Positions 1 to 64,000 of a stretch of 64,000 nucleotides of DNA are shown piece by piece (the first letter of the stretch is position 1; every line of letters starts with the position of its first letter). The notes under the pieces are model-generated. The model made no database searches. It saw nothing but the letters and a program-made list of their open reading frames with translations, and was not told the DNA's origin. This DNA comes from Polyangia bacterium (GTDB lineage: Bacteria > Myxococcota_A > Polyangia > JACRCY01). Location of the stretch: assembly GCA_036504295.1 (NCBI GenBank), contig DASXVK010000198.1:1581-65580 (forward strand), written 5' to 3'. A program made the translations under genes and the position numbers.

Positions 1-142
1 CGGCGAGCAACGCGTCCATCGACGGGAAGCGCTGGTCGGGCTGGCGGCGCAAGGCCCGCTGCACCGCCCGGCGCAGGTGGGCCGCTCCGGGCCGGCGGTG
101 CCGCGACTCGCGCCCGCGCGACTTCTCGAACGAGGTGGGCAC
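1..142 (-). CDS. 5' part of an unidentified ORF running off the left edge (start tentative: GTG at 142, 145 or 148)
   Basis: Absent from the ORF track because it has no stop inside the window. The minus-frame translation is VVVPTSFEKSRGRESRHRRPGAAHLRRAVQRALRRQPDQRFPSMDALLA, with near-uniform G/C at codon position 3. The RAL-R-QP-QRF-S-DALL stretch resembles the end of a Hanks kinase catalytic domain. There is no room upstream for the rest of a kinase. Confidence 0.3.
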   Translation of the reverse strand, partial: MPTSFEKSRGRESRHRRPGAAHLRRAVQRALRRQPDQRFPSMDALLA

Positions 143-221
143 GACGACGCAGTGTGGCGGCGCATGAGCCTGCGCGTCTTCCCCCACGCTGGTTGCCCCG
201 CGCCGCGCTAGACTACGCCCG

Positions 222-1544
222 ATGGGTCGCGCCTCCCGCCGTCGCTCGAGTCCCCCGCCGGAGGCCGCTGGCGCGGCGCCGCCGCGCCGTCCGTGGTACG
301 CCAACCCCTGGAAGGCGGGCCTCGTCGGCGCGCTCGTCTGCGGCGGGATCGCGGCCATCCGCGTCGCCTGCGCCGTCGCCGGGCCGCGCGCCGAGGTCAC
401 GGCGCCCGCCGCCCGCGACGCCGGCCCGCTGGTGGTGGCCGAGGCGGAGCCGAACGACACGCCGGCGCAGGCGCAGGCGCTCGCCCGCCTGCCGGCGGAG
501 GTCGCGGGCACGCTCACCGCGGGCGACCGGGACTATTACCGCGTGACCGTCGCCGCGCCCGGGACGCAGCTCGTCGACGCGTGGGTGGACGAGAGCGCGG
601 GCGCGCGCGTGCGCGTCCTCGCGGCGGACGGCCGCGAGCTCATGGCCGCGGACGCGCCGGCGCGCATCGGGGCGCTCGGCGTGACACAGGGCGCCTACCT
701 CGTCGCCGTCGAGGGCGGCGCGGCGGCGGTCGTGGGCGCGTACCGGCTGCACGTCGTGCTGTCGCCCTGGACCAAGGGCCTCGACTGGGAGCCGGACGAC
801 GACGCCGACCACGCCCAGACGATGGCGACGCTCGCCACGGGCAAGGGCGAGAACGCGCGCCACGGCGCCGCCGGCTGGTGGTCGCGGCCGGGCGACGTCG
901 ACTGCTTCACCGCGCCGCTCGTCGTGCCGGCCGAGGGCGCGATGCTGCGCGTCGAGCTGCGGCCGCCGCCCGGGGTGCGGCCGCGCCTGTGGGTGCTCGA
1001 CGCCGGCAACGCGGAGGCGAAGGTGCCGCGGCGCACGCTCGTCGACGTGACCGCCCCGGCCGCGGGCCAGCCGGCCCTGGTGCCGGCGCTCGGCGCCCGG
1101 TCGTGGGAGGCGGCGTACGTGGTCTGCACCACCGCCGCCGAAGGCGCGAACCCTGCCGGGCGTTACCAGCTCGACGTCCGCTCCTTCACGCCCCCGGGCC
1201 CGTTCGAGTTCGAGCCCAACGGCACGCGCGAGACCGCGACGGCGCTGCCGCGCGAGGTCGCCGTCGGCGGCCATCTCACGGCCGGGGACGTCGACTGGTT
1301 CCGCGTCTCGGCGGGCGGCACGGGGCCGGTCGCGGTCACGCTGCAGGTCCCCGCCGGCGTGCAGGCGGAGCTGGCGCTGCTCGACGACCGGGGACGCACG
1401 CTCGCGCGCGGCGACGGCGCCGGCCCGGCGAGCGTGACGGTGACGTACGCGGCGCCGGCCTTCGTGCGCCTGACCGCGACGAGCGGCGAGAACCTCAAGG
1501 ACACGTATCGCGTCATCGCCCGCACAGTGAAGGGAGCGCCATGA
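222..1544 (+). CDS. Membrane-anchored secreted protein with three PPC-like (bacterial pre-peptidase C-terminal type) domains
   Basis: 440-aa ORF. It has a basic N-terminus followed by a TM/signal helix (KAGLVGALVCGGIAAIRVACAVAG). Three units each start EPND/EPDD/EPNG and carry GD-D-Y/F/W motifs: EPNDTPAQAQAL..GDRDYYRV, EPDDDADHAQ..GDVDCF, EPNGTRETATAL..GDVDWFRV. There is a clear paralog at 49916-51265. Confidence 0.8.
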   Translation: MGRASRRRSSPPPEAAGAAPPRRPWYANPWKAGLVGALVCGGIAAIRVACAVAGPRAEVTAPAARDAGPLVVAEAEPNDTPAQAQALARLPAEVAGTLTAGDRDYYRVTVAAPGTQLVDAWVDESAGARVRVLAADGRELMAADAPARIGALGVTQGAYLVAVEGGAAAVVGAYRLHVVLSPWTKGLDWEPDDDADHAQTMATLATGKGENARHGAAGWWSRPGDVDCFTAPLVVPAEGAMLRVELRPPPGVRPRLWVLDAGNAEAKVPRRTLVDVTAPAAGQPALVPALGARSWEAAYVVCTTAAEGANPAGRYQLDVRSFTPPGPFEFEPNGTRETATALPREVAVGGHLTAGDVDWFRVSAGGTGPVAVTLQVPAGVQAELALLDDRGRTLARGDGAGPASVTVTYAAPAFVRLTATSGENLKDTYRVIARTVKGAP

Positions 1545-2401
1545 CGGAAGGGAAGGGCGACTGGCTCACGCGCGGCGCGGTCCTGGCGGTGGCCGCGGTC
1601 GCGCTCGTGCGCCTCGGTCAGGCGGCCGCGGGCGCCATCCCCGGCACCCGGGCCGCCGGCGAGCTCGGCATCCTCCTCGCCACGCTCACGGTCGCCCTGC
1701 TCGCGCACGTCGTCGCGCGCAGCGCCGGCGCGCTCGGCTGGACCCTGCTCGGCGCCATGCTCGTCGTGTGGAGCGCCGCGGTGCTGGTGCCGCTCGGTCT
1801 GCTGGCGTACCCGCGGGCCGCGCTCTACGACGGGCGGCTCGGGGGCGCCACGCGCGAGGTGAGCACGGCGCCCGCCGGGCGGCCGGGCCGCCACGTGATC
1901 GAGGTCACGCGCCCCAAGGAGCGCTCCGGGCAGTCGCTGCCCCAGGGGGCGTACGTCCTCCACGTGGGCGCGGGCACGGTCTCGCGCACGCTGACCGGCG
2001 GCGTCGACGCGCCGCTGGACACGGCCGAGATCCCGCTCGCGCGCGGGCAGGCCGCGCGCCTCTTCCTCGAGCGGAGCGAGGTGCCCGTGCTCGAGGTCCG
2101 CGTGCGGCCAGTGCCGCTGCCCTGGACCTTCGTCCAGGTCGCGGGGCTCGTGGCGGTGCTGCTCGCCGCGATCGCGGACGTGGCCCTGCTCGCCGCCCGC
2201 CGGCGCCTGCGGGGCCTGCTCGCGGCGGTGGTCGCGGCGTCGGTGATCTACGTCGCCCTGCTCAACCCCGAGGCCGCGCCGTCGGGCCGGCACGCGCTCG
2301 GCGCGGCGGGGATCGCCATCGTCGCGGGCGGGCTGCTGGGGGCGATCCTCGGGCCCGTGGGGGCATGGCTGCGAGGGCGGTGGGGGGCACGGGCCCACTG
2401 A
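1541..2401 (+). CDS. Polytopic (about 6 TM) membrane protein with an approx. 110-aa extracytoplasmic loop; partner of the PPC protein
   Basis: ATG 1541 overlaps the upstream stop (ATGA). It lies in frame inside track ORF 293-2401, whose N-terminal part is Arg-rich junk. The pattern is three hydrophobic helices, a soluble loop (YDGRLGGATREV...LFLERSEVPVLEVRV), then three more helices. Paralog at 51262-52098. Confidence 0.75.
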   Translation: MTEGKGDWLTRGAVLAVAAVALVRLGQAAAGAIPGTRAAGELGILLATLTVALLAHVVARSAGALGWTLLGAMLVVWSAAVLVPLGLLAYPRAALYDGRLGGATREVSTAPAGRPGRHVIEVTRPKERSGQSLPQGAYVLHVGAGTVSRTLTGGVDAPLDTAEIPLARGQAARLFLERSEVPVLEVRVRPVPLPWTFVQVAGLVAVLLAAIADVALLAARRRLRGLLAAVVAASVIYVALLNPEAAPSGRHALGAAGIAIVAGGLLGAILGPVGAWLRGRWGARAH

Positions 2402-2483
2402 CCCGCGGCGCGCTCCCGGTTGAATCACGGCGGGCCGCTCGCGCGCAGAGGGCCGAAGCCGGGGTCCACCGGCGCGGGCGGGG

Positions 2484-2855
2484 TCACGCGGTACTGGACG
2501 GGACGCCGAGGAGGGTGCCGCCGACCGCGCGCCGCATGGCGCCATCGAAGTCGTCGACTCCGTCGATGGCGTTGGTCACGTCGATGTGCAGCCCCGCGTC
2601 GGGTCCAATGCGCACGCCGGTGCCGGGCGTGGCGAAATCGTAGGGCGCCGCGAAGGGAGCCGCGAACTCACGAATCGCCCGCGCGACCCGGGGGGCGTTG
2701 CTACGCGTCGGCGCCACGAGGACGTCGAGATCGAGCGTCGCGCGCACCCTGCCGTGGAAGATGACGGCCTGGCCGCCGATGACGAGGAAGCGGGCGCCCG
2801 CGGCGGAAAGAAGCCGGAGAAACTCCTCGAAGTCCTTCGTCAATGGGCGTGCCAT
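2484..2855 (-). CDS. Minimal nucleotidyltransferase-fold protein (MNT-like)
   Basis: 123 aa with high GC3. It carries the G-G...DLD signature (FLVIGGQAVIFHGRVRATLDLDVLV) typical of minimal nucleotidyltransferases. Confidence 0.7.
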   Translation of the reverse strand: MARPLTKDFEEFLRLLSAAGARFLVIGGQAVIFHGRVRATLDLDVLVAPTRSNAPRVARAIREFAAPFAAPYDFATPGTGVRIGPDAGLHIDVTNAIDGVDDFDGAMRRAVGGTLLGVPSSTA

Positions 2856-3006
2856 TCTCTCGACTCACCCGGGCGCAGAGTGCGAGGAGCTCCCACCCCA
2901 GAGCCTGTCGCTCCTCGGGCGTGAGCCGCGCCTCGGCGGCCTCCTCGGCCCGGTCCCCGTCGGCGAGCTTCAGCCAGCGAACGCGCCGATCCATGACGGT
3001 CATCAT
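2701..3006 (-). CDS. Possible small partner ORF upstream of the MNT-like gene; 3' end unresolved
   Basis: From ATG 3006 the translation is MMTVMDRRVRWLKLADGDRAEEAAEARLTPEERQALGWELLALCARVSRE, with good GC3 down to about 2856. Beyond that the frame runs on inside the MNT gene with poor GC3 and an Arg-rich tail until the stop at 2701. The real end is unclear: it may be an overlap, a frameshift, or not a gene. Confidence 0.3.
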   Translation of the reverse strand: MMTVMDRRVRWLKLADGDRAEEAAEARLTPEERQALGWELLALCARVSRENGTPIDEGLRGVSPASFRRGRPLPRHRRPGRHLPRQGARDARSRRPRGADA

Positions 3007-3160
3007 AGCATGCGCCTCCGTCGCCTGCCCGATGACGCGGCCCGCGCAGCGCGGCGTGCCCGACGCGAACCCCGGCTGCGCCGCCGACGCGGAGTGCCCC
3101 GCGGGGCACTCCTGCATCCAGTACTGCGGCAACGGCTGGTGCCACGGCGCGTGCCTGTAG
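2993..3160 (+). CDS. Candidate 55-aa Cys-rich micro-protein
   Basis: MTVIIACASVACPMTRPAQRGVPDANPGCAADAECPAGHSCIQYCGNGWCHGACL. Nearly every codon ends in G/C. The C-x-D-x-EC-x-G-x-C...G-x-C spacing echoes the Cys repeats in the 57396-59354 protein. Caveat: its codon register coincides with minus ORF 2701-3132, so GC3 cannot tell which strand is coding. Confidence 0.35.
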   Translation: MTVIIACASVACPMTRPAQRGVPDANPGCAADAECPAGHSCIQYCGNGWCHGACL

Positions 3161-3186
3161 CGCCCCGCCGCGCCGCCCCCTTCAGC

Positions 3187-4296
3187 TCACGTCCGCAGCA
3201 CCGCCACCAGATCGCGCACCGCCTCGGGGTCCTCGCGCCGCGGCCGCTCCCCCGCGCGGAGGAGGTCGACGAGCTCGCGGGCGCGGCAGTCGGCGGTGTG
3301 CTCGGCCAGCACGCGCTCGCGTCCCGCCGCGCCGATCCGCGCCAGCTCGTGCGCCGGCAGGGCCAGCGCGTCACAGACCTCGGCGGTCGTGCGCGCGACC
3401 AGGATCTCCTCGCCCGGCACGAAGAAGGCCTCGAGCCACGGCCACGGCTCAGAGAGCACGGGCACGCCGCAGGCGGCGGTCTCGAGCAGCTCGGGCGAAG
3501 GGCAGAACCCCAGCGCCCCGATCGCGCCGCGCGTGACGTGCAGCGAGAGGCGCGCCGAGCAGGAGAACGCGGCGAAGTCGGCCCGCCGGACGCGCTCGTA
3601 CGCGACGTTGCCCGGCACGGTGGGGTCCGTGGCCGGCGCGGGGCCGCCGATCAGGAACCGGTGCTGCGGGAGCCGCAGCGCCGCGGCGAAGCAGAGGGGC
3701 TCCAGCGCGCGTGCGTCCTGCGGCCCGGCGGGCACGAGGCACGCCAGGTCGGCGCGGAAGCGCGGATCGGCCGGCACCGGGCGATGCTCGTCCGGGTCCA
3801 CCCACGGGTACAGCGGCGCCACCCGCCGCGCCCCCAGGCGGGACCGGAGCCGCTCGAGCGCCTCGCCGCCGGTGACGCTGAGCACGAGGTCGAACCGCGG
3901 CAGCGCGAGGCTCCGCACGAAGCTCGTCTGCCGCGCCCCGGCCTGCCGCAGGGTCGCCGCCGTGTCCAGGTCGTAGAACACGCGGCGGGGCGCGCGCGAT
4001 TCGAGGAGCGCCTCCGCGGCCGGGAGCCCATCGGGGCACTGCGAGGTCACGATGCCGGCGTCGGCCCGCGCGAGCTCCCGGCGCGCGGCGGGGAGCGCCT
4101 CGTCCCAGCTCTCGTACGGCCGGAGGTCGCAGCCCGGGATGGGCCGGAGGTCGCGGGCGCCGGAGCCGACGCGGCGCTCGAAGAACGTGACCCGGTGCCC
4201 GAGCTGCCCCAGCGCGCGGCCGAGCGCGCGCCACGCCTCCGGGCGGGTGTCACCCCGCGCCGGACTGATCGGCGCCCCGAAGACGACCAGCTTCAT
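3187..4296 (-). CDS. Glycosyltransferase (CgeB-like / GT1-type C-terminal domain)
   Basis: 369 aa: MKLVVFGAPIS...GHRVTFFERR...LETAACGVPVLSEPWPWLEAFFVPGEEILVA. This layout is typical of CgeB-family glycosyltransferases. Confidence 0.75.
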   Translation of the reverse strand: MKLVVFGAPISPARGDTRPEAWRALGRALGQLGHRVTFFERRVGSGARDLRPIPGCDLRPYESWDEALPAARRELARADAGIVTSQCPDGLPAAEALLESRAPRRVFYDLDTAATLRQAGARQTSFVRSLALPRFDLVLSVTGGEALERLRSRLGARRVAPLYPWVDPDEHRPVPADPRFRADLACLVPAGPQDARALEPLCFAAALRLPQHRFLIGGPAPATDPTVPGNVAYERVRRADFAAFSCSARLSLHVTRGAIGALGFCPSPELLETAACGVPVLSEPWPWLEAFFVPGEEILVARTTAEVCDALALPAHELARIGAAGRERVLAEHTADCRARELVDLLRAGERPRREDPEAVRDLVAVLRT

Positions 4297-4395
4297 GCGC
4301 CATGGGATGCAGGGGGCGCATGCGCCCTACCAGGTTTCTGCGCCACGCGCACGGCCCCGGAGCGCGCGCACCACCACTGGACCGCGAGGACGCCG

Positions 4396-5007
4396 CTACT
4401 CCTCGTCGGCCTCGGGCTCCGGCGGGAGCCAGAGCAGCGACAGGTCGAGCTCGACAGCGTCGAACGGCTCCGCGCGCACGCGCACGTCGCCGGCGTGGGT
4501 GGCGCAGAGCAGCCACCCGGCGGCCTCGAGCCGATAGACCTCGAGCGTGCGGGCGTCGGGAGAGATGAGCCAGACGTGACCCACCTTGGCGCGGGCATAG
4601 AGCGGCAGCTTGACGGCGCGATCCTCGGCCTCGGTGGACAGCGAGAGGACCTCGCAGATCCAGTCGGGGACCACCGTCAGCGGCCCCTTCCGCGGTGGCG
4701 TGCCCCAGCGCTCCTTGCGCCAGCCGCCCAGGTCCGGGACGCGGATCTCCTCGCCGAAGCGGATGCGCGGCTCGTCCCGGATGATCCAGCCGCCGGGGCC
4801 GCCGATGCCCAAGCGGAACGGCGCGCCCAGCAGGACGCCCAGGTCCGAGGTCGCGTGGGCGTGAGGCTCGTCGGGCCGCGGGGTGACGACGATCTCGCCG
4901 GCCACGATCTCGCCGACGTAGCCCTCCGGGACCCCCTCCAGGTCGTCCCAGGTGGCGGGCCGGCCTCGTGGGCGGGCGGGGAATCTCGGGTGCCGGGACA
5001 TCACCAC
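4396..5007 (-). CDS. Uma2-family (DUF820) putative endonuclease
   Basis: 203 aa with the family layout GEIVAGEIVVTP.P...H...PDLGGWRKER...PDWICEVLS.ST...D...K...YA...V.H.W...P....EVY. Confidence 0.85.
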   Translation of the reverse strand: MVMSRHPRFPARPRGRPATWDDLEGVPEGYVGEIVAGEIVVTPRPDEPHAHATSDLGVLLGAPFRLGIGGPGGWIIRDEPRIRFGEEIRVPDLGGWRKERWGTPPRKGPLTVVPDWICEVLSLSTEAEDRAVKLPLYARAKVGHVWLISPDARTLEVYRLEAAGWLLCATHAGDVRVRAEPFDAVELDLSLLWLPPEPEADEE

Positions 5008-5042
5008 TACTGTAGAGCGCCCGACGGGGCGTCACAAGGTGG

Positions 5043-7385
5043 CTACCGCCGCTCGTGCAGCCCGGCGAGGATCTTCTCGGGGAGGAAGGGCGAGCGCAGC
5101 AGGCGCACGCCGACGGCGTCGTAGATGGCGTTCGAGAGCGCCGGCAGCGGGCCGTTGATGCTGATCTCGGACACGCTCTTCGCGCCGTACGGGCCGGTGG
5201 GCTCGTAGGAGGGCACGAGGATGGTCACCATCTCGGGCAGGTCCCGCGTCGACCAGATCTTGTAGTGCCGGAAGCTCGGGTTGCGGCAGCGGCCGTGGTG
5301 GTCGAAGATCATCTCCTCGGTGAGCGCGTAGCTGAGGCCGTTGAGCACCGCGCCCTCGGTCTGGCCCTCGGCGAGCCGCGGGTTGATCGCGGTGCCGCAG
5401 TCGACCGCGGCGACGTACTTCACCACGCGGCAGAGGCCGGTCTCGCTGTCGACCTCGACCTCGGCGAAGTGCGCGGCGAAGGGCGGGGGCGACGCGCTGG
5501 TGATGTGCGAGGCGTGGCTCGCGATCTGGTGCTGGTCGGTCTCGTAGAGCGTGCGCAGCCCGATCTGCGCGAACGACACCGTGCGCCCGTCCGGCGCGAC
5601 GACGTGCCGGTCGACGGTGGCGAGCGTCGCGGCGTCGCCCGGCGGCAGGCCGAGCACCTCGGCGCCGACCTGCAGGATCTGCTCGCGCACGAGCACCGCC
5701 GCCTTGCGCACCGCCTCGCCCGAGAGGTACGTCGTCGACGAGGCATACGCGCCGACGTCGAACGGCGTGAGATCGGTGTCCGACGAGTACGTGATGACGT
5801 GATCGAGCGGCACCCCGAGCGCCTCGGCCGCGATCTGGGCGAGCACGGTGTCCGACCCGGTGCCGAGGTCGGTGGCGCCGACGAGCAGGTTGAAGGAGCC
5901 GTCGTCGTTCATCTTCAGCGACGCGGCGCCCATGTCGATCTGGGGGATGGACGAGCCCTGCATCAGCGCGCACATGCCGACGCCGCGCCGGTAGCGGCCC
6001 GTCTCCTTCCGCCCGACGCCGCGCTTCGCCGTCCAGCCGATGGCCTCGGCCCCGGCGGTGAGGCACGCGTCGAGCTCGCAGGAGCCGATCTTCTGCTCGA
6101 CGCCCGCCGTGCCCTCGCCGAGCGCGCGGAAGACCGCCGAGCCCTGGCCCTCGCGGACGTGGATCTTGCGCCGGAGCTCGACCGGGTCCAGGCCGAGCTT
6201 CTCCGCCGCCATGTCCATCGCGATCTCGACGGCGAAGGCGGCCTGGGTGGCGCCGTAGCCGCGGTAGGCGCCGCCCACCGGCAGGTTCGTGTACACCGAG
6301 TCGGCGCGGAAGCCGACGTTCGGGCACGGGTAGAGCGGCAGGGTCTTCGAGCCGCAGTTGCAGGCCACGGTGAGCGCGTGCGACCCGTACGCCCCGGTGT
6401 TCGTGAGCACGTCGAGATCGAGGGCCGTCGGCGTGCCGTCCTGCGCCAGGCCGAGGCGGAAGCGCACGCGGCCCGGGTGGCGCGTCCGCGCGGAGACGAA
6501 CTCCTCGTCGCGGGTGTACTCGTGCTTCACCGGCCGCCCGCTGCGCAGGCACAGCATCGCGACGAGGTCCTCGAGCACCTCCTGCTTGGCGCCGAACCCG
6601 CCGCCGATGCGCGGCTTGATGACGCGGATCTTGCGCACCGGCACGCCGCAGGACTGGGCGACGATGCGGCGGACGTGGAACGGCACCTGGGTGGAGGTGC
6701 GGATGACGAGACGGTTCCGCTCGTCGAGCCAGCAGATGGTGACGTGCGGCTCGATCGGCGTGTGCTGGCCGTACTGGGTGACGGTGGTGACGTCGACGGT
6801 GACCGCGGCCCCCTCGAGGCCCTCCTCGGGGTCGCCGATCTGCATGTCGACGTGGCCGGCGAGGTTGCGCGCCGGGTCGTAGGGCACCGGGATGATGGCC
6901 CTGCAGTCGGGCTCGTCGTGGATGACTGGCGCCCCCGGGTCCATCGCCCGCTCGAAATCGAGGACCGCGGGCAGCTCCTCGTACTCGACCTTGATGAGGC
7001 GCACGGCCTGCTCGGCGATGGCGCGCGTCTCGGCGGCCACCGCCGCCACGCGGTCGCCGACGTAGCGCACCTTGCGGTCGAGCATCGGCGTGTCGTACGG
7101 CGACGGCTCGGGGAAGCCCTGGCCGGCGGTGGTGTGCAGGTTGCGCGGCACGTCCTCGTGGGTGAGGACGCAGACGACGCCGGGCAGCGCGCGGGCGCGG
7201 CTCGCGTCGATGCGCGTGATGCGGGCGTGGGCGATCGGGCTCCACAGGAACTTCGCGTGGAGGAGGCCGGGGATCTGCAGGTCGTCGACGAAGACCGGAG
7301 CCCCGGCGGCGAGGCCGAGGGCGTCGACCTTGCGCTCGCTCGTGGCGACCGTCGTGAAGGGCGGCCCGGCGTGCTTCTGGCTCAT
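5043..7385 (-). CDS. Xanthine dehydrogenase-family molybdopterin-binding large subunit
   Basis: The internal ATG at 7385 (MSQKHAGPPFTTVATSERKVDALGLAAGAPVFVDD) overlaps the stop of the FeS subunit gene (ATGA). Family motifs include GGGFGAKQ, GAYRGYGATQ and the C-terminal PYGAKSVSEISINGP. The upstream 120 aa of the track ORF are Arg-rich junk. Confidence 0.9.
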   Translation of the reverse strand: MSQKHAGPPFTTVATSERKVDALGLAAGAPVFVDDLQIPGLLHAKFLWSPIAHARITRIDASRARALPGVVCVLTHEDVPRNLHTTAGQGFPEPSPYDTPMLDRKVRYVGDRVAAVAAETRAIAEQAVRLIKVEYEELPAVLDFERAMDPGAPVIHDEPDCRAIIPVPYDPARNLAGHVDMQIGDPEEGLEGAAVTVDVTTVTQYGQHTPIEPHVTICWLDERNRLVIRTSTQVPFHVRRIVAQSCGVPVRKIRVIKPRIGGGFGAKQEVLEDLVAMLCLRSGRPVKHEYTRDEEFVSARTRHPGRVRFRLGLAQDGTPTALDLDVLTNTGAYGSHALTVACNCGSKTLPLYPCPNVGFRADSVYTNLPVGGAYRGYGATQAAFAVEIAMDMAAEKLGLDPVELRRKIHVREGQGSAVFRALGEGTAGVEQKIGSCELDACLTAGAEAIGWTAKRGVGRKETGRYRRGVGMCALMQGSSIPQIDMGAASLKMNDDGSFNLLVGATDLGTGSDTVLAQIAAEALGVPLDHVITYSSDTDLTPFDVGAYASSTTYLSGEAVRKAAVLVREQILQVGAEVLGLPPGDAATLATVDRHVVAPDGRTVSFAQIGLRTLYETDQHQIASHASHITSASPPPFAAHFAEVEVDSETGLCRVVKYVAAVDCGTAINPRLAEGQTEGAVLNGLSYALTEEMIFDHHGRCRNPSFRHYKIWSTRDLPEMVTILVPSYEPTGPYGAKSVSEISINGPLPALSNAIYDAVGVRLLRSPFLPEKILAGLHERR

Positions 7386-7879
7386 GGCTGCCTCGCGTCG
7401 TCGGGCGTCTTCGTCCCGGCGGCGCGCAGCACCGCGGCGGCGCGCAGGACGGCCTCGATCTGCTTGACGTACCCGGTGCACCGGCACAGGTGCCCGTCGA
7501 GCGCCGCCTTCACCTCCGCCTCCGTCGGCGCGGGGTTCTCGTCGAGCAGCGCCTTGGCCGACAGGAGCATGCCCGGCGTGCAGAAGCCGCACTGCACCGC
7601 GCCCGCGTCGGCGAAGGCGAGCTGCAGCGGGTGCGGCTGGTCGACGGTGCCGAGCGCCTCGACGGTGGTCACGGCGCGGCCCTCCGCCTGGGCGGCGAAG
7701 AGCAGGCACGACTCGACGGGCACGCCGTCGAGGAGGACGGTGCACGCGCCGCAGTCGCCGGTCTCGCAGCCGCGCTTGACGCTGAGGCAGCCGGCATCGC
7801 GCAGGACGTCGATGAGGAGGTCGCGGGCGGCGATCTCGATCGCGCGGGCCGCGCCGTTGATGGTCACGTGGAGCTTCAT
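7382..7879 (-). CDS. (2Fe-2S)-binding small subunit of the molybdenum hydroxylase
   Basis: MKLHVTINGAARAIE...RGCETGDCGACTVLLDG...SCL...QCGFCTPGM...CRCTGY. These are the classic two-cluster motifs. Its ATG overlaps the FAD-subunit stop. Confidence 0.9.
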   Translation of the reverse strand: MKLHVTINGAARAIEIAARDLLIDVLRDAGCLSVKRGCETGDCGACTVLLDGVPVESCLLFAAQAEGRAVTTVEALGTVDQPHPLQLAFADAGAVQCGFCTPGMLLSAKALLDENPAPTEAEVKAALDGHLCRCTGYVKQIEAVLRAAAVLRAAGTKTPDDARQP

Positions 7880-8760
7880 TGCGGCCTCGCGGTGGCGCCC
7901 GCGACGGCGCCCGTGGCCCGGGCCACGGCGGCTTCGAGCGCGCGCCGGACGAGCACCTCCGCCAGCTCGCGGCGGTACTCGCGGGTGGTGCGGTAGTCGC
8001 TGGCGATCTGCGCCTCGTCGCGGCCCGCGCGGGCCGCCACGGCGAACGCGGCCGCGCCGGCCTCCTTGCCGAGCAGCGCCGACTCGGCGGTCTTGAGGCG
8101 CTGGGGCAGGGGCCGCAGCGCGCCGACCGCGATGCGGACCGCGCAGATCTCGCGGCCGCGCAGCTCGACGTAGGCCGCGGCGTCGCACAGCGCGCAGTCG
8201 ACGGCGGTGCGGCCGAACTTGACGAACGCCGACCCGGCCTCGGCCGGGGCGCGCGGCACCAGGACCTCCGTGAGGATCTCCGCCGAGCCGATGAGCTTCG
8301 ACGGGTGCCGGACGAAGAGCTCGGCGGCGGCGACGTCGCGCGTGCGGCTGACGCCCCGCACGCGGCAGGTCGCGCCCAGCGCGAGCAGCATCGGCGGCAG
8401 GTCGGCCCAGGGCACCACGCCGACGACGTTCCCGCCCACGGTGATCTGGTTCTGCAGCAGGCGCGAGCCGGCCGCGCCCGCGGCCTCGGCGAGGCCGGCG
8501 AGCCCCGCCTCGACCACCGCGCGCGAGCGCGCCACCTGGCGGGCGGTCGCCATCGCCCCCAGGCGCAGGTTGCCGCCGGAGAGCGAGATCGTGTTCAGGC
8601 CGGTGCGCGACAGGTCGACGAGCGCCTGGACCTTCGGGTCCGCGAGGAACACGAGGCTCGTGCCGCCCGCGAGCGGCCGGGCGCGGCCGCCGCCCTCGGC
8701 GAGCAGCGCCAGCGCCTCCTCGACCGAGCGGGGGTGATGGACATCAGCGAGGTTCCTCAT
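7876..8760 (-). CDS. FAD-binding subunit of the molybdenum hydroxylase (CoxM/XdhB-like)
   Basis: 294 aa: HHPRSVEEALALL...PLAGGTSL...NQITVGGNV...SDYRTTREYRRELA. Confidence 0.9.
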   Translation of the reverse strand: MRNLADVHHPRSVEEALALLAEGGGRARPLAGGTSLVFLADPKVQALVDLSRTGLNTISLSGGNLRLGAMATARQVARSRAVVEAGLAGLAEAAGAAGSRLLQNQITVGGNVVGVVPWADLPPMLLALGATCRVRGVSRTRDVAAAELFVRHPSKLIGSAEILTEVLVPRAPAEAGSAFVKFGRTAVDCALCDAAAYVELRGREICAVRIAVGALRPLPQRLKTAESALLGKEAGAAAFAVAARAGRDEAQIASDYRTTREYRRELAEVLVRRALEAAVARATGAVAGATARPQ

Positions 8761-8997
8761 CTAGCCTCCGCCGACTGGCAGCAGGATCTCGACCCGGGCG
8801 CCGTCCGCGACCGTCGCGCCGGTCGCGGCCCGGGTGCCGTCGAGCAGCACCGTCAGGCGTGCGCCCTCGGCGGGGGAGTAGCCGAGCTGGGCGAGCAGCG
8901 CCGCCACCGCGGTTTGGGCCGGGACCTCGAGGCTGAGCCGCCGCTCGGCGCACGGGCGGCGCACGGGTCCCACGAACTCGACGACGATGTGGGCCAC
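8761..8997 (-). CDS. MoaD/ThiS-family ubiquitin-like sulfur-carrier protein
   Basis: 78 aa ending in ...VEILLPVGGG. The size and C-terminal Gly-Gly match the beta-grasp sulfur-carrier family. It abuts the downstream FAD-subunit gene with no gap. Confidence 0.7.
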   Translation of the reverse strand: MAHIVVEFVGPVRRPCAERRLSLEVPAQTAVAALLAQLGYSPAEGARLTVLLDGTRAATGATVADGARVEILLPVGGG

Positions 8998-9033
8998 GCG
9001 CGGACGTTACCACAACGGACGCGCGGCGTTGAC

Positions 9034-11910
9034 TCAGGTCTCGAGCCGCCCGAGCGCGCGCAGGATCTTCTCGGCGCTGAAGGGCCAGCTGCGGATCCAG
9101 ACGCCGACCGCGTCGTGGATGGCGGCGGCGATGGCGGGCGAGGCGCCGTTGCACGCGATCTCCGAGATCGACTTGGCGCCGAACGGACCGAAGGGATCCA
9201 GGACCTCGACCAGCTCGGCCTTGAAGACCTCGGGGACGTCCCCGATCATGGGGACCTTGTAGTCCTGGAAGCTCGGGTTCAGGCAGCGCCCCGACTCGTC
9301 GTAGATCATCTCCTCGTACAGGGAGTGACCGATGGTCTTGAGCACACCGCCGTACATCTGGCCGAGCGCCAGGTCGGGGTTGACCGGCGTGCCGCAGTCC
9401 TGCAGCGCATAGTACTTCTGGACCGTGACCTGCCCCGTGCGCGTGTTGACCGCCGCCTGCACGAAGTGCGCGCCGTAGGGGATCGAGGCCTTGTCGCTGG
9501 CGAAGTGGCCGGTGGCGGTGAGCTGGCCGCAGCCGGTCCCGGTCTCGGCGAAGTGGGCGATCTCCGCGAAGGAGACGGACCGGTCCCGGCCGACGACCGT
9601 CGCCGGGTAGGCGAGCCGCAGGTCCCCCCGGGCCTCGCCGGTGAGCTGCGCCGCCACGTCGAGGATCCGCTCCTTGAGCGCGTTGGCCGCGCCCAGCGCC
9701 GCGCCGCCCGAGAAATAGGTGCCCTTGGAGGCGTAGGCGCCGCAGTCGAAGGGGGTGAAGTCGGTGTCGGCGGAGAGCACCGAAACCCGCTCGAGGTCGA
9801 CGCAGAGCGCCTCGGCCACGAACTTGGCGGTCACCGTGTCGAGCCCGGTGCCGAGGTCGGCGCCGCCCGACAGGAGCATGAAGGTGCCGTCGGAGAGCAT
9901 CTTGACCTCGGCGTTGGCCGAGTCGAGGCCGGGGAGCCCGGAGCCCTGCATGATGATCGCGAAGCCCTTGCCGATCTTCACGTCGGGATCGCCGCTCGCC
10001 GCCGGCGTGCCCCAGCCGATGAGCTCGGCGCCGCGGCTCATGGCCGGCCCGAGGCCGCAGCTCCCCGCGCGCTCCGCCTTCCCCTCGCGCCCCTCGCCGA
10101 GGCACTTGAGGATCTCCAGCATCGCCCCCTCGCGCACGCGGTTCTTCTCGACGAGCGCGTAGTGGTCCATGCCGAGCTCCTCGGCGAGCTCGGCCATGGC
10201 GAGCTGCAGCGCGAACGAGCCCTTGGGCGCGCCATAGCCCTGGTAGGCGCCGGTGGGCGCGATGTTCGAGTAGTAGCTCGTGACGTTGAAGCCGATGTTG
10301 TCGCAGAGAAAGAGGGGCAGCGACTTGGAGCAGGCGTTCATCGGTACGGTCAGGCAGTGCGAGCCGTAGGGGCCGGTGTTGGCCTCGAGGTCCATCGAGA
10401 CGGCGGTCAACGTGCCGTCCCGCTTCGCCCCCAGCCTGACGCGCATCTTCATCACGTGGCGGGTGCGGCAGGCGACGAACTCCTCCTCGCGGGTGAAGCG
10501 CTGGTAGATCGGCCGGCCGGTGATCCACGTCAGGTAGGCCGGCACCTCCTCGAGGACGATGTCCTGCTTGGCGCCGAAGCCGCCGCCGACGCGCTCCTTG
10601 ATGACGCGGATGTTGTTCTCGCTCGTGCCGATGATGGCGGCCACGATGCGGCGCAGGTGGAACGGGACCTGGGTGGAGGCGTGGATGACCAGGCGCTCGC
10701 CGTCCATGCGCGTGTAGACGACGTGCGTCTCGTTCGGCGTGCACTGCACCTGACTGCTCTCGTACTCCCGGTCGATGACGACGTCGGCCGCCTGGAGCCC
10801 CGCCTCGACGTCGCCGATGTGGCCGTGGACCGAGGCCGCGACGTTGCGGCGCGGATCGGCGTGGATCGGGAACTGATAAACGATGCGCCCGTCGCGCGGA
10901 TCGGCGCGGCGGTTGTCGTCCGCGAGGCCGTCGGGCGCGCCGACCACGTACTCGAGCCGGCTGTTGTGCACGAGCGGCGCGCCCGGCGCGGCCGCCTGCT
11001 CCATCGTGAGCACCGGCGTCAGCACCTCGTAGTCGACCTCGATGAGGGCCGCGGCCTCCTCGGCCGCCGCCCAGGTCTCGGCCACGATGGCCGCGACGCG
11101 GTCGCCCACGTGCCGGACCTTCTCGCTGATGAGCTTGCGGTCGTAGGGCGACGGCTCGGGGAAGCCCTGGCCGGCCTGGTTGTAGTAGACGTCCGGGCAG
11201 TTCTTGTGGGTGAGGATGTAGACCACCCCCGGCACCCGCTCCGCCGCCGCGGTGTCGATGCGCGTGACGTACGCGTGGGCGTGCGGCGAGCGCACCATCT
11301 TGAGCACGCACGCGTCCGCCGGGACCATGTCCTCGACGTAGGCGGGGAAGCCGCGCACGAGCTTGGGGCCGTCGATCTTGCGCCGGTTCTTGCCCACCAC
11401 GCGCAGCTCGTCCATGAACTCCGGCGCGGGCGGCGGCACGTAGGTGGGGTCCTTGAGCCGGCGCGCCGCGAGCTCGACGGCCGCGTAGTACTGCTCGTAG
11501 CCCGTGCAGCGGCAGAGGACGCCCGAGAGCGCATCCGTGACGTCGGCCCGCGTCGGCGCCGCCGTGCGCCCGAGGAGGCTCTCGATGGCGAGCACCATCG
11601 CGGGCGTGCAGTAGCCGCACTGCACCGCCCCCGCGTCGAGGAGCGCCGCCTGCACCACCGTCAGCGTGCGCTGCTTCTTGTAGTGGTCGACGGTGATGAC
11701 GCTCTTCCCGTCGAGCTGCGCCGCGAGGAGGAGGCACGAGTTGACGAGCTTCCCGTCGAGCAGCACCGAGCAGATGCCGCACTGGCCGCCGCCGTTGCAG
11801 CCGTCGCGGACGACCAGCAGCCCGTGGCGGCGCAGGACCGTGTTCGCGCGCTCGCCGGGCAGCATCTCGAGCTGGCGGGGGGCGCCGTTGAGGGTGACCG
11901 TGATCTTCAT
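9034..11910 (-). CDS. Fused (2Fe-2S)/molybdopterin-binding molybdenum hydroxylase subunit (E. coli XdhD/YgfN-like architecture)
   Basis: 958 aa. The N-terminus carries FeS motifs (GCNGGGQCGICSVLLDG, QCGYCTPAM, CRCTGY). These are followed directly by the Moco domain (GGGFGAKQ, GAYQGYGAPK, PFGAKSISEIACNG). Confidence 0.9.
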   Translation of the reverse strand: MKITVTLNGAPRQLEMLPGERANTVLRRHGLLVVRDGCNGGGQCGICSVLLDGKLVNSCLLLAAQLDGKSVITVDHYKKQRTLTVVQAALLDAGAVQCGYCTPAMVLAIESLLGRTAAPTRADVTDALSGVLCRCTGYEQYYAAVELAARRLKDPTYVPPPAPEFMDELRVVGKNRRKIDGPKLVRGFPAYVEDMVPADACVLKMVRSPHAHAYVTRIDTAAAERVPGVVYILTHKNCPDVYYNQAGQGFPEPSPYDRKLISEKVRHVGDRVAAIVAETWAAAEEAAALIEVDYEVLTPVLTMEQAAAPGAPLVHNSRLEYVVGAPDGLADDNRRADPRDGRIVYQFPIHADPRRNVAASVHGHIGDVEAGLQAADVVIDREYESSQVQCTPNETHVVYTRMDGERLVIHASTQVPFHLRRIVAAIIGTSENNIRVIKERVGGGFGAKQDIVLEEVPAYLTWITGRPIYQRFTREEEFVACRTRHVMKMRVRLGAKRDGTLTAVSMDLEANTGPYGSHCLTVPMNACSKSLPLFLCDNIGFNVTSYYSNIAPTGAYQGYGAPKGSFALQLAMAELAEELGMDHYALVEKNRVREGAMLEILKCLGEGREGKAERAGSCGLGPAMSRGAELIGWGTPAASGDPDVKIGKGFAIIMQGSGLPGLDSANAEVKMLSDGTFMLLSGGADLGTGLDTVTAKFVAEALCVDLERVSVLSADTDFTPFDCGAYASKGTYFSGGAALGAANALKERILDVAAQLTGEARGDLRLAYPATVVGRDRSVSFAEIAHFAETGTGCGQLTATGHFASDKASIPYGAHFVQAAVNTRTGQVTVQKYYALQDCGTPVNPDLALGQMYGGVLKTIGHSLYEEMIYDESGRCLNPSFQDYKVPMIGDVPEVFKAELVEVLDPFGPFGAKSISEIACNGASPAIAAAIHDAVGVWIRSWPFSAEKILRALGRLET

Positions 11911-12731
11911 CGGTTATGTCCGAGCGCGTCGCGCAGGGCGTCGCTGACGAGGGCGGCGGCGAGCTGGCGCTTGAAGGCCGCGCTGCCACGCAGATCCGTG
12001 ACCGGGTCGACCGCGGCCTTGACCAGGGCGTCGATCTCGCCGCGCGGCGGCAGCGGCTGCCCCGCGAGCCGGTCCTCGAGGGCGCGCAGCCGCGTCGCGC
12101 GGGGCACCGCGCCGTTGACGGCGACGAGCGGCCGCTCGAGGCGGGCCGCGTCGCCCGCGAGGCTCACCGCGGCCGAGACGATCGCCACGTCGGTGGCGGT
12201 GCGGCCATGCTTGCGCGCCGCCCCGCGCCGGCGCTCCCACCCCGCGGGGACGAGGAAGCCCGTGATGAGCGCGCGCGGGTCGTGCTGCGCGACGTAGCTG
12301 GCGTACGCCACGGTGCGCTCGCCCGCGGCGTCGCAGAGGCTCACCTGCGCGTCGAGGCAGAGGAGCGCCGGCGCGAGGCTGGACCAGGCGCCGTTGCTCC
12401 CCGCGTTGCCGCCGAGGGTCGCCATGGTGCGGACGTTGCGGTTGGCGAACTCGCGCGCCGCGGCCGCGAGGAGCGGGGGCACGCCCGGCCCATCGACGAG
12501 CTCCTGGATGGTGATCCCCGCCCCGATGGCAAATCCCGCCGGGGTTGGCTCGAGCCGCCGCAGCGGCAGCCGATCGAGCATGATCGCCGCGGTGGGCTCC
12601 CCGGTCGCGTGCCACGGCCAGGTCCGGGAGTTGATCTCGGTGCCACCGGCGTAGTAGCAGCTCGCCGGGGTGCCCTGCCGCAGCGCAACGGCCTCGGCCA
12701 CGCTGCGCGGGTGGTGGATGTCCTGGATCAT
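11907..12731 (-). CDS. FAD-binding molybdopterin-dehydrogenase subunit (YgfM-like partner of the fused subunit)
   Basis: 274 aa: HHPRSVAEAVAL...YYAGGTEI...NVRTMATLGGNAG...DLRGSAAFKRQLAAAL. Its stop overlaps the start of the fused subunit (ATGA). Confidence 0.85.
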   Translation of the reverse strand: MIQDIHHPRSVAEAVALRQGTPASCYYAGGTEINSRTWPWHATGEPTAAIMLDRLPLRRLEPTPAGFAIGAGITIQELVDGPGVPPLLAAAAREFANRNVRTMATLGGNAGSNGAWSSLAPALLCLDAQVSLCDAAGERTVAYASYVAQHDPRALITGFLVPAGWERRRGAARKHGRTATDVAIVSAAVSLAGDAARLERPLVAVNGAVPRATRLRALEDRLAGQPLPPRGEIDALVKAAVDPVTDLRGSAAFKRQLAAALVSDALRDALGHNR

Positions 12732-12847
12732 GGCGCCCTCCGCCCTTGGCCCCGGCGCGACGGCCGAGCTCGCACTCGAATTCTTCCTGCCGACGAGTGA
12801 ACTGTCAACCTGGGAGGCCGCCAGCGGGCGTCAGCGAACAACGGCTG

Positions 12848-13348
12848 GTGGTCATTCTCCTATCGACCTCGGCCTGCCTCGAGAAGAACGCAAGGTATTG
12901 CGATGAAGAGGTCCACTGCGAGGACCCGCGGTGGCCCTACTGCGTCCTCGAGCGGCGCCAGTGCAACCCGTGGCCCGACGGGGGGCCGCCCCTCAGTGAC
13001 GCCTCGAGCGATGGCCTGAGAGGCGGCGACGCGGCCGATGCCCCGGCCGGGGACGCCGATGCGGCTCCGGACGCACCCTCGGGGGCTGACGCCGCACGCG
13101 ATTCGGCGACTCCTGACGGCACCGCACATGACGCGGCCGCCGATGTCGGGCAAGACGCCACGGCCCCAGTGGACGCCGCCGACGGCGGATCGGCGTCAGC
13201 CGCCACGGTAGTGGAGCTCACATCCGGCGGCGGAGTCGGGGCCGCCGGCGCGTTTCGCCTCTGGCTGAGCGTTGGCGGGCCGCAGCCGCACGGGCGAGGA
13301 TCGAGTGCCGACTACAACCTGAGCCTCGGGCCCGGCTCGGGACGTTAG
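12848..13348 (+). CDS. Small secreted/lipoprotein candidate with an N-terminal Cys motif and an Asp/Ala-rich region
   Basis: YCDEEVHCEDPRWPYCVLERRQC parallels YCDENTPCTDPAYPVCAVTWHEC at the N-terminus of the 57396 protein. It is preceded by ILLSTSAC (lipobox-like). The GTG 12848 start is tentative. Track ATG 12746 lies only 15 nt from the divergent gene start, in a lower-GC, non-coding-looking stretch. Confidence 0.5.
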   Translation: MVILLSTSACLEKNARYCDEEVHCEDPRWPYCVLERRQCNPWPDGGPPLSDASSDGLRGGDAADAPAGDADAAPDAPSGADAARDSATPDGTAHDAAADVGQDATAPVDAADGGSASAATVVELTSGGGVGAAGAFRLWLSVGGPQPHGRGSSADYNLSLGPGSGR

Positions 13349-13370
13349 CTGTCGGGCCGCGGAGGAACGC

Positions 13371-15263
13371 ATGACTACTCGGACGACCAACCTGCTGATC
13401 GCCGTGGCGATCATCCTCGGGAGCCACGCGCGGGCTCACGCCGCCGCACCTGCGCTGCTCCCGGTGCAAGGTCTACTCACCGACGGCGCCGGCGCACCGC
13501 TCGACGGTGCGCACGACCTCAAGTTCGCGCTCTTCGACGCCGCCAGCGTGGGCAATCTGCTGTTCACGCAGAGCGACGCTGGCGTGCAGATCGATCGCGG
13601 TCGCTTCATCATCTACCTCGGGCAGGGTGGGACGGCGCTGGATCTCGCGCTGTTCCGCGATCACGCGGCGCTGTGGCTGGAGGTCACGATCGACGGGACG
13701 CAAGTGGTCCAGCCCCGGTTCCGCCTCGCGACGGTGCCCTACGCGTCCTTCGCGCAGTTCTGCGGCGACGCCGCCACCGTGGGCGGGAACGGCGCAACCG
13801 CATTTGCAGCCTCCGGACACAGCCACGCCTGGAACCAGATCACGGGCATCCCGGCGAGCCTGCTCGATGGCGATCAGGACACTCTCGCCACCCTCGTGTG
13901 CGGCGCCGGCCAGGCGGTGAAGTGGGGTGGATCTGCGTGGGGCTGCGGTGATTTCGCTGCGGCCAGTCACCTTCATCCCTGGAGCCAGCTCACCGGCGTT
14001 CCGCCGAACCTCGAGGATCTCGCCCTCCTTGCTTGCTCGCTCGACCAGGTGCCGAAGTGGAACGGGACGGGCTGGGCCTGTGGCGCCGACGCGGACTCCG
14101 GCGGCGACATCACGGGCGTCACGGCCGGCACCGGGCTGTCGGGCGGCGGCCAGGCCGGGAGCGTCACGGTGAGCTTGGATCGGGCGTACACCGACGGGCT
14201 CTACTGGAAGCTCGGCGGGAACGGCGGCACGACCGCGGGCACGCACTTCATCGGCACGACTGACGGCCAAGCGCTCGAGCTCAAGGTCAACTCGGCGCGG
14301 ATGTTGCGGCTGGAGCCGGGCACCAACTCCATCACCGGCGTCGCGCAGAACTCGGTCACCGCCGGGGTCGCGATGGCGACCATCGCGGGCGGCGGCATGG
14401 CCAGCGCCCCGAACCGGGTCACGGATGATGGCGGCTTCGTGGCGGGAGGCAGAGGCAATCAGGCGGGCGACAATGCCGGCACGACCGTCGACAAGGCGTT
14501 TGCGACGGTGGGCGGGGGCGCCGGCAACACCGCCAGCGGGCTCCTCGCGACCATTCCGGGAGGCTCGCAGAACGTGGCCGCCGGTGACTACAGCTTCGCG
14601 GCCGGGAACCGCGCCAAGGCGAACAGCGCCGGCTGCTTCGTCTGGAGTGACTCGCAGGCCTCCGATGTGACCTGCGCCAACCCGGATCGCTGGGTGGCCC
14701 GAGCGAGCGGCGGCGTCTACTTCTACACGAACAGCGCCCTCTCGGCTGGGTCCTACCTGGCCGCGGGATCCGGAACCTGGAGCTCCGTGAGCGATCGCGA
14801 GCAGAAAAGCGGAATCGTCGCCACCGACCCGGAACAGGTCCTGGCGGCGCTGGAACAGGTGCCGGTGTCGACCTGGAGCTACAAGACCGAGCCTGGCGGA
14901 GTCCGCCACATGGGTCCCATGGCGCAGGATTTCCACGGTGCCTTCGGGCTCGGCGACAGCGAGCGACATATCGCCCAGATCGACGCCGATGGAGTCGCGC
15001 TCGCTGCCATCCAGGGGCTGCTCCGCGTAACACGCAGGCAAGACGCCCGCCTCGCGGCGCTCGGCAGCGAGAACGCCACGCTCGCCGAGCAGAACGCGGC
15101 GTTCGCCCGGCGGCTGGAGCGACTCGAGAGCGCGGCCGGGAGCGGCCCCGCATCAGGAGGCGGTTGGCTCTGGGGCGCTCTCGGCGTGGGCGCCATGGGC
15201 GTGCTCGTCGTGAGGCGGGGCCGCCGGAGCACGAGCTCGAAGCACGAGGAGGGCGGTCGATGA
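13371..15263 (+). CDS. Tail-fibre-like surface protein with a peptidase-S74 (intramolecular chaperone/autoprotease) domain and a C-terminal TM anchor
   Basis: 630 aa. It has a signal peptide (LLIAVAIILGSHARAHA). Phage-fibre HxH repeats follow (SGHSHAWNQITGIP, ASHLHPWSQLTGVP). Next come Gly/Asn-rich GG-N-ASG repeats. The S74 signature is SVSDREQKSGI...VSTWSYK...RHMGPMAQDFHGAFGLGDSERHIAQIDADGVALAAIQGL. The protein ends in a coiled coil and the anchor WLWGALGVGAMGVLVVRRGRR. Confidence 0.85.
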   Translation: MTTRTTNLLIAVAIILGSHARAHAAAPALLPVQGLLTDGAGAPLDGAHDLKFALFDAASVGNLLFTQSDAGVQIDRGRFIIYLGQGGTALDLALFRDHAALWLEVTIDGTQVVQPRFRLATVPYASFAQFCGDAATVGGNGATAFAASGHSHAWNQITGIPASLLDGDQDTLATLVCGAGQAVKWGGSAWGCGDFAAASHLHPWSQLTGVPPNLEDLALLACSLDQVPKWNGTGWACGADADSGGDITGVTAGTGLSGGGQAGSVTVSLDRAYTDGLYWKLGGNGGTTAGTHFIGTTDGQALELKVNSARMLRLEPGTNSITGVAQNSVTAGVAMATIAGGGMASAPNRVTDDGGFVAGGRGNQAGDNAGTTVDKAFATVGGGAGNTASGLLATIPGGSQNVAAGDYSFAAGNRAKANSAGCFVWSDSQASDVTCANPDRWVARASGGVYFYTNSALSAGSYLAAGSGTWSSVSDREQKSGIVATDPEQVLAALEQVPVSTWSYKTEPGGVRHMGPMAQDFHGAFGLGDSERHIAQIDADGVALAAIQGLLRVTRRQDARLAALGSENATLAEQNAAFARRLERLESAAGSGPASGGGWLWGALGVGAMGVLVVRRGRRSTSSKHEEGGR

Positions 15264-17188
15264 TGCGGCGCCGAGGCATGCTGGGTCTGCTGGTCATTGC
15301 GCTCGCGCTTCCGGGAACGTCGCAGGCCGCGAGCCCGGCGCTCCTCCCGGTCCGGGGCTTCCTGAGCGATGCCGCAGGCGTCCCCGTCGATGGCAATCAC
15401 GACTTGCGCTTCGTGATCTACGACGGGGTCGCCAGCGGGACGGCGCTCTTCACCGAGAACCACGCGGCGCTCGCGGTCAGCCACGGTGAGTTCGTGGCCT
15501 ACCTCGGCCAGGTGACCGGGAGCCTCGACCTCACGCTCTTCCGGGACAAGGGCGCGCTGTGGCTGGAGGTGACGATCGACGGCACGCAGGCGATCCAGCC
15601 CCGGTTCCGCCTGGCGACGGCACCCTACGCGGCCTTCGCCCAGTACTGCGGCGATGCCGTCACGCTGGGCGGGAGCCCGGTGACGGCGTTCGCTCAGTCG
15701 GTGCACACCCACCAGTGGACGGACCTCACGGGCGTGCCGGCCACCTTGCTGGATGGTGATCAGGACACGTTGGCGTCGTTGAGCTGTGCCAGCGGGCAGG
15801 TCGCCAAGTGGAACGCGAGCGCGTGGAATTGCGCCGATGATGCGAACTCCGGCGGGACCATCACTGGCGTCACCGCCGGCACGGGGCTCTCGGGTGGCGG
15901 CGCGTCCGGCGGGATCTCGGTCGCGCTCGACACCGCGTACACCGACGGCCGCTACTGGACGCTCGGCGGGAACGCCGGCACGACCCCCGGGACGCAGTAC
16001 ATCGGCACGAGCGACAACGTGGCGCTGGAGCTGCGAGTGAACAACACGCGCGCGCTCCGCATCGAGCCGATGAACGGCGGCGCGAACATCATCGCGGGAC
16101 ACCCGGCCAACTGGATTACGGCCGGAATCAAGTCTGCGACCATTGCCGGCGGCGGCAACGCGGTGTGGCCGAACCGCGTGACGGATGATGAGTCCACCGT
16201 GGGTGGCGGGGTCGGCAATCAAGCGGGAAACGCGTCGGGAAGTGCGCAAGATGGATATCGGGCGACGGTCGCGGGTGGGACCCTGAACACCGCATCGGGG
16301 CAGGGCTCGTTCATTGGCGGCGGGGAGTGGAACAGCGCGCGGGGGAGCGATGCGGCGATCGGGGGCGGCGGCTCTAATGACGCTTCTGGGGGGAACTCCG
16401 CCATCCTGGGTGGCTACCTCAACGCCGCGTCCGGAACATGGTCGACCGTTGCAGGAGGGCAATACAACACCGCGAGCGGGCAAGGTGCTGCTGTGCCGGG
16501 GGGAGCACAGAACGCAGCCTCGGGTTCCAACAGCTTCGCCGCCGGGTACCGCGCCAAGGCCAACACCGACGGTTGCTTCGTGTGGGGGGACTCGTCGAAC
16601 AGCGACGTGACCTGCACAACCGCGGACCGCTGGGTCGCGCGCGCTAGCGGCGGCGTCTACTTCTACTCGAACTCCGGCCTCACGGCCGGCTCCTACCTCG
16701 CGGCCGGCTCGGGAACCTGGTCCTCCGTCAGTGATCGCAACGAGAAGGCGGACATCGCTCCGGTGGAGCCTCGCCGCGTCCTGGAGGCCCTCGCTCGTGT
16801 GCCGGTCTCAACCTGGCGCTATCGGAGTGAGCGCCCCGGAGTCCGGCACATGGGCCCCATGGCGCAGGACTTCCACGCGGCATTCGGCGTCGGCGACAGC
16901 GAGCGGCACATCACCACGATCGACGCGGATGGTGTGGCCCTGGCAGCGGTCAAGGGGCTCCATGAAGTGGCGGCGGAGTCAAAGCGGGAGATCGTCGAGC
17001 TCCGGCGTGAGAACGGCGCGCTGCGCGCGCGGCTGGATCGCCTGGAGCAGCGGACGCTTCCCTGGACATCTGGCGCGGGCTATTTCTGGCCCGGAGCGGG
17101 CCTTCTGGGCATTGGTCTTGTTGTTGCTCGTCGGACGAAGGCGCGGCGAGGGCCAGCCGTCTTCGGGGCTACGGCCAGGAGACGGTGA
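15260..17188 (+). CDS. Paralogous tail-fibre-like protein with S74 domain and C-terminal TM anchor
   Basis: ATG 15260 overlaps the upstream stop. Signal peptide MMRRRGMLGLLVIALALPGTSQA. The order of modules matches the upstream gene: QSVHTHQWTDLTGVP, longer GG-N-ASG repeats, SVSDRNEKADI...RHMGPMAQDFHAAFGVGDSERHITTIDADGVALAAVKGL, a coiled coil, then FWPGAGLLGIGLVVARRTKARR. Confidence 0.85.
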   Translation: MMRRRGMLGLLVIALALPGTSQAASPALLPVRGFLSDAAGVPVDGNHDLRFVIYDGVASGTALFTENHAALAVSHGEFVAYLGQVTGSLDLTLFRDKGALWLEVTIDGTQAIQPRFRLATAPYAAFAQYCGDAVTLGGSPVTAFAQSVHTHQWTDLTGVPATLLDGDQDTLASLSCASGQVAKWNASAWNCADDANSGGTITGVTAGTGLSGGGASGGISVALDTAYTDGRYWTLGGNAGTTPGTQYIGTSDNVALELRVNNTRALRIEPMNGGANIIAGHPANWITAGIKSATIAGGGNAVWPNRVTDDESTVGGGVGNQAGNASGSAQDGYRATVAGGTLNTASGQGSFIGGGEWNSARGSDAAIGGGGSNDASGGNSAILGGYLNAASGTWSTVAGGQYNTASGQGAAVPGGAQNAASGSNSFAAGYRAKANTDGCFVWGDSSNSDVTCTTADRWVARASGGVYFYSNSGLTAGSYLAAGSGTWSSVSDRNEKADIAPVEPRRVLEALARVPVSTWRYRSERPGVRHMGPMAQDFHAAFGVGDSERHITTIDADGVALAAVKGLHEVAAESKREIVELRRENGALRARLDRLEQRTLPWTSGAGYFWPGAGLLGIGLVVARRTKARRGPAVFGATARRR

Positions 17189-20100
17189 CGAGGTCGCTCG
17201 GGCTGCGGCTCGACCAGGCGTCGGGGAAGTAGTCGTGCACCGTCGTCCCGGTGCCGTCGGCCTGGGCCCCGAATCGCGCCTGGCCCGGCAGCGTGAGCCC
17301 CGTCATGTCCGCGAGCGCGATGCGGAAGACGAGCGCCGCGGTGAGGCCGCTGACCGGGTCGACCGCGAGCGACGCGGGCGTCGTCGCCACGTCAACCCAG
17401 CCGGTTGATTCCAGCGTGGCCGCGCTGAGCACGCCCGCATCCCAGCGCAGCCGGAAGGTCTTGCCGGAGCCGCCAGCGGGCTCCGCCACGATGAGGCTCA
17501 CCTGCGCCAGCGCGGCGTCGAAGGCGGTCCAGCCGACAACGCGCCCGCGGAGCACCCCGTCGGCGACGTGGACGTAGAGCTGTCGGAGATCGACCACCGC
17601 GGCGCCGTCGTCGCCCAGCGGATCGGTCCCCGCGACCTGCGCGTAGATCGGCAGCACGATCTTGCGCACCCACGTGGTCGTCCCGTCGGAGAGGGTGAGG
17701 TTCAGGACGATCGTCTGATGGGCCAACGCGCCCGCGCCGACCTGGATGCGGAAGAACGTGCTCGAGCCGATCGCCTGACTGCCGGCGGGGATGGCGCCGC
17801 TGCCGAAGGTCGCGTGGGTGAAGGCGAGCGTGACTGACGCCGTGTTCTCGGCGGCCAACGTCAGGTCGCCCGTGACCACGCCCGCGGTCGGGCCGGAGCC
17901 GCTGTTCTGCACGTCGACCGTGAAATCGACCGTCTCACCAGGGTCCGGCAGGAAGTTGCCGTTGTCCGTGGCGGTCATGTTGACCGACTCGACCGACACC
18001 CCCGGCCACGGCACCGGCACCGCGACGTCGAGCAGCCACGTGGCCGTGCCGTCGGTGAGGGTGAGGACGAAGCTCAGCGGCTTGCCGTCGTTGAACGCGG
18101 TCGCGACGTCGAAGGTCCACGGGTCGCCGGCGATCTTCTGGCCCGTGACGAGAGGGCCGGCGCCGAAGGCGTGCGGCGTCGTCTGGTTGAGGCTGGCGCC
18201 GATCGCGGCGGCGGTGGCCGCGTCCTTGGGCGCGAGCGTGCCGGTGAGCGCCGCGGTCGTCGCGGCGCCGTCGTTGCGCAGCGTGACCGTGAGCGCGGCG
18301 CCCGTCGTGCCGGGCGCGAGGGTGGCCGGGGTGGTGACGATGCCGTCCACCTTCAGGTTCGGCGGCATCGGGAGCTGGATGTAGCTGGTCTTGTCGCCGG
18401 GCGCCGAGAAGGGGATGCCCTGCGCCTTGTAGCTGTTCGTACCGTAGAAGATGGTGAAGTCGTCGATCACGCAGCTCCCGCTGTAGTTGTGGTCGATCCG
18501 CAGGAACCACGGGTTCGTCACCGACGGCGGCAGGTGGGCCATCTGCGCCGAGATGTCGATGTCGTAGGTCCAGGAGCCGCTCGTGCCGGCGTTGCCGTTG
18601 AACCGGGTGCCGTTCCAGGTCGGGTTGACCGGATCGGCGCCGTAGCCGAGGAAGAGGTCGACGTCGCTCTCCCACGTGAGGGCCGAGGTCGTCATCTTCA
18701 CGTGCGCCGTCGCGCGCGCCCCGATGTAGAGGTCGATCGGGATGTCGACGTTGAGCTCGTTGACGTGCACCTTGAGCGCGACCGAGGTCTGGCTGTGCGA
18801 GCCGTCGACGGTGAGGCGGAACTGGTTCGCCGCGGTCTCGCCGCCCGCGGGGCACGCCGGGAAGCTGCCCGTGTCGGTCGTGATGGTGATCTTGGGGTCG
18901 GTGGTGGGCATGCTGAGGACGCCGGTGAGCGCCGGGCCGGTCTTGTCGCCGACGTTGCGCAGCTTGACCGTGAGCGCCACGTCGGTGTTGGTGCCGGCGG
19001 TGCCGCTCGGGACGATCGGGTTCGGCGTGGTCTCGATGGCGGCGAACTCCATGACCGGCTGCGGCGGGCGGATCTGGATCTCGTCGACCGTCCAGCGGTC
19101 CGCGCTCGAGCCGATGTAACGCAGCGCGAGGTACACCTTGGCGTGGCCCATGATGGGCGAGGTCGGCGGGATGAGGACGCTGCGGTGCACCCAGCCGGCG
19201 GCCTGCTCCACGGGCAGCGTGGGCGTGAACGCGACGTACCCCGGCGTCTGCGACGGGTCGGGGTTGTCGAACGCGTACTCGAGGGTGTGGCTCTGGGCCG
19301 CCGAGGCGTCCTCCTCGTACTGCCACCAGTCGAAGACGAGGCCCTCGGCCGGCGCGGTCGTCAGGTCGAGGCACGGCAGCACGAGGACGTCGTTGCAGTT
19401 GCCGCTCCAGCCGTGCTGGACGCCGTAGGAGCCGTCGTGCGGCCGGGCGGTGGAGACGGTCCAGCCGCAGCCGGTGACGCCGGAGTGGTACTCGCGCCAC
19501 CACCCGGGCAGGATGCCGCCCTCGAAGCTCTCGCGGGCGATGGGGGGCACGACGCAGGTCTCGGGCGCGGTCGTGAAGGTGTGGAAGCCCGTCGGGGCGT
19601 CGGCCGGATGGGTCGCGATGTTGCCCATCGGCGCGCTGTCCTTCGCCTCGATGTAGTAGTCGACGCCGGCGGTCGTGACCGCGCTGGCCGGGATCGTCTG
19701 CACCCACGGCGAGCTGGTGTTCGCCTGCGTCATCGTGAGCGAGGTCCAGTCGGTGCCGCCGGCGACGCGGTAGTAGAGCTTCACGCCGTTCGCGGCGATG
19801 CCGGTCTGGTCGTCGACCGTCGCGGTGACGGGCACGGGCCGGCTCTCGGGCTGGCCGTTGCCGACGGGCGTGTGCGTGATGACGGGCGGCTGATCGTCGC
19901 CGGGGCTGACGGTGAAGCTGAAGGCGGTGTCGGGCGCGTTCTTCGGCAGGGTCGAGGTGTGCGGCGTCGGCGAGTCCAGGTCGACCGCCTCGAGCCAGTA
20001 CTCGACCGACGGCGGCACGACCGCGCCGTTCGGCAGGCTCGCCTCGTAGGTGCCGTTCGTGCCGGAGGCGGCGAGGGGCAGGTCCTCCCACGCGGCCGCG

Positions 20101-20669
20101 CCGGGGGCGCGGTAGTGACACACGACGCTCGCGACGCCGCTGGCGTCGTTGACGGTGGCCCGGATCTGCACCGGCGTCCCGAGCACGCGATCGTTCGCGA
20201 CCGGCACGTGCGAGATGACCGGGCCCTCGGTGTCGCCGGTCTCGCCGGTGACGGTGAAGCTGAACGCCTCGGTCGGCGCCGCGACGGGCAGGGTCGCGGT
20301 CGCGCCCTTGCGATCGGTGGCCGCGAAGTAGTAGCTGATGCTCGGCGCCACGACCCCGGCCGCGGGGATCTCGCCCGTGTACGTGGTCGAGCGGACGCCG
20401 GCCTCCTGCAGGCTCACGGTCTGCCAGGCCGACGCGTGCGCCACCTGGTAGAAGACCGTGACCGACGCCACGCCGTCGGGGTCCTCGACCGTCGCGGTGA
20501 GCGTCACGGCCTGGCCCGCGGGCTGCGGGGTGGTGAGCGCGGTGTGGGTCACCACCGGCCCCTGGTTGGCGCTGGTGCTCGGGTTGGTGCACGAGGCGAG
20601 GCAGGCGCTGAGCAGCAGCGCGCAGCCGAGCCGAGACGAGATGCTGCCGGAGACTCGAATCATGTTCAT
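17169..20669 (-). CDS. Large (1166 aa) multi-domain lipoprotein
   Basis: Lipobox LLLSACLASC. Three approx. 100-aa N-terminal repeats, each reading P-V-I/T-H-T/V-P...D..GVASV...YY..A.D...P...F.FTV. A middle segment (RESFEGGILPGWW...) resembles choice-of-anchor-J/MAM-like domains. A P-domain-like segment follows (SGSCVIDDFTIFY). Its 3' end overlaps the convergent fibre gene by 20 bp. Confidence 0.85.
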   Translation of the reverse strand: MNMIRVSGSISSRLGCALLLSACLASCTNPSTSANQGPVVTHTALTTPQPAGQAVTLTATVEDPDGVASVTVFYQVAHASAWQTVSLQEAGVRSTTYTGEIPAAGVVAPSISYYFAATDRKGATATLPVAAPTEAFSFTVTGETGDTEGPVISHVPVANDRVLGTPVQIRATVNDASGVASVVCHYRAPGAAAWEDLPLAASGTNGTYEASLPNGAVVPPSVEYWLEAVDLDSPTPHTSTLPKNAPDTAFSFTVSPGDDQPPVITHTPVGNGQPESRPVPVTATVDDQTGIAANGVKLYYRVAGGTDWTSLTMTQANTSSPWVQTIPASAVTTAGVDYYIEAKDSAPMGNIATHPADAPTGFHTFTTAPETCVVPPIARESFEGGILPGWWREYHSGVTGCGWTVSTARPHDGSYGVQHGWSGNCNDVLVLPCLDLTTAPAEGLVFDWWQYEEDASAAQSHTLEYAFDNPDPSQTPGYVAFTPTLPVEQAAGWVHRSVLIPPTSPIMGHAKVYLALRYIGSSADRWTVDEIQIRPPQPVMEFAAIETTPNPIVPSGTAGTNTDVALTVKLRNVGDKTGPALTGVLSMPTTDPKITITTDTGSFPACPAGGETAANQFRLTVDGSHSQTSVALKVHVNELNVDIPIDLYIGARATAHVKMTTSALTWESDVDLFLGYGADPVNPTWNGTRFNGNAGTSGSWTYDIDISAQMAHLPPSVTNPWFLRIDHNYSGSCVIDDFTIFYGTNSYKAQGIPFSAPGDKTSYIQLPMPPNLKVDGIVTTPATLAPGTTGAALTVTLRNDGAATTAALTGTLAPKDAATAAAIGASLNQTTPHAFGAGPLVTGQKIAGDPWTFDVATAFNDGKPLSFVLTLTDGTATWLLDVAVPVPWPGVSVESVNMTATDNGNFLPDPGETVDFTVDVQNSGSGPTAGVVTGDLTLAAENTASVTLAFTHATFGSGAIPAGSQAIGSSTFFRIQVGAGALAHQTIVLNLTLSDGTTTWVRKIVLPIYAQVAGTDPLGDDGAAVVDLRQLYVHVADGVLRGRVVGWTAFDAALAQVSLIVAEPAGGSGKTFRLRWDAGVLSAATLESTGWVDVATTPASLAVDPVSGLTAALVFRIALADMTGLTLPGQARFGAQADGTGTTVHDYFPDAWSSRSPSDLVTVSWP

Positions 20670-20822
20670 CTCATTCCCCTGACCGTCGCGGGGGACTACA
20701 CCACACGGGGCCGGCCGGAGTCAACGTGGGGGCGCCGGCCAGGGGCCCGAGCCCCCGGGTGCGACCGGCCGCGCGCCGCAGTTGGGCTGCGGCGCCCTGG
20801 TCGGCTACCATTGACCTCCTGC

Positions 20823-21842
20823 ATGCTGCACCCCCTCGTCTCCGTCTTGCTGCCGGTCCGCGACGCCGCGGCGACCCTCGCCGCCGCGCTGGACTCGGTG
20901 CAGGCGCAGACGCTCCGGGAGCACGAGGTGGTCGTCGTCCTCGACGGCTGCGCCGACGCGAGCGCCGACATCGTCGCCGCGCGCGCCCGCGCCGACGCGC
21001 GCGTGCGGCCGCTGCACCAGCCGGCGCACGGCCTGGTCGCGGCGCTGAACGCCGGCCTCGTCGCCGCCCGGGCGCCCCTGGTGGCGCGCCACGACGCCGA
21101 CGACCGCATGCGGCCGGAGCGGCTCGCGGCCCAGGCGGCCGCGCTCGACTCGCACCCGGAGTGGGACGCCGTGACCTGCGGCGTGGCCTACGCGGCGCCG
21201 CCCGGCGCGCCCGCCGGGCCGGGGATGGCGCGCTTCGTCGCGTGGCTGAACGGGCTCGCCACGCCGGCCGCGATCCGCGCCGCCCGCTTCATCGACGCGC
21301 CGGTGGCGCACCCCGCGGTGATGTACCGGCGGCACGCGATCCTCGAGGCCGGCGGCTACCACGACGGCCCCTTCCCCGAGGACACCGAGCTGTGGCTGCG
21401 GCTCCTCGCCGCGCGGCCCGTGATCGGGCGCGTCCCCGACGTGCTCATGGAGTGGCAGGACCGGCCCGACCGCCTGACCCGCGTCGACGCGCGGTACGCG
21501 CGGGCGGCCGCGCAGGCGCTCATGCACCGCTTCCTCCTCGCCGGCCCGCTCGCCGGCGGGCGCCGGTGCCGCGTCTGGGGGGCGGGCCCATACGGCCGGC
21601 GCCACGCCCGCGACCTCGGCCGCGCCGGCGCGCTCATCGACGACCTCATCGACATCGACCCGCGCAAGATCGGCCGCCGCGTCGCCGGGGGCCGGCCCGT
21701 GCGGGGCGTCGAGTCGGTCGGCCCGCCCGACGGCCGCCTGATCCTCGTCGCCGTCGCCGCCGCCGGGGCGCGCGCGCAGGTCGCGGCCTGGCTCGAGGAG
21801 CGCGGCCACCGCCTCGAGGAGGACTACCTCCCGGTGCAGTAG
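20823..21842 (+). CDS. Family-2 glycosyltransferase
   Basis: MLHPLVSVLLPVRDAAATL...VVVVLDGCADAS...ARHDADDRMRPERL. This is the GT2 N-terminal signature including the DxD-type motif. It is the in-frame internal start of track ORF 18171-21842, whose upstream part is an antisense shadow of the lipoprotein gene. Confidence 0.85.
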   Translation: MLHPLVSVLLPVRDAAATLAAALDSVQAQTLREHEVVVVLDGCADASADIVAARARADARVRPLHQPAHGLVAALNAGLVAARAPLVARHDADDRMRPERLAAQAAALDSHPEWDAVTCGVAYAAPPGAPAGPGMARFVAWLNGLATPAAIRAARFIDAPVAHPAVMYRRHAILEAGGYHDGPFPEDTELWLRLLAARPVIGRVPDVLMEWQDRPDRLTRVDARYARAAAQALMHRFLLAGPLAGGRRCRVWGAGPYGRRHARDLGRAGALIDDLIDIDPRKIGRRVAGGRPVRGVESVGPPDGRLILVAVAAAGARAQVAAWLEERGHRLEEDYLPVQ

Positions 21843-21854
21843 TCGACCGGCCTC

Positions 21855-22784
21855 CTACCAGCCGGCCTCGCCGGCGAGGAAGCGCGCGATGGCGGGGACG
21901 ACCACGTCCGGCCGCTCGAGCAGGGCGAAGTGGCCCGCGCGCCACAGCCGCAGGTGCCGCGCGCGCGGCATGCGCCGCGCCATCTGCAGCGACTGGCGCG
22001 CCGGCGTCAGCGGGTCGAGCGCGCCGCTCACGATGAGCGTCGGCGTGTCGATCTCGCGCAGCAGGTGGTAGGCCGAGTGCGCGTCGAGCTCCTGGAACAG
22101 CCGCAGGTAGGTCGTGAAGCTCGGCCCGAGCACGTCGGCGAAGTACTGGCGCAGCATCGGCCTGAGCTCCTTCACGCGCCGCCCGGCCGTGAGGAGGAAG
22201 ATCCCCATGGTCGGGATCTCGGTCGTGCGCGCCAGCCGCGCGAGCCAGCCGGCGAGGGAGGGGTGGTCGCGCAGGAACTCGAGGATCGCGTGCAGCCGCG
22301 GCGGCAGGCCGGGCAGCGAGAAGATCGGCTGGAAGCCGTGGCTCAGCACGTGGCCGTAGGTGCCGTTGACGAGCGCGAGCCCGGCGACCCGTCCCGGCTC
22401 CGCCGCGGCGAACTCGAGCGCCACCTGCACGCCCATCGACCAGCCGACGAACGCGGCGCGCGCGACCCCCTCGGCGTCGAGGATCGCGCGGGCGTCCTCG
22501 ACGTGGTGGGCGAGGGCGAGGCGGCGCAGCGATCGGGGGCTGTCCGACTCGAAGAGGCCGCGGTAGTCCCACGTGATGAAGCGGTACCGCTCCCACAGAG
22601 CGGTGACCAGCGGGCGCCACGAGTAGAGGCGCCCGCCGAGGCCGTTCGCGAGCATGACCGTGTGGGGGCCGGTGCCGACGACGTCGTAGTGCAGGCCCAC
22701 GCCGTCGGCGGCGAGGACGCGGCCGGGCCGGTGCGTGGGGGCCCAGGGGGTGTCGCGCACGCTCGGCTCGGGCGCCTGGCTCAC
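21855..22784 (-). CDS. Alpha/beta-fold hydrolase
   Basis: 309 aa. Oxyanion/HG region VMLANGLGG and nucleophile elbow GWSMGV. Confidence 0.85.
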   Translation of the reverse strand: MSQAPEPSVRDTPWAPTHRPGRVLAADGVGLHYDVVGTGPHTVMLANGLGGRLYSWRPLVTALWERYRFITWDYRGLFESDSPRSLRRLALAHHVEDARAILDAEGVARAAFVGWSMGVQVALEFAAAEPGRVAGLALVNGTYGHVLSHGFQPIFSLPGLPPRLHAILEFLRDHPSLAGWLARLARTTEIPTMGIFLLTAGRRVKELRPMLRQYFADVLGPSFTTYLRLFQELDAHSAYHLLREIDTPTLIVSGALDPLTPARQSLQMARRMPRARHLRLWRAGHFALLERPDVVVPAIARFLAGEAGW

Positions 22785-22870
22785 GGGACCAGCGTAGACG
22801 AGGCGCGCGGCCGTGCCAAGCGGCGGGGGCGGCGCTTGCGCCGGCCGCCGCGATCGCGGAGCATGGCGCC

Positions 22871-23296
22871 ATGGAGCCGCTGCGTCCCTCCCGGGCCCCC
22901 TGGCGCGCTGTCATCGTGATCCTCGGCGGCGTCCTCGCCGCGTGCGCCGGCGAGGGGCGCGCCCCGGGGCCCGCGCCGCAGGCGGCGATGGCGTCGCCCG
23001 CGCGTTCGGCCGAGGCCGCTCCACCCGCCGCGGCCGGCGCCGCGACCACCATCGAGGGCGTCGCTCGCAACGCGAAGGCGGGCGCCGTCGTGCTCACCGC
23101 CGGCGGCGAGCCCGTCTACGTGCAGGGCCTCGACGCCTGGCCCAGGGACGTGGACGGCAAGACCGTGGTCGCCACCGGGCGCCTCGTCGACAAGAAGCTC
23201 ATCCCCGATCCCGTCGGCCCCGACGGCGAGCTGCGGCAGGGCGCCGTGGGGACGCAGCGCGTCCTCGAGCAGCCCGCGTGGCGGGTGAAGCCGTAG
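22871..23296 (+). CDS. Hypothetical lipoprotein
   Basis: 141 aa. Signal peptide plus lipobox (VIVILGGVLAACAG), an Ala/Pro linker, and a plausible globular C-terminal part. GC3 is high. Confidence 0.6.
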   Translation: MEPLRPSRAPWRAVIVILGGVLAACAGEGRAPGPAPQAAMASPARSAEAAPPAAAGAATTIEGVARNAKAGAVVLTAGGEPVYVQGLDAWPRDVDGKTVVATGRLVDKKLIPDPVGPDGELRQGAVGTQRVLEQPAWRVKP

Positions 23297-23299
23297 CCC

Positions 23300-24334
23300 A
23301 TGCATCCCACCCTTCGTCTCCTCGCCGTCGCCGGCGTCGTGCTCGCCCTCGGGGCCGGGCTCGCGGTGGCGGGCGCGCCCGGCGGGCAGCCCATGGACAA
23401 GGACGGTCGCTTCACCAATCTGGACGGCACGACCCCGCAGAGCTTCGGCTCCGTCCTGCGCTGGGGGGTGTGGGACCGCCTCACCCGCAAGCGGCGCCGC
23501 AGCCCCGACCGGGCGCCGGTGCCGCGGGTGCAGCCCGACCTCGGCCTCCTCGCGCGGCCGCCGGCGAAGGGGGAGGGCGCGCGCCTCACCTGGCTGGGGC
23601 ACGCGAGCTGGCTCGTGCAACTCGACGGGGTCTCGCTGCTCGTCGACCCGGTGCTGTCGCCGTCGATCCAGGGCGTGGTCGCGCGCAACGCACCCGCCGC
23701 CCTCGCCGCCGCCGACCTGCCGCCGGTGGCCGCGCAGCTCGTCAGCCACAACCACTTCGACCACCTCGATCTGGCGACGCTGCGGCGCGTGCGCGCGCCG
23801 GTCGTCGCCGGCCTGGGCCTGAAGTCCTTCTTCCGGCGCGAGGGCCTGCCCGCGACCGAGCTGGGCTGGTGGGGGCAGACGAAGGTCGGCCCGGTGACGA
23901 TCACGTTCGTGCCGGCCCAGCACTGGAGCCGCCGCGGCGTGTTCGACGCGAACAAGACGCTGTGGGGCGGCTTCGTCATCGAGGGCTCGTCGGCGCGCCT
24001 CTACCACACCGGCGACACCGCGTACTTCCCCGGCTTCGCCGAGGTCGGCCGGCGCTTCCCGCGCCTCGACGCCGCGCTCGTGCCGATCGGCGCCTACGAT
24101 CCCGCCTGGTTCATGCAGCGCCAGCACATGAGCCCGGAGCAGGCGGTGCAGGCGGCGCTCGACTGCGGCGCGAAGGCCGCGCTGCCCATGCACTGGGGCG
24201 CGTTCAAGCTCTCCGACGAGCCGCTCGACGAGCCGCCCCGCCGCTTCACCGCCGAGTGGCGCCGCCGCGGCCTCGCCGCCGAGCGGATGCGGGTGCTGGC
24301 GATCGGCGAGTCGGTGATGGTGCGGTCCCGGTAG
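23300..24334 (+). CDS. MBL-fold metallo-hydrolase (NAPE-PLD-like/Lactamase_B_2 type)
   Basis: 344 aa with a signal peptide. Motifs: LTWLGHASWLV, the metal motif SHNHFDHLD, and YHTGDTAYFPGF. Confidence 0.85.
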   Translation: MHPTLRLLAVAGVVLALGAGLAVAGAPGGQPMDKDGRFTNLDGTTPQSFGSVLRWGVWDRLTRKRRRSPDRAPVPRVQPDLGLLARPPAKGEGARLTWLGHASWLVQLDGVSLLVDPVLSPSIQGVVARNAPAALAAADLPPVAAQLVSHNHFDHLDLATLRRVRAPVVAGLGLKSFFRREGLPATELGWWGQTKVGPVTITFVPAQHWSRRGVFDANKTLWGGFVIEGSSARLYHTGDTAYFPGFAEVGRRFPRLDAALVPIGAYDPAWFMQRQHMSPEQAVQAALDCGAKAALPMHWGAFKLSDEPLDEPPRRFTAEWRRRGLAAERMRVLAIGESVMVRSR

Positions 24335-24375
24335 CGCGCCCGCCGCCGTTGCCGCCGGCGCCGCGCGAACCGATA

Positions 24376-24915
24376 ATGAACGGAGAGCGGAGCGTGCGGA
24401 GCGATGACGAGCTCATGGCGCTGACCGGCGTCATCCGGGCGCTCACGCGGGTGCCCGGCGCGCTCGCCTACGTCAACCCGAGCGGCGAGACGTTGCTGCT
24501 CCCGGCCAACCTCGACGAGACCGTGGCGTTCGCCGGGCAGCACGGCCGCCTGCCGCTCGAGGTCTGGACCAACGTGCGGATGATGAAGCTCACCGGTCTC
24601 GCGGACGGCTGGATGCTCATGGACACGGTCGGCCTCGGGCAGCTCGATCTGCCGGACCACGAGGCCGTGTTCCACGAGGGGGACTTCGACCCGAACGAGG
24701 TCGCCCGCTTCCTGCGCAACGTGAGCCTCTACGTGACCGGTGCCGGCGACGTCATCCAGGAGGGGCACACCCTCGATGGCAAGGGCGGCATGAACTGGCG
24801 GGCGCAGCGCTTCGAGGACGGGGTGAGCGGCCCGCCCCGACCGACGGTGCGGCTGTTCCCCACCCGTGGCTCCGCGATCCCGGGCCAGCTCCGTTCGCCG
24901 ATGGCGCAAGGGTAG
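24376..24915 (+). CDS. DUF4261-like protein
   Basis: Internal ATG of track ORF 22813-24915. The upstream part of that ORF is Arg-rich junk overlapping real genes. The sequence ...LPLEVWTNVRMMKL...GWMLMDTVGLGQLDLPDHEAVF...ARFLRNVSLYV...GDVIQEGHTLDG fits my memory of DUF4261 proteins. Confidence 0.6.
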   Translation: MNGERSVRSDDELMALTGVIRALTRVPGALAYVNPSGETLLLPANLDETVAFAGQHGRLPLEVWTNVRMMKLTGLADGWMLMDTVGLGQLDLPDHEAVFHEGDFDPNEVARFLRNVSLYVTGAGDVIQEGHTLDGKGGMNWRAQRFEDGVSGPPRPTVRLFPTRGSAIPGQLRSPMAQG

Positions 24916-24988
24916 TGCTCGACCCATGTGCTTCAAAACCGTCGGGAGGCGATGCTCTATCCCTGGATGCCCGGTCATGTCGGCCAGC

Positions 24989-25007
24989 ACCGTCGTCTCG
25001 CGACGGT
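24989..25007. terminator. Short hairpin between convergent genes
   Basis: ACCGTCG-tctcg-CGACGGT followed by TT, in the 116-bp gap between the 3' ends of the DUF4261-like and deaminase genes. Confidence 0.3.
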
Positions 25008-25031
25008 TTCGCGCGGGATGGGTGAGCCCCG

Positions 25032-26450
25032 TCAGTCGCGCCGGGCGAGGTAGTCGATGCCGGTCCGCGCGTGCGCCCGCGCGACCATGCCGTCCGCGAG
25101 GCGCTGGGCGCGCTGGCTCAGCGCCTGCTCGTCCGCGGTGACGAGGCGGCGGCCGCTCACGACCACGCGGCCGTTGACGAGCACCGTCTCCGCCCGCGTG
25201 CTCGTGCCGCCCATGAGCAGGCCGTCGAGCGGGTCGTGGACCCCGGCGAAGCCGAGCTCGCCGAGGTCGAAGACCGCGAGGTCGGCGGCCTTGCCCGGGG
25301 CGATGCGGCCGATGTCGTCGCGCCCGAGGACGCTGGCGCTGCCGCGCGTCGCGAGCTCGAGGGCGCGCATGGTCGGCATCGCGGTGATGCCCGTGCCCAC
25401 GCGGTGGACGAGGAGCGCCTGCTTGACCTCGCCGAGCATGCTGGAGCTGTCGTTCGAGGCGCTGCCGTCGACGGCGAGGCCGACGGGCACGCCCGCCGCC
25501 ATCAGCGCGGGCACGCGCGCGATGCCCGACCCGAGGCGCAGGTTCGACGTGGGGCAGTGCGCGACGCCGGTCCGCGTGCGGCCGAGCAGCGCGATCTCCT
25601 GGTCGTCGAAGTGGATGCCGTGCGCGTACCACACGTCGTCGCCCACCCAGTCGCACTGCTCCATGAACGCGAGCGGCCGGACGCCGTAGATCTTCAGGCA
25701 GTAGTCGTTCTCGTCGAACGTCTCGGCCACGTGCGTGTGCAGCCGGACCCCGCGCCGGCGCGCGAGCGCGGCCGTGCGCTTCAGCAGCTCGGGGGTGACC
25801 GAGAAGGGCGAGCAGGGCGCGAGGGCGACGCGGCACATCGACAGCTCGCCGGGATCGTGGAACGCGTCGATGACGCGCTCGGAGTCGCGCAGGATGACGT
25901 CCTCGTCCTGCACGACCTCGTCGGGCGGCAGGCCGCCCTTTGAGCGGCCGCGCGACATCGAGCCGCGCGTCGGGTGGAAGCGGATGCCGAGCTCGGCGGC
26001 CGCGGCGATCTGGCCGTCGAGGAGCGTCATCGGCTGGCCCGCGGGGAAGACGTAGTGGTGGTCCGCCGCCGTCGTGCAGCCCGTCAGCAGCAGCTCGCCG
26101 AGGCCGACCATGGCGCCGACGCGCGCCGATTCGACGTCGAGCTCGCGCCACACCTCGTACAGCGTCACCAGCCACTCGAACAGCGGGGCGCTCGAGACCG
26201 CCGGCACCGCCCGCGTCAGCGTCTGGTAGAGGTGGTGGTGCGTGTTGATGAGCCCCGGCACGACCACCTTGCCGCGGCAGTCGAGGACCTCGCAGCCCTC
26301 GGCCGGGAGGCCGGCGCCGACGGCGGCGATGCGCGGCCCGCGCACGAGGACGTCGCCGTTCGCGACCACGGTGCGCGCGTCGTCCATGGTGACGACCGCG
26401 CGCGCGCCCCGGAGGAGGATGTCTGGCATGGCAGGGGCATTGTACCGCAA
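25032..26450 (-). CDS. 8-oxoguanine deaminase-like amidohydrolase
   Basis: 472 aa (alternative start MPDILL at 26429). Motifs: PGLINTHHHLYQTLTRA, LLLTGCTTAADHHY, RGSMSRGRSKGGLPPDEVVQDED, ALAPCSPFSV, HTHVAET, HCPTSNLRLGSG, DGSASND. Confidence 0.8.
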   Translation of the reverse strand: MRYNAPAMPDILLRGARAVVTMDDARTVVANGDVLVRGPRIAAVGAGLPAEGCEVLDCRGKVVVPGLINTHHHLYQTLTRAVPAVSSAPLFEWLVTLYEVWRELDVESARVGAMVGLGELLLTGCTTAADHHYVFPAGQPMTLLDGQIAAAAELGIRFHPTRGSMSRGRSKGGLPPDEVVQDEDVILRDSERVIDAFHDPGELSMCRVALAPCSPFSVTPELLKRTAALARRRGVRLHTHVAETFDENDYCLKIYGVRPLAFMEQCDWVGDDVWYAHGIHFDDQEIALLGRTRTGVAHCPTSNLRLGSGIARVPALMAAGVPVGLAVDGSASNDSSSMLGEVKQALLVHRVGTGITAMPTMRALELATRGSASVLGRDDIGRIAPGKAADLAVFDLGELGFAGVHDPLDGLLMGGTSTRAETVLVNGRVVVSGRRLVTADEQALSQRAQRLADGMVARAHARTGIDYLARRD

Positions 26451-26471
26451 GGCTTGAGGCTTGAGGCTTCC

Positions 26472-28160
<1,689 letters not shown>

Positions 28161-28221
28161 TGTCCCCCATTATTGCGCGAAGGGGCGACCGCACGCAACG
28201 CAACGAAACGCCGGGGGTTCT

Positions 28222-28255
28222 GGGGCATATGCCCCACCGTTGCGGCATATGTCGC
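28222..28255. promoter_or_regulatory. Two palindromic GGCATATG(C/T)C sites; candidate enhancer (UAS) for the downstream sigma-54 promoter
   Basis: GGGGCATATGCCCC (28222-28235) is a perfect 14-bp palindrome. GCGGCATATGTCGC (28242-28255) lies 20 bp away centre to centre. Both are about 90-110 bp upstream of the -24/-12 element. Confidence 0.35.
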
Positions 28256-28328
28256 ACCTGAGTGGCGCCGCGGGTGGCAGGGATCCGTGATCTATGCTCA
28301 ACTTTCCAGGAGTTGGGCGCCTCGGGAC

Positions 28329-28344
28329 CGGCACTGTTCTTGCT
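28329..28344 (+). promoter_or_regulatory. Sigma-54 (-24/-12) promoter upstream of the histidine kinase/EBP operon
   Basis: cGGCACtgttcTTGCt. GG and GC are separated by exactly 10 nt, matching TGGCAC-N5-TTGCW at all but the first base. It lies 24 nt upstream of the first possible start of the kinase ORF. Confidence 0.6.
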
Positions 28345-28367
28345 AGAGCCGGGACCGGAGGCGATCG

Positions 28368-29990
28368 GTGACGTCCATTGGGGACGCGACATACGAAGCG
28401 GCGACGCCCGTCGAGGCGGCCGGCGGGGACGCCGGGCCGACCGCCGGCGCGTGCCTCGCGAGGCCGCCGATGGGTCGCCTGAGCCAGCACCTCGGGCACC
28501 GGCTCATCGTCAGCCTGCGGACCCGCTTCCTCATCGGCGTCCTCGCGACCGGCGCGCTCGCCCTGGGCGGCACCGCCCTCTTCGCCGGCCGCAGCGCCCG
28601 CAACGACGTCGAGTCGCTCGCGCGCGACCGCGGCCGCGTCATCGCGAACTCGGTGTCGGCGAACCTCTCGTCGATGATGGTGCACGGCAGCGGGCACCAG
28701 ATGCAGCTCTTCCTGTCGAGCGTGAAGCAGAACGCGCTCGTCTCCGACGTGCACATCTTCAGCCGCAAGGGCGTGGTCCTCGCCTCCTCGGCGGGCGGCG
28801 TGGGCCAGCCGACGAACCCGCGGCACTTCGCGCTCACGCGCGAGGGGCGCATGGCGGCGACGACCGAGGAGGGCCCGCACGGGACGAACATGGTCTTCGT
28901 GCAGGAGATCGAGAACGGCCCCTTCTGCCGCAACTGCCACGGGCAGGAGGAGTCGCCGATCGGCTACCTCGACGTCTCGGTCCCCCTCGACCGCTACGAG
29001 CGCCACGTACGCACGACGCTCGTGCGCAGCGGCGTCCTCAACGGCATCGCCCTCGTGCTCCTCATCCTCGGCAGCAGCCTGGTCGTGTCGGTGCTGGTGC
29101 TGCGGCCGGTGGCGCGCCTCGCCCAGGCGGTGCGGCGCACCGCCGACGGCGACCTCGACGTCCGGGTGCCGGTCGAGCGCGAGGACGAGCTCGGCCGCCT
29201 CGCGAAGGACTTCAACGCGATGGCGGAGAAGCTGCGGGGCGCCCAGGAGCAGGTCCAGCAGTCGCACCACGAGAACATGGAGCGCGCCGAGCGCATGGCG
29301 TCGCTCGGCGAGCTCGCCGCCAGCCTCGCGCACGAGGTCCGCAACCCGCTCGGCGGCCTCTCCGGCGCGGTCCAGGTCCTCGCCGAGCACTTCGCCGACG
29401 ACCCCAAGCACCGCGAGGTCGTCGAGGAGATGGGCAGCCTGATCCAGCGGCTCGACAAGGCGGTGAACGACCTGCTGTCGTTCGCGCGGCCGTCCCGCCC
29501 GTCGCTCAAGCTGCTCGACCTCAACGTGAGCGTCGGCGAGGTCGTGTCGCTCATGCGCAAGCACGCCGCCCGCAGCAAGGTCGAGGTCGTCTTCCACCCC
29601 TGCACCGACCACGGCTACGTGTTTGCCGACGGCGACCAGGTCCGGCACGTCTGGGTCAACCTCATCCTCAACGCGTACCAGGCGATGCCGGCGGGCGGCA
29701 CGCTCGACGTGCGCGTGGCGGTCGCCGGCGACGGCGTGCAGGTCTCCTTCCTCGACACGGGCACCGGCATCCCGGAGGACCTGCGGGAGAAGATCTTCCG
29801 GCCGTTCTTCACGACGAAGCACACCGGCACCGGCCTCGGCCTGGCGATCTGCGACCGCATCGTGCGCGATCATGGCGGCGACATCGAGGTCGTCAGCTCG
29901 CCCGGCGAGGGCACCTGCTTCACCGTGACGCTCCCGCGCCGGGGCGCGATCGTGCATCGCGCCGCCGACGGGGGCGGGAGCGCGCCGTGA
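28368..29990 (+). CDS. Sensor histidine kinase with a periplasmic CxxCH (heme c-type) motif, HAMP, HisKA and HATPase domains
   Basis: Alternative start at ATG 28470 (MGRLSQHLG). TM1 is [21 protein letters not shown]. The periplasmic region of about 170 aa contains FCRNCHG (28926-28940). TM2 is followed by HAMP ([14 protein letters not shown]), the H-box ([10 protein letters not shown]), the N-box (NLILNAYQA) and the G-boxes (DTGTGI, GTGLGL). Confidence 0.85.
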
Positions 29991-31399
29991 CGGACGTCCT
30001 GCCGGCCATGACCATGACCACGCCCGCGCCCAAGCCCGAGCCCGCCGCGAGGCCCCCGGGGCGCCTGGCGCGGGTGCTGGTGATCGACGACGAGCGCCTC
30101 ATCCGCTGGTCCTTCAAGGAGAAGCTCGAGCGCGAGGGCTACGAGGTCGCCACCGCGGCGAGCGCCGAGGAGGGGCTCGCGGTGATCGAGCGGGAGCGGC
30201 CCGACGTCGTCTTCCTCGACGTGCGCCTGCCGGGCATGTCGGGCCTCGACGCCCTCCGGCGGCTGCGCGAGATCGACGACACCTGCGTCGTCATCATGAT
30301 GACCGCCTACGCCTCGGTCGACGACGCCGTGCTGGCGATGAAGCAGGGCGCGCAGGACTTCATCAAGAAGCCCTTCGACCTCCTGGAGGTGGAGGCGCTG
30401 CTGCGCAAGACCGCCGAGTCGGCGCGCCTGCGCCGCGAGGTCGAGCGCCTGCGCTGGGAGACCGGCCGCAACCCGCTCGTCGGCCGCTCGCGCCCGGTGC
30501 GCAAGCTGCTCGAGCTCAGCGCCTCGGTGCAGCACTCGGACACGACCATCCTCATCGAGGGCGAGAGCGGCAGCGGCAAGGGCCTGCTCGCGCGCGTCAT
30601 CCACGACTCCAGCTCCCGCGCCAGCGGCCCACTCGTCGAGGTGAATTGCACCTCGATCCCCCACACCCTCGTCGAGAGCGAGCTGATGGGGCACGAGCGC
30701 GGCGCCTTCACCGACGCCCGCACGACGAAGCGCGGGCTCCACGAGCTGGCCGACGGCGGCACCCTCGTCCTCGACGAGATCGGCGAGATCCCGCTGCACG
30801 TCCAGGTCAAGCTGCTGCGCTGCCTCGAGGACAAGCGGTTCCGGCGCGTCGGCGGCCTGCGCGACCTCGAGGTGGACGTCCGCGTCGTGGCGATCACGAA
30901 CCGCGACCTCAAGCTGGCCGTCGCCGAGGGGCGCTTCCGCGAGGATCTCTACTTCCGCCTGAAGGTCTTCCCGCTGTACCTGCCGCCGCTGCGGCAGCGC
31001 CGCGAGGACATCCCGCTGCTCGCCGCCCATTTCGTCGAGCAGATGAACGCGCGCTTCTCCAAGGCCCTCACGGGCGTGTCGGCGGCGGCGCTGCAGCTCA
31101 TGCTGGCGTACGACTGGCCGGGGAACGTCCGCGAGCTGCGCAACCTGATCGAGCGCGCGGTCCTCCTGGCGCACGAGACGGAGATCCTGCCGTCCCACCT
31201 CGGCCCGGAGCTGCACGCGGCGCACGGGGCGGACAAGCAGGACGGCGCCGGCGGCGGCCTGGCGCTCGCCCCGGTGGAGAAGAAGCTCATCCAGGAGGCG
31301 CTCGCCGCCTGCGACGGCAACCAGGTGCGCGCCGCCCGCATGCTGCACGTGTCGCGCGACACGCTGCGCTACCGGATGAAGAAGCACGGCCTGATGTGA
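29987..31399 (+). CDS. NtrC-family sigma-54-dependent response regulator (REC-AAA+-HTH)
   Basis: GTG 29987 overlaps the kinase stop (GTGA); ATG 30008 is an alternative start. Receiver VLVIDDE...FLDVRLPGMSG...KKPF. AAA+ motifs GESGSGKG, GAFTDA, ELADGGTLVLDEIGE and WPGNVRELRN. C-terminal Fis-type HTH (AARMLHVSRDTLRYRMKKHGL). Confidence 0.9.
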   Translation: MTDVLPAMTMTTPAPKPEPAARPPGRLARVLVIDDERLIRWSFKEKLEREGYEVATAASAEEGLAVIERERPDVVFLDVRLPGMSGLDALRRLREIDDTCVVIMMTAYASVDDAVLAMKQGAQDFIKKPFDLLEVEALLRKTAESARLRREVERLRWETGRNPLVGRSRPVRKLLELSASVQHSDTTILIEGESGSGKGLLARVIHDSSSRASGPLVEVNCTSIPHTLVESELMGHERGAFTDARTTKRGLHELADGGTLVLDEIGEIPLHVQVKLLRCLEDKRFRRVGGLRDLEVDVRVVAITNRDLKLAVAEGRFREDLYFRLKVFPLYLPPLRQRREDIPLLAAHFVEQMNARFSKALTGVSAAALQLMLAYDWPGNVRELRNLIERAVLLAHETEILPSHLGPELHAAHGADKQDGAGGGLALAPVEKKLIQEALAACDGNQVRAARMLHVSRDTLRYRMKKHGLM

Positions 31400-31530
31400 G
31401 CCGGCCGGCCTCTGGGTGAAATCCCCCATCCTGTGGCGTTTCGCTCACGGCGTTTGCAGGACCGCCACACTCGGGCGCGGCGCGGTGGCGATCTTCGCGG
31501 GGTTGGATGGGGCCGGGCCGCCTCCGGACG

Positions 31531-31546
31531 AGGCACGGCGATTGCA
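31531..31546 (+). promoter_or_regulatory. Sigma-54 (-24/-12) promoter upstream of the diheme cytochrome gene
   Basis: aGGCACggcgaTTGCA, with correct GG-N10-GC spacing. It lies 85 nt upstream of ATG 31630, which has a GAGGAGAG Shine-Dalgarno sequence. Confidence 0.65.
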
Positions 31547-31629
31547 AACACGCTGAGCTGACGGTGGGGGTAACGGCCCAGGCGCGAGCTCGTGGGCACG
31601 CAGCGGACCTGAGAACGAGGAGAGAACCA

Positions 31630-31881
31630 ATGAAGAAATGGCTGATTGCCGGCATCACGATGGTCACCTTCGCCATGGGCGGCGCCGCGCTCGCGACCAA
31701 GGACATGGGCGCTGACGTCGGGGTCAAGAGCTGCAAGACCTGCCACGAGGGCTCCCCGAAGGACAAGAAGCTGACGCCCAAGATGGCGGGGCACCTCAAG
31801 GACTGCAAGGCCAAGCAGCCCAGCGAGACCTGCAAGAGCTGCCACGCGGGCGCCTCCAAGGGCACCAAGAAGTGCAAGTAG
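31630..31881 (+). CDS. Small secreted Lys-rich diheme c-type cytochrome
   Basis: 83 aa. Signal peptide MKKWLIAGITMVTFAMGGAALA. Two CxxCH motifs: CKTCH at 31732-31746 and CKSCH at 31831-31845. The composition recalls c3/c7-type mini-cytochromes. Confidence 0.8.
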   Translation: MKKWLIAGITMVTFAMGGAALATKDMGADVGVKSCKTCHEGSPKDKKLTPKMAGHLKDCKAKQPSETCKSCHAGASKGTKKCK

Positions 31882-31913
31882 TCTAGCCGGTAGCACGATC
31901 CCGTCGACGGCCT

Positions 31914-31952
31914 GGTCGGCTCCTTCCGCCTCCTCGGAGGCGAAGGACCGGC
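31914..31952 (+). terminator. Imperfect long hairpin immediately after the cytochrome gene (candidate terminator)
   Basis: GGTCGGCTCCTTCCGCCTCC-tc-GGAGGCGAAGGACCGGCC with a few bulges, followed by a GTTTGACTTTCT tract. Confidence 0.45.
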
Positions 31953-31973
31953 CGGGCCGTTTGACTTTCTAGC

Positions 31974-31998
31974 AAAGGGACCCTGGGAGGGTCCCTTT
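31974..31998. other. Perfect 11-bp inverted repeat (AAAGGGACCCT-ggg-AGGGTCCCTTT)
   Basis: Read directly from the sequence. It could be a second terminator or a protein-binding palindrome. Confidence 0.5.
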
Positions 31999-32012
31999 GA
32001 CCCCCCGCGCAG

Positions 32013-32041
32013 AGTGCTGGCAGGCAAAGCCCGCCAGCACT
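32013..32041. other. 13-bp inverted repeat with one mismatch (AGTGCTGGCAGGC-aaa-GCCCGCCAGCACT)
   Basis: Read directly from the sequence, 33 nt upstream of the second EBP gene. Confidence 0.45.
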
Positions 32042-32073
32042 CACGCGACAGTCCGCTCTGGCGCCACGCCTGA

Positions 32074-33510
32074 ATGGCGATACAATCCGCCGCGAGCGGC
32101 TCTCGCCGCCTGAGCGTGAACGGCATGGTCGAGGGCACGCGCGCCATCCGCGTCCTCGTAATCGACGACGAAAAGCTCATCCGCTGGTCCTTCCAGGAGA
32201 AGCTCGCCCCCGAGGGGTACGAGGTGCTCACGGCGGGAACCGCGGAGGAGGGGCTCGCGCTCGTCGAGCGCGAGGGGCCCGACCTCGTGTTCCTCGACAT
32301 CCGGCTGCCGGGCATGAACGGCCTGGAGGCCCTGCGCAAGCTGCGCGCGATCGACGACACCTGCACGGTGATCATGATCACCGCCTACGCGACGGTCGAT
32401 GACGCGGTCGAGGCGATGAAGCAGGGCGCGCGCGACTTCATCAAGAAGCCCTTCGATCTCAACGAGGTGCGCGCGCTCCTCGCCAAGGTGGTCGAGGACA
32501 TCAACCTGCGCCGCGAGGTCGACCGCCTGCGCCGCCGGCGCGGCGAGCCCGAGGGCCTCGGGTCGGTCATCGGCCGGGCGCCGACGCTGCGCTCCATCCT
32601 CGACATGGCCGAGACGCTGGCGCGGTCGGAGACCACCACCGTCCTCATCGAGGGGGAGAGCGGCACCGGCAAGGGCCTGCTCGCGCGCGCGCTGCACCAC
32701 CAGAGCGCCCGAGCCCAGGCGCCGCTCATCGAGATCAACTGCACGTCGCTCCCCGAGAACCTCGTCGAGAGCGAGATCATGGGGCACGAGCGCGGCGCCT
32801 TCACCGACGCCCACTCGACCAAGCGCGGGCTCCTCGAGCTGGCCGACGGCGGCACCGTGGTGCTCGACGAGATCGGTGAGATCCCGCTCGCCGTCCAGGT
32901 CAAGCTGCTGCGCTGCATCGAGGAGAAGCGGTTCCGGCGCGTCGGCGGCCTGCGCGACTTCGAGGTCGACGTCCGCATCATCGCGACCACGAACCGCGAC
33001 CTCAAGGGCGCGGTGGCGGCGGGCCGCTTCCGCGAGGACCTGTACTTCCGGCTCAAGGTCTTCCCGCTGCTGCTCCCGTCGCTGCGGCAGCGGCGCGAGG
33101 ACATCCCGCTCCTCTCGGCCCACTTCGTCGAGCAGATGAACCAGCGGTTCACGAAGTCGCTCAAGGGCATCTCGCCCGCGGCGCTGCAGCTCATGCTCTC
33201 CTACGAGTGGCCCGGCAACGTCCGCGAGCTGCGCAACGTCATCGAACGCGGCGTGCTCCTCGCCCAGGGCGACCAGATCCTGCCGACGCACCTGCCGGCC
33301 GAGCTGCAGCAGCACGCGCAGGACGCGGCCGCCGACGGGCACGGCCAGACCATGAGCCTGCCGCCCGGCGGCGTGGCGCTGGCGGACGTCGAGCGGCGTC
33401 TCATCGAGGAGGCGCTCACGGCCGCCCAGGGGAACCAGGTGCGGGCCGCGAAGATGCTCAAGATCAGCCGCGACACGCTCCGTTACCGGATGAAGAAGTT
33501 CGGCCTGTAA
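32074..33510 (+). CDS. Second NtrC-family sigma-54-dependent response regulator (paralog of 29987-31399)
   Basis: 478 aa; alternative start at 32125. It is collinear with the first EBP: VLVIDDEKLIRWSFQEKL, GESGTGKG, GAFTDA, WPGNVRELRN, AAKMLKISRDTLRYRMKKFGL. Confidence 0.9.
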   Translation: MAIQSAASGSRRLSVNGMVEGTRAIRVLVIDDEKLIRWSFQEKLAPEGYEVLTAGTAEEGLALVEREGPDLVFLDIRLPGMNGLEALRKLRAIDDTCTVIMITAYATVDDAVEAMKQGARDFIKKPFDLNEVRALLAKVVEDINLRREVDRLRRRRGEPEGLGSVIGRAPTLRSILDMAETLARSETTTVLIEGESGTGKGLLARALHHQSARAQAPLIEINCTSLPENLVESEIMGHERGAFTDAHSTKRGLLELADGGTVVLDEIGEIPLAVQVKLLRCIEEKRFRRVGGLRDFEVDVRIIATTNRDLKGAVAAGRFREDLYFRLKVFPLLLPSLRQRREDIPLLSAHFVEQMNQRFTKSLKGISPAALQLMLSYEWPGNVRELRNVIERGVLLAQGDQILPTHLPAELQQHAQDAAADGHGQTMSLPPGGVALADVERRLIEEALTAAQGNQVRAAKMLKISRDTLRYRMKKFGL

Positions 33511-33528
33511 CGGGGACAAGGAGGGGCC

Positions 33529-34017
33529 GTGATGAACCTTTCGACCGTCCGCCTCGACAAGCCCGATGAGGTCAACCTGATCCTCGGCCAGGCGCACTTC
33601 ATCCGCACCGTCGAGGACCTGCACGAGGCCATCGCGACCTCGGTGCCCGGGGCGAAGTTCGGGCTCGCGTTCTGCGAGTCGTCGGGGCCGCGGCTCATCC
33701 GCCACGGCGGCACCGACGCGGCGCTCGAGGACCTGGCGGTGAAGAACCTCCAGGCCGTCGCGGCCGGCCACGTCTTCCTCGTGCTGCTCGGCAACCTCTT
33801 CCCGATCCACTGCCTGCGCGCGATCCGCGAGGTCCCCGAGGTGTGCCGCATCTTCTGCGCCACCGCGAACCCCGTCGAGGTGGTGATCGCCGAGACGGCG
33901 CAGGGCCGCGGCGTGCTCGGCGTCATCGACGGCGGCACGCCGCTCGGGGTGGAGGGGCCGCAGGAGACGGCGCAGCGCACGGCGTTCCTGCGGACGATCG
34001 GGCTGAAGCTGGGGTAG
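33529..34017 (+). CDS. Adenosine-specific-kinase family (PF04008-like) protein
   Basis: 162 aa, starting at GTG 33529 or the adjacent ATG 33532, with an AAGGAGGGG Shine-Dalgarno sequence. EVNLILGQAHFIRTVEDLHEAIATSVPGAKFGLAFCESSG matches my recollection of this family. Confidence 0.6.
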   Translation: MMNLSTVRLDKPDEVNLILGQAHFIRTVEDLHEAIATSVPGAKFGLAFCESSGPRLIRHGGTDAALEDLAVKNLQAVAAGHVFLVLLGNLFPIHCLRAIREVPEVCRIFCATANPVEVVIAETAQGRGVLGVIDGGTPLGVEGPQETAQRTAFLRTIGLKLG

Positions 34018-34099
34018 CACGGCCTCGCGTTGCCCCTCGGTGTGTACGTGGCGGCGGTGCGGTGCTCGCTTGACCGCGTATCTCACTCTCGAGCGAGTG

Positions 34100-34429
34100 A
34101 TGCTCGCGCTGGACGCACGCGACGATCCTGTGGCCGATCACTTACGCGACGCGATGGATCCCATTTGGTATTCGCTCCGCGAAGAGGATCGCGCACAGCT
34201 CGACGCTGGGGTGACCCTGGCGCCTCGAGCAACCTTGGCGCAAGGTGTCGAGCCCAACCTGACGCAGCGGGCTGACGCCGCCGCGGTGCCGCTCGGGCCG
34301 CTGCCCGGCCGCGAGCCCGAGCGCCCCAAGTTTCTTACGGGTTCTCTCGAAGGTCGTCCGCGCGGCGCTGCCGATCGGCGGCCGACCGAAACATGGGCGG
34401 TCATTGCGGGCTTGCCGTTTGCGACCTGA
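34100..34429 (+). CDS. Hypothetical protein (weak)
   Basis: ATG inside track ORF 34040-34429 (MLALDARDDPVADHLRDAMDPIWYSLREEDRAQLD...). It has mixed codon usage in a lower-GC patch and no recognisable motif. Confidence 0.3.
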   Translation: MLALDARDDPVADHLRDAMDPIWYSLREEDRAQLDAGVTLAPRATLAQGVEPNLTQRADAAAVPLGPLPGREPERPKFLTGSLEGRPRGAADRRPTETWAVIAGLPFAT

Positions 34430-34441
34430 GGGGGAACGACT

Positions 34442-34900
34442 GTGCCTCGATGCTACCTGTTCGCGATCGCCCACCTGTCATCAGTAGATCGCGAGACGGA
34501 CAACTTCTCCCTGTATCAGATCATCGAGAGGATTGGCGTCGAGAGCCTCCCCGCATTGCTGCCGCTACAGGCTCACGTATTCTTTGCCTTCGAGCCCGAT
34601 GAGTACGATCGCGACTACGAGCTTAGATTCGTCTTCGCGGCCCCGTCTGCGCCCGAGATCGAAGGCATGGTTGCGCGCTTTCGCTCGCCATCAGGTCCCC
34701 GCTTCAGGGTGCGAACGCCTGCCTTCCCGCTGCCGGGGCCTGGCGTGTTCGCCATCTACCCCGAGTGGCGGGAGGTCGGAGCGGAAGTGTGGACGCGCGC
34801 GGTCACCGGATGGCCGCTTGACGTGCGACTCCTCGGATCCGATGAGACTGGGTCGGAGCCGGCGCGCGTTCCGCCACCGCCCTCCTCGGCAGCCCCGTAG
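34442..34900 (+). CDS. Hypothetical protein
   Basis: 152 aa with a GTG start. The composition is protein-like (YLFAIAHLSSVDRETDNFSLYQIIERIGVESLPALLPLQAHVFFAFEPDEYDRDYELRFVF). Codon usage is atypical, with many A/T-ending codons. Confidence 0.5.
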   Translation: MPRCYLFAIAHLSSVDRETDNFSLYQIIERIGVESLPALLPLQAHVFFAFEPDEYDRDYELRFVFAAPSAPEIEGMVARFRSPSGPRFRVRTPAFPLPGPGVFAIYPEWREVGAEVWTRAVTGWPLDVRLLGSDETGSEPARVPPPPSSAAP

Positions 34901-35772
34901 CTCACCGGCGGTGAGGCGGCCGCGTCCGCATCAAGAGATCCCGCATCCGGAGTGTGGCCTAATCGCACGCGCCGGCTGGGCACCAGGAATGCGGCCAGCG
35001 CGATTGCGGCCCCAAACGCCGTGATCGCGATCCCTGCGGCACTGCCCTCCAGGCCCCACTCGCCGCCGGACCGCCACGGATTGGCATGTCTGGTGAGGTC
35101 CCAGAAGCGAGCGGACGTCAGCAGGGACTGCGTGAAGTTCCACCCCACATGGAGCCCGATCGGCACCAGGATGTTTCGCGATGCCAGCATCGAGTAGCTG
35201 AGGAAGAAGCCCGCCAGGGCCACCGAGGCAATCGCTGCGACCGTCCAGTTCGGGTTGAAGAGGTGCGCCAGGCCGAAGGTAGTCCCGAGGCCAATCGCAG
35301 TGGCATGCGGACCGAGAGCTTTGGCACAGGCAGAAAACGCCCACCCTCGAAACGTGTACTCTTCCCAGGCCGCGTTCAGGACAGTTGCCACGAGCACGGC
35401 AACGAGAGTGCCCGCGAGATCGAGGAGGCCGACAGGTCGCCACCGCACGGCGATCCCGCCAGTCGCCATCACCAGGGCGAATACGACCGTGAAGATCAGA
35501 ATCCCCCCAAGCAAGCCCCCGATCGCGACGCGGGCGCTCATGAGGCCTAGGCTGGGAAGCAGGATCAAGTCGCGGCCATGCATGCTGGGGCGCCGTCTCT
35601 GGGCCAGGACGGTCATCGTGACCACCAGTCCCAGCGCCGCGACGCCGGCCACGGTGCTCCGAACGACAGACTTCTCGCTCAGGAATGACAGGCCCCCCCA
35701 CGCCAGCAGCTTGCAGGCCATGCTCACGCCAACGAAGCCCAGCGCCAAGGCTACGGTCTTCAGGCGCGACAC
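34756..35772 (-). CDS. CPBP-family (Abi/CAAX-type) intramembrane metalloprotease
   Basis: Tentative GTG 35772 start, with 35802 as an alternative. Multiple TM helices. The three family motifs are present: EEYTFRGW, FGLAHL and HVGWNF. The last approx. 50 codons form a low-complexity tail that overlaps the convergent 34442-34900 ORF. Confidence 0.75.
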   Translation of the reverse strand: MSRLKTVALALGFVGVSMACKLLAWGGLSFLSEKSVVRSTVAGVAALGLVVTMTVLAQRRRPSMHGRDLILLPSLGLMSARVAIGGLLGGILIFTVVFALVMATGGIAVRWRPVGLLDLAGTLVAVLVATVLNAAWEEYTFRGWAFSACAKALGPHATAIGLGTTFGLAHLFNPNWTVAAIASVALAGFFLSYSMLASRNILVPIGLHVGWNFTQSLLTSARFWDLTRHANPWRSGGEWGLEGSAAGIAITAFGAAIALAAFLVPSRRVRLGHTPDAGSLDADAAASPPVSYGAAEEGGGGTRAGSDPVSSDPRSRTSSGHPVTARVHTSAPTSRHSG

Positions 35773-35816
35773 GGCCGGCCGGCTTGCTGATGTCTCGTCC
35801 ACCGGCTGCCGCCGCC

Positions 35817-36259
35817 CTACCGCGCCCGCCGCCACCGCACCTGGTAGATCTGCCCGGGCTCGCCGCCCGGGGACTGCACCGTGGCCTCGCCGACGAAGAT
35901 GTCGCCCTCCGGCCGCATGTCGTAGGTGACGCGGTAGCCGGTCTCGCGCACCCGGAGCCGGAGGCGCAGCGTGCGGCAGTCGTAGCGCAGCTCCTCGAAG
36001 TCGTACGCCTTGCCGTCGTTGCAGTCGGTGCCGCGGATCGCGAGCGCGCCGTTCTCGACGGTGAACTCGTAGGTGTCGGAGCAGCCGGAGCGGCCGACGA
36101 ACTCCTCCAGCCACCGTCCGGCCATGACCGCCTGGCACGACGGCGGCGCGGCGGCCACGGCGGGCGCCGCGGGGCAGGGGCAGGGGCACGGTGCGGAGCG
36201 GGCCGCCGCGCCGCAGCCGGCGGCGGCGAGCGTGACGGCCAGGAGCAGGCGCGCGGCCA

Positions 36260-36260
<1 letters not shown>
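35817..36260 (-). CDS. Small lipoprotein of unknown function, translationally coupled to glgE
   Basis: MAARLLLAVTLAAAGC (lipobox), then SAPCPCPCPAAPAVAAAPPSC and a globular part (YEFTVENGALAIRGTDCNDGKAYDFEELRYDCRTLRLRLRVRETGYRVTYDM). Its ATG shares one base with the glgE TGA. Confidence 0.65.
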
Positions 36261-38211
<1,951 letters not shown>

Positions 38212-38215
<4 letters not shown>

Positions 38216-39378
38216 GAGCGGCGCCCCTTGTGCTCGTCGATCACCTCGCGGTACAGCTCCGCGACCTGGGCCGCGATCGAGGTCCACGAGAAGTACCGCT
38301 CGACGCGCCGGCGGCCGTGCTCGCCGAAGTCCTCGGCCATCTTGCGGTTGCGCAGCAGGGTGTTGATGGCGTCGGCGATGGCCTTCGGGTTCTGCGGCTC
38401 GACCAGCAACCCGGTCTCGCCGTCGACGACGGTCTCGAGGATGCCGCCGACCCGGCTCGCGACGATCGGCGTCTTGCAGGCCATGGCCTCGAGGTTGATG
38501 ATGCCGAAGGGCTCGTACACCGAGGGGCAGGCGAAGACGCGGGCGTGGCTGTACAGCTCCACGTACTGCTCCTCGCGGAGCAGCGAGTTGATCCAGAGGA
38601 CGCGCGGCTCCGCCTTGATCTTCGCGGCGATCTCCTCCTCGATCTCCTTGGTGTCCGGCGCGCTCGTGCAGCAGACGCACCGCACGCCCGGGTCGACGTG
38701 CTTCATCGCGTCGATGAGGTGGACCATGCCCTTCTGCCGCGACGTGCGGCCGACGAAGAGGACGTAGTCACCCTCGATCTCGAAGGCCTTGCGGGTCGCG
38801 TCGGCGTCGATCGGGCGGTAGAGGGCGAGGTCGATGCCGTTGTGGATGATGCGCACCTTCTCGGGCGCGATGTCGAAGTTCTTGAGCACGTCCTCGCGAG
38901 CGCCCTTGGACACGGCGATGACCCGGTCCGCGCGCTCGAGCGCCAGCTTCTCGCTCCAGGTGGAGAGGTGGTAGCTGCGGCCGAGCTGCTCCTCCTTCCA
39001 CGGGCGCAGCGGCTCCAGGCTGTGCGTCGTGCACACGAGGGGCACGTCGTAGAGCACCTTGCCCATGTAGCCGGCGAGGCAGGCGTACCAGGTGTGCGCG
39101 TGGATGATGTCGCCGTCGATGCGGTCGCGCACCATCGCCAGGTCGATCGAGAACGTGCCGAGCGTCGAGTTGAACCGCCGCTCGTCGCCCTCCCACATCC
39201 GGTCCCAGGCCTGGTAGCCGCGGACCTTCAGGTTCGGCTGATCGAGCTTCTGCTCGCCGAAGCAGCGGACCTCGACGTGCATGGTCTTCGCCAGCTCGCG
39301 GGTGAGGAACTTCACGTGCACGCCCGCGCCGCCGTAGACGTGCGGAGGATACTCGTTCGTGATGATCGTGGCCTTCAT
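38212..39378 (-). CDS. glgA: GT4 glycogen synthase of the Corynebacterium/Rv1212c type (GlgA/GlgM; possible maltose-1-phosphate synthase)
   Basis: MKATIITNEYPPHVYGGAGVHVKFLTRELAK...HAHTWYA...FVGRTSRQKG...CPSVYEPFGIINLEAMAC.TPIVAS.VGGI.E.V.DGETG. Confidence 0.9.
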
Positions 39379-39455
39379 CGTCGCCTCAGAATGGATGCGG
39401 CCTCGGCTAAGCCTGCGGCCGCATACCTCGCTCGCTTCGCTCGCTCGCCATCTAC

Positions 39456-40748
39456 CTAGCGCGTCGGCATGCGGACCGTGCTGCCCGACGGCACGGGCCC
39501 CTCGGCGAGCACCTCGGGCCCGGCCTTGGGGTAGATGATGACGTTGCGGCCGACCGTGAGCGCCGGCGGCACCTCCACGTCCATGCCGAGGATCGTGACG
39601 CCGCTCGTCAGCGACCCGGGCTGCTCGTCGTTGGGCGGGGCCTCGTCGGCGAGGCCGGCGCCGACCCGCGCGCCGGCGCCGATGACGCAGCGCTTGTCGC
39701 AGATGACGCGGTCGACGACGGCGTTGTCGCCGACGACGCACTTGTCCCACAGGATGGAGTTGCGCACGACGGCGCCGGGCCCGACGACCACGTCGGGGGA
39801 CAAGATCGAGTGCTCGACGCGGCCGTGGATCTGGCAGCCGCCCGCGATGAGCGACTCGACCACCTCGGCGCGCGCGTACGTGCGCGTGGGCGGCGGGGGC
39901 GCGGCGCGGCGCATCATCGGGTTCGTGCGCACGTCCCAGCTGTTGAGGTCGATCTTCGGCTCGGGCCCGAGCAGCTCCTGGTGGGCGGCGTAGTAGGCGT
40001 CGAGGGTGCGGGCGTACTCCCACGGGCCGTAGTGGATCCAGCCGAACGCGCGCCGGTGCTGCATCATGTGGGGCAGGATCTCGTCGTAGATCTGGTAGGT
40101 CTTGCGCCCCTCGGGGGGCATCTCGGCGTGGCGCCGGAGCTCCTCGACGAGCACCTCGCGCTTGAAGACGTACACCGTCATCGACGCGAGGTTCGTGCGC
40201 GGGTACTTCGGCTTCTCCATGTAGCTCATGATCCGCCCCTCGGCGTTCAGCTCGGCGATGCCGAAGCGCGAGGGGTTGACCTCGACGGGCGTGAAGGCGA
40301 GCGTCACGTCGGCGTCGCGCTCCCGGTGGAAGCGGAGCAGGGGCGTGTAGTCCATGCTGTAGGCGTGGTCGCCCGAGACGATGAGCACGTCGTCGGGGCG
40401 GTGCAGCGTGAGGAAGTCGAGGTTCTGGTAGAGCGCGTCGGCGGTGCCGCGGTACCAGTCGGCGTGATCGGGGCCGATGTGCGGCGGCAGGAAGCGGATG
40501 CCGCGCTGGTTGCCGACGAAGTCCCAGGGCAGCCCGATGCCGACGTGGTCCATGAGCGACGACGGCCGGTACTGCGACAGGATGCCGACGTGGTTGATCC
40601 CCGCGGTGCGGGCGAGGTTCGTGAGGGCGAAGTCGATCATCCGGTAGGTGCCGCCGAAGATGACGGCGCTCTTGGGCCGCCAGAACGTGAGGACGGACAT
40701 CTCCTCGGCGCGACCACCGGCGAAGACGATGGCTACGGTCGACCGCAT
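39456..40748 (-). CDS. glgC: Glucose-1-phosphate adenylyltransferase
   Basis: Internal ATG 40748 (MRSTVAIVFAGGRAEEMSVLTFWRPKSAVIFGGTYRMIDFALTNL...GILSQYRPSSL...WYRGTADA...SGDHAY). The C-terminal region is a left-handed beta-helix. Confidence 0.9.
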   Translation of the reverse strand: MRSTVAIVFAGGRAEEMSVLTFWRPKSAVIFGGTYRMIDFALTNLARTAGINHVGILSQYRPSSLMDHVGIGLPWDFVGNQRGIRFLPPHIGPDHADWYRGTADALYQNLDFLTLHRPDDVLIVSGDHAYSMDYTPLLRFHRERDADVTLAFTPVEVNPSRFGIAELNAEGRIMSYMEKPKYPRTNLASMTVYVFKREVLVEELRRHAEMPPEGRKTYQIYDEILPHMMQHRRAFGWIHYGPWEYARTLDAYYAAHQELLGPEPKIDLNSWDVRTNPMMRRAAPPPPTRTYARAEVVESLIAGGCQIHGRVEHSILSPDVVVGPGAVVRNSILWDKCVVGDNAVVDRVICDKRCVIGAGARVGAGLADEAPPNDEQPGSLTSGVTILGMDVEVPPALTVGRNVIIYPKAGPEVLAEGPVPSGSTVRMPTR

Positions 40749-40865
40749 GTCGGCAACTCCTCTCACATGGCCGGCGCCGAGTGTAGCGGCGCGGCGGGGC
40801 GACATGCAACAAGGTACCGCGGGGCAGGGGGGGCGCAAGCCGGCGCGGGCGGGGTGGCGGGGCGC

Positions 40866-43800
40866 CTACGGCAGCTCGCCGCCCGGCGGCGCGCCCACCG
40901 GCTCCGTCCACGCCGCGAGCGCGCCCACGGCGGCGGCCAGCCGCGCCGCGTCCACCGGCTTCGCGAGGTGCAGCTGGAACCCGGCCTGCAGCGCCCGGCG
41001 CCGGTCCTCGTCGCTCGCCAGCGCCGTGAGCGCGGCCGCGGGGACCGCGCCGCCCTGCTCCGGCGCGCGGCGCCGCACCTTGCGGATGAAGCCGTAGCCA
41101 TCCTCGCCGGGCATCGCGATGTCGCAGAGGATCACCTGCGGCGGGGACGCCGCGAAGGCGGCCAGGCCGGCGGCGGCCGAGGGGGCGGCCGTGACCCGGG
41201 CGCCGAGTTGCTCCAGCATCAGCACGAAGGACTCGCGCGCGTCGTCCTCATCCTCGACGACGAGCACGCGCACGCCGGTGATGTCGCGCGCGACCAGCCG
41301 GGGCGCGCCGCGCACCCGCGTCCGCGCGGCCGCGCCGAGCGGCAGCGTGACGCGGAAGGTCGCGCCCTGCCCCTCACCCGGGCTCTCGGCCTGGACCTCG
41401 CCGCCATGCACCTCCACGAGGTGGCGCACGATCGACAGCCCGAGGCCCAGGCCGCCGTGGGTCCGCGTCACCGAGCTGTCGGCCTGGACGAACTGCGAGA
41501 AGATCTGCGGCAGCACCTCGGGGCGGATGCCCATGCCGGAGTCCGCGACCGTGATCTGCGCCCGCTCGCCCTGGCGCTCGAGGCGCAGCGCGACCCGGCC
41601 GCCGTGGGGGGTGAACTTGATGGCGTTGGTGAGCAGGTTGCCCACCACCTGATGCAGGCGGGTGGCGTCGCCGTAGACGGTCTCGACGGCGTCGTCCAGC
41701 GCGACCTCGAACGTGATGGACTTGGCCTCCGCGGCCGGCCGGGCCACGTCGGCGGCGCTCTGGACGGTCTCCTTGAGATCGACCGCGCCCAGGTCGAGCA
41801 GGAGCTTGCCCGAGACGATGCGCGACACGTCCAGCAGGTCCTCGATCAGCTTGGCCTGGGTGGTGGCCGAGCGCTCGATCGCGGCGCTCGCCCGCGCGAG
41901 GCGCGGATCCTCGACCGCTAGCCGCCTGAGGATCTGCGACTGGATCACCATGGTGCTGAGCGGCGTGCGCAGCTCGTGGGAGAGGGTCGCGAGAAAGAGG
42001 TCCTTCGCGCGATTGGCCCGCTCGGCCTCGAGGCGCGCCTGCGTCTCGGACGCGAGCAGCTGCACCCGCTCCGCTTCGAGCGCGCGGAGCGCCGTGACGT
42101 CATCGATGGCGAGCAGGAACATCGGGGCGCCCCCGCTCCACAGGATCGGGCGGCCGGTCAATGCCAGGACCTTGCGCCCGGCGCGCGGCAGCTCGACCGT
42201 GAGCTCGAGCGCCGCGAGCCGCGCGGGCCCGGTCACCGCCTCCGTCAGCGCGCTCCGCGCGGCGGGCTGGTCCAGCACGCCCGCGCCGACCGCGAAGAGG
42301 CTCACGCCCGCGGGGGCCTCCGGCGCCAGTGCGAGCGTCTCGTCGAAGGCGTGGTTCGCCGTCACGACCCGCAGGTCGGAGTCGAGCACGACCAGCGCCG
42401 TCGTCACCGTCTCCACGATGCTCCGCGCGTAGTCGCGGGCACCCTCGGCGTCGTTCAGCGCGTGCTTGAGCAGGTCGATGTCGACGAACGACAGGACGGC
42501 GCCGTCGAGCCGGTTGTCGGCGGTGCGGTACGGCCGGATCTGCAGGCGGAACCAGCGGTCCTCCGGCCCCTGGATCTCCCACTCCTTCGGCGTGACGGTG
42601 GTCACGACCTCGCGGACGCGGTCGGCCAGGTCGTCCACCTTGACCTTGAGCTTGAGATCGCCGATCGGCCGGCCCACGTCCCCGGGGATGAAGCTCGCGA
42701 TCTCGCGCACCGTCGGGGTGAACCGGCGCACCCGCAGCTCCAGGTCGACGATGATCACGGGGATCTCGACGCTGGCGAGGACGTTCACGAGGTCGTTGGC
42801 GAGCCGGTCGAGCTCCGCGTTGCGGCTCCGCAGCTCGTCGTTGACCGTGCCCAGCTCCTCGTTCGTGGACTGCAGCTCCTCCTTGGCGCTCTGCAGCTCC
42901 TCGTTCGCACTCTGGAGCTCCTCGTTCGCGGCGATCAGCTCCTCGTTCGTGGCGGCGAGCTCGTCGGTCGCGCTCTGATGCTCGCCGATGAGCGCCTGGA
43001 GGTAGTCCTTGGTCGCGACGAGCTCGGCCTTGTGCCGGCGCGCCTCCTCGCCCTCCTCCGGTGGCGGCGCGGGCGCGGCCGCCGGGGCCGCGACCACGGC
43101 GGGGCGCGGCTCCGGCTCCTCGAAGAGGATGAGGAAGAAGCGCTCCGTCGCGCCCGCGACCCCCGCCAGCGGCACGACCTCGAGGTCCACGCTGCGCTGG
43201 CCGGCCGCCGTCTGCACCCGGACGCCGTCCCGGCGCACCGTGACCGACTCGGCCCGGGCGCGCTCGAGCGCCTCGTGCAGGTGGGCCGCGAGCCCCTCGC
43301 GCGCCAGCCGCAGCACGTGGGCCTCGGGCTGGCCGGGCGGCGACTCCAGGTACGCGCCGGTGCGCCCGCGATACTGGATCACCTCCAGCCGCTCGTTCAC
43401 GACCACCCCGGGCGGGGCAAACCGGGTCAGGAGCAGGTGGTCGGCCTGGCGCTGCGCCTCGCGGGCGGGCTGGCGCCGGTCGACGGGGACCGCCGGCGAC
43501 AGGTTGACCTCCACCTCGCGGCCCGCCGCGAGCGGGTACACGAAGCGCGTGCTCTCGCCCGTCTTGACGAAGATCCGCTGGCCCTTGTCCACCGGCGCGA
43601 AGAGGTCGCTGAAGCCGGTGAGCGCCTCGCTGCGGCCGAGGAACAGGTAGCCCGGCGTGTCCAGGCAGTAGTGCAGCAGGGGGATCACCCGGCGCTGCAG
43701 CTCCGCGTCGAAGTAGATGAGCACGTTGCGGCAGCTGATGAGGTCGAGCCGGGCGAAGGGCGGGTCGCGCGTGAGGTCGTGCTTCACGAAGACGCAGAGG

Positions 43801-45020
43801 TCGCGGACGCGCTGGCCGACGCGGTACCCGCCCTCGGCGCGCTCGAAGAACCGCGCCAGCCGCTCCGGCGACACCGCGGCCAGGGCCGCCTCCGGGTAGC
43901 GGCCGAGCCGCGCCGTCGCGATGGCGGCGTCGCTCAGGTCCGAGCCGAAGAGCTTGATGGCGAAACGGTCCGCCTGGTCGGCGAGGGCCTCGAGCAGGCA
44001 GATGGCGATGGCGTAGGCCTCCTCGCCGGTCGCGCAGCCCGGCACCCAGATGCGGATCGCGGCGCCATCGCGCTTGCGCTCCGCCAGCGGCCGGAGGACG
44101 TGCTGCGTGAGCGCCTCGAACGCGGCCGGGTCGCGGAAGAACGAGGTGACATGGATGAGCATGTCCTGCGCCAGGGCCCGGACCTCGCCCGGGTCATCGT
44201 GCAGGACGCGCGCGTACTCGCCGAGCCGGGCCACGCGGCGGAGCGCCATGCGCCGCTCGATGCGCCGCAGCACCGTGGTCTGCTTGTAGCCGCTGAAGTC
44301 GACGCCCGCGTGCTGGCGCACCAGCGCGAGCAGCGCCGCCAGCTCGCTCTCCTCGTCCGGCGCAGGCTCCGCCGCGCCCCCCTCGGCGCGGCCGGCGTCG
44401 GCCAGGTAGGCATGCCGGCTCAGCCGGGCGAGCTCCGCGGCGATCGCGGCGGGCGGGCCCCGGAAATCGACCACCCCGGCGCCGATCGCGCTCTCGGGCA
44501 TGCTGGTGAACTCCGCCGTCTCCGGGGCCTGCGCCAGGGCGATGCCCCCCTCGGCCTTGATGGCCCGCAGCCCCTCGGTCCCGTCGGCGCCCGAGCCCGA
44601 CAGCACGACGCCGATGGCGCGGCTGTGCAGCTCCCCGGCCAGCGCGCGGAAGAAGGCGTCGATCGGCAGGTGGAGCTGGCCGGTGCGCTGCCGCGGCACG
44701 AGCGTGAGGACGCCGTCGTGCACGCCGAGATCGGCGCCCGCCGGGATGACGTGGACCCGATCCGGCGCCGGCCGCATCCCGCTCTCCACCTCCACGACCG
44801 GGAGCCGGGTCACCCCGCGCAGGACCTGCGTCAGCATGCTCGGCCGGTCCGGATCCAGGTGCTGGATCACGACGTAGGCCATGCCGGAGTCGGCCGGCAG
44901 GTGGGCAAAGAGCTGCCGCAGCGCCTCGAGCCCGCCCGCGGAGGCGCCGAGCCCGACGATGGGGAAGGGCGCCGTGGCGTCGTGGCTGGCGGTCGTTGGC
45001 GTGTGCTCGATCTCGTCCAC
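40866..45020 (-). CDS. CheB methylesterase-CheR methyltransferase-PAS-HisKA-HATPase-REC multidomain signalling protein
   Basis: Tentative GTG 45020 start; upstream of it the track ORF is junk. CheB core: IVGLGASAGGLEAL...VVIQHLDP...VLSGSGADGT. CheR: RIWVPGCATGEEAY, CRNVLIYF. Coiled coil: NEELQSANEELQSAKEELQSTNEEL. PAS regions. H-box ATLSHELRTPL. HATPase: DSGMGI, GGLGLGL. Receiver: VLVVEDEDD...ILCDIAMPGEDG...AKP. Confidence 0.9.
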   Translation of the reverse strand: MDEIEHTPTTASHDATAPFPIVGLGASAGGLEALRQLFAHLPADSGMAYVVIQHLDPDRPSMLTQVLRGVTRLPVVEVESGMRPAPDRVHVIPAGADLGVHDGVLTLVPRQRTGQLHLPIDAFFRALAGELHSRAIGVVLSGSGADGTEGLRAIKAEGGIALAQAPETAEFTSMPESAIGAGVVDFRGPPAAIAAELARLSRHAYLADAGRAEGGAAEPAPDEESELAALLALVRQHAGVDFSGYKQTTVLRRIERRMALRRVARLGEYARVLHDDPGEVRALAQDMLIHVTSFFRDPAAFEALTQHVLRPLAERKRDGAAIRIWVPGCATGEEAYAIAICLLEALADQADRFAIKLFGSDLSDAAIATARLGRYPEAALAAVSPERLARFFERAEGGYRVGQRVRDLCVFVKHDLTRDPPFARLDLISCRNVLIYFDAELQRRVIPLLHYCLDTPGYLFLGRSEALTGFSDLFAPVDKGQRIFVKTGESTRFVYPLAAGREVEVNLSPAVPVDRRQPAREAQRQADHLLLTRFAPPGVVVNERLEVIQYRGRTGAYLESPPGQPEAHVLRLAREGLAAHLHEALERARAESVTVRRDGVRVQTAAGQRSVDLEVVPLAGVAGATERFFLILFEEPEPRPAVVAAPAAAPAPPPEEGEEARRHKAELVATKDYLQALIGEHQSATDELAATNEELIAANEELQSANEELQSAKEELQSTNEELGTVNDELRSRNAELDRLANDLVNVLASVEIPVIIVDLELRVRRFTPTVREIASFIPGDVGRPIGDLKLKVKVDDLADRVREVVTTVTPKEWEIQGPEDRWFRLQIRPYRTADNRLDGAVLSFVDIDLLKHALNDAEGARDYARSIVETVTTALVVLDSDLRVVTANHAFDETLALAPEAPAGVSLFAVGAGVLDQPAARSALTEAVTGPARLAALELTVELPRAGRKVLALTGRPILWSGGAPMFLLAIDDVTALRALEAERVQLLASETQARLEAERANRAKDLFLATLSHELRTPLSTMVIQSQILRRLAVEDPRLARASAAIERSATTQAKLIEDLLDVSRIVSGKLLLDLGAVDLKETVQSAADVARPAAEAKSITFEVALDDAVETVYGDATRLHQVVGNLLTNAIKFTPHGGRVALRLERQGERAQITVADSGMGIRPEVLPQIFSQFVQADSSVTRTHGGLGLGLSIVRHLVEVHGGEVQAESPGEGQGATFRVTLPLGAAARTRVRGAPRLVARDITGVRVLVVEDEDDARESFVLMLEQLGARVTAAPSAAAGLAAFAASPPQVILCDIAMPGEDGYGFIRKVRRRAPEQGGAVPAAALTALASDEDRRRALQAGFQLHLAKPVDAARLAAAVGALAAWTEPVGAPPGGELP

Positions 45021-45223
45021 TGGGCCCCCGCTCTGCGCGTCTCGGTCTGGGCCCCGGATGGCACAGCGCTCTGTGCTATGCGCCCCGGCGCACGCTGACG
45101 CAAGCGTCTCGGTGCATCGTGTTGGATGCGGTCGGCGGGGGCGCGCGCACGGATGGAGCTGCGGCGCTCGGCGGGCGCTCGACACGCCGCGGCTGATCGC
45201 GGCATCTCACGCGAGCCCACGCC

Positions 45224-45239
45224 TGGCTCGGCGCTTGCT
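45224..45239 (+). promoter_or_regulatory. Candidate sigma-54 (-24/-12) promoter upstream of the ECF sigma factor gene
   Basis: TGGCTCggcgcTTGCT. It has one mismatch to TGGCAC-N5-TTGCW and correct GG-N10-GC spacing. It lies 42 nt upstream of ATG 45281. Confidence 0.4.
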
Positions 45240-45280
45240 TGTTCGCGAGCGGGGCCTCTGCGCAGAAGGGAACGACGATC

Positions 45281-45868
45281 ATGGCGCGCCAGGCAGTGGC
45301 AGCGGAGCTCAAGCAGGTCCGGTTCACCCAGCGGGAGCGCGAGTTCGTCTACGGGGTCGCGCTCAAGTACGTCCGGAACGAGGACGACGCCCACGACGTC
45401 GCCCAGGAGGCCATGATCCTCGCGTTCCGCTGCCAGGGCTCGTTCCGGGGCGACAGCCGCTTCACCACCTGGCTCTACCGCATCGCGGCCACGACCGCGC
45501 TCATGCACCTGCGCCGGCAGCGGCGCCGCCAGCCGGTCACGGGGGCCTCGCTCGACGACCTCGACCGCGCCGAGGCCGAGCCCGCGGCGCGCGATAGCTC
45601 CCCCGAGGAGCGGGCGGCGGCGAACGAGGAGGTGCGCGGCTGCCACGCCCGCCTCGACCAGATGGGCGCGCGGTACCAAGAGGTGTTCCGCCTGCGCTTC
45701 ATCGAGGGCCACAGCGAGAGCGAGATCGCCAGCCGCCTCGGGTTGACCGCCGCGAACGTGAAGACCCGCGCCTACCGCGCCCGCACCTTCCTCCGCGGGC
45801 GCACCACGCCGCCGACGCCGCGTCGCTGCGCTGCGGGCCTCGAGCCGGCATGCAGCTCGCGTCGATGA
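45281..45868 (+). CDS. ECF-type sigma-70-family RNA polymerase sigma factor
   Basis: ATG 45281 is preceded by GAAGGGA. Region 2 reads DDAHDVAQEAMILAF...FRGDSRFTTWLYRIA.N; region 4 reads YQEVFRLRFIEGHSESEIASRLGLTAANVKTRAYRAR. Confidence 0.85.
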   Translation: MARQAVAAELKQVRFTQREREFVYGVALKYVRNEDDAHDVAQEAMILAFRCQGSFRGDSRFTTWLYRIAATTALMHLRRQRRRQPVTGASLDDLDRAEAEPAARDSSPEERAAANEEVRGCHARLDQMGARYQEVFRLRFIEGHSESEIASRLGLTAANVKTRAYRARTFLRGRTTPPTPRRCAAGLEPACSSRR

Positions 45869-45920
45869 TCGCTCACCTCAGGGGGGCAGCACACGTCAGT
45901 GGAAGGGACAGACAGCAGCC

Positions 45921-46217
45921 ATGGGAACCAAGCTCTACGTCGGGAATCTCTCCTACAATGCCAACGAGGACTCGCTCCGCGCCGCCTTTGCGGCCGACGG
46001 CCGCACGGTCGCGGAGGTCAAGATCATCACCGACCGTGACACCGGCCAGCCGCGCGGGTTCGCCTTCGTCACGATGGCCACGCCCGCCGACGCCAACGCG
46101 GCGATCACCGCGCTCGATGGTCGTGAGGTCGACGGTCGCGCGCTCAAGGTGAGCGAGGCCCAGGAGCGCGGCGCCAACAACGGCGGCGGGGGGCGCGGCG
46201 GCTTCGGGCGCCGGTAG
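45921..46217 (+). CDS. RRM-type RNA-binding protein with a Gly/Arg tail
   Basis: RNP2 KLYVGNL and RNP1 RGFAFVTM, with the C-terminal tail NNGGGGRGGFGRR. Confidence 0.9.
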   Translation: MGTKLYVGNLSYNANEDSLRAAFAADGRTVAEVKIITDRDTGQPRGFAFVTMATPADANAAITALDGREVDGRALKVSEAQERGANNGGGGRGGFGRR

Positions 46218-46234
46218 ACGACCTCCGCCCTCGC

Positions 46235-46525
46235 TCACCCCCCCGCCTGACGCTCCAGCGCCCGGAACGCGACCACGAGCTCGTTCCAGGCGCGCGCGAT
46301 GCCGCCGCCGAAGCGCCGCCATTTCCAGCTGCCCGCCGCGCGGAGCTCGTCGAGCCGCGCCTGCGCCGCCGCCCGCTTCGCCTTCAGCTCGTCGATGCGC
46401 TGGCGTTGGTCGCCCACGACCCGCGCGCCCGAGCTCGCCGCCCGGGCCACGAGCTCGTCGATCTTGACGCTCCACCGCTGGAGCTGCGCGTCGATCTTCT
46501 CCAGGTTCCTCTCGGTCGCTACCAT
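46235..46525 (-). CDS. Small coiled-coil protein, unknown function
   Basis: 96 aa with a heptad-like sequence (LEKIDAQLQRWSVKIDELVARA...RIDELKAKRAAAQARLDELRAAG). GC3 is high. Confidence 0.6.
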   Translation of the reverse strand: MVATERNLEKIDAQLQRWSVKIDELVARAASSGARVVGDQRQRIDELKAKRAAAQARLDELRAAGSWKWRRFGGGIARAWNELVVAFRALERQAGG

Positions 46526-46555
46526 GACGCACTTCCTTTCGCTCGCTGCGGATCT

Positions 46556-46930
46556 TCACGCCGCCCGGCGCTCGCGCGCCCGCGCCGGCTTCAGGCCGAG
46601 CAGGACCAGCACCGTCTCACGCAGACGCGTGAGCGACGTGTCGCACGCGTAGTACGCGTCGGCCCCAGCGGCGATGGCTCGGCGGGCGAGCTCCCCGTCG
46701 CTGGTCGGGAGAACCGCGATGACGGGAGCTCCACGCGCGCGTTCCCGCGCGACGGCGAGGCGCAGGATCACATGCCCGCGCTCGACGGCGACCAGGAGGA
46801 CGTCGGGCGGGGGCTCCTCCAGCAGCGCGACCCCCAGGCGGAAGCCCAGACCCCGGAGCACCTGCGCCAGGATGCCCGAGCACGGCTCGTCCCCGTCAGC
46901 CACCCACGCAGCCTGGCGCTCGTCGCGCAT
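46556..46930 (-). CDS. Receiver-like (probably non-phosphorylatable) single-domain protein
   Basis: 124 aa with a CheY-like pattern (VADGDE...PDVLLVAVERG...PVIAVLPTSDGELARRAIAAGADAYY). The position of the phospho-acceptor Asp reads VAVE, and the conserved Lys region reads YACD. Confidence 0.45.
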   Translation of the reverse strand: MRDERQAAWVADGDEPCSGILAQVLRGLGFRLGVALLEEPPPDVLLVAVERGHVILRLAVARERARGAPVIAVLPTSDGELARRAIAAGADAYYACDTSLTRLRETVLVLLGLKPARARERRAA

Positions 46931-47127
46931 GACACACCTCGCTCATGCAAGGTCGGCGCCAGGCGAGGACCACCTGCGGAGCAGCGCTGCCGCGACCTCG
47001 ATGGGGGAAATTTGCCGCGCCGGTGCGCGTATCGTCTGAGCCCGCACCGTTGCAGATCGCCAGACCGGAGCCGCAGTCCGCCACGGTGCCCGGCGCCGGG
47101 CGTTGCCCCGTCGCTGCACGCCCGCGC

Positions 47128-48183
47128 TCAGGCGGGGAGCGAGTGGCGCAGGATTCGCTTCACCACGCCCGTGAACTGCGCGCCGAAGCTGCCGGTGTTG
47201 TAGGGCACGTCGTGCTTCTCGCAGATCGCGCGCACCTGCGGCGCCAGCTCGCGGTACCGCCACGCGGGGAGGTGGGGGAACAGGTGGTGCTCGATCTGAT
47301 AATTGAGGTGGCCGCTCATGAGGCTGAGCAGCTGGCTCCCCTCGAAATCGCTGCTCCCCAGCACCTGCCGGAGATACCACGAGTCGGTGCCGTGCTCCGC
47401 CGCCTCCTCCGCCGAGAAGGTGTGGGCCCGCGCGGTGAAATGGCCGCAGTAGATCACGCTGGCCGCAAACACGTTGCGGATGACGGCGGCGAGCAGGTTC
47501 CCGAGGAGGATCTTCGGCGCCAGGACGCCCCCCGCCGCCGGGTACAGCAGGTAGTTCTTGCACGCGAGCGGCACTGATTTCCTGACGAACGGTCGCAGGC
47601 GCCGCACGGCCGACCTGAGCCACCCCGGGCCGGCGGCGGCGCGGGCGCTGGTCAGGATGCCGGTCACGAAGAGCCCGATCGAGGCGTCGAACGCGAGGAA
47701 CGTCGCCGCCACGCCCGCGATCTGCGCGACGTGCAGGGGCGACCAGGCGTCCTCGGCGGTCATGCGGAACCCGCCGTAGCCGAGGTCGGGGTCCTGGCCC
47801 CGGATGTTGGTGTAGCGATGGTGCAACCCGTTGTGCTCGTCACGCCATTGCGCTTCGTCGACGGCGAAGTCCCACCGGTACGTCTTGGACGCGAACTTCG
47901 GGTCGCGCATCCAATCGTACTGTCCGTGCAACACGTTGTGCCCCAGCTCCATGTTGTCGAGCACGTTGTGCGCGGCGAGCAGCAGCACGCCCGTCGACCA
48001 GCTCAGCGGCTCGAGGCTCGCGTGGATGAGGACGCGGCCGAGGAGCTCGCAGAGGCGTGAGACGCGCGCGGTGCCGCGGATGTGATCGCCGTCGGCCGCG
48101 CCGAGCCGGGCCGTCGCGGCCGTGCGCAGCGCGTCGAGCTCGGCGCGAAACGCGTGCAGGTTGTCGGTGCTGAGCTGCAACAT
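47128..48183 (-). CDS. Membrane fatty-acid (acyl-CoA/acyl-lipid) desaturase
   Basis: 351 aa with three His boxes: HNVLH, HNGLHH and QIEHH. Confidence 0.9.
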   Translation of the reverse strand: MLQLSTDNLHAFRAELDALRTAATARLGAADGDHIRGTARVSRLCELLGRVLIHASLEPLSWSTGVLLLAAHNVLDNMELGHNVLHGQYDWMRDPKFASKTYRWDFAVDEAQWRDEHNGLHHRYTNIRGQDPDLGYGGFRMTAEDAWSPLHVAQIAGVAATFLAFDASIGLFVTGILTSARAAAGPGWLRSAVRRLRPFVRKSVPLACKNYLLYPAAGGVLAPKILLGNLLAAVIRNVFAASVIYCGHFTARAHTFSAEEAAEHGTDSWYLRQVLGSSDFEGSQLLSLMSGHLNYQIEHHLFPHLPAWRYRELAPQVRAICEKHDVPYNTGSFGAQFTGVVKRILRHSLPA

Positions 48184-48416
48184 CGGTCCCTCCTACGCCC
48201 CGGGATCCTTCGCTGCTGCGCCGTTGCAAACGCCGGGCCGAACGGCGCTCCGGCGGACTGACGGCGACGCCCGCGCCGGTCGCGGGGCGCCGTGGCGTTT
48301 TGCATGGCAGCGCTGGCGATCTGCGTCAGGCATGCCCGGGCCGCGGCGCCCGTCCGCGACGGGGCCGCCGCCGGCCCGGCGGTTGCACGGGCCCAGAGCC
48401 GGAGGAGTCACCGCCG

Positions 48417-49382
48417 ATGGACATGATTGGAACGGCACACGAGGCGCGCGTGGCAGGCACTACGATCGCGTGGGGCGAGCTCGGGGCCGGCCCGCCGCTG
48501 GTGCTCCTGCATGGGCTCTGGGACTCGCACCGCACGTGGCGGCGCGCGGCGCCGCTGCTCGCCCGCGACTTCCGCGTCCTGATGCCCGACCTGCCCGGCC
48601 ACGGCTGGTCGGGCCGCCCCGACGCCCCCTACACCCTGAGCTGGTACGCCCGGATGGTGGCCGCCTGGATGGACGCGATCGGGCTCGGGCGCGCCCACGT
48701 CTGCGGTCACTCCTTCGGCGGCGGCGTGGCCGAGTGGATGCTCCTGCAGGAACGGCCCCGCGTCGACCGCCTCGCGCTCGTCGCGGCCGGCGGGCTCGGC
48801 CGCGAGGTGGGTATCTGGATGCGGCTCGGGACCTTCCCCGTGATCGGGCCGGCGTTCACGCCGGCGGTCATGTTCGTCGCCCTCCCCCTGGCCCTGCGGC
48901 TCGCACCCGCGATGTTCGGCCACATCGAACCGGCGGAGGCCACCCGCGCCATCCACATGAACCGGCTCCCGGGGACCGCCGAGGCCTTCCGCCGCACCCT
49001 CGCGGGGATCATCAACATCTGCGGCCAGTACATGAGCATGATCGACCGCGTCCACGAGATCGCCGGGCTCCCGCCCCTGGCCGCCTACTGGGGGACCAGC
49101 GATCCGATCATTCCCGTGCACCACGGCCAGCGCCTCCTGCAGCGCTTGACCGGCGTGACCCTCAGCACGTATACGGGCTGCGGCCACTACCCGCACCTCG
49201 ACGCCGCGGCGAGGTTCGCCGGCGACCTGCGGGAGTTCCTGCGCGACCCGGTGCGCCCTCCCGCCGGCCTGCGCCGTGTGCAGGCGGACCGTCCCCTGCC
49301 GGCCCCCCCGGTGCGCCAGCTGGTGCCGACGCGGATCGCGCAGTACGCCGCCGCGCTCTACTCGGGGAACCGCCGCGTGTAG
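48417..49382 (+). CDS. Alpha/beta-fold hydrolase
   Basis: ATG 48417 has a GGAGGAG Shine-Dalgarno sequence 10 nt upstream. Motifs: PLVLLHGLWDS, nucleophile elbow GHSFGG, and the C-terminal GCGHYPHLD. Confidence 0.85.
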   Translation: MDMIGTAHEARVAGTTIAWGELGAGPPLVLLHGLWDSHRTWRRAAPLLARDFRVLMPDLPGHGWSGRPDAPYTLSWYARMVAAWMDAIGLGRAHVCGHSFGGGVAEWMLLQERPRVDRLALVAAGGLGREVGIWMRLGTFPVIGPAFTPAVMFVALPLALRLAPAMFGHIEPAEATRAIHMNRLPGTAEAFRRTLAGIINICGQYMSMIDRVHEIAGLPPLAAYWGTSDPIIPVHHGQRLLQRLTGVTLSTYTGCGHYPHLDAAARFAGDLREFLRDPVRPPAGLRRVQADRPLPAPPVRQLVPTRIAQYAAALYSGNRRV

Positions 49383-49443
49383 CCCGGGGGTGGTAAGTCG
49401 GCGCTTGAAATACCCGCGGCCCTCGCATAGCCTGCAATGGTCC

Positions 49444-49911
49444 ATGGCCTCTCCGTCCGCCAGCTCCGCGTCGCGCCCGCTCGGGCCGCGCCTCGCGCTC
49501 GTCGCCGGCGTCGTCGTCCTGGGCGTCCTCGTGGGGCTGCTCCTCGAGGGCCTCTACCGGACGCGCCCCGTCGACGAGGCGAAGGCCGCGGCCGCGCCGC
49601 AGGCGGCCGGGCCCGCCGCGGCCCCGGCGCCGCGCCCGCCCGCGGCCGGCCCCGCGCTGACCGGAGCGGCCGCGGTGACCCCGGAGAAGCAGATCCCGCC
49701 CTGGGAAGCGACCCCCGCGAACACGCCGCCGCCGCCGCCGGGGCACATCCCGGCCTGGGTCGTGAAGCCTCCCCGCCCCGAGCCGAGCGCGCCCCCGGCG
49801 CCCCCCGTGGAGCCGCCCGACCCGGCGACCCACCGTCCCCCGATGCACAACCCCGGCGGGGTGAATGGGGACCGTCCGCCGCGCCCGGTCCCCGGGCTGG
49901 CGCCGCCGTAG
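49444..49911 (+). CDS. Pro/Ala-rich single-pass membrane protein
   Basis: MASPSASSASRPLGPRLALVAGVVVLGVLVGLLLEGLY, followed by an extended Pro-rich region. GC3 is high. It ends 4 nt before the PPC-protein paralog. Confidence 0.5.
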   Translation: MASPSASSASRPLGPRLALVAGVVVLGVLVGLLLEGLYRTRPVDEAKAAAAPQAAGPAAAPAPRPPAAGPALTGAAAVTPEKQIPPWEATPANTPPPPPGHIPAWVVKPPRPEPSAPPAPPVEPPDPATHRPPMHNPGGVNGDRPPRPVPGLAPP

Positions 49912-49915
49912 CCGG

Positions 49916-51265
49916 ATGGGCAAGCAGGCACGCACCCGCCGCGACCGGCAGGGGGAGCCCGCGCCGGCGACCCAGGCGCCCCGCCCGTTCTGGCGGCGGC
50001 CGCTCAACCTGGCGCTCGCCGGGATCGTCGCCCTCGGCGCCGCCGGTGTCGCGACCTGGCAGGCCCGCCGGCCGGGACGCGGGCCGGCGGCCGATGCGGG
50101 CGGCGCGCTCCCGCCGGTGACCGCGGGGCCGCGCGTCCTCGCCGAGGCCGAGCCGAACGACTCCCCGGCCCAGGCGCAGCGGCTGGGCGCGACGCCCGTG
50201 ATCGTGGACGGGGCCCTGGGCGCCGGCGACCGCGATCACTACCTCATCGCGATCACCGAGGCGGCGGGGCACCTGGTCGACGCGTGGGTCGAGGGGCTCG
50301 ACGGCGCGCGGCTGCGCGTGCTCCGGCCCGACGGCGCCGAGGCGGCCGCCGTGACCGCGCCGGCGCGCATCGGCGCGCTCGGCGCCGGCAGCGGCGATCT
50401 GATCGTCGTGCTCGAGCCCGGCGTGCCGGCGGCGACCGGCCGCTACCGGCTGCACGTCACCGTGTCGCCGTGGGTCAAGGGGTCCGACTGGGAGCCCAAC
50501 GACGATCCCGCGCACGCCCAGCCCATGGCCACGTACCCGGCCGCCAAGGGGACCCTGGCCCGGCACCGCGCCTCCGGGTGGTGGTCGCGGCCCGGTGACG
50601 TGGACTGCTTCGACGTGCCCCTCAGCGTGCCGCCCGAGGGGGCGATGGTGCGCCTCGAGCTCACCCCGCCGCCCGGCGTGCGCGGACAGCTCACGGTCCT
50701 CGACGTGGGGAACCAGGAAGCGAAGATCCCGCCCCGGGCGCTGGTCGAGCTGGCCGGCGACGGGCCGGGGCAGCCGCTCGTGATCCCGGCGCTCGGCGGC
50801 CGCTCCTGGGAGTCGCTCTACCACGTGTGCACGCGCGCGGCGCAGGGCGAGAACTACGCGCAGCCGTGGCGCCTCGACGTGCGCGTCTTCACGCCGTCGG
50901 GCGCCTTCGAGTTCGAGCCCAACGGCACGCGCGAGACGGCCTCGGCGCTGCCGCTCGGCGTGCCGGTTGGCGGGTTCCTCACGGCCGGCGACGTCGACTG
51001 GTTCCGGATCTCGGCGGGGGCCAAGGGCCCGGTGCGCGTCCACGTCACGCCGCCGGCGGACGTGGCCGCCGAGGTGGTGCTCCTCGGCCAGTCCGGGCAG
51101 GAGCTCGCGCCGGCGACCGGGGCACCCGGGCAGCGGGTGTCGGCGACGGCCCCCGGCGCCGTGTTCGCCCGCGTCCGCGCCCTGCGCGGCGGGAGCACCA
51201 CCACCCAGTACGAGATCATCGCGGTCGACGCGAAGATCCTCCCTCCGGATGGGGGCCCGCCATGA
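49916..51265 (+). CDS. Paralog of the three-PPC-domain membrane-anchored protein
   Basis: MGKQARTRRDRQ...LNLALAGIVALGAAGVA. The same three units follow: EPNDSPAQAQRL..GDRDHY, EPNDDPAHAQ..GDVDCF and EPNGTRETASAL..GDVDWFRI. It is collinear with 222-1544. Confidence 0.8.
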   Translation: MGKQARTRRDRQGEPAPATQAPRPFWRRPLNLALAGIVALGAAGVATWQARRPGRGPAADAGGALPPVTAGPRVLAEAEPNDSPAQAQRLGATPVIVDGALGAGDRDHYLIAITEAAGHLVDAWVEGLDGARLRVLRPDGAEAAAVTAPARIGALGAGSGDLIVVLEPGVPAATGRYRLHVTVSPWVKGSDWEPNDDPAHAQPMATYPAAKGTLARHRASGWWSRPGDVDCFDVPLSVPPEGAMVRLELTPPPGVRGQLTVLDVGNQEAKIPPRALVELAGDGPGQPLVIPALGGRSWESLYHVCTRAAQGENYAQPWRLDVRVFTPSGAFEFEPNGTRETASALPLGVPVGGFLTAGDVDWFRISAGAKGPVRVHVTPPADVAAEVVLLGQSGQELAPATGAPGQRVSATAPGAVFARVRALRGGSTTTQYEIIAVDAKILPPDGGPP

Positions 51266-52098
51266 CCGACGGCCTCCGGCGCTGGCTCCCCCGGGGCGCG
51301 CTCGCGGCCACGGCGCTCCTCGTCGTCGTGCGCCTCGCGCAAGGGCTCGCCGGCGCGGTGCCGGCGATGCGCGTCGCCGGCGAGCTGGGGCTCGTCCTCT
51401 CGGCGGCCGGGGTCGCGCTCGTGCTCCCGGCCGTGTTGCGCCGCGCCAGCACGGTGGCGCTCGCGCTGACGGCGATCTTCGTGCTCGCGTGGGGCGCCGG
51501 CGTGGCGCTCCCGCTCTACCGCATGGCGCGACCGGCGTCGGCGCTCTACGACGGCCAGCTCGGCGGGGCGAGGCGCGAGGTCGAGAGCACGCCCGCGCCG
51601 AGCACCGGACGCTACGAGGTGCGCGTGAAGCCGCTCGGGGAGCACCGCGCCCAGCCCGAGGCGGGCTTCCTCCTGCAGGTGCGCGCCGAGCGTGACACGC
51701 GGATCGCCGCGGGGGCGGACGGCCTGGCGATCCCGGTCGAGGTGCGCCTCGCCGCCGGGACGCGCGCCCGGCTCTTCCTCGAGCGGGGCCACGGCCAGGT
51801 CGAGGTGCTCGTGCGCGCGGTGCCGTTCCCGCGCACCTTCGTGCTCCTCGCCGCGGCGCTCGCGCTCCTCCTGGCGCTGGTCGCCGACGCCGCGGCGTTG
51901 CGTGAGACGCCGCGCCTGCGCGGGGTGCTCGTGGCCGTGGTCGCCGCGTCCGTGACCTTCCTCGCGCTCGTCGATCCCGCGGTCACCTCGTCGGGGCGCG
52001 CGGCGCTGGGCGCCGCGGGCCTCGCGGTGCTCGGGGGCGGCCTCCTGGGCGGCGTGTGGGGCCTCGTCGCGGGGCGCCTCGGGCGCCGCGCCCGCTGA
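51262..52098 (+). CDS. Paralog of the 6-TM membrane protein
   Basis: Its ATG overlaps the upstream stop (ATGA), as in copy 1. It has the same helix/loop pattern and shared strings (LYDGQLGGARREV, RLFLERG...VEVLVRAVP). Confidence 0.75.
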   Translation: MTDGLRRWLPRGALAATALLVVVRLAQGLAGAVPAMRVAGELGLVLSAAGVALVLPAVLRRASTVALALTAIFVLAWGAGVALPLYRMARPASALYDGQLGGARREVESTPAPSTGRYEVRVKPLGEHRAQPEAGFLLQVRAERDTRIAAGADGLAIPVEVRLAAGTRARLFLERGHGQVEVLVRAVPFPRTFVLLAAALALLLALVADAAALRETPRLRGVLVAVVAASVTFLALVDPAVTSSGRAALGAAGLAVLGGGLLGGVWGLVAGRLGRRAR

Positions 52099-52168
52099 GC
52101 CGCCCCCGCCGCCGCTGAGGGACCCGTGGTACGCTGGATCCGGCGCCCGCGCGCCCGGAGTCCAGGTC

Positions 52169-53947
52169 ATGCCCCCGGCCCCGCTCCTCGCCCGTCCGCT
52201 GGCCGCCCTCCTCGCGGCGGCCGTGCTGCTCGCCGGCTGCGGCGGCGACGAGTGCAGCGGCGCCGAGACCCGCTGCAGCGACGACGGCCTGACGCTGCGC
52301 ACCTGCGCCGGCGGCCGCTGGCGCGCGACCGCCTGCATGGCGGAGCAGGGCCAGCTCTGCGAGGGCGGCGCGTGCGTGGATCCGTGGCGCTACGGCGCGC
52401 CCGCGTGGAGCCGCTGCGACGGCGAGCCGCTCGCGACGCCCGAGTCCCTGGGCGACAAGGCCCGCGCCTACGACGAGCGCGCCCGCCGGCTGCACCTGCA
52501 CCCGGCGCTGCGCTGGGTGACGCCGGTCACGTTGCCCTGCCGCGTCGACCCGTGCCCGCCCGGCGGCACGCCGCCGTGCTACGACTGCACGGCGCCCGCG
52601 GTGGCCGAGACCGAGGCCACGTGGACGGACGTCGAGACCTTCCACACCGGCGAGAACGACGGGCTCTGGAGCGCGCTCTTCCTCGCCGCGGAGGCCTACC
52701 GGTACGGCGTGACGCGCGACCCCGCCGCGCTCGAGGTCATCCGCGTCCTCCTCGCCGGTGAGGTCGACCGCATGCGCATCACGGGCGTGCCCGGGCTCTT
52801 CACCCGGCAGCTCATCCCGCCGGGCGTCGCGGGCATCGGCTGCCCGGCGGACCCCACGCAGTACGTCCCCTCCGCCGACAAGAAGGACAACCGCTGGGTC
52901 CGCGTCGGCGACGACGGCTGCGTCGCCACCGTCGATCCCGCCACCGGCGCCTGGGTCGCCTCGACGCACTGCGGGCTCGACGACTACCGGGGCTGGTGCT
53001 GGCTCGACAACGTGAGCAAGGACGAGTACGCGGGCCACATGTTCGCGCTCGGCGCGCTCCTCGCGCTGGTCGACGACGCCGCGGTGCAGACCGTGACCCG
53101 CGACCTCCTCGGGCAGGTCGGCCGCCACCTCGCGCAGCACCGCCTGACGCTCGTCGACTGGGACGGCCGCGTCACCGAGCACGGCCGCTTCTACGCCTAC
53201 GCGATGGACGACTGGCCGAGCTTCAACGCCGCCATGGCGCTCGCGTTCATGAGGCTCGCGGCGACGGCGACCGGCGACCCGGAGCTCGTCGACTGGTACG
53301 ACAACTGCCTGCTGCAGCAGGGCGGCCCGCGCGACTGCCTCGAGCAGCCGCTCGAGTCGCCGCGGCCCTACGTCGATCACCTCAGCCCGCAGTGGACGCT
53401 CTACATCGGCGCGGCGAGCTGCCAGAGCAACTGGAACAACTTCTCGATGCACGCCCTGTCGCTGCACGACCTCCTCTGGTTCGAGCACGACCCGGCCGTG
53501 CGCGCTCCCGTGCAGCGCCACCTGCAAGACGACTTCTTCGCGCCCAAAGGCAAGGCCCGCCCGCTCTCGGCCCAGCACAACAGCCTCTTCGACTTCATCT
53601 TCGCCGCGGGCAAGGCGCTCGGGCCGGGGAGCGACGGCCCGGCGCTCGCGGCCGTCGCCGACGGCGTCTGCATGCTCCGCCAGTTCCCGGCCGAGAAGCA
53701 CGCCCGCGCGGTCACCTGCCCGCCCGAGAAGTGCGTGCTCGCGAGCTGCACCGACCGCTTCGACGGCCCCATGCTCGACTACGCGCGGCCCGTGGCCGAG
53801 CGCTGCCTCGGCACGTTCGTCTGGTGGGGCTCGCCCTACGACCCCGGCGACTGCGCCGCGGACCTGCGCGTCGTCGATCCGCCGACGGACTACCTGCTCG
53901 CGTACTGGATGGCGCGGTACTACGGCTTCGTCGGCGAAGACGAGTAG
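52169..53947 (+). CDS. Large lipoprotein of unknown function with a Cys-rich N-terminal module
   Basis: 592 aa with lipobox LLLAGCGG. The N-terminal module reads ECSGAETRCSDDGLTLRTCAGGRWRATACMAEQGQLCEGGACV. The remainder is a helix-rich globular region. Confidence 0.75.
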   Translation: MPPAPLLARPLAALLAAAVLLAGCGGDECSGAETRCSDDGLTLRTCAGGRWRATACMAEQGQLCEGGACVDPWRYGAPAWSRCDGEPLATPESLGDKARAYDERARRLHLHPALRWVTPVTLPCRVDPCPPGGTPPCYDCTAPAVAETEATWTDVETFHTGENDGLWSALFLAAEAYRYGVTRDPAALEVIRVLLAGEVDRMRITGVPGLFTRQLIPPGVAGIGCPADPTQYVPSADKKDNRWVRVGDDGCVATVDPATGAWVASTHCGLDDYRGWCWLDNVSKDEYAGHMFALGALLALVDDAAVQTVTRDLLGQVGRHLAQHRLTLVDWDGRVTEHGRFYAYAMDDWPSFNAAMALAFMRLAATATGDPELVDWYDNCLLQQGGPRDCLEQPLESPRPYVDHLSPQWTLYIGAASCQSNWNNFSMHALSLHDLLWFEHDPAVRAPVQRHLQDDFFAPKGKARPLSAQHNSLFDFIFAAGKALGPGSDGPALAAVADGVCMLRQFPAEKHARAVTCPPEKCVLASCTDRFDGPMLDYARPVAERCLGTFVWWGSPYDPGDCAADLRVVDPPTDYLLAYWMARYYGFVGEDE

Positions 53948-53980
53948 CGGCCCGGGCGGCGGCGAGCCCGCGCCCGTCGC

Positions 53981-54024
53981 TTGACACGCCGTATGATGGC
54001 TGTAATATCATAATCATCATACGG
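53981..54024 (+). promoter_or_regulatory. Sigma-70-type promoter overlapping a 10-bp perfect inverted repeat (likely TetR operator)
   Basis: TTGACA (53981-53986), a 16-nt spacer, then TAATAT (54003-54008). The inverted repeat is CCGTATGATG (53989-53998) and CATCATACGG (54015-54024). This is a sharply AT-rich island just upstream of the TetR ATG at 54033. Confidence 0.55.
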
Positions 54025-54032
54025 AGTGGAGC

Positions 54033-54617
54033 ATGCCCCGGAGCATCCAGAAGGCCGCGTCCCACGAAGCCATCGTCACCGTCGCCGCCGATCTGATCCG
54101 CCGCTACGGCATCGCGGCGGCGTCGGTCGCGCGCGTGATGCAGGGCGCGGGGCTGACCGTGGGCGGCTTCTACGCCCATTTCGCGACCAAGAGCCACCTG
54201 GCCGGCGCGGCGCTGCGCCGGGCCTTCGCCGACAACATGAGCGCGCTCTTCACCGGGCTCGAGGGGGCCTCGCGCGCGCAGCGCTACGACCAGGCCGTTC
54301 GGCGCTACCTGTCACGCCAGCACCGGGACATGGAGCGGCAGATCTGCCCCGTGCCGGCGTGCCTGTCGGAGATCGATCCCCGGGACGCGCCGGTGCGCGA
54401 CGCCCTCGTGGACGGGGTCGACGATCTGGTGGGGCGCCTCACGCCGCTGCTCGACGCCCGCCCCGGGCTCACCGCCCGGCAGCGCGCGCTCGGCACGGCG
54501 GCGACGCTCATCGGCGCCCTGGCGCTGGCCCGCGCGAGCCGCGGCACGGCCTGGTCGGACGAGGTCCTGCTCGCGGCCCGCAAGCTGCTGTTCGCCCTGG
54601 AAGGAGACCACCGATGA
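54033..54617 (+). CDS. TetR/AcrR-family transcriptional regulator
   Basis: 194 aa. N-terminal HTH: AADLIRRYGIAAASVARVMQGAGLTVGGFYAHFATK. Confidence 0.9.
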   Translation: MPRSIQKAASHEAIVTVAADLIRRYGIAAASVARVMQGAGLTVGGFYAHFATKSHLAGAALRRAFADNMSALFTGLEGASRAQRYDQAVRRYLSRQHRDMERQICPVPACLSEIDPRDAPVRDALVDGVDDLVGRLTPLLDARPGLTARQRALGTAATLIGALALARASRGTAWSDEVLLAARKLLFALEGDHR

Positions 54618-55048
54618 ACGGACTCGGCGCGATGCACGCAATCGTCTCGAGGCAGGTGCCCCCGCCCCCCATCGCGGAGCTGATCGGCCTGGAGCTGGTG
54701 GAGGTGCGGCCGGGCGAGGCGGTCTTCGCGCTGCAGGCCGACCGGCGCCACGCCAACCCCATGGGCACGCTGCACGGCGGCGTCCTGTGCGACCTGGGCG
54801 ACGCGGCCATGGGGTGCGCCGTCGCGACGACGCTCGCGGAGGGCGAGAGTTACACCACGCTCGAGCTGAAGATCAACTTCTTCAAGCCGGTCTGGCAGCA
54901 GCGGCTCAGGGCCACGGGCAAGGTCGTGAAGCGCACGCGCAAGCTCGCCTACACCGAGGCCGACGTCGTCGACGAGACGGGCAGCCTCGTCGCGAAGCTC
55001 AACGGCAGCTGCCTCGTGCTGAGCGGCGGCGACGCCCAGGGGCGGTGA
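54614..55048 (+). CDS. PaaI-family hot-dog thioesterase
   Basis: Its ATG overlaps the TetR stop (ATGA), with an AAGGAG Shine-Dalgarno sequence. Motifs: NPMGTLHGGVLCDLGDAAMG and TLELKINFFKP. Confidence 0.85.
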   Translation: MNGLGAMHAIVSRQVPPPPIAELIGLELVEVRPGEAVFALQADRRHANPMGTLHGGVLCDLGDAAMGCAVATTLAEGESYTTLELKINFFKPVWQQRLRATGKVVKRTRKLAYTEADVVDETGSLVAKLNGSCLVLSGGDAQGR

Positions 55049-55061
55049 CGCCGGCGGCAGG

Positions 55062-55424
55062 CTACCGGTCCCCTCGGATCGCCGCAACCGCGGCCGGCAC
55101 GGCCGCCAGGATGAACGCCGCGAACATCCCGACCAGGGGCCACTGCCCACGCTGGGCGAAGTAGCCCGGGCTGACGATCGCGGTGTAGACGAACGCCCCG
55201 AGCGCGAAGAGGTAGAGCCCGCGCGCCCACCGCGTCCGGCGCATGAGGCCGATGGCCGCGGCGATGAGCGAGAGGGCGGTGACGACCTCGCCCGCCAGGT
55301 GGAACCCGAGCGCGATCGGCGCCGAGCGGACCTCCGGCACGCCGGCGGTGACGAAGAACATCGCCCACATGCCGAGCATGCCCAGGCCCATGACCAGCGC
55401 GAAGCCGATGGCGTACCTCGTCAT
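55062..55424 (-). CDS. Small 4-TM membrane protein
   Basis: Internal ATG 55424 (MTRYAIGFALVMGLGMLGMWAMFFV...). It has four hydrophobic helices. The first 28 codons of the track ORF look non-coding. Confidence 0.6.
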   Translation of the reverse strand: MTRYAIGFALVMGLGMLGMWAMFFVTAGVPEVRSAPIALGFHLAGEVVTALSLIAAAIGLMRRTRWARGLYLFALGAFVYTAIVSPGYFAQRGQWPLVGMFAAFILAAVPAAVAAIRGDR

Positions 55425-55528
55425 CGCCCGGAGCTTCGCGCGCGCGCCCGGGGACGTCAATCGTCCCGCGCCGAACCGCGCGCCGAACCGCGCCGTGGCG
55501 CATCCCACGGGTACCAGCGGAGGCAGGC

Positions 55529-56005
55529 ATGCAGCGGAGCTCGACCAGCGTCAATCCATCGGAAGAGCTCATCACGATCGGCCCGCTCGGCATCCGGTTC
55601 CTCCTGACGGGCGGCGACTCCGGCGGCAGCGTGTCCGTGTTCGAGGTCCTCGTCCCCGCCGGGCAGCGGCTGGCCGCGCCGGCGCACCGGAACGACGCCT
55701 ACGAAGAGGTGCTCTACGGTGTCGCGGGCGTCCTCACCTGGACGGTCGACGGCACGCCGATCGAGGTCGGACCCGGGCAGGCGCTGTGCATCCCCCGCGG
55801 CGCGGTGCACCGCTTCGACAACTTCGGCAGCACGGACGCCAAGCAGCTCGCCGTCATCAGCCCCGCGGTCATGGGGCCCGCCTACTTCCGCGAGGCCGCC
55901 GAGCTCGTCGGTGCCGCCGCCGGCGGCCCGCCCGACCGCGCGAAGATGGTGGAGGTCTTCCGGCGTCACGGCATGACGATCGCCGAGACCCCGCCGGCGA
56001 AGTGA
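55529..56005 (+). CDS. Cupin-domain protein
   Basis: 158 aa. Cupin motifs: APAHRNDAYEEVLYGVAG and GPGQALCIPRGAVHRFDN. Confidence 0.8.
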   Translation: MQRSSTSVNPSEELITIGPLGIRFLLTGGDSGGSVSVFEVLVPAGQRLAAPAHRNDAYEEVLYGVAGVLTWTVDGTPIEVGPGQALCIPRGAVHRFDNFGSTDAKQLAVISPAVMGPAYFREAAELVGAAAGGPPDRAKMVEVFRRHGMTIAETPPAK

Positions 56006-56022
56006 CGCCGGCGCTGTCCCGC

Positions 56023-56148
56023 TCAGTCGCCGGCGCGCGCGCCGAGCTTGCGGCCGTGCAACAGGAGGAGCGTCGGGGCCGTCTGCGGGCCGTCCTGGCG
56101 ATAGAAGACCTGGGCGCCGCCCACGGTGGCCTGCCGGTACGTGATCAT
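56023..56148 (-). pseudogene. 41-codon relic of the N-terminus of an alpha/beta hydrolase
   Basis: MITYRQATVGGAQVFYRQDGPQTAPTLLLLHGRKLGARAGD-stop. The opening is typical of epoxide-hydrolase/dehalogenase-like hydrolases, but it ends right after the LLLLHG oxyanion motif. It is too short for the ORF track. Confidence 0.45.
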
Positions 56149-56364
56149 GACTGAGTCTCCCTTCCCGCAGCTGGATCGGCCCGCCGCTCACGGCGCCGTC
56201 CAGTCGCGGTTTCGGTCCACGCGATCAGATGCGCCGGGCGCGCACCCGGCCGCTCGTGGCGCGCGCCTCGACGGAGCCGCCCAAAATTTGACCACTGGTT
56301 GACCCCGTGGTGTAGTCGCTCCCAGTCGCGGCGCCTCCCGACGGCGCGCGCGCAACCTGGGGCG

Positions 56365-57384
56365 ATGACAAACCTAAGAACCTGCGCTTGCGCCTGCGTC
56401 GTCGCGCTCTGCGCGCTCGGCGGCAGCCGGGGCGCCGCCGCGCCGCAGCGCACGGCCGCGCTCCTCAACGTCAGCTTCTCCGGCGACTTCACCGCGCGCG
56501 AGCGCGCGGAGCTGCCGCTCGCGGTCCGGCGCGCCCTGGTCGCGGCCGGTCTGACGGTGTTCGAGCCCGAGCAGCTCGACCTCGCGTTCGGCACCCGGCC
56601 CAAGGGCAGCTGTCCCGACGACCGCTGCCGCGTGGACGTGGCGCGCTCCCTGGGCGCCCAGCGCCTGGTCGACGCCCACTTCCGGCGCGACGCCGGCGGC
56701 ACCGGCGTGACGCTGGTCGTCTTCGACGCCGAGGTGAGCGCGCCCGCCGGCACCACGACCCGCTTCTGCGCGCGCTGCGACACGGCCGGGATGCGCAAGA
56801 CCGTCGTCGAGGCGGCGCGCGCCGTCGTGGCGGGCGACACGGCCGTGCCCGCGGGCCGGCTCGTCGTGCGCACCATCCCCGGGGCCGCCACCGTCACCGT
56901 CGACGGCCGCGTGCTCGGCGAGACCGACACCGACCTGCCGCTCGCCGCGGGGTCGCACCTGGTGGTGCTCGAGCGGGCCGGCGCCACGCGCGTCGAGAGC
57001 CGGGTCGAGGTGAAGGCCGGCGCGGTGACCAGGATCGAGCTGGCGCTCGCCGCCGTGGGCCTGCCCTCGGCCGAGCCGGGCGCCGGCGGCGTGACCCAGC
57101 CCGCGCGCCGCTCCCTGCGGCCGTGGGCCTACGTGCTCCTCGGGGCCGGGGTCGTCGGCCTCGTCGCCGGCGGCACCTTGTACGGCCTCGGCTGTGAGGC
57201 CGAAGGCGAGGCCCGGCGCTGCCCGCGGCTGCCGAGCGTGCGCACCGGCGGCCTCGCCCTCCTCGCCACCGGCGGCGCGCTCGTCGCCGGCGGCATCGTG
57301 CTCTGGGCCTTCGACGGGCGGCGGGAGCGCGCCCGGATCGCCGCGGGGCCCGGCACCCTCACCCTGAGCCTCGACTGGCGCTAG
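56365..57384 (+). CDS. PEGA-domain protein with a C-terminal membrane segment
   Basis: ATG 56365 with signal peptide MTNLRTCACACVVALCALGG. PEGA-like unit: LVVRTIPGAATVTVDGRVLGETDTDLPLAAGSHLVVLERAGATRVESRVEVKAGAVTRIEL. Two hydrophobic helices lie near the C-terminus. Confidence 0.75.
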   Translation: MTNLRTCACACVVALCALGGSRGAAAPQRTAALLNVSFSGDFTARERAELPLAVRRALVAAGLTVFEPEQLDLAFGTRPKGSCPDDRCRVDVARSLGAQRLVDAHFRRDAGGTGVTLVVFDAEVSAPAGTTTRFCARCDTAGMRKTVVEAARAVVAGDTAVPAGRLVVRTIPGAATVTVDGRVLGETDTDLPLAAGSHLVVLERAGATRVESRVEVKAGAVTRIELALAAVGLPSAEPGAGGVTQPARRSLRPWAYVLLGAGVVGLVAGGTLYGLGCEAEGEARRCPRLPSVRTGGLALLATGGALVAGGIVLWAFDGRRERARIAAGPGTLTLSLDWR

Positions 57385-57395
57385 GAGCGGTTGCG

Positions 57396-59354
57396 ATGCG
57401 AAGAGTCTCCCTGCTCGCGTGGGTCGCCGCGGTGAGCGTCGGCGCGTGCGCCGACCCGCGGTACTGCGACGAGAATACGCCCTGCACCGATCCGGCCTAC
57501 CCGGTGTGCGCGGTGACGTGGCACGAGTGCGAGGCGTTCACCGGCGACGCCGGCGTCGACGGGCCCGTGGCCGTGCCCGACGGCGGCTGCGCGGTCGGCC
57601 GCCACCGCTGCGGCGAGACCTGCGTGGCGGACGACGATGCCCAGAGCTGCGGCGCGGTGTGCGTCGCGTGCGGCGGCGGCACGCCCGCGTGCGTGGGCGG
57701 CACCTGCGCGTGCACCGCGAGCTCGTGCGCGACCGGCGAGGTGTGCGCCGGAGGCGCGTGCGTGAGCGGCACCTGCACGACCGCGGCCGACTGCCAGAAC
57801 CCGCCGCCGTGCCGCGTGGCCGCGGGGGCGGTCTGCAACGCGAGCCACCTGTGCGAGTACCCGCTCGCCGCGACCGGCGCCACGTGCTCCACCGGCCACT
57901 GCTGCGCGGGCACGTGCGTGCCCAACGATCCGGCGCACTGCGGCGCGAGCTGCGCGCCGTGCGGCGCGGTCACCGGCGGGAGCGCCACCTGCGACGGGAC
58001 CGCGTGCGGCTACGCCTGCGGCGGCGGCTACTACGACAGCGGCACCGCCTGCGCCGCGTGCGACGTCCCCGACCACTGCGGCGCGAGCTGCCAGTCCTGC
58101 CCGGCGGTGGCCGACGCCGACCGCACCTGCGCCGCGGCGTGCGGCTACGAGTGCCACGGCGGCTTCTACGACACCGGCGCCACGTGCGCCGCCTGCGCGA
58201 TCGACACCCACTGCGGGCCGAGCTGCGTGGCGTGCGCCGGCACGACGCCGACGTGCCTCGGTACGCGCTGCGGCTGCACGGCGGCCTCCTGCGGCACCGG
58301 CGCGACGCCGATCTGCGACGACGCGAGCAAGGCCTGCCGCGGCTGCGTGGCCCACGGCGAGTGCGCGAGCGGCGCCTGCGACTTCACGTCGGGCGCGTGC
58401 GTCGCGGCCGCGGACGTCATCTATGTGGACAAAGGGGCGAGCTGCCCCGGCACCGGCGCCGCCGCGACGCCCTACTGCGACTTCCCCCCGGCGCTCGCGA
58501 CGGTGACCGCGGGCGCGACGAGGTGGCGCATCGTGATGCAGCCGGGCATCTACGCGTACAGCGGCGCGCAGATCGTGCAGGACCGCAAGGTGATGGTGAT
58601 CGGCGCGGGGACGGGCGCGACGGAGCTGGTGCAGAACCTGGGGAACACCCCGGTGCTTCAGGTGCTCGGCACCGGCGAGTTGAGCCTGTATCACGTCGTC
58701 CTCCGTGGCGCCAGCGGCGGCTCAGGCGACGGCGTGCTCTGCGGCGGGATCGCCTCGACGGCGACCCTTACGATCTCGGACGCTACCCTCGGGCCCAACA
58801 GCGGGCTCGGGATCAACGGCACGAAATGCGCGGCGACAGTGACTGAGACCAGGCTCAGCGGGAACGTGAGCGGGGGGCTCTCGCTGACGAACTCCAGCTA
58901 CACCGTGGTGAACTGCCTGTTCGTGAAGAACGGGTCGAGCTCGAGCAGCGTCGGCGGGGCGAGCCTGTTCCAGACGCCCCTGAGCGCGACCGCCCTCTTC
59001 GTGAACAACACCGTCGCCGAAAACGCGGCGTCCGGCGGCGCCGTAGGCGGCGTCTATTGCTTCCCGGCGGGCCCGCCGGTGGTGAACTCGATCCTCTGGG
59101 GCAACGGCGGCAGCGGCCAGCAGAGCGGCTGTACCGTCACCTACTCGGACGTGCAAGGCGGCCTGAACGGCACCGGCAACATCAACGCTGACCCGAAGTT
59201 CGTCGACACGGCGAACAACAACTACCACCTCGTCACCGCCGCCCCCGCCTCGCCCTGCATCGACGCCGGCATCACCGCCGGCGCCCCGATCGGCGACCTC
59301 GACGGCAACCGCCGCACGACCGCCCCCGACCTCGGCTGCTACGAAGCGCAGTAG
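57396..59354 (+). CDS. Secreted/lipoprotein with a long Cys-rich repeat region and a C-terminal right-handed beta-helix-like domain
   Basis: AGGAGCGG Shine-Dalgarno sequence. LLAWVAAVSVGAC (lipobox-like). About 330 aa of C-x-x-C/GxC repeats follow (HCGASCAPCG, HCGASCQSCP, HCGPSCVACAG). Next come short parallel-beta repeats and the C-terminal NNYHL...SPCIDAG...DLDGN.R pattern common in pectate-lyase-fold proteins. Confidence 0.85.
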   Translation: MRRVSLLAWVAAVSVGACADPRYCDENTPCTDPAYPVCAVTWHECEAFTGDAGVDGPVAVPDGGCAVGRHRCGETCVADDDAQSCGAVCVACGGGTPACVGGTCACTASSCATGEVCAGGACVSGTCTTAADCQNPPPCRVAAGAVCNASHLCEYPLAATGATCSTGHCCAGTCVPNDPAHCGASCAPCGAVTGGSATCDGTACGYACGGGYYDSGTACAACDVPDHCGASCQSCPAVADADRTCAAACGYECHGGFYDTGATCAACAIDTHCGPSCVACAGTTPTCLGTRCGCTAASCGTGATPICDDASKACRGCVAHGECASGACDFTSGACVAAADVIYVDKGASCPGTGAAATPYCDFPPALATVTAGATRWRIVMQPGIYAYSGAQIVQDRKVMVIGAGTGATELVQNLGNTPVLQVLGTGELSLYHVVLRGASGGSGDGVLCGGIASTATLTISDATLGPNSGLGINGTKCAATVTETRLSGNVSGGLSLTNSSYTVVNCLFVKNGSSSSSVGGASLFQTPLSATALFVNNTVAENAASGGAVGGVYCFPAGPPVVNSILWGNGGSGQQSGCTVTYSDVQGGLNGTGNINADPKFVDTANNNYHLVTAAPASPCIDAGITAGAPIGDLDGNRRTTAPDLGCYEAQ

Positions 59355-59367
59355 GATCGCCGCGGCC

Positions 59368-59746
59368 TCACTTCGGCGTGAACCACCGCGGCACCGCGGG
59401 CGGGGGCGCCTCGTCCGGGGCGGGCTCGGCCTTGGGCGGCGTCCGCTGCACGAGCGCCGCCTCGGCGACGGTCGCGTGGCGGTCCGGGCCGTCGCGTCGC
59501 GGGGCCGAGGTTCACGAAGTCGAAGCGCGCGTCGACGTGCGCGATGGGCCGCTCGCCGCCGCGCGCCCGGTCGAAGAACGGGATGATGCGCACCTCCTCG
59601 GCCGCCATGCGCACCGCCGCGTGCCGGCGCGGGACCACCGTCTGGAGCCGGCTGTGGGCGTCCACCACGACCTCGACCGAGCCGTCGTCCGCGCGAGCGG
59701 AGGCGGTGAGGAGCAGGGCGGCGGCAGCGACGAGCACCGGGCGCAT
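59368..59746 (-). pseudogene. Small secreted-protein gene interrupted by a +1 frame change (pseudogene or sequence error)
   Basis: MRPVLVAAAALLLTASARA DDGSVEVVVDAHSRLQTVVP...HVDARFDFVNLGPA has high GC3. After about 59520 GC3 collapses in that frame. It resumes in the +1 frame (DGPDRHATVAEAALVQRTPPKAEPAPDEAPPPAVPRWFTPK-stop at 59368). Confidence 0.5.
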
Positions 59747-59920
59747 GCGGCGGTTGTAGCACCCGGCCGTCGCGGGCGTCCACCGGCGGCGCCGGCGCGG
59801 GTGCCTACCCGGAAAGGGGTCCTCCCTGGCGCGCCACAGTGGGCTAACGGCTGGTCGGGCGGGCGGCGGCGCCGCGTGGCGCGCACCTGCATTCCCAGTG
59901 CGCACCCGCGACGCCCAGCG

Positions 59921-60150
59921 GCGGCCTGCCCGCGAGGCGGACCGGAGCGAGCCCCGGGGCGTGTTGCGTGCCGACCGCACGGGCGCGGCGGCCTGCCCGC
60001 GAGGCGGACCCGGAACGAGCCCCGGGGCGTGTTGCGTGCCGACCGCACCGGCGCCGCGGCCTGCGCGAAGCGGACCCGGAACGAGCCCCGGGGCGTGTTG
60101 CGTGCCGACCGCACCGGCGCGGCGGCCTGCGCGAGGCGGACCCGGAACGA
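59921..60150. repeat. Tandem direct repeat, about 67 bp x about 3.4 copies
   Basis: Units start at 59921, 59988, 60056 and 60122 (the last is partial). The consensus is approximately GCGGCCTGC(C/G)CGCGAGGCGGACCCGGAACGAGCCCCGGGGCGTGTTGCGTGCCGACCGCACCGGCGC. Each unit contains the palindrome GCCCCGGGGC and a GTGC-cgacc-GCAC mini-hairpin. The array lies about 270 bp upstream of the A2M-like gene. Confidence 0.85.
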
Positions 60151-60422
60151 CGTGGGCTCATGCCGGCCCGGGTCGGCGGGGCGAGCAAATCGCCTCCGCG
60201 GGCGGCCGGCCCGCCGCGAGCGCCTGTGGACCGCGCGTGCGTGCCGGGGCGCCACGCCGGTGCCGCGGCCCGGCCCGGCCGGCGCCCGCTCCGGCGCGGT
60301 CGTCGGTGGGCCGGGCCGCGCGCCGGGGCCCGGCGGGGCCCGCGCAGGCACCCCGCCGGCGCACGCGAGCCGCGGCGCGGCCCGCGCTGTCGCGCGGGGA
60401 GCCGACCGGTGTACGATGCGGC

Positions 60423-63400
60423 ATGCGCCGGACGACGGTCTCCCGTAGCTCACGGCTCCTCCTCCTCGCGCTCCCGGTCGTGGCCCTCGCGGCCGCCCTC
60501 ACGCGGTCGCCGCCGACGCGCGGCGCGCCGCCGCCGGCCGACGCGATGCCCGGGGTGGCCGCGCTGCCGGCGGACGTGCCGCCGGTGCGCGCCGAGCCCA
60601 GCCCCGGCGAGAGCCCGCGCCTGCCCCTCACGGCCGACGCGCGGGACCTCGGGAAGAAGATCGACAGCTACTTCGAGGAGCGGCCGGGGCGGCGCGTCTA
60701 CGTGCAGGTGGACCGGCCGCTGTACCGGCCCGGCGAGACGGTGTGGGTCAAGAGCTGGGACCTGCGCGTGCGGGACCTGGGCGCGGCGGCCGACGCCGGC
60801 GCGCCCGGGGCGGCGGCCTGCGAGCTCGTGAGCCCCCGGGGCGCGGTCGTCACGCGCCGCGAGGTGAGCGCCGAGGGCGGCTTCGCCGCGACCGAGCTCG
60901 ACCTCGCGGCCGACCTCCCGGGCGGCGAGTACACCATCCGGGTCCACGCGGCCGGCGGGGAGCGCGGCGAGCGCACCCTGATCGTCGCCGGCTACGAGCA
61001 GCCGCGCATGAAGATGAAGCTCGAGCTCACGCGCAAGGCCTACGGGGCCGGCGACCCGGTCGAGGCCGCCTTCGAGCTCCGGCGCCCCACGGGCCAGGCG
61101 CTGCCCGGGCACCCGGTGCGCGCGGTCGCCCGCGTCGACGGGGTCGAGCTGCCCACGGTGAAGGTCACGACCGACGCGCGGGGCGACGCCAAGGTGCGCT
61201 TCCGGCTGCCCGCGGCGATCAGCAGCGGCGACGCGCTCCTCACGGTCCTCGTGGACGACGGGGGCACGACGGAGTCGATCTCCCGGCGCATCCCGGTCGT
61301 GGTCAAGGCGCTCGACCTGGCGCTCCGGCCCGAGGGGGGCGAGCTCGTCGAGGAGGTCCCGTCGCGGGTCTACTTCGAGGCCCAGGATCCGTTCGGCAAG
61401 CCCGCCGACGTCGAGGGCCACGTCGAGGACGATCGCGGCGAGGTGGTGGCGCGGTTCCGCAGCCACAAGAACGGTCTCGGCCGCTTCGTGCTGCGGCCCG
61501 TGCGCGACCGGCGCTACGCGGCCGTGGTCACCGCCCCTGTCGAGGCCCGGAGCCGTCACGCGCTGCCCGCGGCGCGCGGCGAGGGCTGCGTGCTGCGCGC
61601 CTACGACGACCTCGACGGCGAGGTCGCCGCCCTGCGCGTGGGCGTGCGCTGCAGCCGCCCGCGCGCGGTGACCGTCGTGGCCGTGCAGCGCGACCAGCTC
61701 ATCGACGCCGCCCGGGTGGCCGTCGCGGTCGGCGCCGAGGCGGTCGTCCACCTGCGCGCGCGGGGCGCGGCGGCCGGCCTGTCGCGCGCTCAGGGGGTCG
61801 CGCGGATCACCGTCTTCGGCGAGCAGCTCGAGCCGCTCGCCGAGCGCCTCGTCTACCGCAACCGCCGCCAGCGCCTCACGATCGGCCTCCACCCCGACCG
61901 CCCGAGCTACGGGCCGCGGGACGGCGTGGCCCTGACGGTGCGCACCACCGGTCCCGACGGCCGGCCGGTCGCGGCGGAGGTGGCGCTCTCGGTCGTCGAC
62001 GACACCGTCATCGCCTACGCCGACGACAAGCAGGGCCACCTCCTCTCCCAGCTGCTGCTCGAGCCGGAGCTCGCGGGCCGCGTCGAGGAGCCGAACGTCT
62101 ACCTCGACCTGACGAAGCCCGAGTCCGCGCTGGCGCTGGACCTGCTGCTCGGGACCCGCGGGTGGCGGCGCTTCGAGTGGCAGCCGGTGATGGCCCACGA
62201 TCCCGTCGCGCGCGCCGCGGAGCTGCGGCGCCAGGCCGAGGAGCGCCGCCGCGAGGAGCTCGCCCAGCGCCGCGAGGAGGCGGAGCGCCGCCGCGAGGAG
62301 ATCCGGGCGGCGCGCGAGGAGCGCGAGCACCGGCGCATGCCCAAGGCCAAGGCGGGCGCGATCTTGCGGCTCCTGGGCGGCGCCGCCGGCGCGGGCCGGG
62401 CGGACGGTGACCGCCTGGGTCTCGGGGGTGGCGCCATCGCGGAGGGCCGGATGGGCGGCGCCGGTCTGGGCGCGGGCCGCGGCGCGCCGCGCCCCGAGCG
62501 GGTGGGCGCGCTCGCGCCGAAGGAGCCCCGGCGACCGGCGGCCGCGCCGCGGTTGCCGCCCGCGCCCGGGCCCGCGCAGCAGGCCCTGGGGCCGCGCGCG
62601 GCGGAGCGTCCGGTCGCGGACGCGGACGCGGCCGCGGCCGCGAAGGAGCTGCTCCCGCGGGCCCGGCGCCTCGTGCGCGTGCAGGCCGCGCACATCCAGA
62701 TCCTCGACAAGGTGTACTTCGCGTCGAAGAGCGCCGCCATCCGTCCGGCGTCGTACCCGATCCTCGACGCGGTCGCCGCCGTCCTGCGCGACCACCCGCA
62801 GATCCGCCTCCTCGAGGTGCAGGGCCACGGCGACGCCGTCGAGGCGAAGGACGCGCCGACCCTGGCCGCGCGGCGCGCGCACGCCGTCGTGGCCTACCTG
62901 GTCCGCAAGGGGGTGCCGCGCGAGCGGCTCCGGCCGCGCGGGTACGGCGCGCACCGGCCGATCGCGAGCAACGCCACGGTCGCCGGGCGCGACCGCAACC
63001 GCCGCGTCGAGTGGCTGATCCAGCAGCGCGACGAGCCGGGCCTCGCGGTCGCGCGCGTCTTCCCGGTGCCGGACTACCGCGGCCAGCCGTCGGGGCCCCG
63101 GACCGACTTCCGCGACACGGTGTACTGGGCGCCGCGCGTGCGGACCGGCGCCGACGGCCGCGCGCAGGTGCGCTTCACCCTCTCCGACGCGGTCACCTCG
63201 TTCCGCGTGGTCGCCGAGGGCGTCGCCACCCGCGCCTGGCGCCACGGCCTCGTGGGCCGCGGCGAGAAGGTGTTCCGCTCGGACCGGCCCCTCAGCCTGA
63301 GCGCGCGGCTGCCGCTCGAGGTGTCGGCGGGCGACGAGGTCCTCGTGCCCGTCACGCTCACCAACGAGCGCGGCGAGCCCGTCGAGGCTCGGCTGCAGGT

Positions 63401-64000
63401 CGAGCACGACCAGCTCCTCGCGGCCGCGGGCGCGCTGCCGGCCGAGCGGCGGCGCCTCGCGCCGCGCGCCCGCGACACCACCTACGTCCCGCTCCGGGTC
63501 GTGGGCCAGCGCGGCCAGGCCCACCTCAAGGTCAGCGCCAGCGCCGGCGGCTACGCCGACGAGGTCGCCCGCGAGCTGGCGGTGACGCCGGTCGGCTTCC
63601 CCCTGGTCGCGTCCCGCGCCGGCAACGTCGGCGGGCGCGGCGGCGTGCCCGTGCGGGAGGCCGTCGATGTGGGCCAGGTCGTGCCCGGCTCCGTGCTCGC
63701 CCAGGTCCAGCTCTACCCGAGCCCGGTCGCGACCATGGTCGGCGGGCTCGAGGGGCTGCTGCGGGAGCCGAGCGGCTGCTTCGAGCAGGCCTCGTCCTCG
63801 AACTACCCGAACGTCATGATCGCCTCCTACCTGCGCCAGCACCGCGTCCACGACGAGCAGCTCCTGGGCCGGGCGAACCGTCTGCTCGACTCGGGCTACC
63901 GGCGCCTGACCGGCTTCGAGTCGCGGTCGAAGGGCTACGAGTGGTTCGGCGCCGACCCGGCCCACGAGGCGCTCACCGCCTTCGGGCTGGTCCAGTTCCT
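60423..64000 (+). CDS. Alpha-2-macroglobulin-family thioester protein with an internal OmpA/MotB-like domain (3' end outside the window)
   Basis: Not in the ORF track because there is no stop in the window. I translated it by hand; the frame stays open from ATG 60423 to 64000. Signal peptide MRRTTVSRSSRLLLLALPVVALAAAL. MG-type repeats. ALSVVDDTVIAYADDKQGHLLSQLLLEPEL. E/R-rich coil at 62217-62335. OmpA-like VYFASKSAAIRP...RRAHAVVAYLVRKGVPRERL..RGYG..RPIA...RNRRVEWLI at about 62670-63025. TDFRDTVYWAPRVRTGADGRAQVRFTLSDAVTSFRVVAEGV. Thioester motif GCFEQ at 63774-63788. Confidence 0.85.
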   Translation, partial: MRRTTVSRSSRLLLLALPVVALAAALTRSPPTRGAPPPADAMPGVAALPADVPPVRAEPSPGESPRLPLTADARDLGKKIDSYFEERPGRRVYVQVDRPLYRPGETVWVKSWDLRVRDLGAAADAGAPGAAACELVSPRGAVVTRREVSAEGGFAATELDLAADLPGGEYTIRVHAAGGERGERTLIVAGYEQPRMKMKLELTRKAYGAGDPVEAAFELRRPTGQALPGHPVRAVARVDGVELPTVKVTTDARGDAKVRFRLPAAISSGDALLTVLVDDGGTTESISRRIPVVVKALDLALRPEGGELVEEVPSRVYFEAQDPFGKPADVEGHVEDDRGEVVARFRSHKNGLGRFVLRPVRDRRYAAVVTAPVEARSRHALPAARGEGCVLRAYDDLDGEVAALRVGVRCSRPRAVTVVAVQRDQLIDAARVAVAVGAEAVVHLRARGAAAGLSRAQGVARITVFGEQLEPLAERLVYRNRRQRLTIGLHPDRPSYGPRDGVALTVRTTGPDGRPVAAEVALSVVDDTVIAYADDKQGHLLSQLLLEPELAGRVEEPNVYLDLTKPESALALDLLLGTRGWRRFEWQPVMAHDPVARAAELRRQAEERRREELAQRREEAERRREEIRAAREEREHRRMPKAKAGAILRLLGGAAGAGRADGDRLGLGGGAIAEGRMGGAGLGAGRGAPRPERVGALAPKEPRRPAAAPRLPPAPGPAQQALGPRAAERPVADADAAAAAKELLPRARRLVRVQAAHIQILDKVYFASKSAAIRPASYPILDAVAAVLRDHPQIRLLEVQGHGDAVEAKDAPTLAARRAHAVVAYLVRKGVPRERLRPRGYGAHRPIASNATVAGRDRNRRVEWLIQQRDEPGLAVARVFPVPDYRGQPSGPRTDFRDTVYWAPRVRTGADGRAQVRFTLSDAVTSFRVVAEGVATRAWRHGLVGRGEKVFRSDRPLSLSARLPLEVSAGDEVLVPVTLTNERGEPVEARLQVEHDQLLAAAGALPAERRRLAPRARDTTYVPLRVVGQRGQAHLKVSASAGGYADEVARELAVTPVGFPLVASRAGNVGGRGGVPVREAVDVGQVVPGSVLAQVQLYPSPVATMVGGLEGLLREPSGCFEQASSSNYPNVMIASYLRQHRVHDEQLLGRANRLLDSGYRRLTGFESRSKGYEWFGADPAHEALTAFGLVQF

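Follow-up and report, generated by a model that had tools for sequence, protein, structure and literature searches.

How two adjacent genes in a Polyangia MAG come to encode proteins that combine a phage-type S74 self-cleavage domain with a predicted signal peptide and a predicted C-terminal transmembrane (TM) helix, and what such proteins might do, is the question raised by ORF1 and ORF2, which lie in tandem in the 64-kb stretch of DNA analysed here (the window; Table 1).

Two tandem genes for S74 fibre proteins

ORF2 is a paralog of ORF1 (50% identity over the full length). It had initially been annotated from a TTG at 15164, which is probably wrong: the stop codon of ORF1 is overlapped by an ATG at 15260 that comes with a Shine-Dalgarno sequence, GAGGAGG, and yields the N-terminus MMRRRGMLGLLVIALALPGTSQA, followed by ASP after the predicted cleavage site. 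In the NCBI record of ORF1 (P0001), the protein has 619 aa and starts 11 codons downstream, so that the signal peptide is truncated; from the start used here, the N-terminus is signal-peptide-like, MTTRTTNLLIAVAIILGSHARAHA before the predicted cleavage site and AAP after it. Signal peptides and TM helices were called from hydropathy, conservation and the -3/-1 and positive-inside rules; the features listed in the initial annotation, signal peptides included, all lie where it had put them. Apart from the N- and C-terminal segments, neither protein has a hydrophobic stretch, and the paired cysteines kept in both paralogs are consistent with an extracytoplasmic protein.

Table 1. Coordinates of the two fibre genes, their predicted parts and the upstream small gene in the window
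Feature	Position	Strand	Basis or remark
Small secreted/putative lipoprotein gene, candidate fibre partner	12797-13348 (start codon uncertain)	+	Recurring C-terminal motif
ORF1, S74 fibre protein, 630 aa	13371-15263	+	GGAGGA Shine-Dalgarno 7 nt upstream
ORF1 signal peptide, residues 1-24	13371-13442	+	Hydropathy, -3/-1 rule; predicted cleavage after AHA, before A
ORF1 conserved N-terminal beta-sandwich domain, residues ~27-128	13449-13754	+	AF2 pLDDT ~86-96; Bdellovibrio MAT N-domain homologue
ORF1 HxHxW..(I/L)TG(I/V)P modules, two, Cys pair after each	13818-14090	+	Motif reading
ORF1 YadA/UspA1-like beta-roll head, residues ~300-460	14268-14750	+	AF2 pLDDT >90; Foldseek
ORF1 S74 intramolecular chaperone/self-cleavage domain	14790-15137	+	PF13884, Foldseek, invariant dyad
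ORF1 C-terminal hydrophobic helix + RRGRR	15165-15227	+	Hydropathy; tail consensus across homologs
ORF2, ORF1 paralog, 642 aa	15260-17188	+	ATGA overlap of ORF2 start and ORF1 stop
ORF2 signal peptide, residues 1-23	15260-15328	+	Hydropathy; predicted cleavage after SQA, before A
ORF2 N-terminal MAT-like domain	15335-15643	+	NF053851, 22.2 bits; alignment with ORF1
ORF2 HxHxW..LTGVP module, one copy, HTHQWTDLTGVP	15704-15739	+	Motif reading
ORF2 head repeats GG-x-N-x-A-S-G, six in tandem, 15 residues each	16274-16525	+	Weak Pfam UspA1_rep, LbR_Ice_bind
ORF2 S74 domain	16730-17060 (3' bound approximate, from ORF1 homology)	+	PF13884
ORF2 C-terminal hydrophobic helix + RRTKARR	17081-17149	+	Hydropathy

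Both proteins match Pfam PF13884 (Peptidase_S74; ORF1 36.3 bits, E 7e-9; ORF2 40.6 bits, E 3e-10; gathering score 22), a model that spans just the first ~58 residues of the chaperone domain. The Ser/Lys pair had been placed correctly from the outset: SDREQK in ORF1, with Ser474 at 14790-14792 and Lys479 at 14805-14807, and SDRNEK in ORF2, with Ser491 at 16730-16732 and Lys496 at 16745-16747. Among aligned homologs, 40 of 40 keep both residues unchanged, and a second count gives 26 of 26. Foldseek matches the S74 domain to the MyRF ICA domain (7dc3) with probability 1.0, the closest solved structure by profile too (E 0.013), and the ORF1 domain is 34-45% identical to phage 'chaperone of endosialidase' sequences. 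The coiled coil that had been described as following S74 belongs to the intramolecular chaperone domain, of which it forms the helical half; in ORF1, its long helix (residues 536-589, 54 residues in the AF2 model) runs into the tail.

The AF2 model is confident for the N-domain, the beta-roll and the S74 domain. By Foldseek, the beta-roll resembles the UspA1/AtaA heads (3pr7, 3ntn, 3wp8; probability 0.98-1.0) and also, in ORF1, YadA-head/S74 proteins from giant-virus bins (E 4e-15 to 1e-12); the GG-N-A-G units of ORF1 lie at 14514-14585. The YadA-like GG-N-ASG repeats of the initial annotation are thus upheld by structure but not by profiles: of the HMM matches it had suggested looking for, Peptidase_S74 is significant, whereas the Pfam search found no head/neck, Hep_Hag or Phage_fiber_2 model at threshold in either protein. 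The phage-fibre HxH-x-W-x-x-(I/L)TG(I/V)P repeats are present, once in ORF2 and twice in ORF1 (HSHAWNQITGIP at 13818-13853 and HLHPWSQLTGVP at 13968-14003), where a tblastn search with residues 123-211 matches tail-fibre and minor-tail proteins of phages (E 8e-6 to 6e-4).

A conserved N-domain and a linked small gene

The N-domain is homologous to that of the mosaic adhesive trimer (MAT) fibres of Bdellovibrio bacteriovorus, in particular their S74 subgroup (Caulton et al. 2024, PMC10769870). The NCBIfam model NF053851 (Bdello_MAT_N) scores 21.4 bits in ORF1 and 22.2 bits in ORF2, below its curated cut-off of 60, and matches 20 of 40 family members (best E 9e-11). An N-terminal hydrophobic segment is found in 106 of 114 Met-starting homologs. 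With at least 509 relatives in genomes of many phyla, ORF1 and ORF2 are members of a very large cellular family.

Directly upstream of ORF1 lies a linked small gene that the first reading of the sequence had overlooked. It has three possible starts (12746 TTG, 12797 GTG and 12848 GTG) and a weak compositional coding signal (GC3 0.78). The predicted protein combines a signal sequence containing ...LLSTSAC, a stretch rich in Cys and a linker rich in Asp and Ala with a three-strand C-terminal motif of ~50 aa (13190-13345), which is found again in small ORFs adjoining fibre homologs. A leave-one-out HMM of the motif has this gene as its sole significant match in the window (E 4.8e-5); an HMM of canonical copies alone matches it weakly (E 0.016-0.16), the window copy being divergent. 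Of 42 N-domain loci, 25 have a partner gene beside the fibre gene on the same strand, versus 3 of 36 loci that lack the N-domain (Fisher p = 1.7e-6), and all three of the latter have 5'-truncated fibre ORFs. The partner is absent from the examined flanks at the other 17 N-domain loci, an S74 gene adjoins none of three partner-family genes viewed reciprocally, and the AF2 model of a canonical partner is of low confidence (pLDDT 61). We regard the small protein as a candidate docking partner of the fibres.

A conserved, predicted membrane helix and a proposed tethered assembly

The hydrophobic helix with basic residues noticed at both C-termini (VLVVRRGRR, LVVARRTKARR) consists of WLWGALGVGAMGVLVV at 15165-15212 followed by RRGRR in ORF1, and of YFWPGAGLLGIGLVVA at 17081-17128 followed by RRTKARR in ORF2. 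At 16 residues, the hydrophobic segments are short, and they are rich in Gly; the consensus of homolog tails reads LPxxW-xLLGGL...-RRRR. The tail is kept in full-length relatives of 35-50% identity. In a survey of S74 with TM, which the initial annotation had proposed, 62 of the 120 top-ranking database homologs carry the tail. Across 80 species-representative genome loci, ~28 of 92 complete genes (~30%) have it, whereas IMG/VR phages have it in none of 80 S74 ORFs. The TM-plus-basic tail is a conserved feature and not a product of chance. In the genome sample, TM-type genes are concentrated in Chloroflexota (25-26 of 32), to which nearly all of them belong, with a few in Polyangia and Actinomycetota, and in diderm phyla types without TM predominate and TM types are nearly absent. 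Chloroflexota and Actinomycetota are largely monoderm, and in a monoderm host, exported monomers would be lost by diffusion unless they were tethered.

On balance we lean, if only slightly, towards seeing ORF1 and ORF2 as chromosomal, Sec-exported, MAT-like trimeric surface fibres that are tethered at the C-terminus, trimerise and then release themselves. A plausible course of events is as follows. The cleavable signal peptide would send each chain out, and the stop-transfer helix would keep the C-terminus in the cytoplasmic membrane, N-out/C-in, with the Arg-rich tail in the cytoplasm. Three tethered C-termini could then come together in the plane of the membrane, where the membrane-proximal S74 domain and its long helix would trimerise and template C-to-N folding of beta-roll and shaft. 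Ser474/Lys479 (Ser491/Lys496 in ORF2) would cut the chain immediately before the Ser, which would free the mature fibre (~45 kDa per chain) from a ~17-kDa stub of chaperone and TM that stays in the membrane. The conserved N-terminal domain may then keep the fibre on the cell, possibly docked on the small upstream lipoprotein, with the variable head and tip facing outward as the adhesive end. Of all this, the sequences show the domain content, the conserved dyad, the conservation and phyletic pattern of the TM tail, the non-phage context and the partner linkage; we infer that the chains are exported with this topology, trimerise, are cleaved and dock, and that they act as adhesins. Against a tether, about half of the close relatives have no TM, so it is dispensable in many lineages. 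In the diderm Polyangia, moreover, a fibre that has left the inner membrane would have the outer membrane to cross as well, and no secretion-system genes lie near ORF1 and ORF2 within the window.

S74 maturation of non-phage fibres, which the initial annotation had put forward as a possible route, is not new; it has already been shown in Bdellovibrio, where the MAT fibre Bd3182 cleaves itself and an S782A mutation blocks cleavage (PMC10769870). The new element is the TM tail that follows S74, which makes the TM-tailed fibres a little-noticed variant of a fibre type demonstrated in that predator.

Cleavage might also occur with the helix serving another end, holding the discarded chaperone fragment for degradation or quality control or timing release, while the fibres, instead of staying on the cell, are released in soluble form or on vesicles, as adhesins or as binders of a bacteriocin-like kind. 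This we consider rather unlikely. The predicted cytoplasmic tails (5-25 residues) carry no domain, the partner gene is missing in many relatives, and Bdellovibrio S74 fibres work without a TM: the MAT paper makes no mention of a TM helix, Bd3182 is deposited away from the cell (PMC10769870 supplement), and it appears to have none, since a C-terminal mCherry fusion was deposited in prey and a 632-922 construct was soluble (PMC10769870). The concentration of TM types in Chloroflexota and their near absence from diderm phyla are, however, better explained by retention of subunits before trimerisation, and attachment to the cell is favoured by the conservation of the N-domain and by the anchored small protein linked with it.

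Improbable, in our judgement, is that the fibre stays joined to the envelope by its C-terminus, the tail being either a permanent anchor or a signal for sorting by a sortase, exosortase or myxosortase, with S74 acting only as a folding chaperone or staying uncleaved. The tails do have the layout of such signals (a weak LPxxW, a hydrophobic helix and an RRRR cluster), with sub-threshold matches to MYXO-CTERM (14 of 40 tails, best E 0.005), LPXTG and other CTERM models, and JGI names one homolog 'MYXO-CTERM domain-containing protein'. Yet no tail reaches a curated cut-off (ORF1 9.2 bits versus 20), ORF1 and ORF2 lack the MYXO-CTERM Cys and any PEP or LPXTG motif, and no sortase-like gene is a conserved neighbour in the window or at homolog loci. 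The catalytic Ser and Lys are, moreover, invariant, and cleavage would part the fibre from its tail, defeating C-terminal anchoring.

That the two proteins are ordinary phage, tailocin or contractile-injection-system fibres, left by a prophage or carried as mobile-element cargo, is highly improbable: the S74 and HxH matches to phage fibres, a GC3 of 0.84-0.86 against 0.93-0.98 in neighbouring genes and one N-domain relative on an IMG/VR contig, 1.5 kb from a phage-type integrase, stand against a 64-kb window with no phage, tailocin or eCIS genes (the initial annotation had seen none nearby), none of these genes around 8 homologs, a non-phage context at more than 9 homologous loci, INPHARED phages matching at most 17% of ORF1, IMG/VR matches limited to the S74 domain in 78 of 80 cases, signal peptides and TM helices incompatible with cytoplasmic virion assembly, and the many phyla in the family.

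Comparison with known systems

MAT fibres and the window proteins are alike in being chromosomal and non-phage, with a signal peptide and a homologous beta-rich N-domain of ~100-130 aa that are followed by a trimeric shaft and head of variable make-up and by a terminal S74 domain bearing an SDxxxK dyad; both come as several paralogs that share the N-domain and differ in the middle. The window proteins depart from MAT fibres in their NF053851 scores (21-22 bits, cut-off 60), their YadA-like beta-roll head, their TM helix and basic tail, and their Polyangia host, the family reaching far beyond predators.

MYRF and MrfA are membrane-bound transcription factors in which the ICA domain precedes a TM helix (PMC3742443; PDB 7dc3). 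They share with the window proteins the order of cargo, beta-helical stalk, ICA/S74 domain with a long helix, and TM helix, as well as trimerisation-dependent self-cleavage that frees the N-terminal part from the membrane, which in the window proteins is proposed. The topology is opposite: the ICA domain of MYRF is cytosolic, whereas the window proteins, with their signal peptides, are predicted to have theirs outside the cytoplasm. They carry a fibre as cargo instead of an Ndt80-type DNA-binding domain, and no domain follows the TM.

In phage endosialidases, tailspikes and L-shaped tail fibres (endoNF 3GW6, T5 pb1 4UW8; Pfam PF13884, MEROPS S74), the Ser/Lys dyad likewise comes directly after a trimeric beta-structure, and phage tail fibres also have the HxH modules. 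Unlike the window proteins, phage S74 proteins have no signal peptide or TM (0 of 80 in IMG/VR), assemble in the cytoplasm and are encoded among virion genes.

The trimeric autotransporter adhesins YadA, UspA1 and AtaA have the same left-handed beta-roll head with GG-N-ASG-type repeats; in place of their YadA_anchor beta-barrel, the window proteins end in S74 and an alpha-helical TM. Several homologs carry the JGI label 'trimeric autotransporter adhesin'.

Two tandem S74 fibre genes

The products of the paralogous fibre genes ORF1 and ORF2 share 50% identity from end to end. The window, with a G+C content of ~73%, matches an NCBI contig of 69,658 bp labelled 'MAG TPA: Polyangia bacterium'. An ATGA overlap with the ORF1 stop codon, an upstream GAGGAGG Shine-Dalgarno sequence and a proper signal sequence (MMRRRGMLGLLVIALALPGTSQA followed by ASP) make the later ATG the likely start of ORF2, rather than the TTG listed for it. 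Public annotation places the start 11 codons later in ORF1 (P0001, 619 aa, beginning MAIILGS) and 6 codons later in ORF2 (P0002, 636 aa), which strips the charged n-region from both signal peptides and would thus conceal them from predictors.

All of the motifs listed in the initial annotation were found in place in both proteins, and the domain architecture is as it described. ORF1 contains two HxHxW..(I/L)TG(I/V)P modules, each followed by a Cys pair, and two clear GG-N-ASG units, compared with one module and six units in ORF2. By hydropathy, the only hydrophobic segments are those at the N- and C-termini, the latter spanning 16 residues in each protein and followed by RRGRR in ORF1 and RRTKARR in ORF2. 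The third-position G+C of the fibre genes (0.84-0.86) and of the small ORF upstream is lower than that of the flanking genes (0.93-0.98). This may reflect lateral acquisition, as the relatives with the same C-terminal architecture are mostly Chloroflexota, or it may reflect the composition of the Gly-rich repeats.

Features of the window and of other loci examined (L-numbers denote other loci)
Feature	Coordinates	Strand	Length	Remarks
ORF1	13371-15263	+	630 aa	S74 fibre gene
S74 serine, ORF1	14790-14792	+		Ser474 of SDREQK
ORF2	15260-17188	+	642 aa	S74 fibre gene; likely ATG start at 15260, listed start TTG at 15164
S74 serine, ORF2	16730-16732	+		Ser491 of SDRNEK
Small ORF (candidate partner)	~12797-13348	+		Directly upstream of ORF1; third-position G+C 0.78
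Lower third-position G+C	12797-17188			Small ORF, ORF1 and ORF2
Predicted lipoprotein	17172-20669	-	1,166 aa	Convergent; signal …LLLSACLASC
Interval of 5031-7876	5031-7876			No ORF passes the codon-position G+C filter of gene calling
Small motif ORF	L001:10132-10452			Polyangiaceae
Small motif ORF	L004:13147-13422			Caldilineaceae; YLP-box end
Small motif ORF	L006:5501-5986
Small motif ORF	L007:9285-9911			YLP-box end
Small motif ORF	L008:5260-5787
Small motif ORF	L009:8266-8610			YLP-box end
YLP-box protein	L009:4194-5633
Mrp/Mnh antiporter operon	L001:12043-17955			Polyangiaceae
Mrp/Mnh antiporter operon	L004:17659-23150			Caldilineaceae
Member of fibre-integrase pair	L093:5157-6383	-		IMG/VR 'viral' contig
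Member of fibre-integrase pair	L093:7935-10034	+		Fibre relative and phage-type integrase 1.5 kb apart

The S74 domain and the predicted fold

Pfam Peptidase_S74 (PF13884) scored 36.3 bits against ORF1 and 40.6 bits against ORF2, well above its gathering score of 22 and in agreement with the domain assignment made earlier. The Phage_fiber_2, Hep_Hag and YadA head models, also suggested for these proteins, gave no Pfam match in either of them at E ≤ 1. The catalytic Ser and Lys of the S-D-x-x-x-K motif are invariant in 40 of 40 aligned homologs and in all 26 sequences of the C-terminal alignment. Because the Pfam model spans just the first ~58 residues of the intramolecular chaperone domain (ICA), the 'coiled coil' noted after S74 needs to be reinterpreted: the helix is present, but it belongs to the chaperone domain, as its helical half.

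Ties to solved S74 structures are weak at the sequence level, so that a fold comparison was required: phmmer of ORF1 against the PDB returned weak UspA1 repeats only and no S74 match, and a profile search of the same database matched solely MyRF (E 0.013). An AlphaFold2 monomer model of ORF1, built from an alignment of 40 sequences (mean pLDDT 75.6), has a confident N-terminal beta-sandwich (residues ~30-125), a beta-roll at residues 310-460 with pLDDT above 90 directly before S74, and an S74 region with a 54-residue helix (residues 536-589); the last 39 residues were not confidently modelled. Foldseek matched this model to the YadA-like heads of UspA1 and AtaA (probability 0.98-1.0) and to the MyRF ICA (7dc3; probability 1.0, TM-score 0.53 on the target), with all PDB E-values above 1e-3 owing to the multi-domain query. 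As modelled, ORF1 has an ICA fold directly C-terminal to a beta-roll, as expected for the S74 domain class.

Against the viral structures of BFVD, the best Foldseek matches (E 4e-15 to 1e-12) were proteins that combine S74 with a YadA head and come from giant-virus metagenome bins, labelled Solivirus, Pithovirus LCPAC, Edafosvirus and Marseillevirus LCMAC, with phage S74 fibres coming next rather than on top. We rejected these matches as a sign of viral origin, since they come from metagenomic bins, share the same head and S74 combination, and are uninformative on genomic context.

A cellular rather than a phage setting

Searching 50,697 phage records with tblastn gave domain-sized matches only, and no phage covered more than 17% of ORF1. 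For the S74 region (residues 474-583) the matches were phage 'chaperone of endosialidase' genes; for the HxH region (residues 123-211) they were phage tail-fibre or minor-tail genes. The 64-kb window contains no phage, tailocin or injection-system gene; the genes around ORF1 and ORF2 are ordinary chromosomal ones, for molybdenum hydroxylase subunits, glycosyltransferases and hydrolases, kinases and two-component systems, glycogen metabolism and an alpha-2-macroglobulin-like protein. Likewise, the homolog loci from other assemblies are chromosomal, with no module of virion or tail structural genes around them, and the non-phage setting proposed in the initial annotation thus extends beyond the window. 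An identity as phage or tailocin tail fibres, to which the domain-sized matches might point, is made very unlikely by the absent structural module together with the signal-like N-terminus and TM-like C-terminus.

Separately, an IMG/VR 'viral' contig (L093) encodes a near full-length relative with the conserved N-terminal domain and S74 (40% identity, no TM segment) close to a phage-type integrase, so that some members of the family may ride on integrative elements.

S74 chaperone-protease domains are a textbook feature of the tailspikes of phages, and the family found here is a very large cellular one that crosses many phyla. A database search yielded 1,846 proteins at E ≤ 1e-3 among 8,000 candidates, in which the named relatives are called 'tail fiber domain-containing protein', and a scan in which each species was represented by one genome confirmed at least 509 relatives. 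These occur in Chloroflexota, Verrucomicrobiota, Planctomycetota, Alpha-, Beta- and Gammaproteobacteria, Eremiobacterota, Acidobacteriota, Nitrospirota, Armatimonadota, Actinomycetota, Bacteroidota, Rhodothermota and Polyangiaceae.

Among characterised proteins, the nearest relatives are the mosaic adhesive trimer (MAT) fibres of Bdellovibrio, surface-exposed adhesins that serve in prey handling and the subject of the one paper on cellular S74 fibres (PMC10769870). MAT fibres combine a signal peptide with an invariant beta-rich N-domain of ~130 aa and a trimeric fibre, and 13 of 21 end in an S74 domain; self-cleavage of Bd3182 at S782 was demonstrated biochemically, and S782A blocks it (PMC10769870). 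The window proteins match the NCBIfam model Bdello_MAT_N (NF053851) only partially, over profile positions 116-159, with 21.4 and 22.2 bits against a cut-off of 60. Given that 20 of 40 family members match the model (best E 9e-11), the N-domain of the family is homologous to that of MAT fibres, even though the window proteins lie outside the Bdellovibrio subfamily. Together with the cleavage of Bd3182, this homology means that S74 maturation of non-phage surface fibres, put forward earlier as a possibility, was already known (PMC10769870). What is new here relative to the known S74 fibres is the putative TM tether, its distribution and a linked small protein.

A predicted membrane tail after the S74 domain

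On the basis of hydropathy and the basic flank, ORF1 and ORF2 are predicted to have a TM helix C-terminal to the ICA. A hydrophobic and basic tail of this kind is present in 62 of the 120 best database matches, the remainder ending in a helix. The survey of S74-TM combinations outside phages that had been proposed gave a clear contrast: among the 92 complete S74 fibre genes at 80 genome loci, 27-28 have the tail, whereas in a control set of 80 S74 ORFs of IMG/VR phages (just two of which contain the N-domain) none has it next to S74. Within these genome loci, 25-26 of the TM-type genes belong to Chloroflexota, where 32 fibre genes were found, with one each in Actinomycetota and Polyangiaceae, whereas Verrucomicrobiota, Planctomycetota, Proteobacteria, Eremiobacterota and other phyla have the no-TM type throughout. 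The tail consensus runs from the coiled-coil end through a Gly/Ser/Pro linker of ~12 residues to LPxxW-xLLGGL... and closes with RRRR; its retention in full-length relatives at 35-50% identity argues for selection. We found no description of a TM tail after S74 in the literature searched, and neither the MAT paper nor its supplements mention one (PMC10769870).

We did not assign the tail to the MYXO-CTERM, PEP-CTERM or LPXTG-type sorting signals, as all curated CTERM models fell below cut-off (the best for the ORF1 tail being MYXO-CTERM, 9.2 bits versus 20). Neither tail contains a Cys, PEP or LPXTG motif, and at the sequence level the likeness to sorting signals is generic only. Trimeric autotransporter adhesins differ as well: they end in the 12-stranded beta-barrel of YadA_anchor, for which ORF1 and ORF2 have no Pfam match, instead of in S74, a helix and a TM segment.

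A small gene linked to the N-domain

The small ORF directly upstream of ORF1 carries a lipoprotein-like signal (…LLSTSAC) and an acidic linker, and its C-terminus is a three-strand motif of ~50 aa. At seven other independent loci this motif recurs directly beside fibre homologs, in small ORFs for secreted proteins or lipoproteins, and in one case it is part of a read-through fusion. A motif HMM matched 28 of the 80 genome loci, always on the same strand as the fibre, and gave zero matches to reversed sequences. This putative partner occurs at 25 of the 42 N-domain loci versus 3 of the 36 that lack the domain (Fisher p = 1.7e-6), and at all three exceptions the fibre ORFs are cut at the 5' end; across the 80 loci it tracks the N-domain, not the TM tail. 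Often, one partner gene accompanies two or three fibre paralogs.

The partner family comprises at least 5,022 matches, all 'hypothetical' and without a Pfam domain. Canonical members have a signal peptide followed by YDLSW..DGGGG..Y.L.GT.GQPDAG..Y.L.GGFW; Chloroflexota members usually end in a YLP-box (an NCBIfam 'putative sorting motif'), Verrucomicrobiota members have an extra domain after the motif, and those of Polyangia are predicted to be lipid-anchored. No Pfam or NCBIfam family was matched by seven partner proteins, the only signals being YLP-box end motifs and partial similarity to PamT; one member resembles the PamT N-terminus (E 2e-6, far below cut-off). PamT is the proposed tip pilin of a CPR pilus, and its operons co-localise with a tail-fibre-like gene. 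The YLP-box, (I/V/L)YLP(L/V)(V/I)xR, ends four of the Chloroflexota proteins tabulated, and a literature search found no mention of it.

We suggest the small protein as a candidate docking partner for the N-domain, an idea that fits the missing surface element described by the MAT authors, who noted that what the invariant N-domain binds had yet to be found (PMC10769870). The proposal is kept as a hypothesis for several reasons. The partner is absent within the 4-kb flanks of 17 of the 42 N-domain loci, and none of three partner genes examined reciprocally lay beside a gene for S74 or the N-domain, indicating that the family is broader than its association with fibres. The window copy is divergent (E 4.8e-5 with a leave-one-out HMM versus 0.016-0.16 with a canonical-only HMM) and its codon signal is weak, and the AlphaFold2 model of a canonical member (P0123) has a pLDDT of 61, falling to ~50 in the motif domain.

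A model for tethered assembly and release

The signal peptide, the stop-transfer helix, the conserved paired cysteines and the competent S74 dyad are most economically read, as in the initial annotation, as a sequence of export, tethering, trimerisation and release. The chain would be exported via its N-terminal signal peptide, and the C-terminus would be held by the stop-transfer helix with its positive cytoplasmic flank. S74 would then template trimerisation and C-to-N folding within the plane of the membrane, and its self-cleavage would free the fibre. Judging from the sequence, release by autoproteolysis at the Ser after trimerisation is plausible. A putative post-S74 tether in about one third of the sampled members, biased to Chloroflexota, suggests how trimers that fold from C to N could assemble outside the cytoplasm. 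Chloroflexota and Actinomycetota are largely monoderm. We infer that an untethered monomer exported by a monoderm cell would diffuse off before meeting two partners, whereas the periplasm of a diderm cell would confine it. Polyangia, in which the fibre would also have to cross an outer membrane, are an exception to this rationale.

The best solved-structure match of the family, eukaryotic MYRF, is arranged like the window proteins, with the stalk followed by the ICA, the long helix and the TM segment. The predicted topology is opposite: the signal peptide would place the ICA of ORF1 and ORF2 outside the cytoplasm, unlike the cytosolic ICA of MYRF, and neither ORF has a counterpart of the Ndt80-type DNA-binding cargo. 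The parallel offers a bacterial model for self-cleavage release from a membrane. Papers on MYRF discuss only phage relatives; as a corollary of the speculative wider pathway given next, its ICA-then-TM cassette could descend from cellular bacterial genes and not directly from a phage tailspike.

A complete, widespread and previously undescribed phage-independent pathway for surface fibres, in which Sec export, C-terminal tethering, S74 trimerisation and self-cleavage are followed by hand-over of the N-domain to the small anchored protein, is a speculative proposal that we consider rather unlikely as a whole. Were it true, the MAT N-domain would have its long-sought surface receptor in the small protein. 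The linked secreted family provides a concrete candidate for the element that holds fibres with MAT-like N-domains on the cell.

Other features of the loci

Convergent to ORF2, the predicted lipoprotein has internal repeats of ~110 aa ('PVI(S/T)HTPV...'), matches no Pfam family and is not conserved beside fibre homologs. At two unrelated fibre loci, in Polyangiaceae and Caldilineaceae, a Mrp/Mnh cation-proton antiporter operon is located within a few kb of the fibre genes. The scanned window ORFs include no such operon, and its proximity at the two loci is probably a coincidence.

Follow-up and report, generated by a model that had tools for sequence, protein, structure and literature searches.

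A candidate redox or gas switch: a conserved heme-sensor kinase and twin sigma-54 activators with a predicted electron-transfer regulon

How far does the control of a small sigma-54 gene cluster reach, when a heme-motif kinase, two sister activators (EBP1 and EBP2) and a tiny cytochrome gene stand side by side? In this study, the question was addressed for a 64,000-nucleotide stretch of DNA, hereafter the window, from an uncultured myxobacterium-like soil bacterium represented by a high-GC, Myxococcota-like MAG of 9.9 Mb from an uncultured family, in which rpoN was also found. We consider it probable that the kinase and the twin EBPs form a conserved two-component/sigma-54 switch acting on their own operon, on the mini-cytochrome and on dispersed electron-transfer genes. 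The order HK-EBP1-cytochrome-EBP2-PF04008 was observed in at least seven loci, namely the window, L006, L088, L089, two further JGI contigs and the sister genome G001, where it is split across two contigs, and the small ORF of the module measures 80/83 aa across loci. As the left-hand neighbour genes vary from locus to locus, the module begins at the kinase. At its other end, the PF04008 gene follows EBP2 immediately in each of the loci, with a gap of 18 nt from the EBP2 stop codon in the window, and is probably co-transcribed with it.

Table 1. Features of the module in the window, and contigs with distant candidate sites
Feature	Position	Strand	Details
Kinase operon enhancer (putative UAS)	28221..28256	.	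tandem TGGGGCATATGCCCCA + TGCGGCATATGTCGCA; starts 20 bp apart
Kinase-EBP1 operon -24/-12	28329..28344	+	cGGCACtgttcTTGCt; GGCACTGTTCTTGC at 28330-28343; exact GGCAC-N5-TTGC
Sensor histidine kinase, 506 aa	28470..29990	+	Pfam domains, TM segments, lone CxxCH
EBP1, NtrC-type sigma-54 activator	29987..31399	+	REC, AAA+, HTH_8; GAFTDA loop
Cytochrome gene enhancer (putative UAS)	31413..31447	.	tandem TGGGTGAAATCCCCCA + TGTGGCGTTTCGCTCA; starts 19 bp apart
Cytochrome gene -24/-12	31531..31546	+	aGGCACggcgaTTGCa; GGCACGGCGATTGC at 31532-31545; exact match; ATG 98 nt on
Secreted Lys-rich diheme c-type cytochrome, 83 aa (mature about 61 aa)	31630..31881	+	ORF and motifs
Three consecutive strong RNA hairpins	31903..32047	+	~31903-31965, 31973-31999, 32006-32047
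Promoter-like element, non-sigma-54, just upstream of EBP2	32058..32086	+	CTGGC-N18-TACAAT
EBP2, paralogue of EBP1	32125..33510	+	same domain set and GAFTDA loop; no adjoining kinase gene
PF04008 ('adenosine-specific kinase' family) gene	33529..34017	+	Pfam E 3.6e-68
Distant candidate enhancer sites	contigs C532, C744, C852, C366		

The kinase is laid out as TM1, a periplasmic heme-c sCache/PAS-like domain, TM2, HAMP, HisKA and HATPase_c. The initial annotation placed a single CxxCH in the periplasmic loop between two TM helices, and this was confirmed, as the sole CxxCH of the protein (CRNCH, residue 153) lies between hydrophobic segments at about residues 20-40 and 188-212. The start codon conserved in the alignment with L006 is ATG 28470, and the alternative GTG 28368 was rejected. 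A profile or structure comparison of the periplasmic domain had also been proposed; when it was run, phmmer aligned the sensor domain with 3B42 at E 0.016, with the CxxCH and the MM pair in register, and with a profile built from eight homologues the E-values were 3.7e-10 for 3B42 and 1.4e-6 for 3B47. The AF2 model of the kinase (pLDDT 84.9) gave 3B42 as the best Foldseek match, followed by PDC/Cache sensors, and C153, C156, H157 and Met70 are invariant among nine kinases. With respect to Pfam, PF21563 matched the window kinase at 17.9 bits, under its 27-bit cut-off, and PF11845 gave no match at E<=0.01. On the profile and model evidence, the domain is a true relative of the Geobacter heme-c sensors GSU0935/GSU0582 (PDB 3B42, 3B47; PF21563; sCache_heme), and we infer that a c-heme would be attached to its CxxCH. 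Both are domains of PDC/Cache-like fold between two TM helices, with a single CxxCH at the same alignment position, and the conserved Met of the kinase corresponds to the MM pair of 3B42 in the alignment; however, the identity is only about 19-20%, and the output is HAMP-HisKA-HATPase towards sigma-54 activators instead of a chemoreceptor. The sensor domain also occurs in a distant kinase of L008 (Gemmatimonadota), which adjoins cytochrome genes.

EBP1 is coupled to the kinase through GTGA, as was first annotated: the kinase TGA (29988-29990) overlaps the EBP1 GTG (29987), and the same 4-nt overlap was called in L006, L088 and L089. EBP2 was likewise rightly described as a close paralogue of EBP1, with 70% identity overall and 76% between the REC domains; the two are mutual closest paralogues, the next closest protein in the genome being 49% identical, and they fall into two separate orthologous clades. 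Their REC alpha-1 segments are nearly identical (DDE[RK]LIRWSF[KQ]EKL), and both proteins have an identical recognition helix, (S/T)RDTLRYRMKK, which reads SRDTLRYRMKK in the window EBP2. Our search pattern caught 10 EBP helix-turn-helix motifs, of which only those of EBP1 and EBP2 contain SRDTLRYRMKK. All EBP orthologues keep GAFTDA or GSFTDA, a type of change seen in 4 of the about 32 EBPs of the genome, and this departure from the canonical GAFTGA could impair the contact with sigma-54 in both EBPs. The conserved start of EBP2 is ATG 32125; a start at 32074 was rejected, and this position falls inside the conserved promoter-like element, whose CTGGC and CGATACAAT are invariant in all five loci compared. 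A consensus sigma-70 scanner made no call at this element.

Both sigma-54 promoters put forward in the initial annotation, one for the kinase operon and one of near-consensus sequence for the cytochrome gene, were recovered as exact matches and are kept in five of five loci. At the kinase operon, CGGCAC-N5-TTGCT is invariant (window, L006, L089, L088, L087), and at the cytochrome gene GG(C/T)A(C/T)-N5-TTGCA is retained amid diverged spacer DNA. The GGCAC-N5-TTGC pattern occurs three times in 64 kb against 0.41 expected. New here is that both promoters have the same enhancer architecture, consisting of tandem 16-bp palindrome-like TGnGnnWWWWnnCnCA sites about 100 bp upstream. The kinase enhancer, the best tandem match of the genome, precedes the -24 GG by 109 bp (matrix scores 22.4 and 21.0), and that of the cytochrome gene does so by 119 bp (21.8 and 16.0); each block is kept in 5/5 loci. 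These conserved elements, common to the two promoters, back the idea of autoregulation together with control of the mini-cytochrome. The cores are unlike, CATATG at one promoter and GAAAT/GTTTC at the other, so EBP1 and EBP2 might read them differently.

The cytochrome itself agrees with its first description as a secreted, Lys-rich protein with two CxxCH motifs encoded between EBP1 and EBP2: it has a signal peptide with AxA cleavage at ALA|TK, and 17 Lys. Its family is rare: 1.84 billion proteins yielded 24 representatives at E<=1e-3. The proposal of one His/His and one His/Met heme was not supported, because the candidate Met residues are not conserved: in the orthologues, Met52 is replaced by V/L/L and Met26 by I/H/T, the Met of PKMAGH is not conserved, and only one His outside the motifs is invariant. 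We suggest that the protein would serve as a soluble periplasmic electron carrier. In being small (60-70 aa mature), Lys-rich and periplasmic, with closely spaced CxxCH motifs, it resembles the cytochrome c7/PpcA type, from which it differs in having two hemes and not three, one conserved distal His and an extra covarying Cys pair. The full-length profile alignment with c7 is weak and not significant (1KWJ at best, E 0.036; range E 0.036-1.4), therefore membership of c7/PpcA was not adopted. A more distant family member, L098, adjoins a 608-aa NapC/NirT-type cytochrome, and its short (3.2-kb) contig holds no regulator gene. A hairpin had been annotated after the cytochrome gene; the structure is present, but it comprises three hairpins without a U-tract. 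The region folds at an MFE of -106.8 kcal/mol (z = -8.7) and is likely a terminator or attenuator; hairpins also occur in L006 and in L088, where a canonical stem is followed by a T-run.

Taken as a mechanism, the kinase would sense the periplasm by means of a covalent c-heme in its GSU0935-type sCache/PAS-like domain, the signal being either redox poise or a ligand of the heme, for instance NO or CO. It would phosphorylate EBP1, its co-transcribed partner, and probably also the orphan paralogue EBP2, which would be made together with the PF04008 protein from its own non-sigma-54 promoter. Both EBPs are predicted to bind paired TGnGnnWWWWnnCnCA sites whose starts are spaced by 19-22 bp and which precede sigma-54 promoters by about 80-150 bp. 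The predicted targets are the kinase-EBP1 operon itself, which would create positive feedback, the monocistronic gene of the diheme cytochrome, and dispersed genes for extracytoplasmic electron transfer (cytochromes, NHL partners, a hydrogenase operon and a radical-SAM/SPASM gene).

The initial annotation had regarded the circuit as self-contained, a view which would confine control by the kinase and EBPs to their own operon and the mini-cytochrome and would make distant motif pairs chance matches or sites of other activators. In favour of this are the physical linkage to the EBP genes, which exists for the two local promoters only, and the about 30 other EBPs in the genome. The sigma-54 elements at several distant sites are also imperfect or oddly placed (C222 with TTGA at -12, C366:5199, C366:12253), and the C435 enhancer is unusually distant (245 bp). 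However, a matrix trained only on the orthologous local sites detected five further tandem matches at a score of at least 25, against none in the reversed genome and none in five local shuffles. At a score of at least 20, seven non-training matches were obtained, and five of the seven have a strict GGYAY-N5-TTGC within 300 bp, a condition that holds for 0.9% of random positions (p ~1e-9). The downstream genes follow one theme, namely cytochromes, NHL proteins and a hydrogenase. The cytochromes comprise OmcE-like tetrahemes paired with NHL proteins, a decaheme lipoprotein that is MtrC/MtrF-like, and forms with 17-18 hemes; the NiFe-hydrogenase genes share an operon with a Ser/Thr-kinase gene, and a radical-SAM/SPASM gene is also among the predicted targets. 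One tandem site is also kept in G001, where it precedes the orthologue of the 18-heme gene, and the shared recognition helix, confined to the two EBPs among the motifs caught, points the same way. Of the 25 best EBP matches, not one is located on a target contig. Since the MAG has 869 contigs and 7.8% contamination, the assignment of the distant targets to the same cell relies on the GC of their contigs (0.727-0.753) and on the site in the sister genome. A closed loop is thus very unlikely, because the enhancer motif recurs with a sigma-54 promoter at no fewer than five other loci, before multiheme cytochrome, NHL and hydrogenase genes; judged from sequence, the circuit seems to stand at the centre of an electron-transfer regulon.

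Within this wider switch, the inputs allow other readings. EBP2 indeed has no adjoining kinase, as was annotated, and its sharing of the linked kinase is plausible, given the near-identical REC alpha-1 and identical recognition helix. It might instead be the output of an unlinked kinase and signal, so that the paralogues would bring two inputs together at shared enhancers, perhaps by competing or by forming mixed hexamers. The conserved promoter-like element of its own, the separation of the two clades since before these lineages split and other kinases of the genome with related full-length matches (C643, C772) favour this reading, which we find possible though doubtful, as the REC similarity extends to alpha-1, the usual carrier of pairing specificity, and EBP1 is its closest paralogue. 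The mini-cytochrome, besides being an output, may act as a periplasmic redox relay to the kinase heme and so close the feedback loop; the small periplasmic ZraP acts on ZraS in a comparable manner. In agreement with this, the cytochrome gene sits between regulator genes in every locus and shares its predicted enhancer type with the kinase operon, the family is very small and specialised, and the L008 kinase adjoins cytochrome genes. Nevertheless, contact between kinase and cytochrome is purely conjectural, AF2 modelled the cytochrome poorly (pLDDT 59), and L098 has its NapC/NirT-type neighbour on a contig free of regulator genes, making such a relay quite unlikely. It was further considered that, with the circuit unchanged, the sCache domain senses NO (or CO) and the mini-cytochrome binds or scavenges the gas. 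The Geobacter heme-c sensors undergo a spin-state switch via a Met ligand, which NO and CO displace in GSU0582 and GSU0935 (PMC8396549), and the family was lately redefined as NO-binding sCache_heme (PMC12889525); such domains bind NO (PMC12889525; 10.64898/2026.05.25.727664). In the cytochrome, moreover, the conserved axial ligands do not suffice to make both hemes six-coordinate; with one invariant non-motif His, one heme could be five-coordinate or Lys-ligated. Against this, the predicted targets are respiratory or extracellular electron-transfer hardware and hydrogenase, with no NO reductase, flavohaemoglobin or Hcp-type gene among them, and for the Geobacter homologues, whose Em values are -156 and -251 mV, a role as redox sensors was also proposed (PMC8396549). 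A gas signal is accordingly held to be unlikely.

The favoured reading, a heme-sensing switch over electron-transfer genes, has counterparts among known systems. In Geobacter sulfurreducens, the sigma-54 response regulator BccR (GSU0598) induces cbcBA at falling redox potential (10.1101/2021.04.15.440034). An NtrC-type regulator acting on a sigma-54 promoter of cytochrome genes under changing redox potential is a likeness of architecture that does not imply orthology. With BccR, one regulator gene stands divergent to one target operon, and no heme-sensor kinase is described; in the present system, two paralogous EBPs are accompanied by a heme-sensor kinase encoded beside them, a mini-cytochrome gene lies within the module, and the predicted regulon is dispersed. 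In the ZraPSR system of Escherichia coli, the kinase and the NtrC-type EBP autoregulate their own operon via a sigma-54 promoter, and a second such promoter drives the gene for a small periplasmic protein. The window module is likewise predicted to be autoregulatory, with a second sigma-54 promoter for a small periplasmic protein, and its kinase and EBPs score best in NCBIfam with AtoS/ZraS and AtoC/ZraR, under the equivalog cut-offs. It differs in that the small protein is a diheme cytochrome and not of ZraP/CpxP fold, the sensor is a heme domain and not metal-binding, and two EBPs are present with the genes in series, while the genes of ZraPSR are divergent.

The five genes of the module lie at 28.2-34.0 kb of the window, which spans C198:1581-65580, every one on the forward strand, in a source MAG of 9.9 Mb (73.7% GC, 869 contigs, completeness 97%, contamination 7.8%), and they encode a predicted heme-sensor histidine kinase, an NtrC-type sigma-54 activator (EBP1), a mini-cytochrome, a second such activator (EBP2) and a PF04008 protein. 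The gene layout given by the initial annotation was retained, including the GTGA coupling of kinase and EBP1, while the start codons of the kinase and of EBP2 had to be moved to 28470 and 32125 by alignment with orthologous loci. The same gene order was observed in L006, a JGI contig whose cytochrome is 71% identical, in three further JGI contigs (L088 among them) and in the locus L089. The left-hand neighbours vary between loci, being a Ser/Thr kinase, a HEAT-repeat protein or DUF2304, and the start of the module is therefore placed at the kinase. At the other end, the PF04008 gene is found 3' of EBP2 in all loci examined, with a gap of 12-278 nt, and may belong to the module. The sister genome G001, the single genome of the same family in the reference set, also carries the module, split across two contigs; since its C9 site is letter-identical to the orthologous locus L087, G001 is apparently the assembly GCA_016218785.1, which bears the label 'Deltaproteobacteria bacterium'. 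Our literature search returned no description of this module.

Features of the module and predicted target sites (window coordinates, or contig and position in the source genome)
Feature	Position	Strand	Remarks
Ser/Thr kinase gene	26472-28160	-	divergent from histidine kinase
Candidate enhancer, kinase promoter	28221-28256		TGGGGCATATGCCCCA-ccgt-TGCGGCATATGTCGCA
Sigma-54 element, kinase promoter	28330-28343	+	141 nt 5' of ATG
Histidine kinase	28470-29990	+	starts with ATG; 506 aa
EBP1	29987-31399	+	own GTG overlaps kinase TGA
Candidate enhancer, cytochrome promoter	31413-31447		TGGGTGAAATCCCCCA-tcc-TGTGGCGTTTCGCTCA
Sigma-54 element, cytochrome promoter	31532-31545	+	~99 nt 5' of ATG
Single enhancer-type half-site	31565-31580		TGGGGGTAACGGCCCA; score 12.1
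Small ORF (mini-cytochrome)	31630-31881	+	83 aa
Hairpins	31903-32047		three; z -8.7
CTGGC-N18-TACAAT element	32058-32086		38 nt 5' of EBP2 start
EBP2	32125-33510	+	starts with ATG
PF04008 gene	33529-34017	+	'adenosine-specific kinase' family
Third GGCAC-N5-TTGC	35399-35412	-	GGCACTCTCGTTGC; inside CPBP-protease ORF
Predicted target site	C532:6541		score 36.7; 5' of MtrC/MtrF-like decaheme lipoprotein (PF22113, 127 bits)
Predicted target site	C222:2555		score 34.3; 5' of cytochrome with at least 17 hemes
Predicted target site	C744:11447		score 31.9; 5' of radical-SAM/SPASM protein
Predicted target site	C435:6976		score 28.2; 5' of Ser/Thr kinase and NiFe-hydrogenase operon
Predicted target site	C366:12253		score 25.6; C366 cytochrome/NHL cluster
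Predicted target site	C852:4041		score 21.9; 5' of NHL-repeat lipoprotein, itself after cytochrome with at least 7 hemes
Predicted target site	C366:2464		score 20.6; C366 cytochrome/NHL cluster
Cytochrome/NHL cluster	C366:1674-12191
Hydrogenase operon	C435:1088-6731

With reference to the kinase, a single CxxCH (CRNCH, residue 153) is located between hydrophobic segments at ~20-40 and 188-212, two TM helices that bound an extracytoplasmic sensor domain, and the second segment is followed by HAMP, HisKA and HATPase_c. A PDB search with the single kinase sequence returned 3B42, the periplasmic heme-c sensor domain of the Geobacter sulfurreducens chemoreceptor GSU0935, as the sole match (E 0.016), in an alignment that covers the CxxCH and an MM pair, and a profile from eight homologous kinase sensor domains matched 3B42 at E 3.7e-10 and 3B47, the corresponding domain of GSU0582, at E 1.4e-6, with nothing else in the PDB below E 0.8. 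When the AF2 model of the domain (pLDDT 84.9) was compared by Foldseek, 3B42 again ranked first (E 6e-7), ahead of the classical PDC/Cache sensor domains of DctB, WalK, KinD and CitA, and the fold as modelled is PDC/Cache-like alpha/beta. The kinase CxxCH aligns with the CQSCH of 3B42, and C153, C156, H157 and Met70 are invariant across nine kinases, including a Gemmatimonadota one of 29% identity. By sequence homology, the sensor domain is assigned to the GSU0935/GSU0582 heme-c sensor family. Its PF21563 score stayed under the cut-off (17.9 against 27 bits), and the kinase sensor is therefore a divergent member; PF11845 gave no match in the kinase at E<=0.01, and the homologues P0006-P0008 have precomputed PF21563 matches marked weak or faint. 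The earlier reading of a heme-bearing kinase is thus well supported, as a predicted heme protein, by the 3B42/3B47 homology, the Foldseek result and the invariant CxxCH, and HMM and structure comparisons of the periplasmic domain both point to 3B42.

The Geobacter domains pass from high-spin in the oxidised state to low-spin, via Met60, in the reduced state; they bind NO and CO, and their midpoint potentials are -156 and -251 mV (PMC8396549). The wider family was redefined as 'sCache_heme', an NO-binding Cache domain that serves as the input domain of kinases, chemoreceptors and cyclases (PMC12889525). The module kinase could respond to redox poise or to a gas. Searching genome contigs with the kinase gave chiefly generic HisKA/HATPase relatives from other phyla, and the sensor domain was shared by one locus only, L008 of a Gemmatimonadota MAG. 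In this locus (3737-8104), the 29%-identical kinase has the same heme sensor domain (VCVTCH), its gene is preceded by those of a multiheme cytochrome (486 aa) and a b-type cytochrome, and the gene after it encodes a stand-alone receiver, not an EBP. The source genome also harbors two histidine kinases of 31% identity to the module kinase (C643, 401-1888, reverse strand; C772, 27377-28840, forward strand), which align with it over nearly the full length, sensor region included, and may be additional heme-sensor kinases.

The two activators are 70% identical to each other, the next closest EBP paralogue in the genome being at 49%, and both display REC, sigma-54 AAA+ and Fis-type HTH domains, with PF00072, PF00158 (208 and 211 bits), PF25601 and PF02954 each above cut-off. 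Orthology to a named regulator such as AtoC, NtrC or ZraR was not found in NCBIfam, where the best model was AtoC at 441 and 461 bits against a cut-off of 714 and every equivalog cut-off was missed. They split into two orthologous clades, EBP1 and EBP2, and the duplication is therefore older than these lineages. Both carry an identical recognition helix, (S/T)RDTLRYRMKK, which is exclusive to them among 10 EBP HTH motifs extracted with a partial pattern, and the REC alpha-1 segment DDE[RK]LIRWSF is almost identical as well. The sigma-54 contact loop of both reads GAFTDA, against the usual GAFTGA; GAFTDA or GSFTDA occurs in 8/8 orthologues and in four of the ~32 EBPs of the genome, and we read it as a putative lineage variant rather than a defect.

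The -24/-12 elements that had been proposed as promoters of the kinase operon and of the cytochrome gene were both recovered, each being kept in 5/5 orthologous loci where the intergenic mean column identity is 43-63%, and the genome encodes RpoN on contig C812 (Sigma54_DBD, 214 bits). The window contains three copies of GGCAC-N5-TTGC, where 0.41 would be expected; the third copy, inside an ORF and without an enhancer-type site nearby, is probably due to chance. About 100 bp 5' of each -24 element we observed a conserved block made of two palindrome-like sites of 16 bp, with 19-22 bp from one start to the next, the tandem sites being 109 bp (kinase) and 119 bp (cytochrome) upstream. The classical layout for NtrC-type activators is a pair of dimer sites that are spaced by two helical turns and located 80-150 bp upstream. 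An A/T-rich core and the TGnG...CnCA that flanks it were present in 10/10 orthologous copies, and the cores of the cytochrome-side sites differ from those of the kinase side. A further single half-site falls within the presumed 5' leader, ~20 nt 3' of the cytochrome promoter.

The interval between the cytochrome gene and EBP2 bears on how the second activator is expressed. The hairpin previously described after the cytochrome gene was recovered, as three strong hairpins rather than one and without U-tracts, and L088 has a canonical terminator at the corresponding place. The CTGGC-N18-TACAAT element that follows is invariant in 5/5 loci, contains the ATG at 32074 formerly taken as the EBP2 start, and is promoter-like, its -10 being good and its -35 unusual; between 28100 and 34100, consensus scans for sigma-70 promoters and for terminators returned nothing relevant and left this element uncalled. 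A sigma-54 promoter at this place was rejected, the element having no conserved GC at -12. We read it as a putative separate, non-sigma-54 promoter of EBP2 and PF04008, and partial read-through from the cytochrome promoter into EBP2 is possible. In the proposed logic, EBP2 would supply a basal activator level, and EBP1 would be amplified together with the kinase through positive feedback.

For the genome-wide enquiry, a symmetrised weight matrix was built from 20 orthologous half-sites and the whole genome was scanned for tandem pairs, which gave, besides both training sites, the seven predicted target sites listed in the table. The reversed genome yielded zero matches at score >=18, and five local shuffles zero at score >=25. 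A strict GGYAY-N5-TTGC was detected within 300 bp of 5/7 sites, compared with 0.9% of random positions (binomial p ~1e-9), and a sixth site, on C222, has TGGCACGAGAGTTGAT, which falls outside the strict count. The C366 cluster comprises an 18-heme cytochrome, one with at least 13 hemes, two NHL beta-propeller proteins and two tetrahemes, and its intergenic regions hold three TGnG-N8-CnCA pairs. Both tetrahemes gave full-length matches to PDB 7TFS (E 8e-30 and 2e-27), which we take to be the OmcE filament. The C435 operon is preceded by the sigma-54 promoter TGGCACGGTGCTTGCT with an enhancer-type pair 245 bp upstream, and contains a second Ser/Thr kinase, a 162-aa protein, the NiFe-hydrogenase small and large subunits, a ferredoxin and a Roadblock/LC7 protein. 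Searching G001 by pattern recovered both module sites and one extra, the latter 5' of an orthologous cluster of an 18-heme cytochrome, an NHL protein and a tetraheme, with 0 matches in the backwards-read control. The GC of the target contigs (0.727-0.753) is as in the bin, and these contigs were absent among those with the 25 best EBP matches. On account of the matrix sites, the nearby sigma-54 elements, the downstream gene content and the G001 site, we interpret the module as the probable centre of a predicted sigma-54 regulon for extracytoplasmic electron transfer, with the caveat that the target contigs are assigned by MAG binning. The self-contained loop suggested by the initial annotation is considered unlikely, as further enhancer-type sites and sigma-54 elements precede cytochrome, NHL and hydrogenase genes elsewhere in the genome.

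To our knowledge, little is known of how the choice among many multiheme cytochromes is controlled, beyond a few Geobacter regulators. The regulatory logic found here is similar to that of BccR-cbcBA in Geobacter, a sigma-54 response regulator with cytochrome genes, in which BccR induces the cytochrome operon cbcBA upon falling potential (10.1101/2021.04.15.440034), and the architecture is similar to ZraPSR, where an autoregulated kinase and EBP accompany a sigma-54-driven small periplasmic protein. A heme-sensor kinase and a sigma-54 activator beside cytochrome genes therefore have partial precedent in the literature (BccR, sCache_heme), and what is specific to this case is that two activators with the same recognition helix have been retained, that a mini-cytochrome is embedded in the module, and that the target set is dispersed and motif-defined. 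A bolder proposal, to which we give little credence, is that the one heme-sensor kinase and its two sister activators form a branched master switch for extracellular electron-transfer hardware, with the sigma-54-induced mini-cytochrome as the periplasmic redox reporter of the sensor. If so, the mini-cytochrome would pass electrons back and forth between the kinase heme and the pool of cytochromes, and the cell would gauge the charge state of its own electron conduit, not an external chemical. The module is a compact testable case, offering a sensor whose relatives have solved structures, two activators that share a recognition helix, and a defined 16-bp site. In this uncultured high-GC lineage, its predicted targets include nanowire-type (OmcE-like), MtrC-like and giant cytochromes and a hydrogenase. 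The module raises the questions of why a duplicated activator pair is kept at the same DNA sites, and what role is played by a 61-residue diheme protein with one spare His ligand.

The neighbouring Ser/Thr kinase has neither TM nor PASTA domain, and its Pro/Ala-rich tail (~366-406) carries a dyad repeat, (K/R)(K/R)RLT(E/D)ELxxLL, which is unique in the genome; both copies are kept in L006 (4809-6485, reverse strand) and in G001 (L099, on contig C480), while the remaining tail drifts. According to a 2026 preprint, a C-terminal helix with a dyad repeat mediates the binding of PASTA-less Ser/Thr kinases by Cache_heme-HAMP receptors (10.64898/2026.05.25.727664), though the dyad sequences of those kinases differ from that of the window kinase. 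By analogy, the Ser/Thr kinase might dock on the HAMP dimer of the sensor kinase via its dyad repeat. In G001, its ortholog lies beside an amidohydrolase on another contig, away from the sensor kinase, and the link is therefore a weakened lead only.

The mini-cytochrome displays a signal peptide, 17 Lys and two CxxCH motifs, both conserved in five orthologues except that in L088 (10098-10343) the first is CNAKCH, a CX3CH. Concerning the ligands, the initial annotation had counted one His outside the motifs, which stands, His55 being the sole residue of this kind that is invariant; a conserved distal His for each heme, as bis-His ligation would have, was thus not found. The His/Met heme also proposed is unsupported, because the candidate residues Met52 and Met26 are replaced by V/L/L and I/H/T in the orthologues. 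As the two hemes have one spare His between them, one of the two may be five-coordinate or have Lys as a ligand, and Lys24, Lys46 and Lys77 do not vary. Four of the five sequences have both Cys60 and Cys82, and the fifth (L089) has neither, which suggests a disulfide between them.

The mini-cytochrome family is rare: a word search of 5.8 billion clustered proteins gave 2 matches, and a profile search of 1.84 billion proteins gave 24 representatives at E<=1e-3, most of them ~80 aa, Lys-rich and diheme. Membership of c7/class III was rejected, the PDB matches being restricted to heme motifs and, as the best full-length alignments, c7 at E 0.036 (profile) and 1.4 (single sequence), and no significant relative was found in the PDB; the C-terminal half presumably resembles PpcA, with an equal CxxCH-to-His spacing. 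The AF2 model was poor (pLDDT 59). In L098, a more distant member of the family that adjoins a NapC/NirT-type cytochrome, a TGGCCC-N5-TTGC element lies 60 nt 5' of the ATG.

Follow-up and report, generated by a model that had tools for sequence, protein, structure and literature searches.

A Polyangia macroglobulin with an OmpA-type module at the bait site: a probable wall-docked protease trap

Introduction

The window analysed here, a stretch of 64,000 nucleotides from a Polyangia bacterium, ends inside a long reading frame that seems to carry an OmpA-type domain in the middle of an alpha-2-macroglobulin (A2M). Is this a genuine gene, to which of the known thioester proteins is it related, and what would a peptidoglycan-binding module do at the site of the bait? 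An earlier note on the window, made from the DNA alone, had placed the module where the bait should be and proposed that it either tethers the trap to peptidoglycan or is released by cleavage. All features below lie on the + strand.

Results

The gene and the reality of the join

Translation from ATG 60423 yields 1192 codons without a stop up to the window edge (60423..64000), as the earlier note had read it; this partial frame encodes residues 1-1192 of a 1592-residue thioester-containing protein of the A2M family that continues past the window. The product is 100% identical to NCBI HEY3353543.1 (our P0001), annotated as "MG2 domain-containing protein". The source is a metagenome-assembled genome, which speaks for an assembly chimera or frameshift that placed an OmpA gene inside a macroglobulin gene, and the note had asked whether 62.1-63.1 kb could be mis-assembled. 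This is effectively refuted, and we rate its probability as virtually nil. The GC content of third codon positions stays at 0.95-1.0 (0.98 for the whole frame) in one phase throughout, including 62.1-63.1 kb and both junctions; a separate JGI contig holds a near-identical copy of the protein (1591/1592 residues); four orthologues of the same design (64-73% identity overall), encoded in syntenic loci, and six more distant lineages share the insertion point. Moreover, the macroglobulin fold needs sequence from both sides of the insert to be complete. The join is a genuine gene.

In the window and three orthologous loci, the neighbors encode a PEGA protein, unknown proteins, a sulfatase-like protein, a tandem M16 peptidase and alanine racemase. 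No conserved operon partner was found among these loci, and pbpC (the PBP1c gene) is absent from all of them. Neither a mag/yfa-type operon nor a secretion-system signal or partner gene was seen at the loci examined.

The macroglobulin scaffold

The domain order is an MG array, LNK-like helices, a Glu/Arg helix, a disordered linker, the OmpA_C-like domain, an alpha'NT plug, the Pfam A2M domain and the thioester domain (TED). The protein starts with a hydrophobic helix (aa 9-27, 60447..60503; AlphaFold2) without a lipobox Cys; all five orthologues lack Cys in their first 45 residues, and their 15-residue hydrophobicity (2.8-3.0) is the top of the family. This helix acts either as a Sec signal peptide or, left uncleaved, as an anchor in the inner membrane. 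The MG beta-sandwich array follows (aa 90-526, 60690..62000; Pfam, AlphaFold2 and Foldseek), with a Pfam MG2 match at aa 91-182 (E 2.8e-19) and strands modelled at pLDDT about 90-97, and ends in the first half of a split MG domain with the VVDD strand at aa 524-527. The model has about four complete N-terminal MG domains before the split one, seemingly fewer than eukaryotic A2M, so the channel geometry may differ. In relatives, Pfam A2M_BRD matches stop at the VVDD strand, just before an LNK-like segment of modelled helices (aa 527-590, 62001..62192), which is conserved family-wide as far as GTRGWRRFEW. This segment has a mean identity of 83% across the clade and family-invariant residues G577, R579, G580, R582, F584 and W586.

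On the other side of the insert, the Pfam "A2M" domain (PF00207, aa 899-992, 63117..63398, E 4.1e-09) comprises the second half of the split MG and the next MG domain, and shows profile matches to ECAM, SaA2M, A2M and A2ML1. The two signatures on which the earlier note had relied are thus true bait-adjacent elements, ALSVVDDTVIAYADDKQGHLLSQLLLEPEL at aa 520-549 corresponding to the C-terminal end of A2M_BRD in relatives and TDFRDTVYWAP at aa 894-904 to the plug and the A2M domain; they are separated by ~345 residues, where about 330 had been claimed. The TED starts at aa 1103 (63729..64000 within the window) and is complete in the full-length protein (Pfam TED_complement, 1103-1385, E 4.4e-28). 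Its thioester motif GCFEQ, a CxEQ motif that the note had called intact, lies at aa 1118-1122 (nt 63774-63788) and is invariant in 64/64 aligned family members. Beyond the window, bMG10 (9.9e-06) and A2M_recep (4e-05) match at 1477-1578. Profile searches of the extended frame thus find MG2, OmpA, A2M and TED_complement in the order that had been claimed, and Foldseek matches of the model include ECAM, C5, C3, TEP1, CD109 and A2M (E 1e-27 to 1e-19).

With its MG array, CxEQ within a TED, split MG with plug, and receptor-binding-type C-terminus, the protein is a member of the alpha-2-macroglobulin/thioester protein superfamily, within a large, uncharacterised, Myxococcota-centred family of macroglobulins. 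Protease-triggered conformational change and covalent trapping are predicted from homology.

The insert at the bait site

The insert consists of a charged helix, an Ala/Gly/Pro-rich disordered stretch and a full-length OmpA domain, and AlphaFold2 and PF00691 bear out the earlier description of all three. The helix (aa 594-638, 62202..62336) is modelled as a single long one at pLDDT 91-97 and measures exactly 45 residues in 5/5 orthologues (58% identity). It is 64% charged, with 16 Arg, 13 Glu, 8 Ala and only 4 hydrophobic residues, and a heptad pattern is absent. Its opposite-charge pairs (12 i/i+4, 14 i/i+3) are those of an ER/K single alpha-helix, so that it is probably a rigid spacer of this type. 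The adjoining Ala/Gly/Pro/Arg linker of low complexity (aa 639-745, ~107 residues, 62337..62657; A29 G20 P14 R12) is predicted to be disordered, the stretch 640-761 having pLDDT below 40. With 29% identity and a length of 89-118 residues among orthologues, it is the part of the insert most like a classical bait. Relatives without OmpA have a low-complexity tract of 124-264 residues at the same site; hence OmpA does not stand in place of the bait, as had been supposed: the whole family has a long flexible linker here, and the module lies at the C-terminal end of it.

The OmpA_C-like peptidoglycan-binding domain itself (aa 755-868, 62685..63026) is defined by Pfam, NCBIfam and PDB matches and by an alpha/beta fold in the AlphaFold2 model, the C-terminal part of which reaches a pLDDT of only about 50. 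PF00691 matches at aa 765-860 over profile positions 1-98/98 (E 4.6e-18, 65.8 bits vs a cut-off of 27.2), NCBIfam matches are of the YiaD/PA1041/Pal/MotB type, and 68 PDB sequences match at E<=1e-3, among them YiaD (2k1s, E 6e-15), PA0833 and Rv0899. In the alignment with YiaD, PA0833 and Rv0899, GHGD804 falls on GYTD and R818-A819 on QRA, and NRRVE lies at aa 859-863. The module is therefore complete, as the note had stated, and keeps the predicted ligand residues Asp804 and Arg818 together with NRRVE. The conserved Asp and Arg of OmpA-type domains are described as touching the stem peptide at its diaminopimelate (PMC6572160), and peptidoglycan binding is predicted here from homology. Among orthologues the module has a fixed length of 114 residues and 70% identity, the whole protein having 64-73%.

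Among more distantly related macroglobulins, at least six lineages also have OmpA at this site, behind other linkers, e.g. thrombospondin-type-3 (TSP3) repeats, and sister macroglobulin lineages bear a whole TSP3-OmpA cassette. All nine OmpA-bearing sequences compared, which represent seven lineages, keep Arg-Ala and N-x-R-x-E, and the ligand Asp is present in 8/9, GHAV replacing it in one lineage (P0136). The closest free-standing modules (45-53% identity) are found in small OmpA proteins of Myxococcota, a number of which also have TSP3 repeats. The search for further A2M-OmpA proteins that had been suggested thus returned four orthologues and these lineages, and the design is real and recurrent, not unique to the window protein. 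The claim that the architecture is undescribed stands as far as our literature search goes, which found no description of a macroglobulin with an internal OmpA module; against it, the architecture recurs in at least six lineages and annotation pipelines already name such macroglobulins "OmpA family protein".

The connector and the alpha'NT plug

Between the module and the plug, alignments delimit a connector (aa 869-890, 63027..63092) that comprises a variable QRDEPGLAV and a conserved ARVFPVPDYRG, with R878, F880, P881 and P883 invariant in the family. The charged nonapeptide (aa 869-877) shows a fair degree of conservation in the clade (59% identity, always 9 residues), unlike a typical hypervariable bait, which speaks against a trigger role. 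Across nine sequences of seven lineages, with at least three different upstream linkers, the spacing from OmpA to RVFPxP is short and variable (~8-20 residues).

The plug GPRTDFRDTVYW (aa 891-902, 63093..63128) was identified from its invariant residues R893, D895, F896, R897 and T899 and from a match of the family profile, over the plug and the Pfam A2M flank, to human A2M (6tav_A residues 726-831, E 5.8e-5). We take R893 and F896 to correspond at residue level to R732 and F735 of human A2M. About 24 residues separate the end of the OmpA module from the invariant R-x-x-F of the plug. The alpha'NT plug residues of A2M have been named and their role described (PMC9352918); reasoning by analogy from that work, we regard the connector as a candidate for the true trigger site.

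Comparison with known systems

In C3, C4 and C5, as here, a folded domain lies within the split MG6 shortly before the plug, with a cleavable linker upstream; the spacing from anaphylatoxin (ANA) domain to plug in C3 is presumably about 20 residues, vs about 24 for OmpA. The earlier note did not recognise the architecture as one already described; for a folded domain in this place, the anaphylatoxin domain is nevertheless a precedent, with similar plug spacing. Thioester, TED and MG architecture are also common to both, and C5 and C3 give the highest Foldseek query TM-scores (0.34-0.37). However, the insert is an OmpA_C-like alpha/beta peptidoglycan binder and not a four-helix ANA domain, the predicted location is the bacterial periplasm, and identity is only about 12%. 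The C345C domain of complement has no Pfam match at E<=0.01. The resemblance is a positional analogy, not family membership.

ECAM (YfhM) of E. coli and SaA2M of Salmonella are bacterial as well and have the CxEQ thioester, and ECAM gives the best Foldseek E-value (5a42, 3.6e-27). Both trap proteases, and a role in protecting the wall alongside PBP1c has been proposed for them (PMC5764988). These type I proteins differ from ours in being lipoproteins of ~1650 residues that have a short bait, additional MG domains at the N-terminus and pbpC as a neighbor, whereas the window protein has no lipobox, has no pbpC in the loci examined, and combines a 345-residue, OmpA-containing insert with a Pfam TED_complement signature of eukaryote type. 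Identity is 11-12% and the query TM-score 0.26, below C5 and C3, and the core without the insert has ~1290 residues. Assignment to type I was thus rejected on lipobox, adjacent pbpC, and sequence and domain-count similarity.

MagD (YfaS), a bacterial macroglobulin of the periplasm, also has a bait region; the MagB complex keeps it at the envelope (PMC5764988). This type II lacks CxEQ and is encoded in a six-gene mag operon; GCFEQ in the window protein, together with the mag/yfa operon not being seen at the loci examined, rules it out.

Human A2M and A2ML1 share the R-x-x-F-x-x-T-x-x-W plug (R732/F735), the split MG6, the thioester and the receptor-binding-type C-terminus with our protein. Human A2M differs in being a soluble plasma tetramer; its bait is short (about 40 residues), unstructured and without a folded domain. 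The OmpA_C anchors (YiaD, PA0833/PA1041, Pal, MotB, Rv0899) and TSP3-OmpA proteins share the full PF00691, Asp, Arg and NRRVE, but there the domain is the C-terminal periplasmic part of a barrel, lipoprotein or stator, whereas here it is internal and tied on both sides.

Discussion

Because the OmpA module occupies the anaphylatoxin site of C3/C4/C5, the protein is probably a wall-docked protease trap. The fuller proposal, which draws on homology and has in our judgement a somewhat better than even chance, is a periplasmic thioester trap docked on peptidoglycan, with the firing cut in the connector behind the module. The chain would leave the MG ring at the bait site, in the split MG, via the rigid 45-residue helix and ~107 disordered residues, fold into the OmpA_C-like domain and re-enter about 24 residues on through the plug (R893/F896). 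The module would bind the cell's own peptidoglycan non-covalently and so keep the trap at the wall, in particular the region where it is triggered.

The peptidoglycan could also be that of prey. Predators occur in the host lineage (Polyangia, Myxococcota), binding of diaminopimelate-type stem peptides is general among OmpA-type domains, and an exported protein could be targeted by its module to the exposed wall of lysed prey. The loci examined, with neither a secretion-system signal nor a partner gene, argue against such a factor, as do the typically periplasmic placement of OmpA_C and of the sister lineages' TSP3-OmpA cassettes as parts of envelope proteins, and the fact that most family members are lipoproteins; we consider it highly improbable.

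To return to a trap docked on the cell's own wall, its firing would require the plug to retract through the narrow MG channel. It is here that a classical long-bait mechanism must be weighed, in which, as in human A2M, the trap fires on any cut in the helix or linker, and OmpA is a passenger anchor that rides on the N-terminus newly created on the thioester fragment and keeps this fragment on the wall. The low-complexity tract that is all the OmpA-less relatives have, presumably the ancestral bait, and the retention of a disordered, fast-evolving linker upstream of OmpA are consistent with it. The plug-in-channel model, however, demands that the segment N-terminal to the plug pass through the channel, and a folded, wall-bound domain of 114 residues only 24 residues away should block retraction; besides, native complement factors are already cut by furin N-terminal to the ANA domain (PMC9352918). 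We therefore hold the long-bait mechanism to be unlikely.

For the wall-docked trap with a connector trigger, we envisage instead that cuts in the upstream linker would give a two-chain yet native molecule, like furin-processed C3, and that the firing cut would fall in the variable connector (aa 869-877) or consist in destruction of the OmpA module. After firing, the thioester fragment would be held via the shared MG domain; OmpA being kept on the N-terminal fragment, the protease-trap complex would stay on the wall. Of the two mechanisms in the earlier note, tethering to peptidoglycan is thus better supported than anchor release, which in its simple form is unlikely, since the chain continues at both ends of the module and the plug follows after only 24 residues.

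The protein might also not be primarily a protease inhibitor, its MG/TED body spanning the periplasm as a structural or covalent tether from a membrane anchor to peptidoglycan, and its thioester, once exposed, tagging an envelope component or invader covalently, like C3/TEP opsonins. The clade's unusually hydrophobic, Cys-free N-terminal helix could be an inner-membrane anchor, the fixed-length rigid helix resembles a ruler, one lineage combines a lipobox with OmpA and so has two anchors, and the ANA-like position of the module is closer to C3 than to A2M. Yet ECAM and SaA2M, which of the characterised bacterial relatives come nearest in fold, are protease traps, the plug, thioester motif and receptor-binding-type C-terminal domain are conserved as in inhibitors, and nothing points specifically to a non-protease target. 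Such a tether seems to us rather improbable.

If the protein is a wall-docked trap, the anaphylatoxin-like position and the retraction of the plug via a narrow channel suggest that the folded, wall-bound OmpA acts as a stopper. We put forward tentatively, as a possible if doubtful extension, that OmpA is a bacterial counterpart of the anaphylatoxin "stopper" and would keep the plug inside the MG channel, so that the trap would survive cuts in its long linker and fire only on a connector cut at the wall or on destruction of the module. In a more extreme version, the exposed thioester may react with the free amine of a stem peptide held by the module and so fix the complex covalently to the wall.

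Bacterial A2M has been linked, as a proposal, to peptidoglycan repair through pbpC (PMC5764988). If wall docking is true, the older view of bacterial macroglobulins as guards of the wall after a breach of the outer membrane would gain a physical footing, and the stopper reading, if true, would mean that bacteria independently invented a two-step, C3-like activation localised at a surface.

Domain architecture and integrity of the full-length protein

The macroglobulin ORF opens at the ATG at 60423 and reaches the window edge without a stop codon (1192 codons), with a third-codon-position GC of 0.98 overall and of 0.95-1.0, in a single phase, in every 300-nt window, including those covering 62.1-63.1 kb. 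Its product matches residues 1-1192 of a protein of 1592 residues with 100% identity; that protein comes from a Polyangia bacterium MAG (HEY3353543.1, P0001) and is labelled in NCBI as "MG2 domain-containing protein". Pfam searches of the plus-strand ORF identified MG2 (aa 91-182), the full OmpA profile (aa 765-860, E 4.6e-18), A2M (aa 899-992) and the start of TED_complement (aa 1103-1188). The full-length P0001 contains the complete TED (aa 1103-1385) and a C-terminal bMG10/A2M_recep domain (aa 1477-1578), the latter beyond the window; the domain order is MG2, OmpA, A2M, TED, bMG10/A2M_recep. These results confirm the ORF, the A2M flanks (motifs at aa 520-549 and 894-904), the OmpA module and the thioester (GCFEQ, aa 1118-1122) that the earlier note had read from the sequence.

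A frameshift or an assembly chimera can be excluded for practical purposes, as three observations rule against it: the single coding phase; a second copy encoded by a separately assembled JGI contig, identical in 1591 of the 1592 residues (the sole difference, F766I, lies inside the OmpA module); and four orthologs (P0002-P0005, 64-73% identity) from separate samples and contigs, which have the same architecture.

Structural model of the insert

We modeled the 1192 window-encoded residues with AlphaFold2 using 63 homologs (mean pLDDT 77). The model begins with a hydrophobic helix (aa 9-27), the most hydrophobic one in the family, which could be either a cleaved signal or a membrane anchor; none of the five orthologs of the window clade (P0001-P0005) has a lipobox. 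Confident MG beta-sandwiches follow up to the VVDD strand (aa 524-527); in the model, the region of aa 90-526 (60690-62000) comprises about four complete MG domains ahead of the split one. Eukaryotic A2M and C3 have five and ECAM has far more, thus the family may form a smaller MG ring, as judged from the model, and its MG channel may not match that of eukaryotic members.

The split domain is followed by short helices retained family-wide (aa 527-590), one unbroken helix (aa 594-638, pLDDT 91-97), a disordered stretch (aa 640-761, pLDDT below 40), an alpha/beta OmpA-like fold (about aa 762-870), and a coil (aa 871-898) leading into beta-strands from residue 899. The long helix has a length of 45 residues in all five orthologs, and its composition (16 Arg, 13 Glu, 8 Ala and only four hydrophobic residues) gives it the look of an ER/K-type single helix. 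We prefer this reading to the coiled coil implied by the "charged coil" of the earlier note, which we dropped because the sequence lacks a heptad pattern of hydrophobic residues and the helix stands alone in the model. The ER/K-type helix may serve as a spacer, with an estimated length of about 6.7 nm if fully helical (1.5 Å rise per residue). Among the five orthologs, the low-complexity tract that follows varies between 89 and 118 residues and is 29% identical; the OmpA module has a fixed length of 114 residues and is 70% identical, which equals the conservation of the protein overall.

The OmpA module as a peptidoglycan-binding-type domain

NCBIfam groups the OmpA part with peptidoglycan anchors of the YiaD, PA1041, Pal and MotB type, and the module aligns end to end with the structures of YiaD (2k1s, E 6e-15), PA0833, Rv0899, Pal and MotB. 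Asp804 (in GHGD), Arg818 (in RRA) and the NRRVE motif occupy the canonical columns of solved peptidoglycan-binding domains; two conserved residues are reported to mediate the association with peptidoglycan (PMC6572160). Among free-standing proteins, those closest to the module are small OmpA proteins of Myxococcota, some with thrombospondin-type-3 (TSP3) repeats (45-53% identity), and by sequence proteins of this type are plausible donors.

Position of the module relative to the bait and the plug

The OmpA fold ends at about residue 868, and is followed by a variable, charged connector of nine residues (aa 869-877) and then by ARVFPVPDYRG...GPRTDFRDTVYW, a segment kept family-wide, in which R878, F880, P881, P883, R893, D895, F896, R897 and T899 are invariant among 64 sequences. 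A PDB search with a single sequence of this region was too weak, but a 22-sequence profile matched residues 726-831 of human A2M (6tav_A) with an E-value of 5.8e-5. In a local alignment with the human fragment, R893 and F896 correspond to R732 and F735, at coordinates consistent with the profile match. R732 and F735 are the residues of the alpha'NT plug in human A2M (Harwood et al., PMC9352918). This plug runs through a channel that MG2, MG3 and LNK form in all native A2M-family proteins, and after bait cleavage it must retract through the channel to trigger the conformational change (PMC9352918).

The placement of the module at the bait position, as originally proposed, therefore needs refinement: the module does lie between the A2M bait flanks, but it is not located in the middle of the bait, as its fold ends shortly before the plug. 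In nine aligned sequences from seven lineages it ends 8-20 residues (15-30 by a coarser estimate) before the conserved RVFPxP motif, which itself sits about 15 residues upstream of the plug. The order in the window protein, i.e. LNK-like helices, a flexible linker, a folded domain, about 24 residues and the plug, is thus the arrangement of complement C3, with OmpA in place of ANA. In native complement factors the furin cut N-terminal of the ANA domain has already been made (PMC9352918). The protein is a macroglobulin that contains a thioester, an intact plug and, beside the plug, a conserved, intact domain of the peptidoglycan-binding type.

Relatives and repeated occurrence of the architecture

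The next 115 matches after the window clade (P0006-P0120; 46-57% identity, 1365-1558 residues) lack OmpA. They come mostly from Myxococcota and "Deltaproteobacteria" MAGs, and some bear the labels Rubrivivax or Burkholderiaceae. In these proteins the segment between the same two anchors is an Ala/Pro/Gly-rich low-complexity tract of 124-264 residues, and Pfam found no domain in it, even in the longest examples. The baits of characterized macroglobulins are several times shorter, and this family-wide long tract at the bait site is an undescribed feature. The majority of the OmpA-less relatives have a lipobox (about 60%) or an ordinary signal peptide.

An exhaustive phmmer search of 1.84 billion representative proteins, with aa 555-915 as the query, yielded end-to-end matches only within the window protein's own cluster. 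OmpA modules at the bait site nevertheless occur in at least seven lineages of macroglobulins, a count that is a lower bound, and the linkers differ between them. P0136, from a Lys-rich, apparently lower-GC source, has OmpA at aa 620-714 after a short linker, with GHAV instead of GHxD; since the ligand Asp is replaced, this module may not bind peptidoglycan in the canonical manner. P0182 (aa 540-700), P0161 (aa 1-70), P0198/P0271 and P0240/P0273 combine OmpA with TSP3 (calcium-binding DxDxDG) repeats in the linker, and the cassette of P0182, P0161, P0271 and P0273 resembles the TSP3-OmpA cassette of free-standing myxobacterial proteins. A scan of species-representative genomes with two peptide patterns revealed a further member (L022, 4273-8925, plus strand, 1550 aa), whose bait site carries a short basic linker and OmpA, and which has the lipobox LLISVAGSGC; as predicted from its sequence, it is potentially anchored twice, to a membrane and to peptidoglycan. 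We considered a general exchange of the lipid anchor for a peptidoglycan anchor, and rejected it, as OmpA coexists with a lipobox (VAGSGC) in the L022 protein; the idea is weakened also by the many OmpA-less relatives with ordinary signal peptides.

In a rough neighbor-joining tree, calculated by a crude method from a biased sample, the window clade is nested within the OmpA-less group and the other OmpA-bearing lineages lie on deep branches. This pattern may reflect several gains or many losses. Since a peptidoglycan-binding domain in the trigger region recurs, behind different linkers, in no fewer than seven lineages, selection appears to favor it.

Genomic neighborhood

The downstream context of the gene was read from orthologous loci. 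In three of them (L001, 6925-13621; L002, 12530-17289; and the contig of P0004) a convergent synteny is retained downstream, comprising genes for a sulfatase-like protein of ~900 aa and a tandem-M16 peptidase of ~910 aa and, where the contig reaches (L001 and the P0004 contig), for an alanine racemase. That a protease trap should neighbor a large peptidase and an enzyme of peptidoglycan precursors may or may not be meaningful. The conserved synteny is confined to this convergent downstream side, and neither a conserved operon partner nor pbpC was found in the window and the three orthologous loci.

Upstream, on the plus strand and with strong coding signal, lie genes for a PEGA-domain protein (361 aa, 56299-57384) and a Cys/Gly-rich protein (652 aa, 57396-59354). 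The latter was rejected as an operon partner: it has no Pfam match and is not homologous to the ORF upstream of the L002 ortholog. Between this gene and the macroglobulin, at 59.5-59.8 kb, GC at third codon positions is 0.98, which indicates a real coding region; the best-fitting ORF is on the minus strand (213 aa, 59339-59980; no Pfam match). A tandem repeat (59918-60150; 66-bp unit, 3.5 copies, 94% matches) lies in a region of 80-83% GC, some 270 bp before the ATG of the macroglobulin. We found no sigma-70-like promoter or intrinsic terminator motif within 59300-60500.

Proposed mechanism and comparison with known systems

The protein is probably periplasmic, because the periplasm is the site of action of OmpA_C domains, the Myxococcota are diderm, and relatives are lipoproteins. 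The OmpA module would dock the trap, and specifically its trigger region, onto the cell's own peptidoglycan, which fits the long-standing proposal of a wall-protecting role for bacterial macroglobulins once the outer membrane is breached (PMC5764988). A folded, wall-bound OmpA domain presumably could not follow the plug through the channel, so cuts in the long upstream linker should not fire the trap; firing would require a cut in the short connector (aa 869-877) or destruction of the OmpA module. After firing, the shared MG domain would hold both fragments together and, with OmpA on the N-terminal fragment, the complex would stay on the wall.

The modeled fold places the protein in the A2M/TEP/complement superfamily, in which it has about 11-12% identity to every solved member. 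It differs from type I bacterial A2Ms in all three of their defining features (lipobox, pbpC adjacency and size) and from type II by its CxEQ motif, and relative to C3/C4/C5 it is a positional analog only. Our literature search found nothing on OmpA-bearing or on myxobacterial macroglobulins, which bears out the initial impression that the architecture is undescribed; databases label such proteins "OmpA family protein" or "MG2 domain-containing protein". The parts are familiar, but the combination of macroglobulin and OmpA, and its position, are undescribed.

The wall-guarding idea is as old as the discovery of bacterial macroglobulins, and its main basis has been that their genes adjoin the one for the peptidoglycan synthase PBP1c (PMC5764988). 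With a peptidoglycan-binding domain within its trigger region, the macroglobulin described here provides a first direct structural connection of trap and wall. The protein also offers a natural test case for the current plug-in-channel model of firing by bait cleavage in all A2M and complement proteins, as a folded domain next to the plug, here outside complement, predicts where cleavage should occur, and this prediction is directly testable. For the large uncharacterized macroglobulin family of Myxococcota, the OmpA module argues for a periplasmic function, and the protein offers a testable handle on two questions, the link of bacterial macroglobulins to the cell wall and the plug-in-channel trigger.
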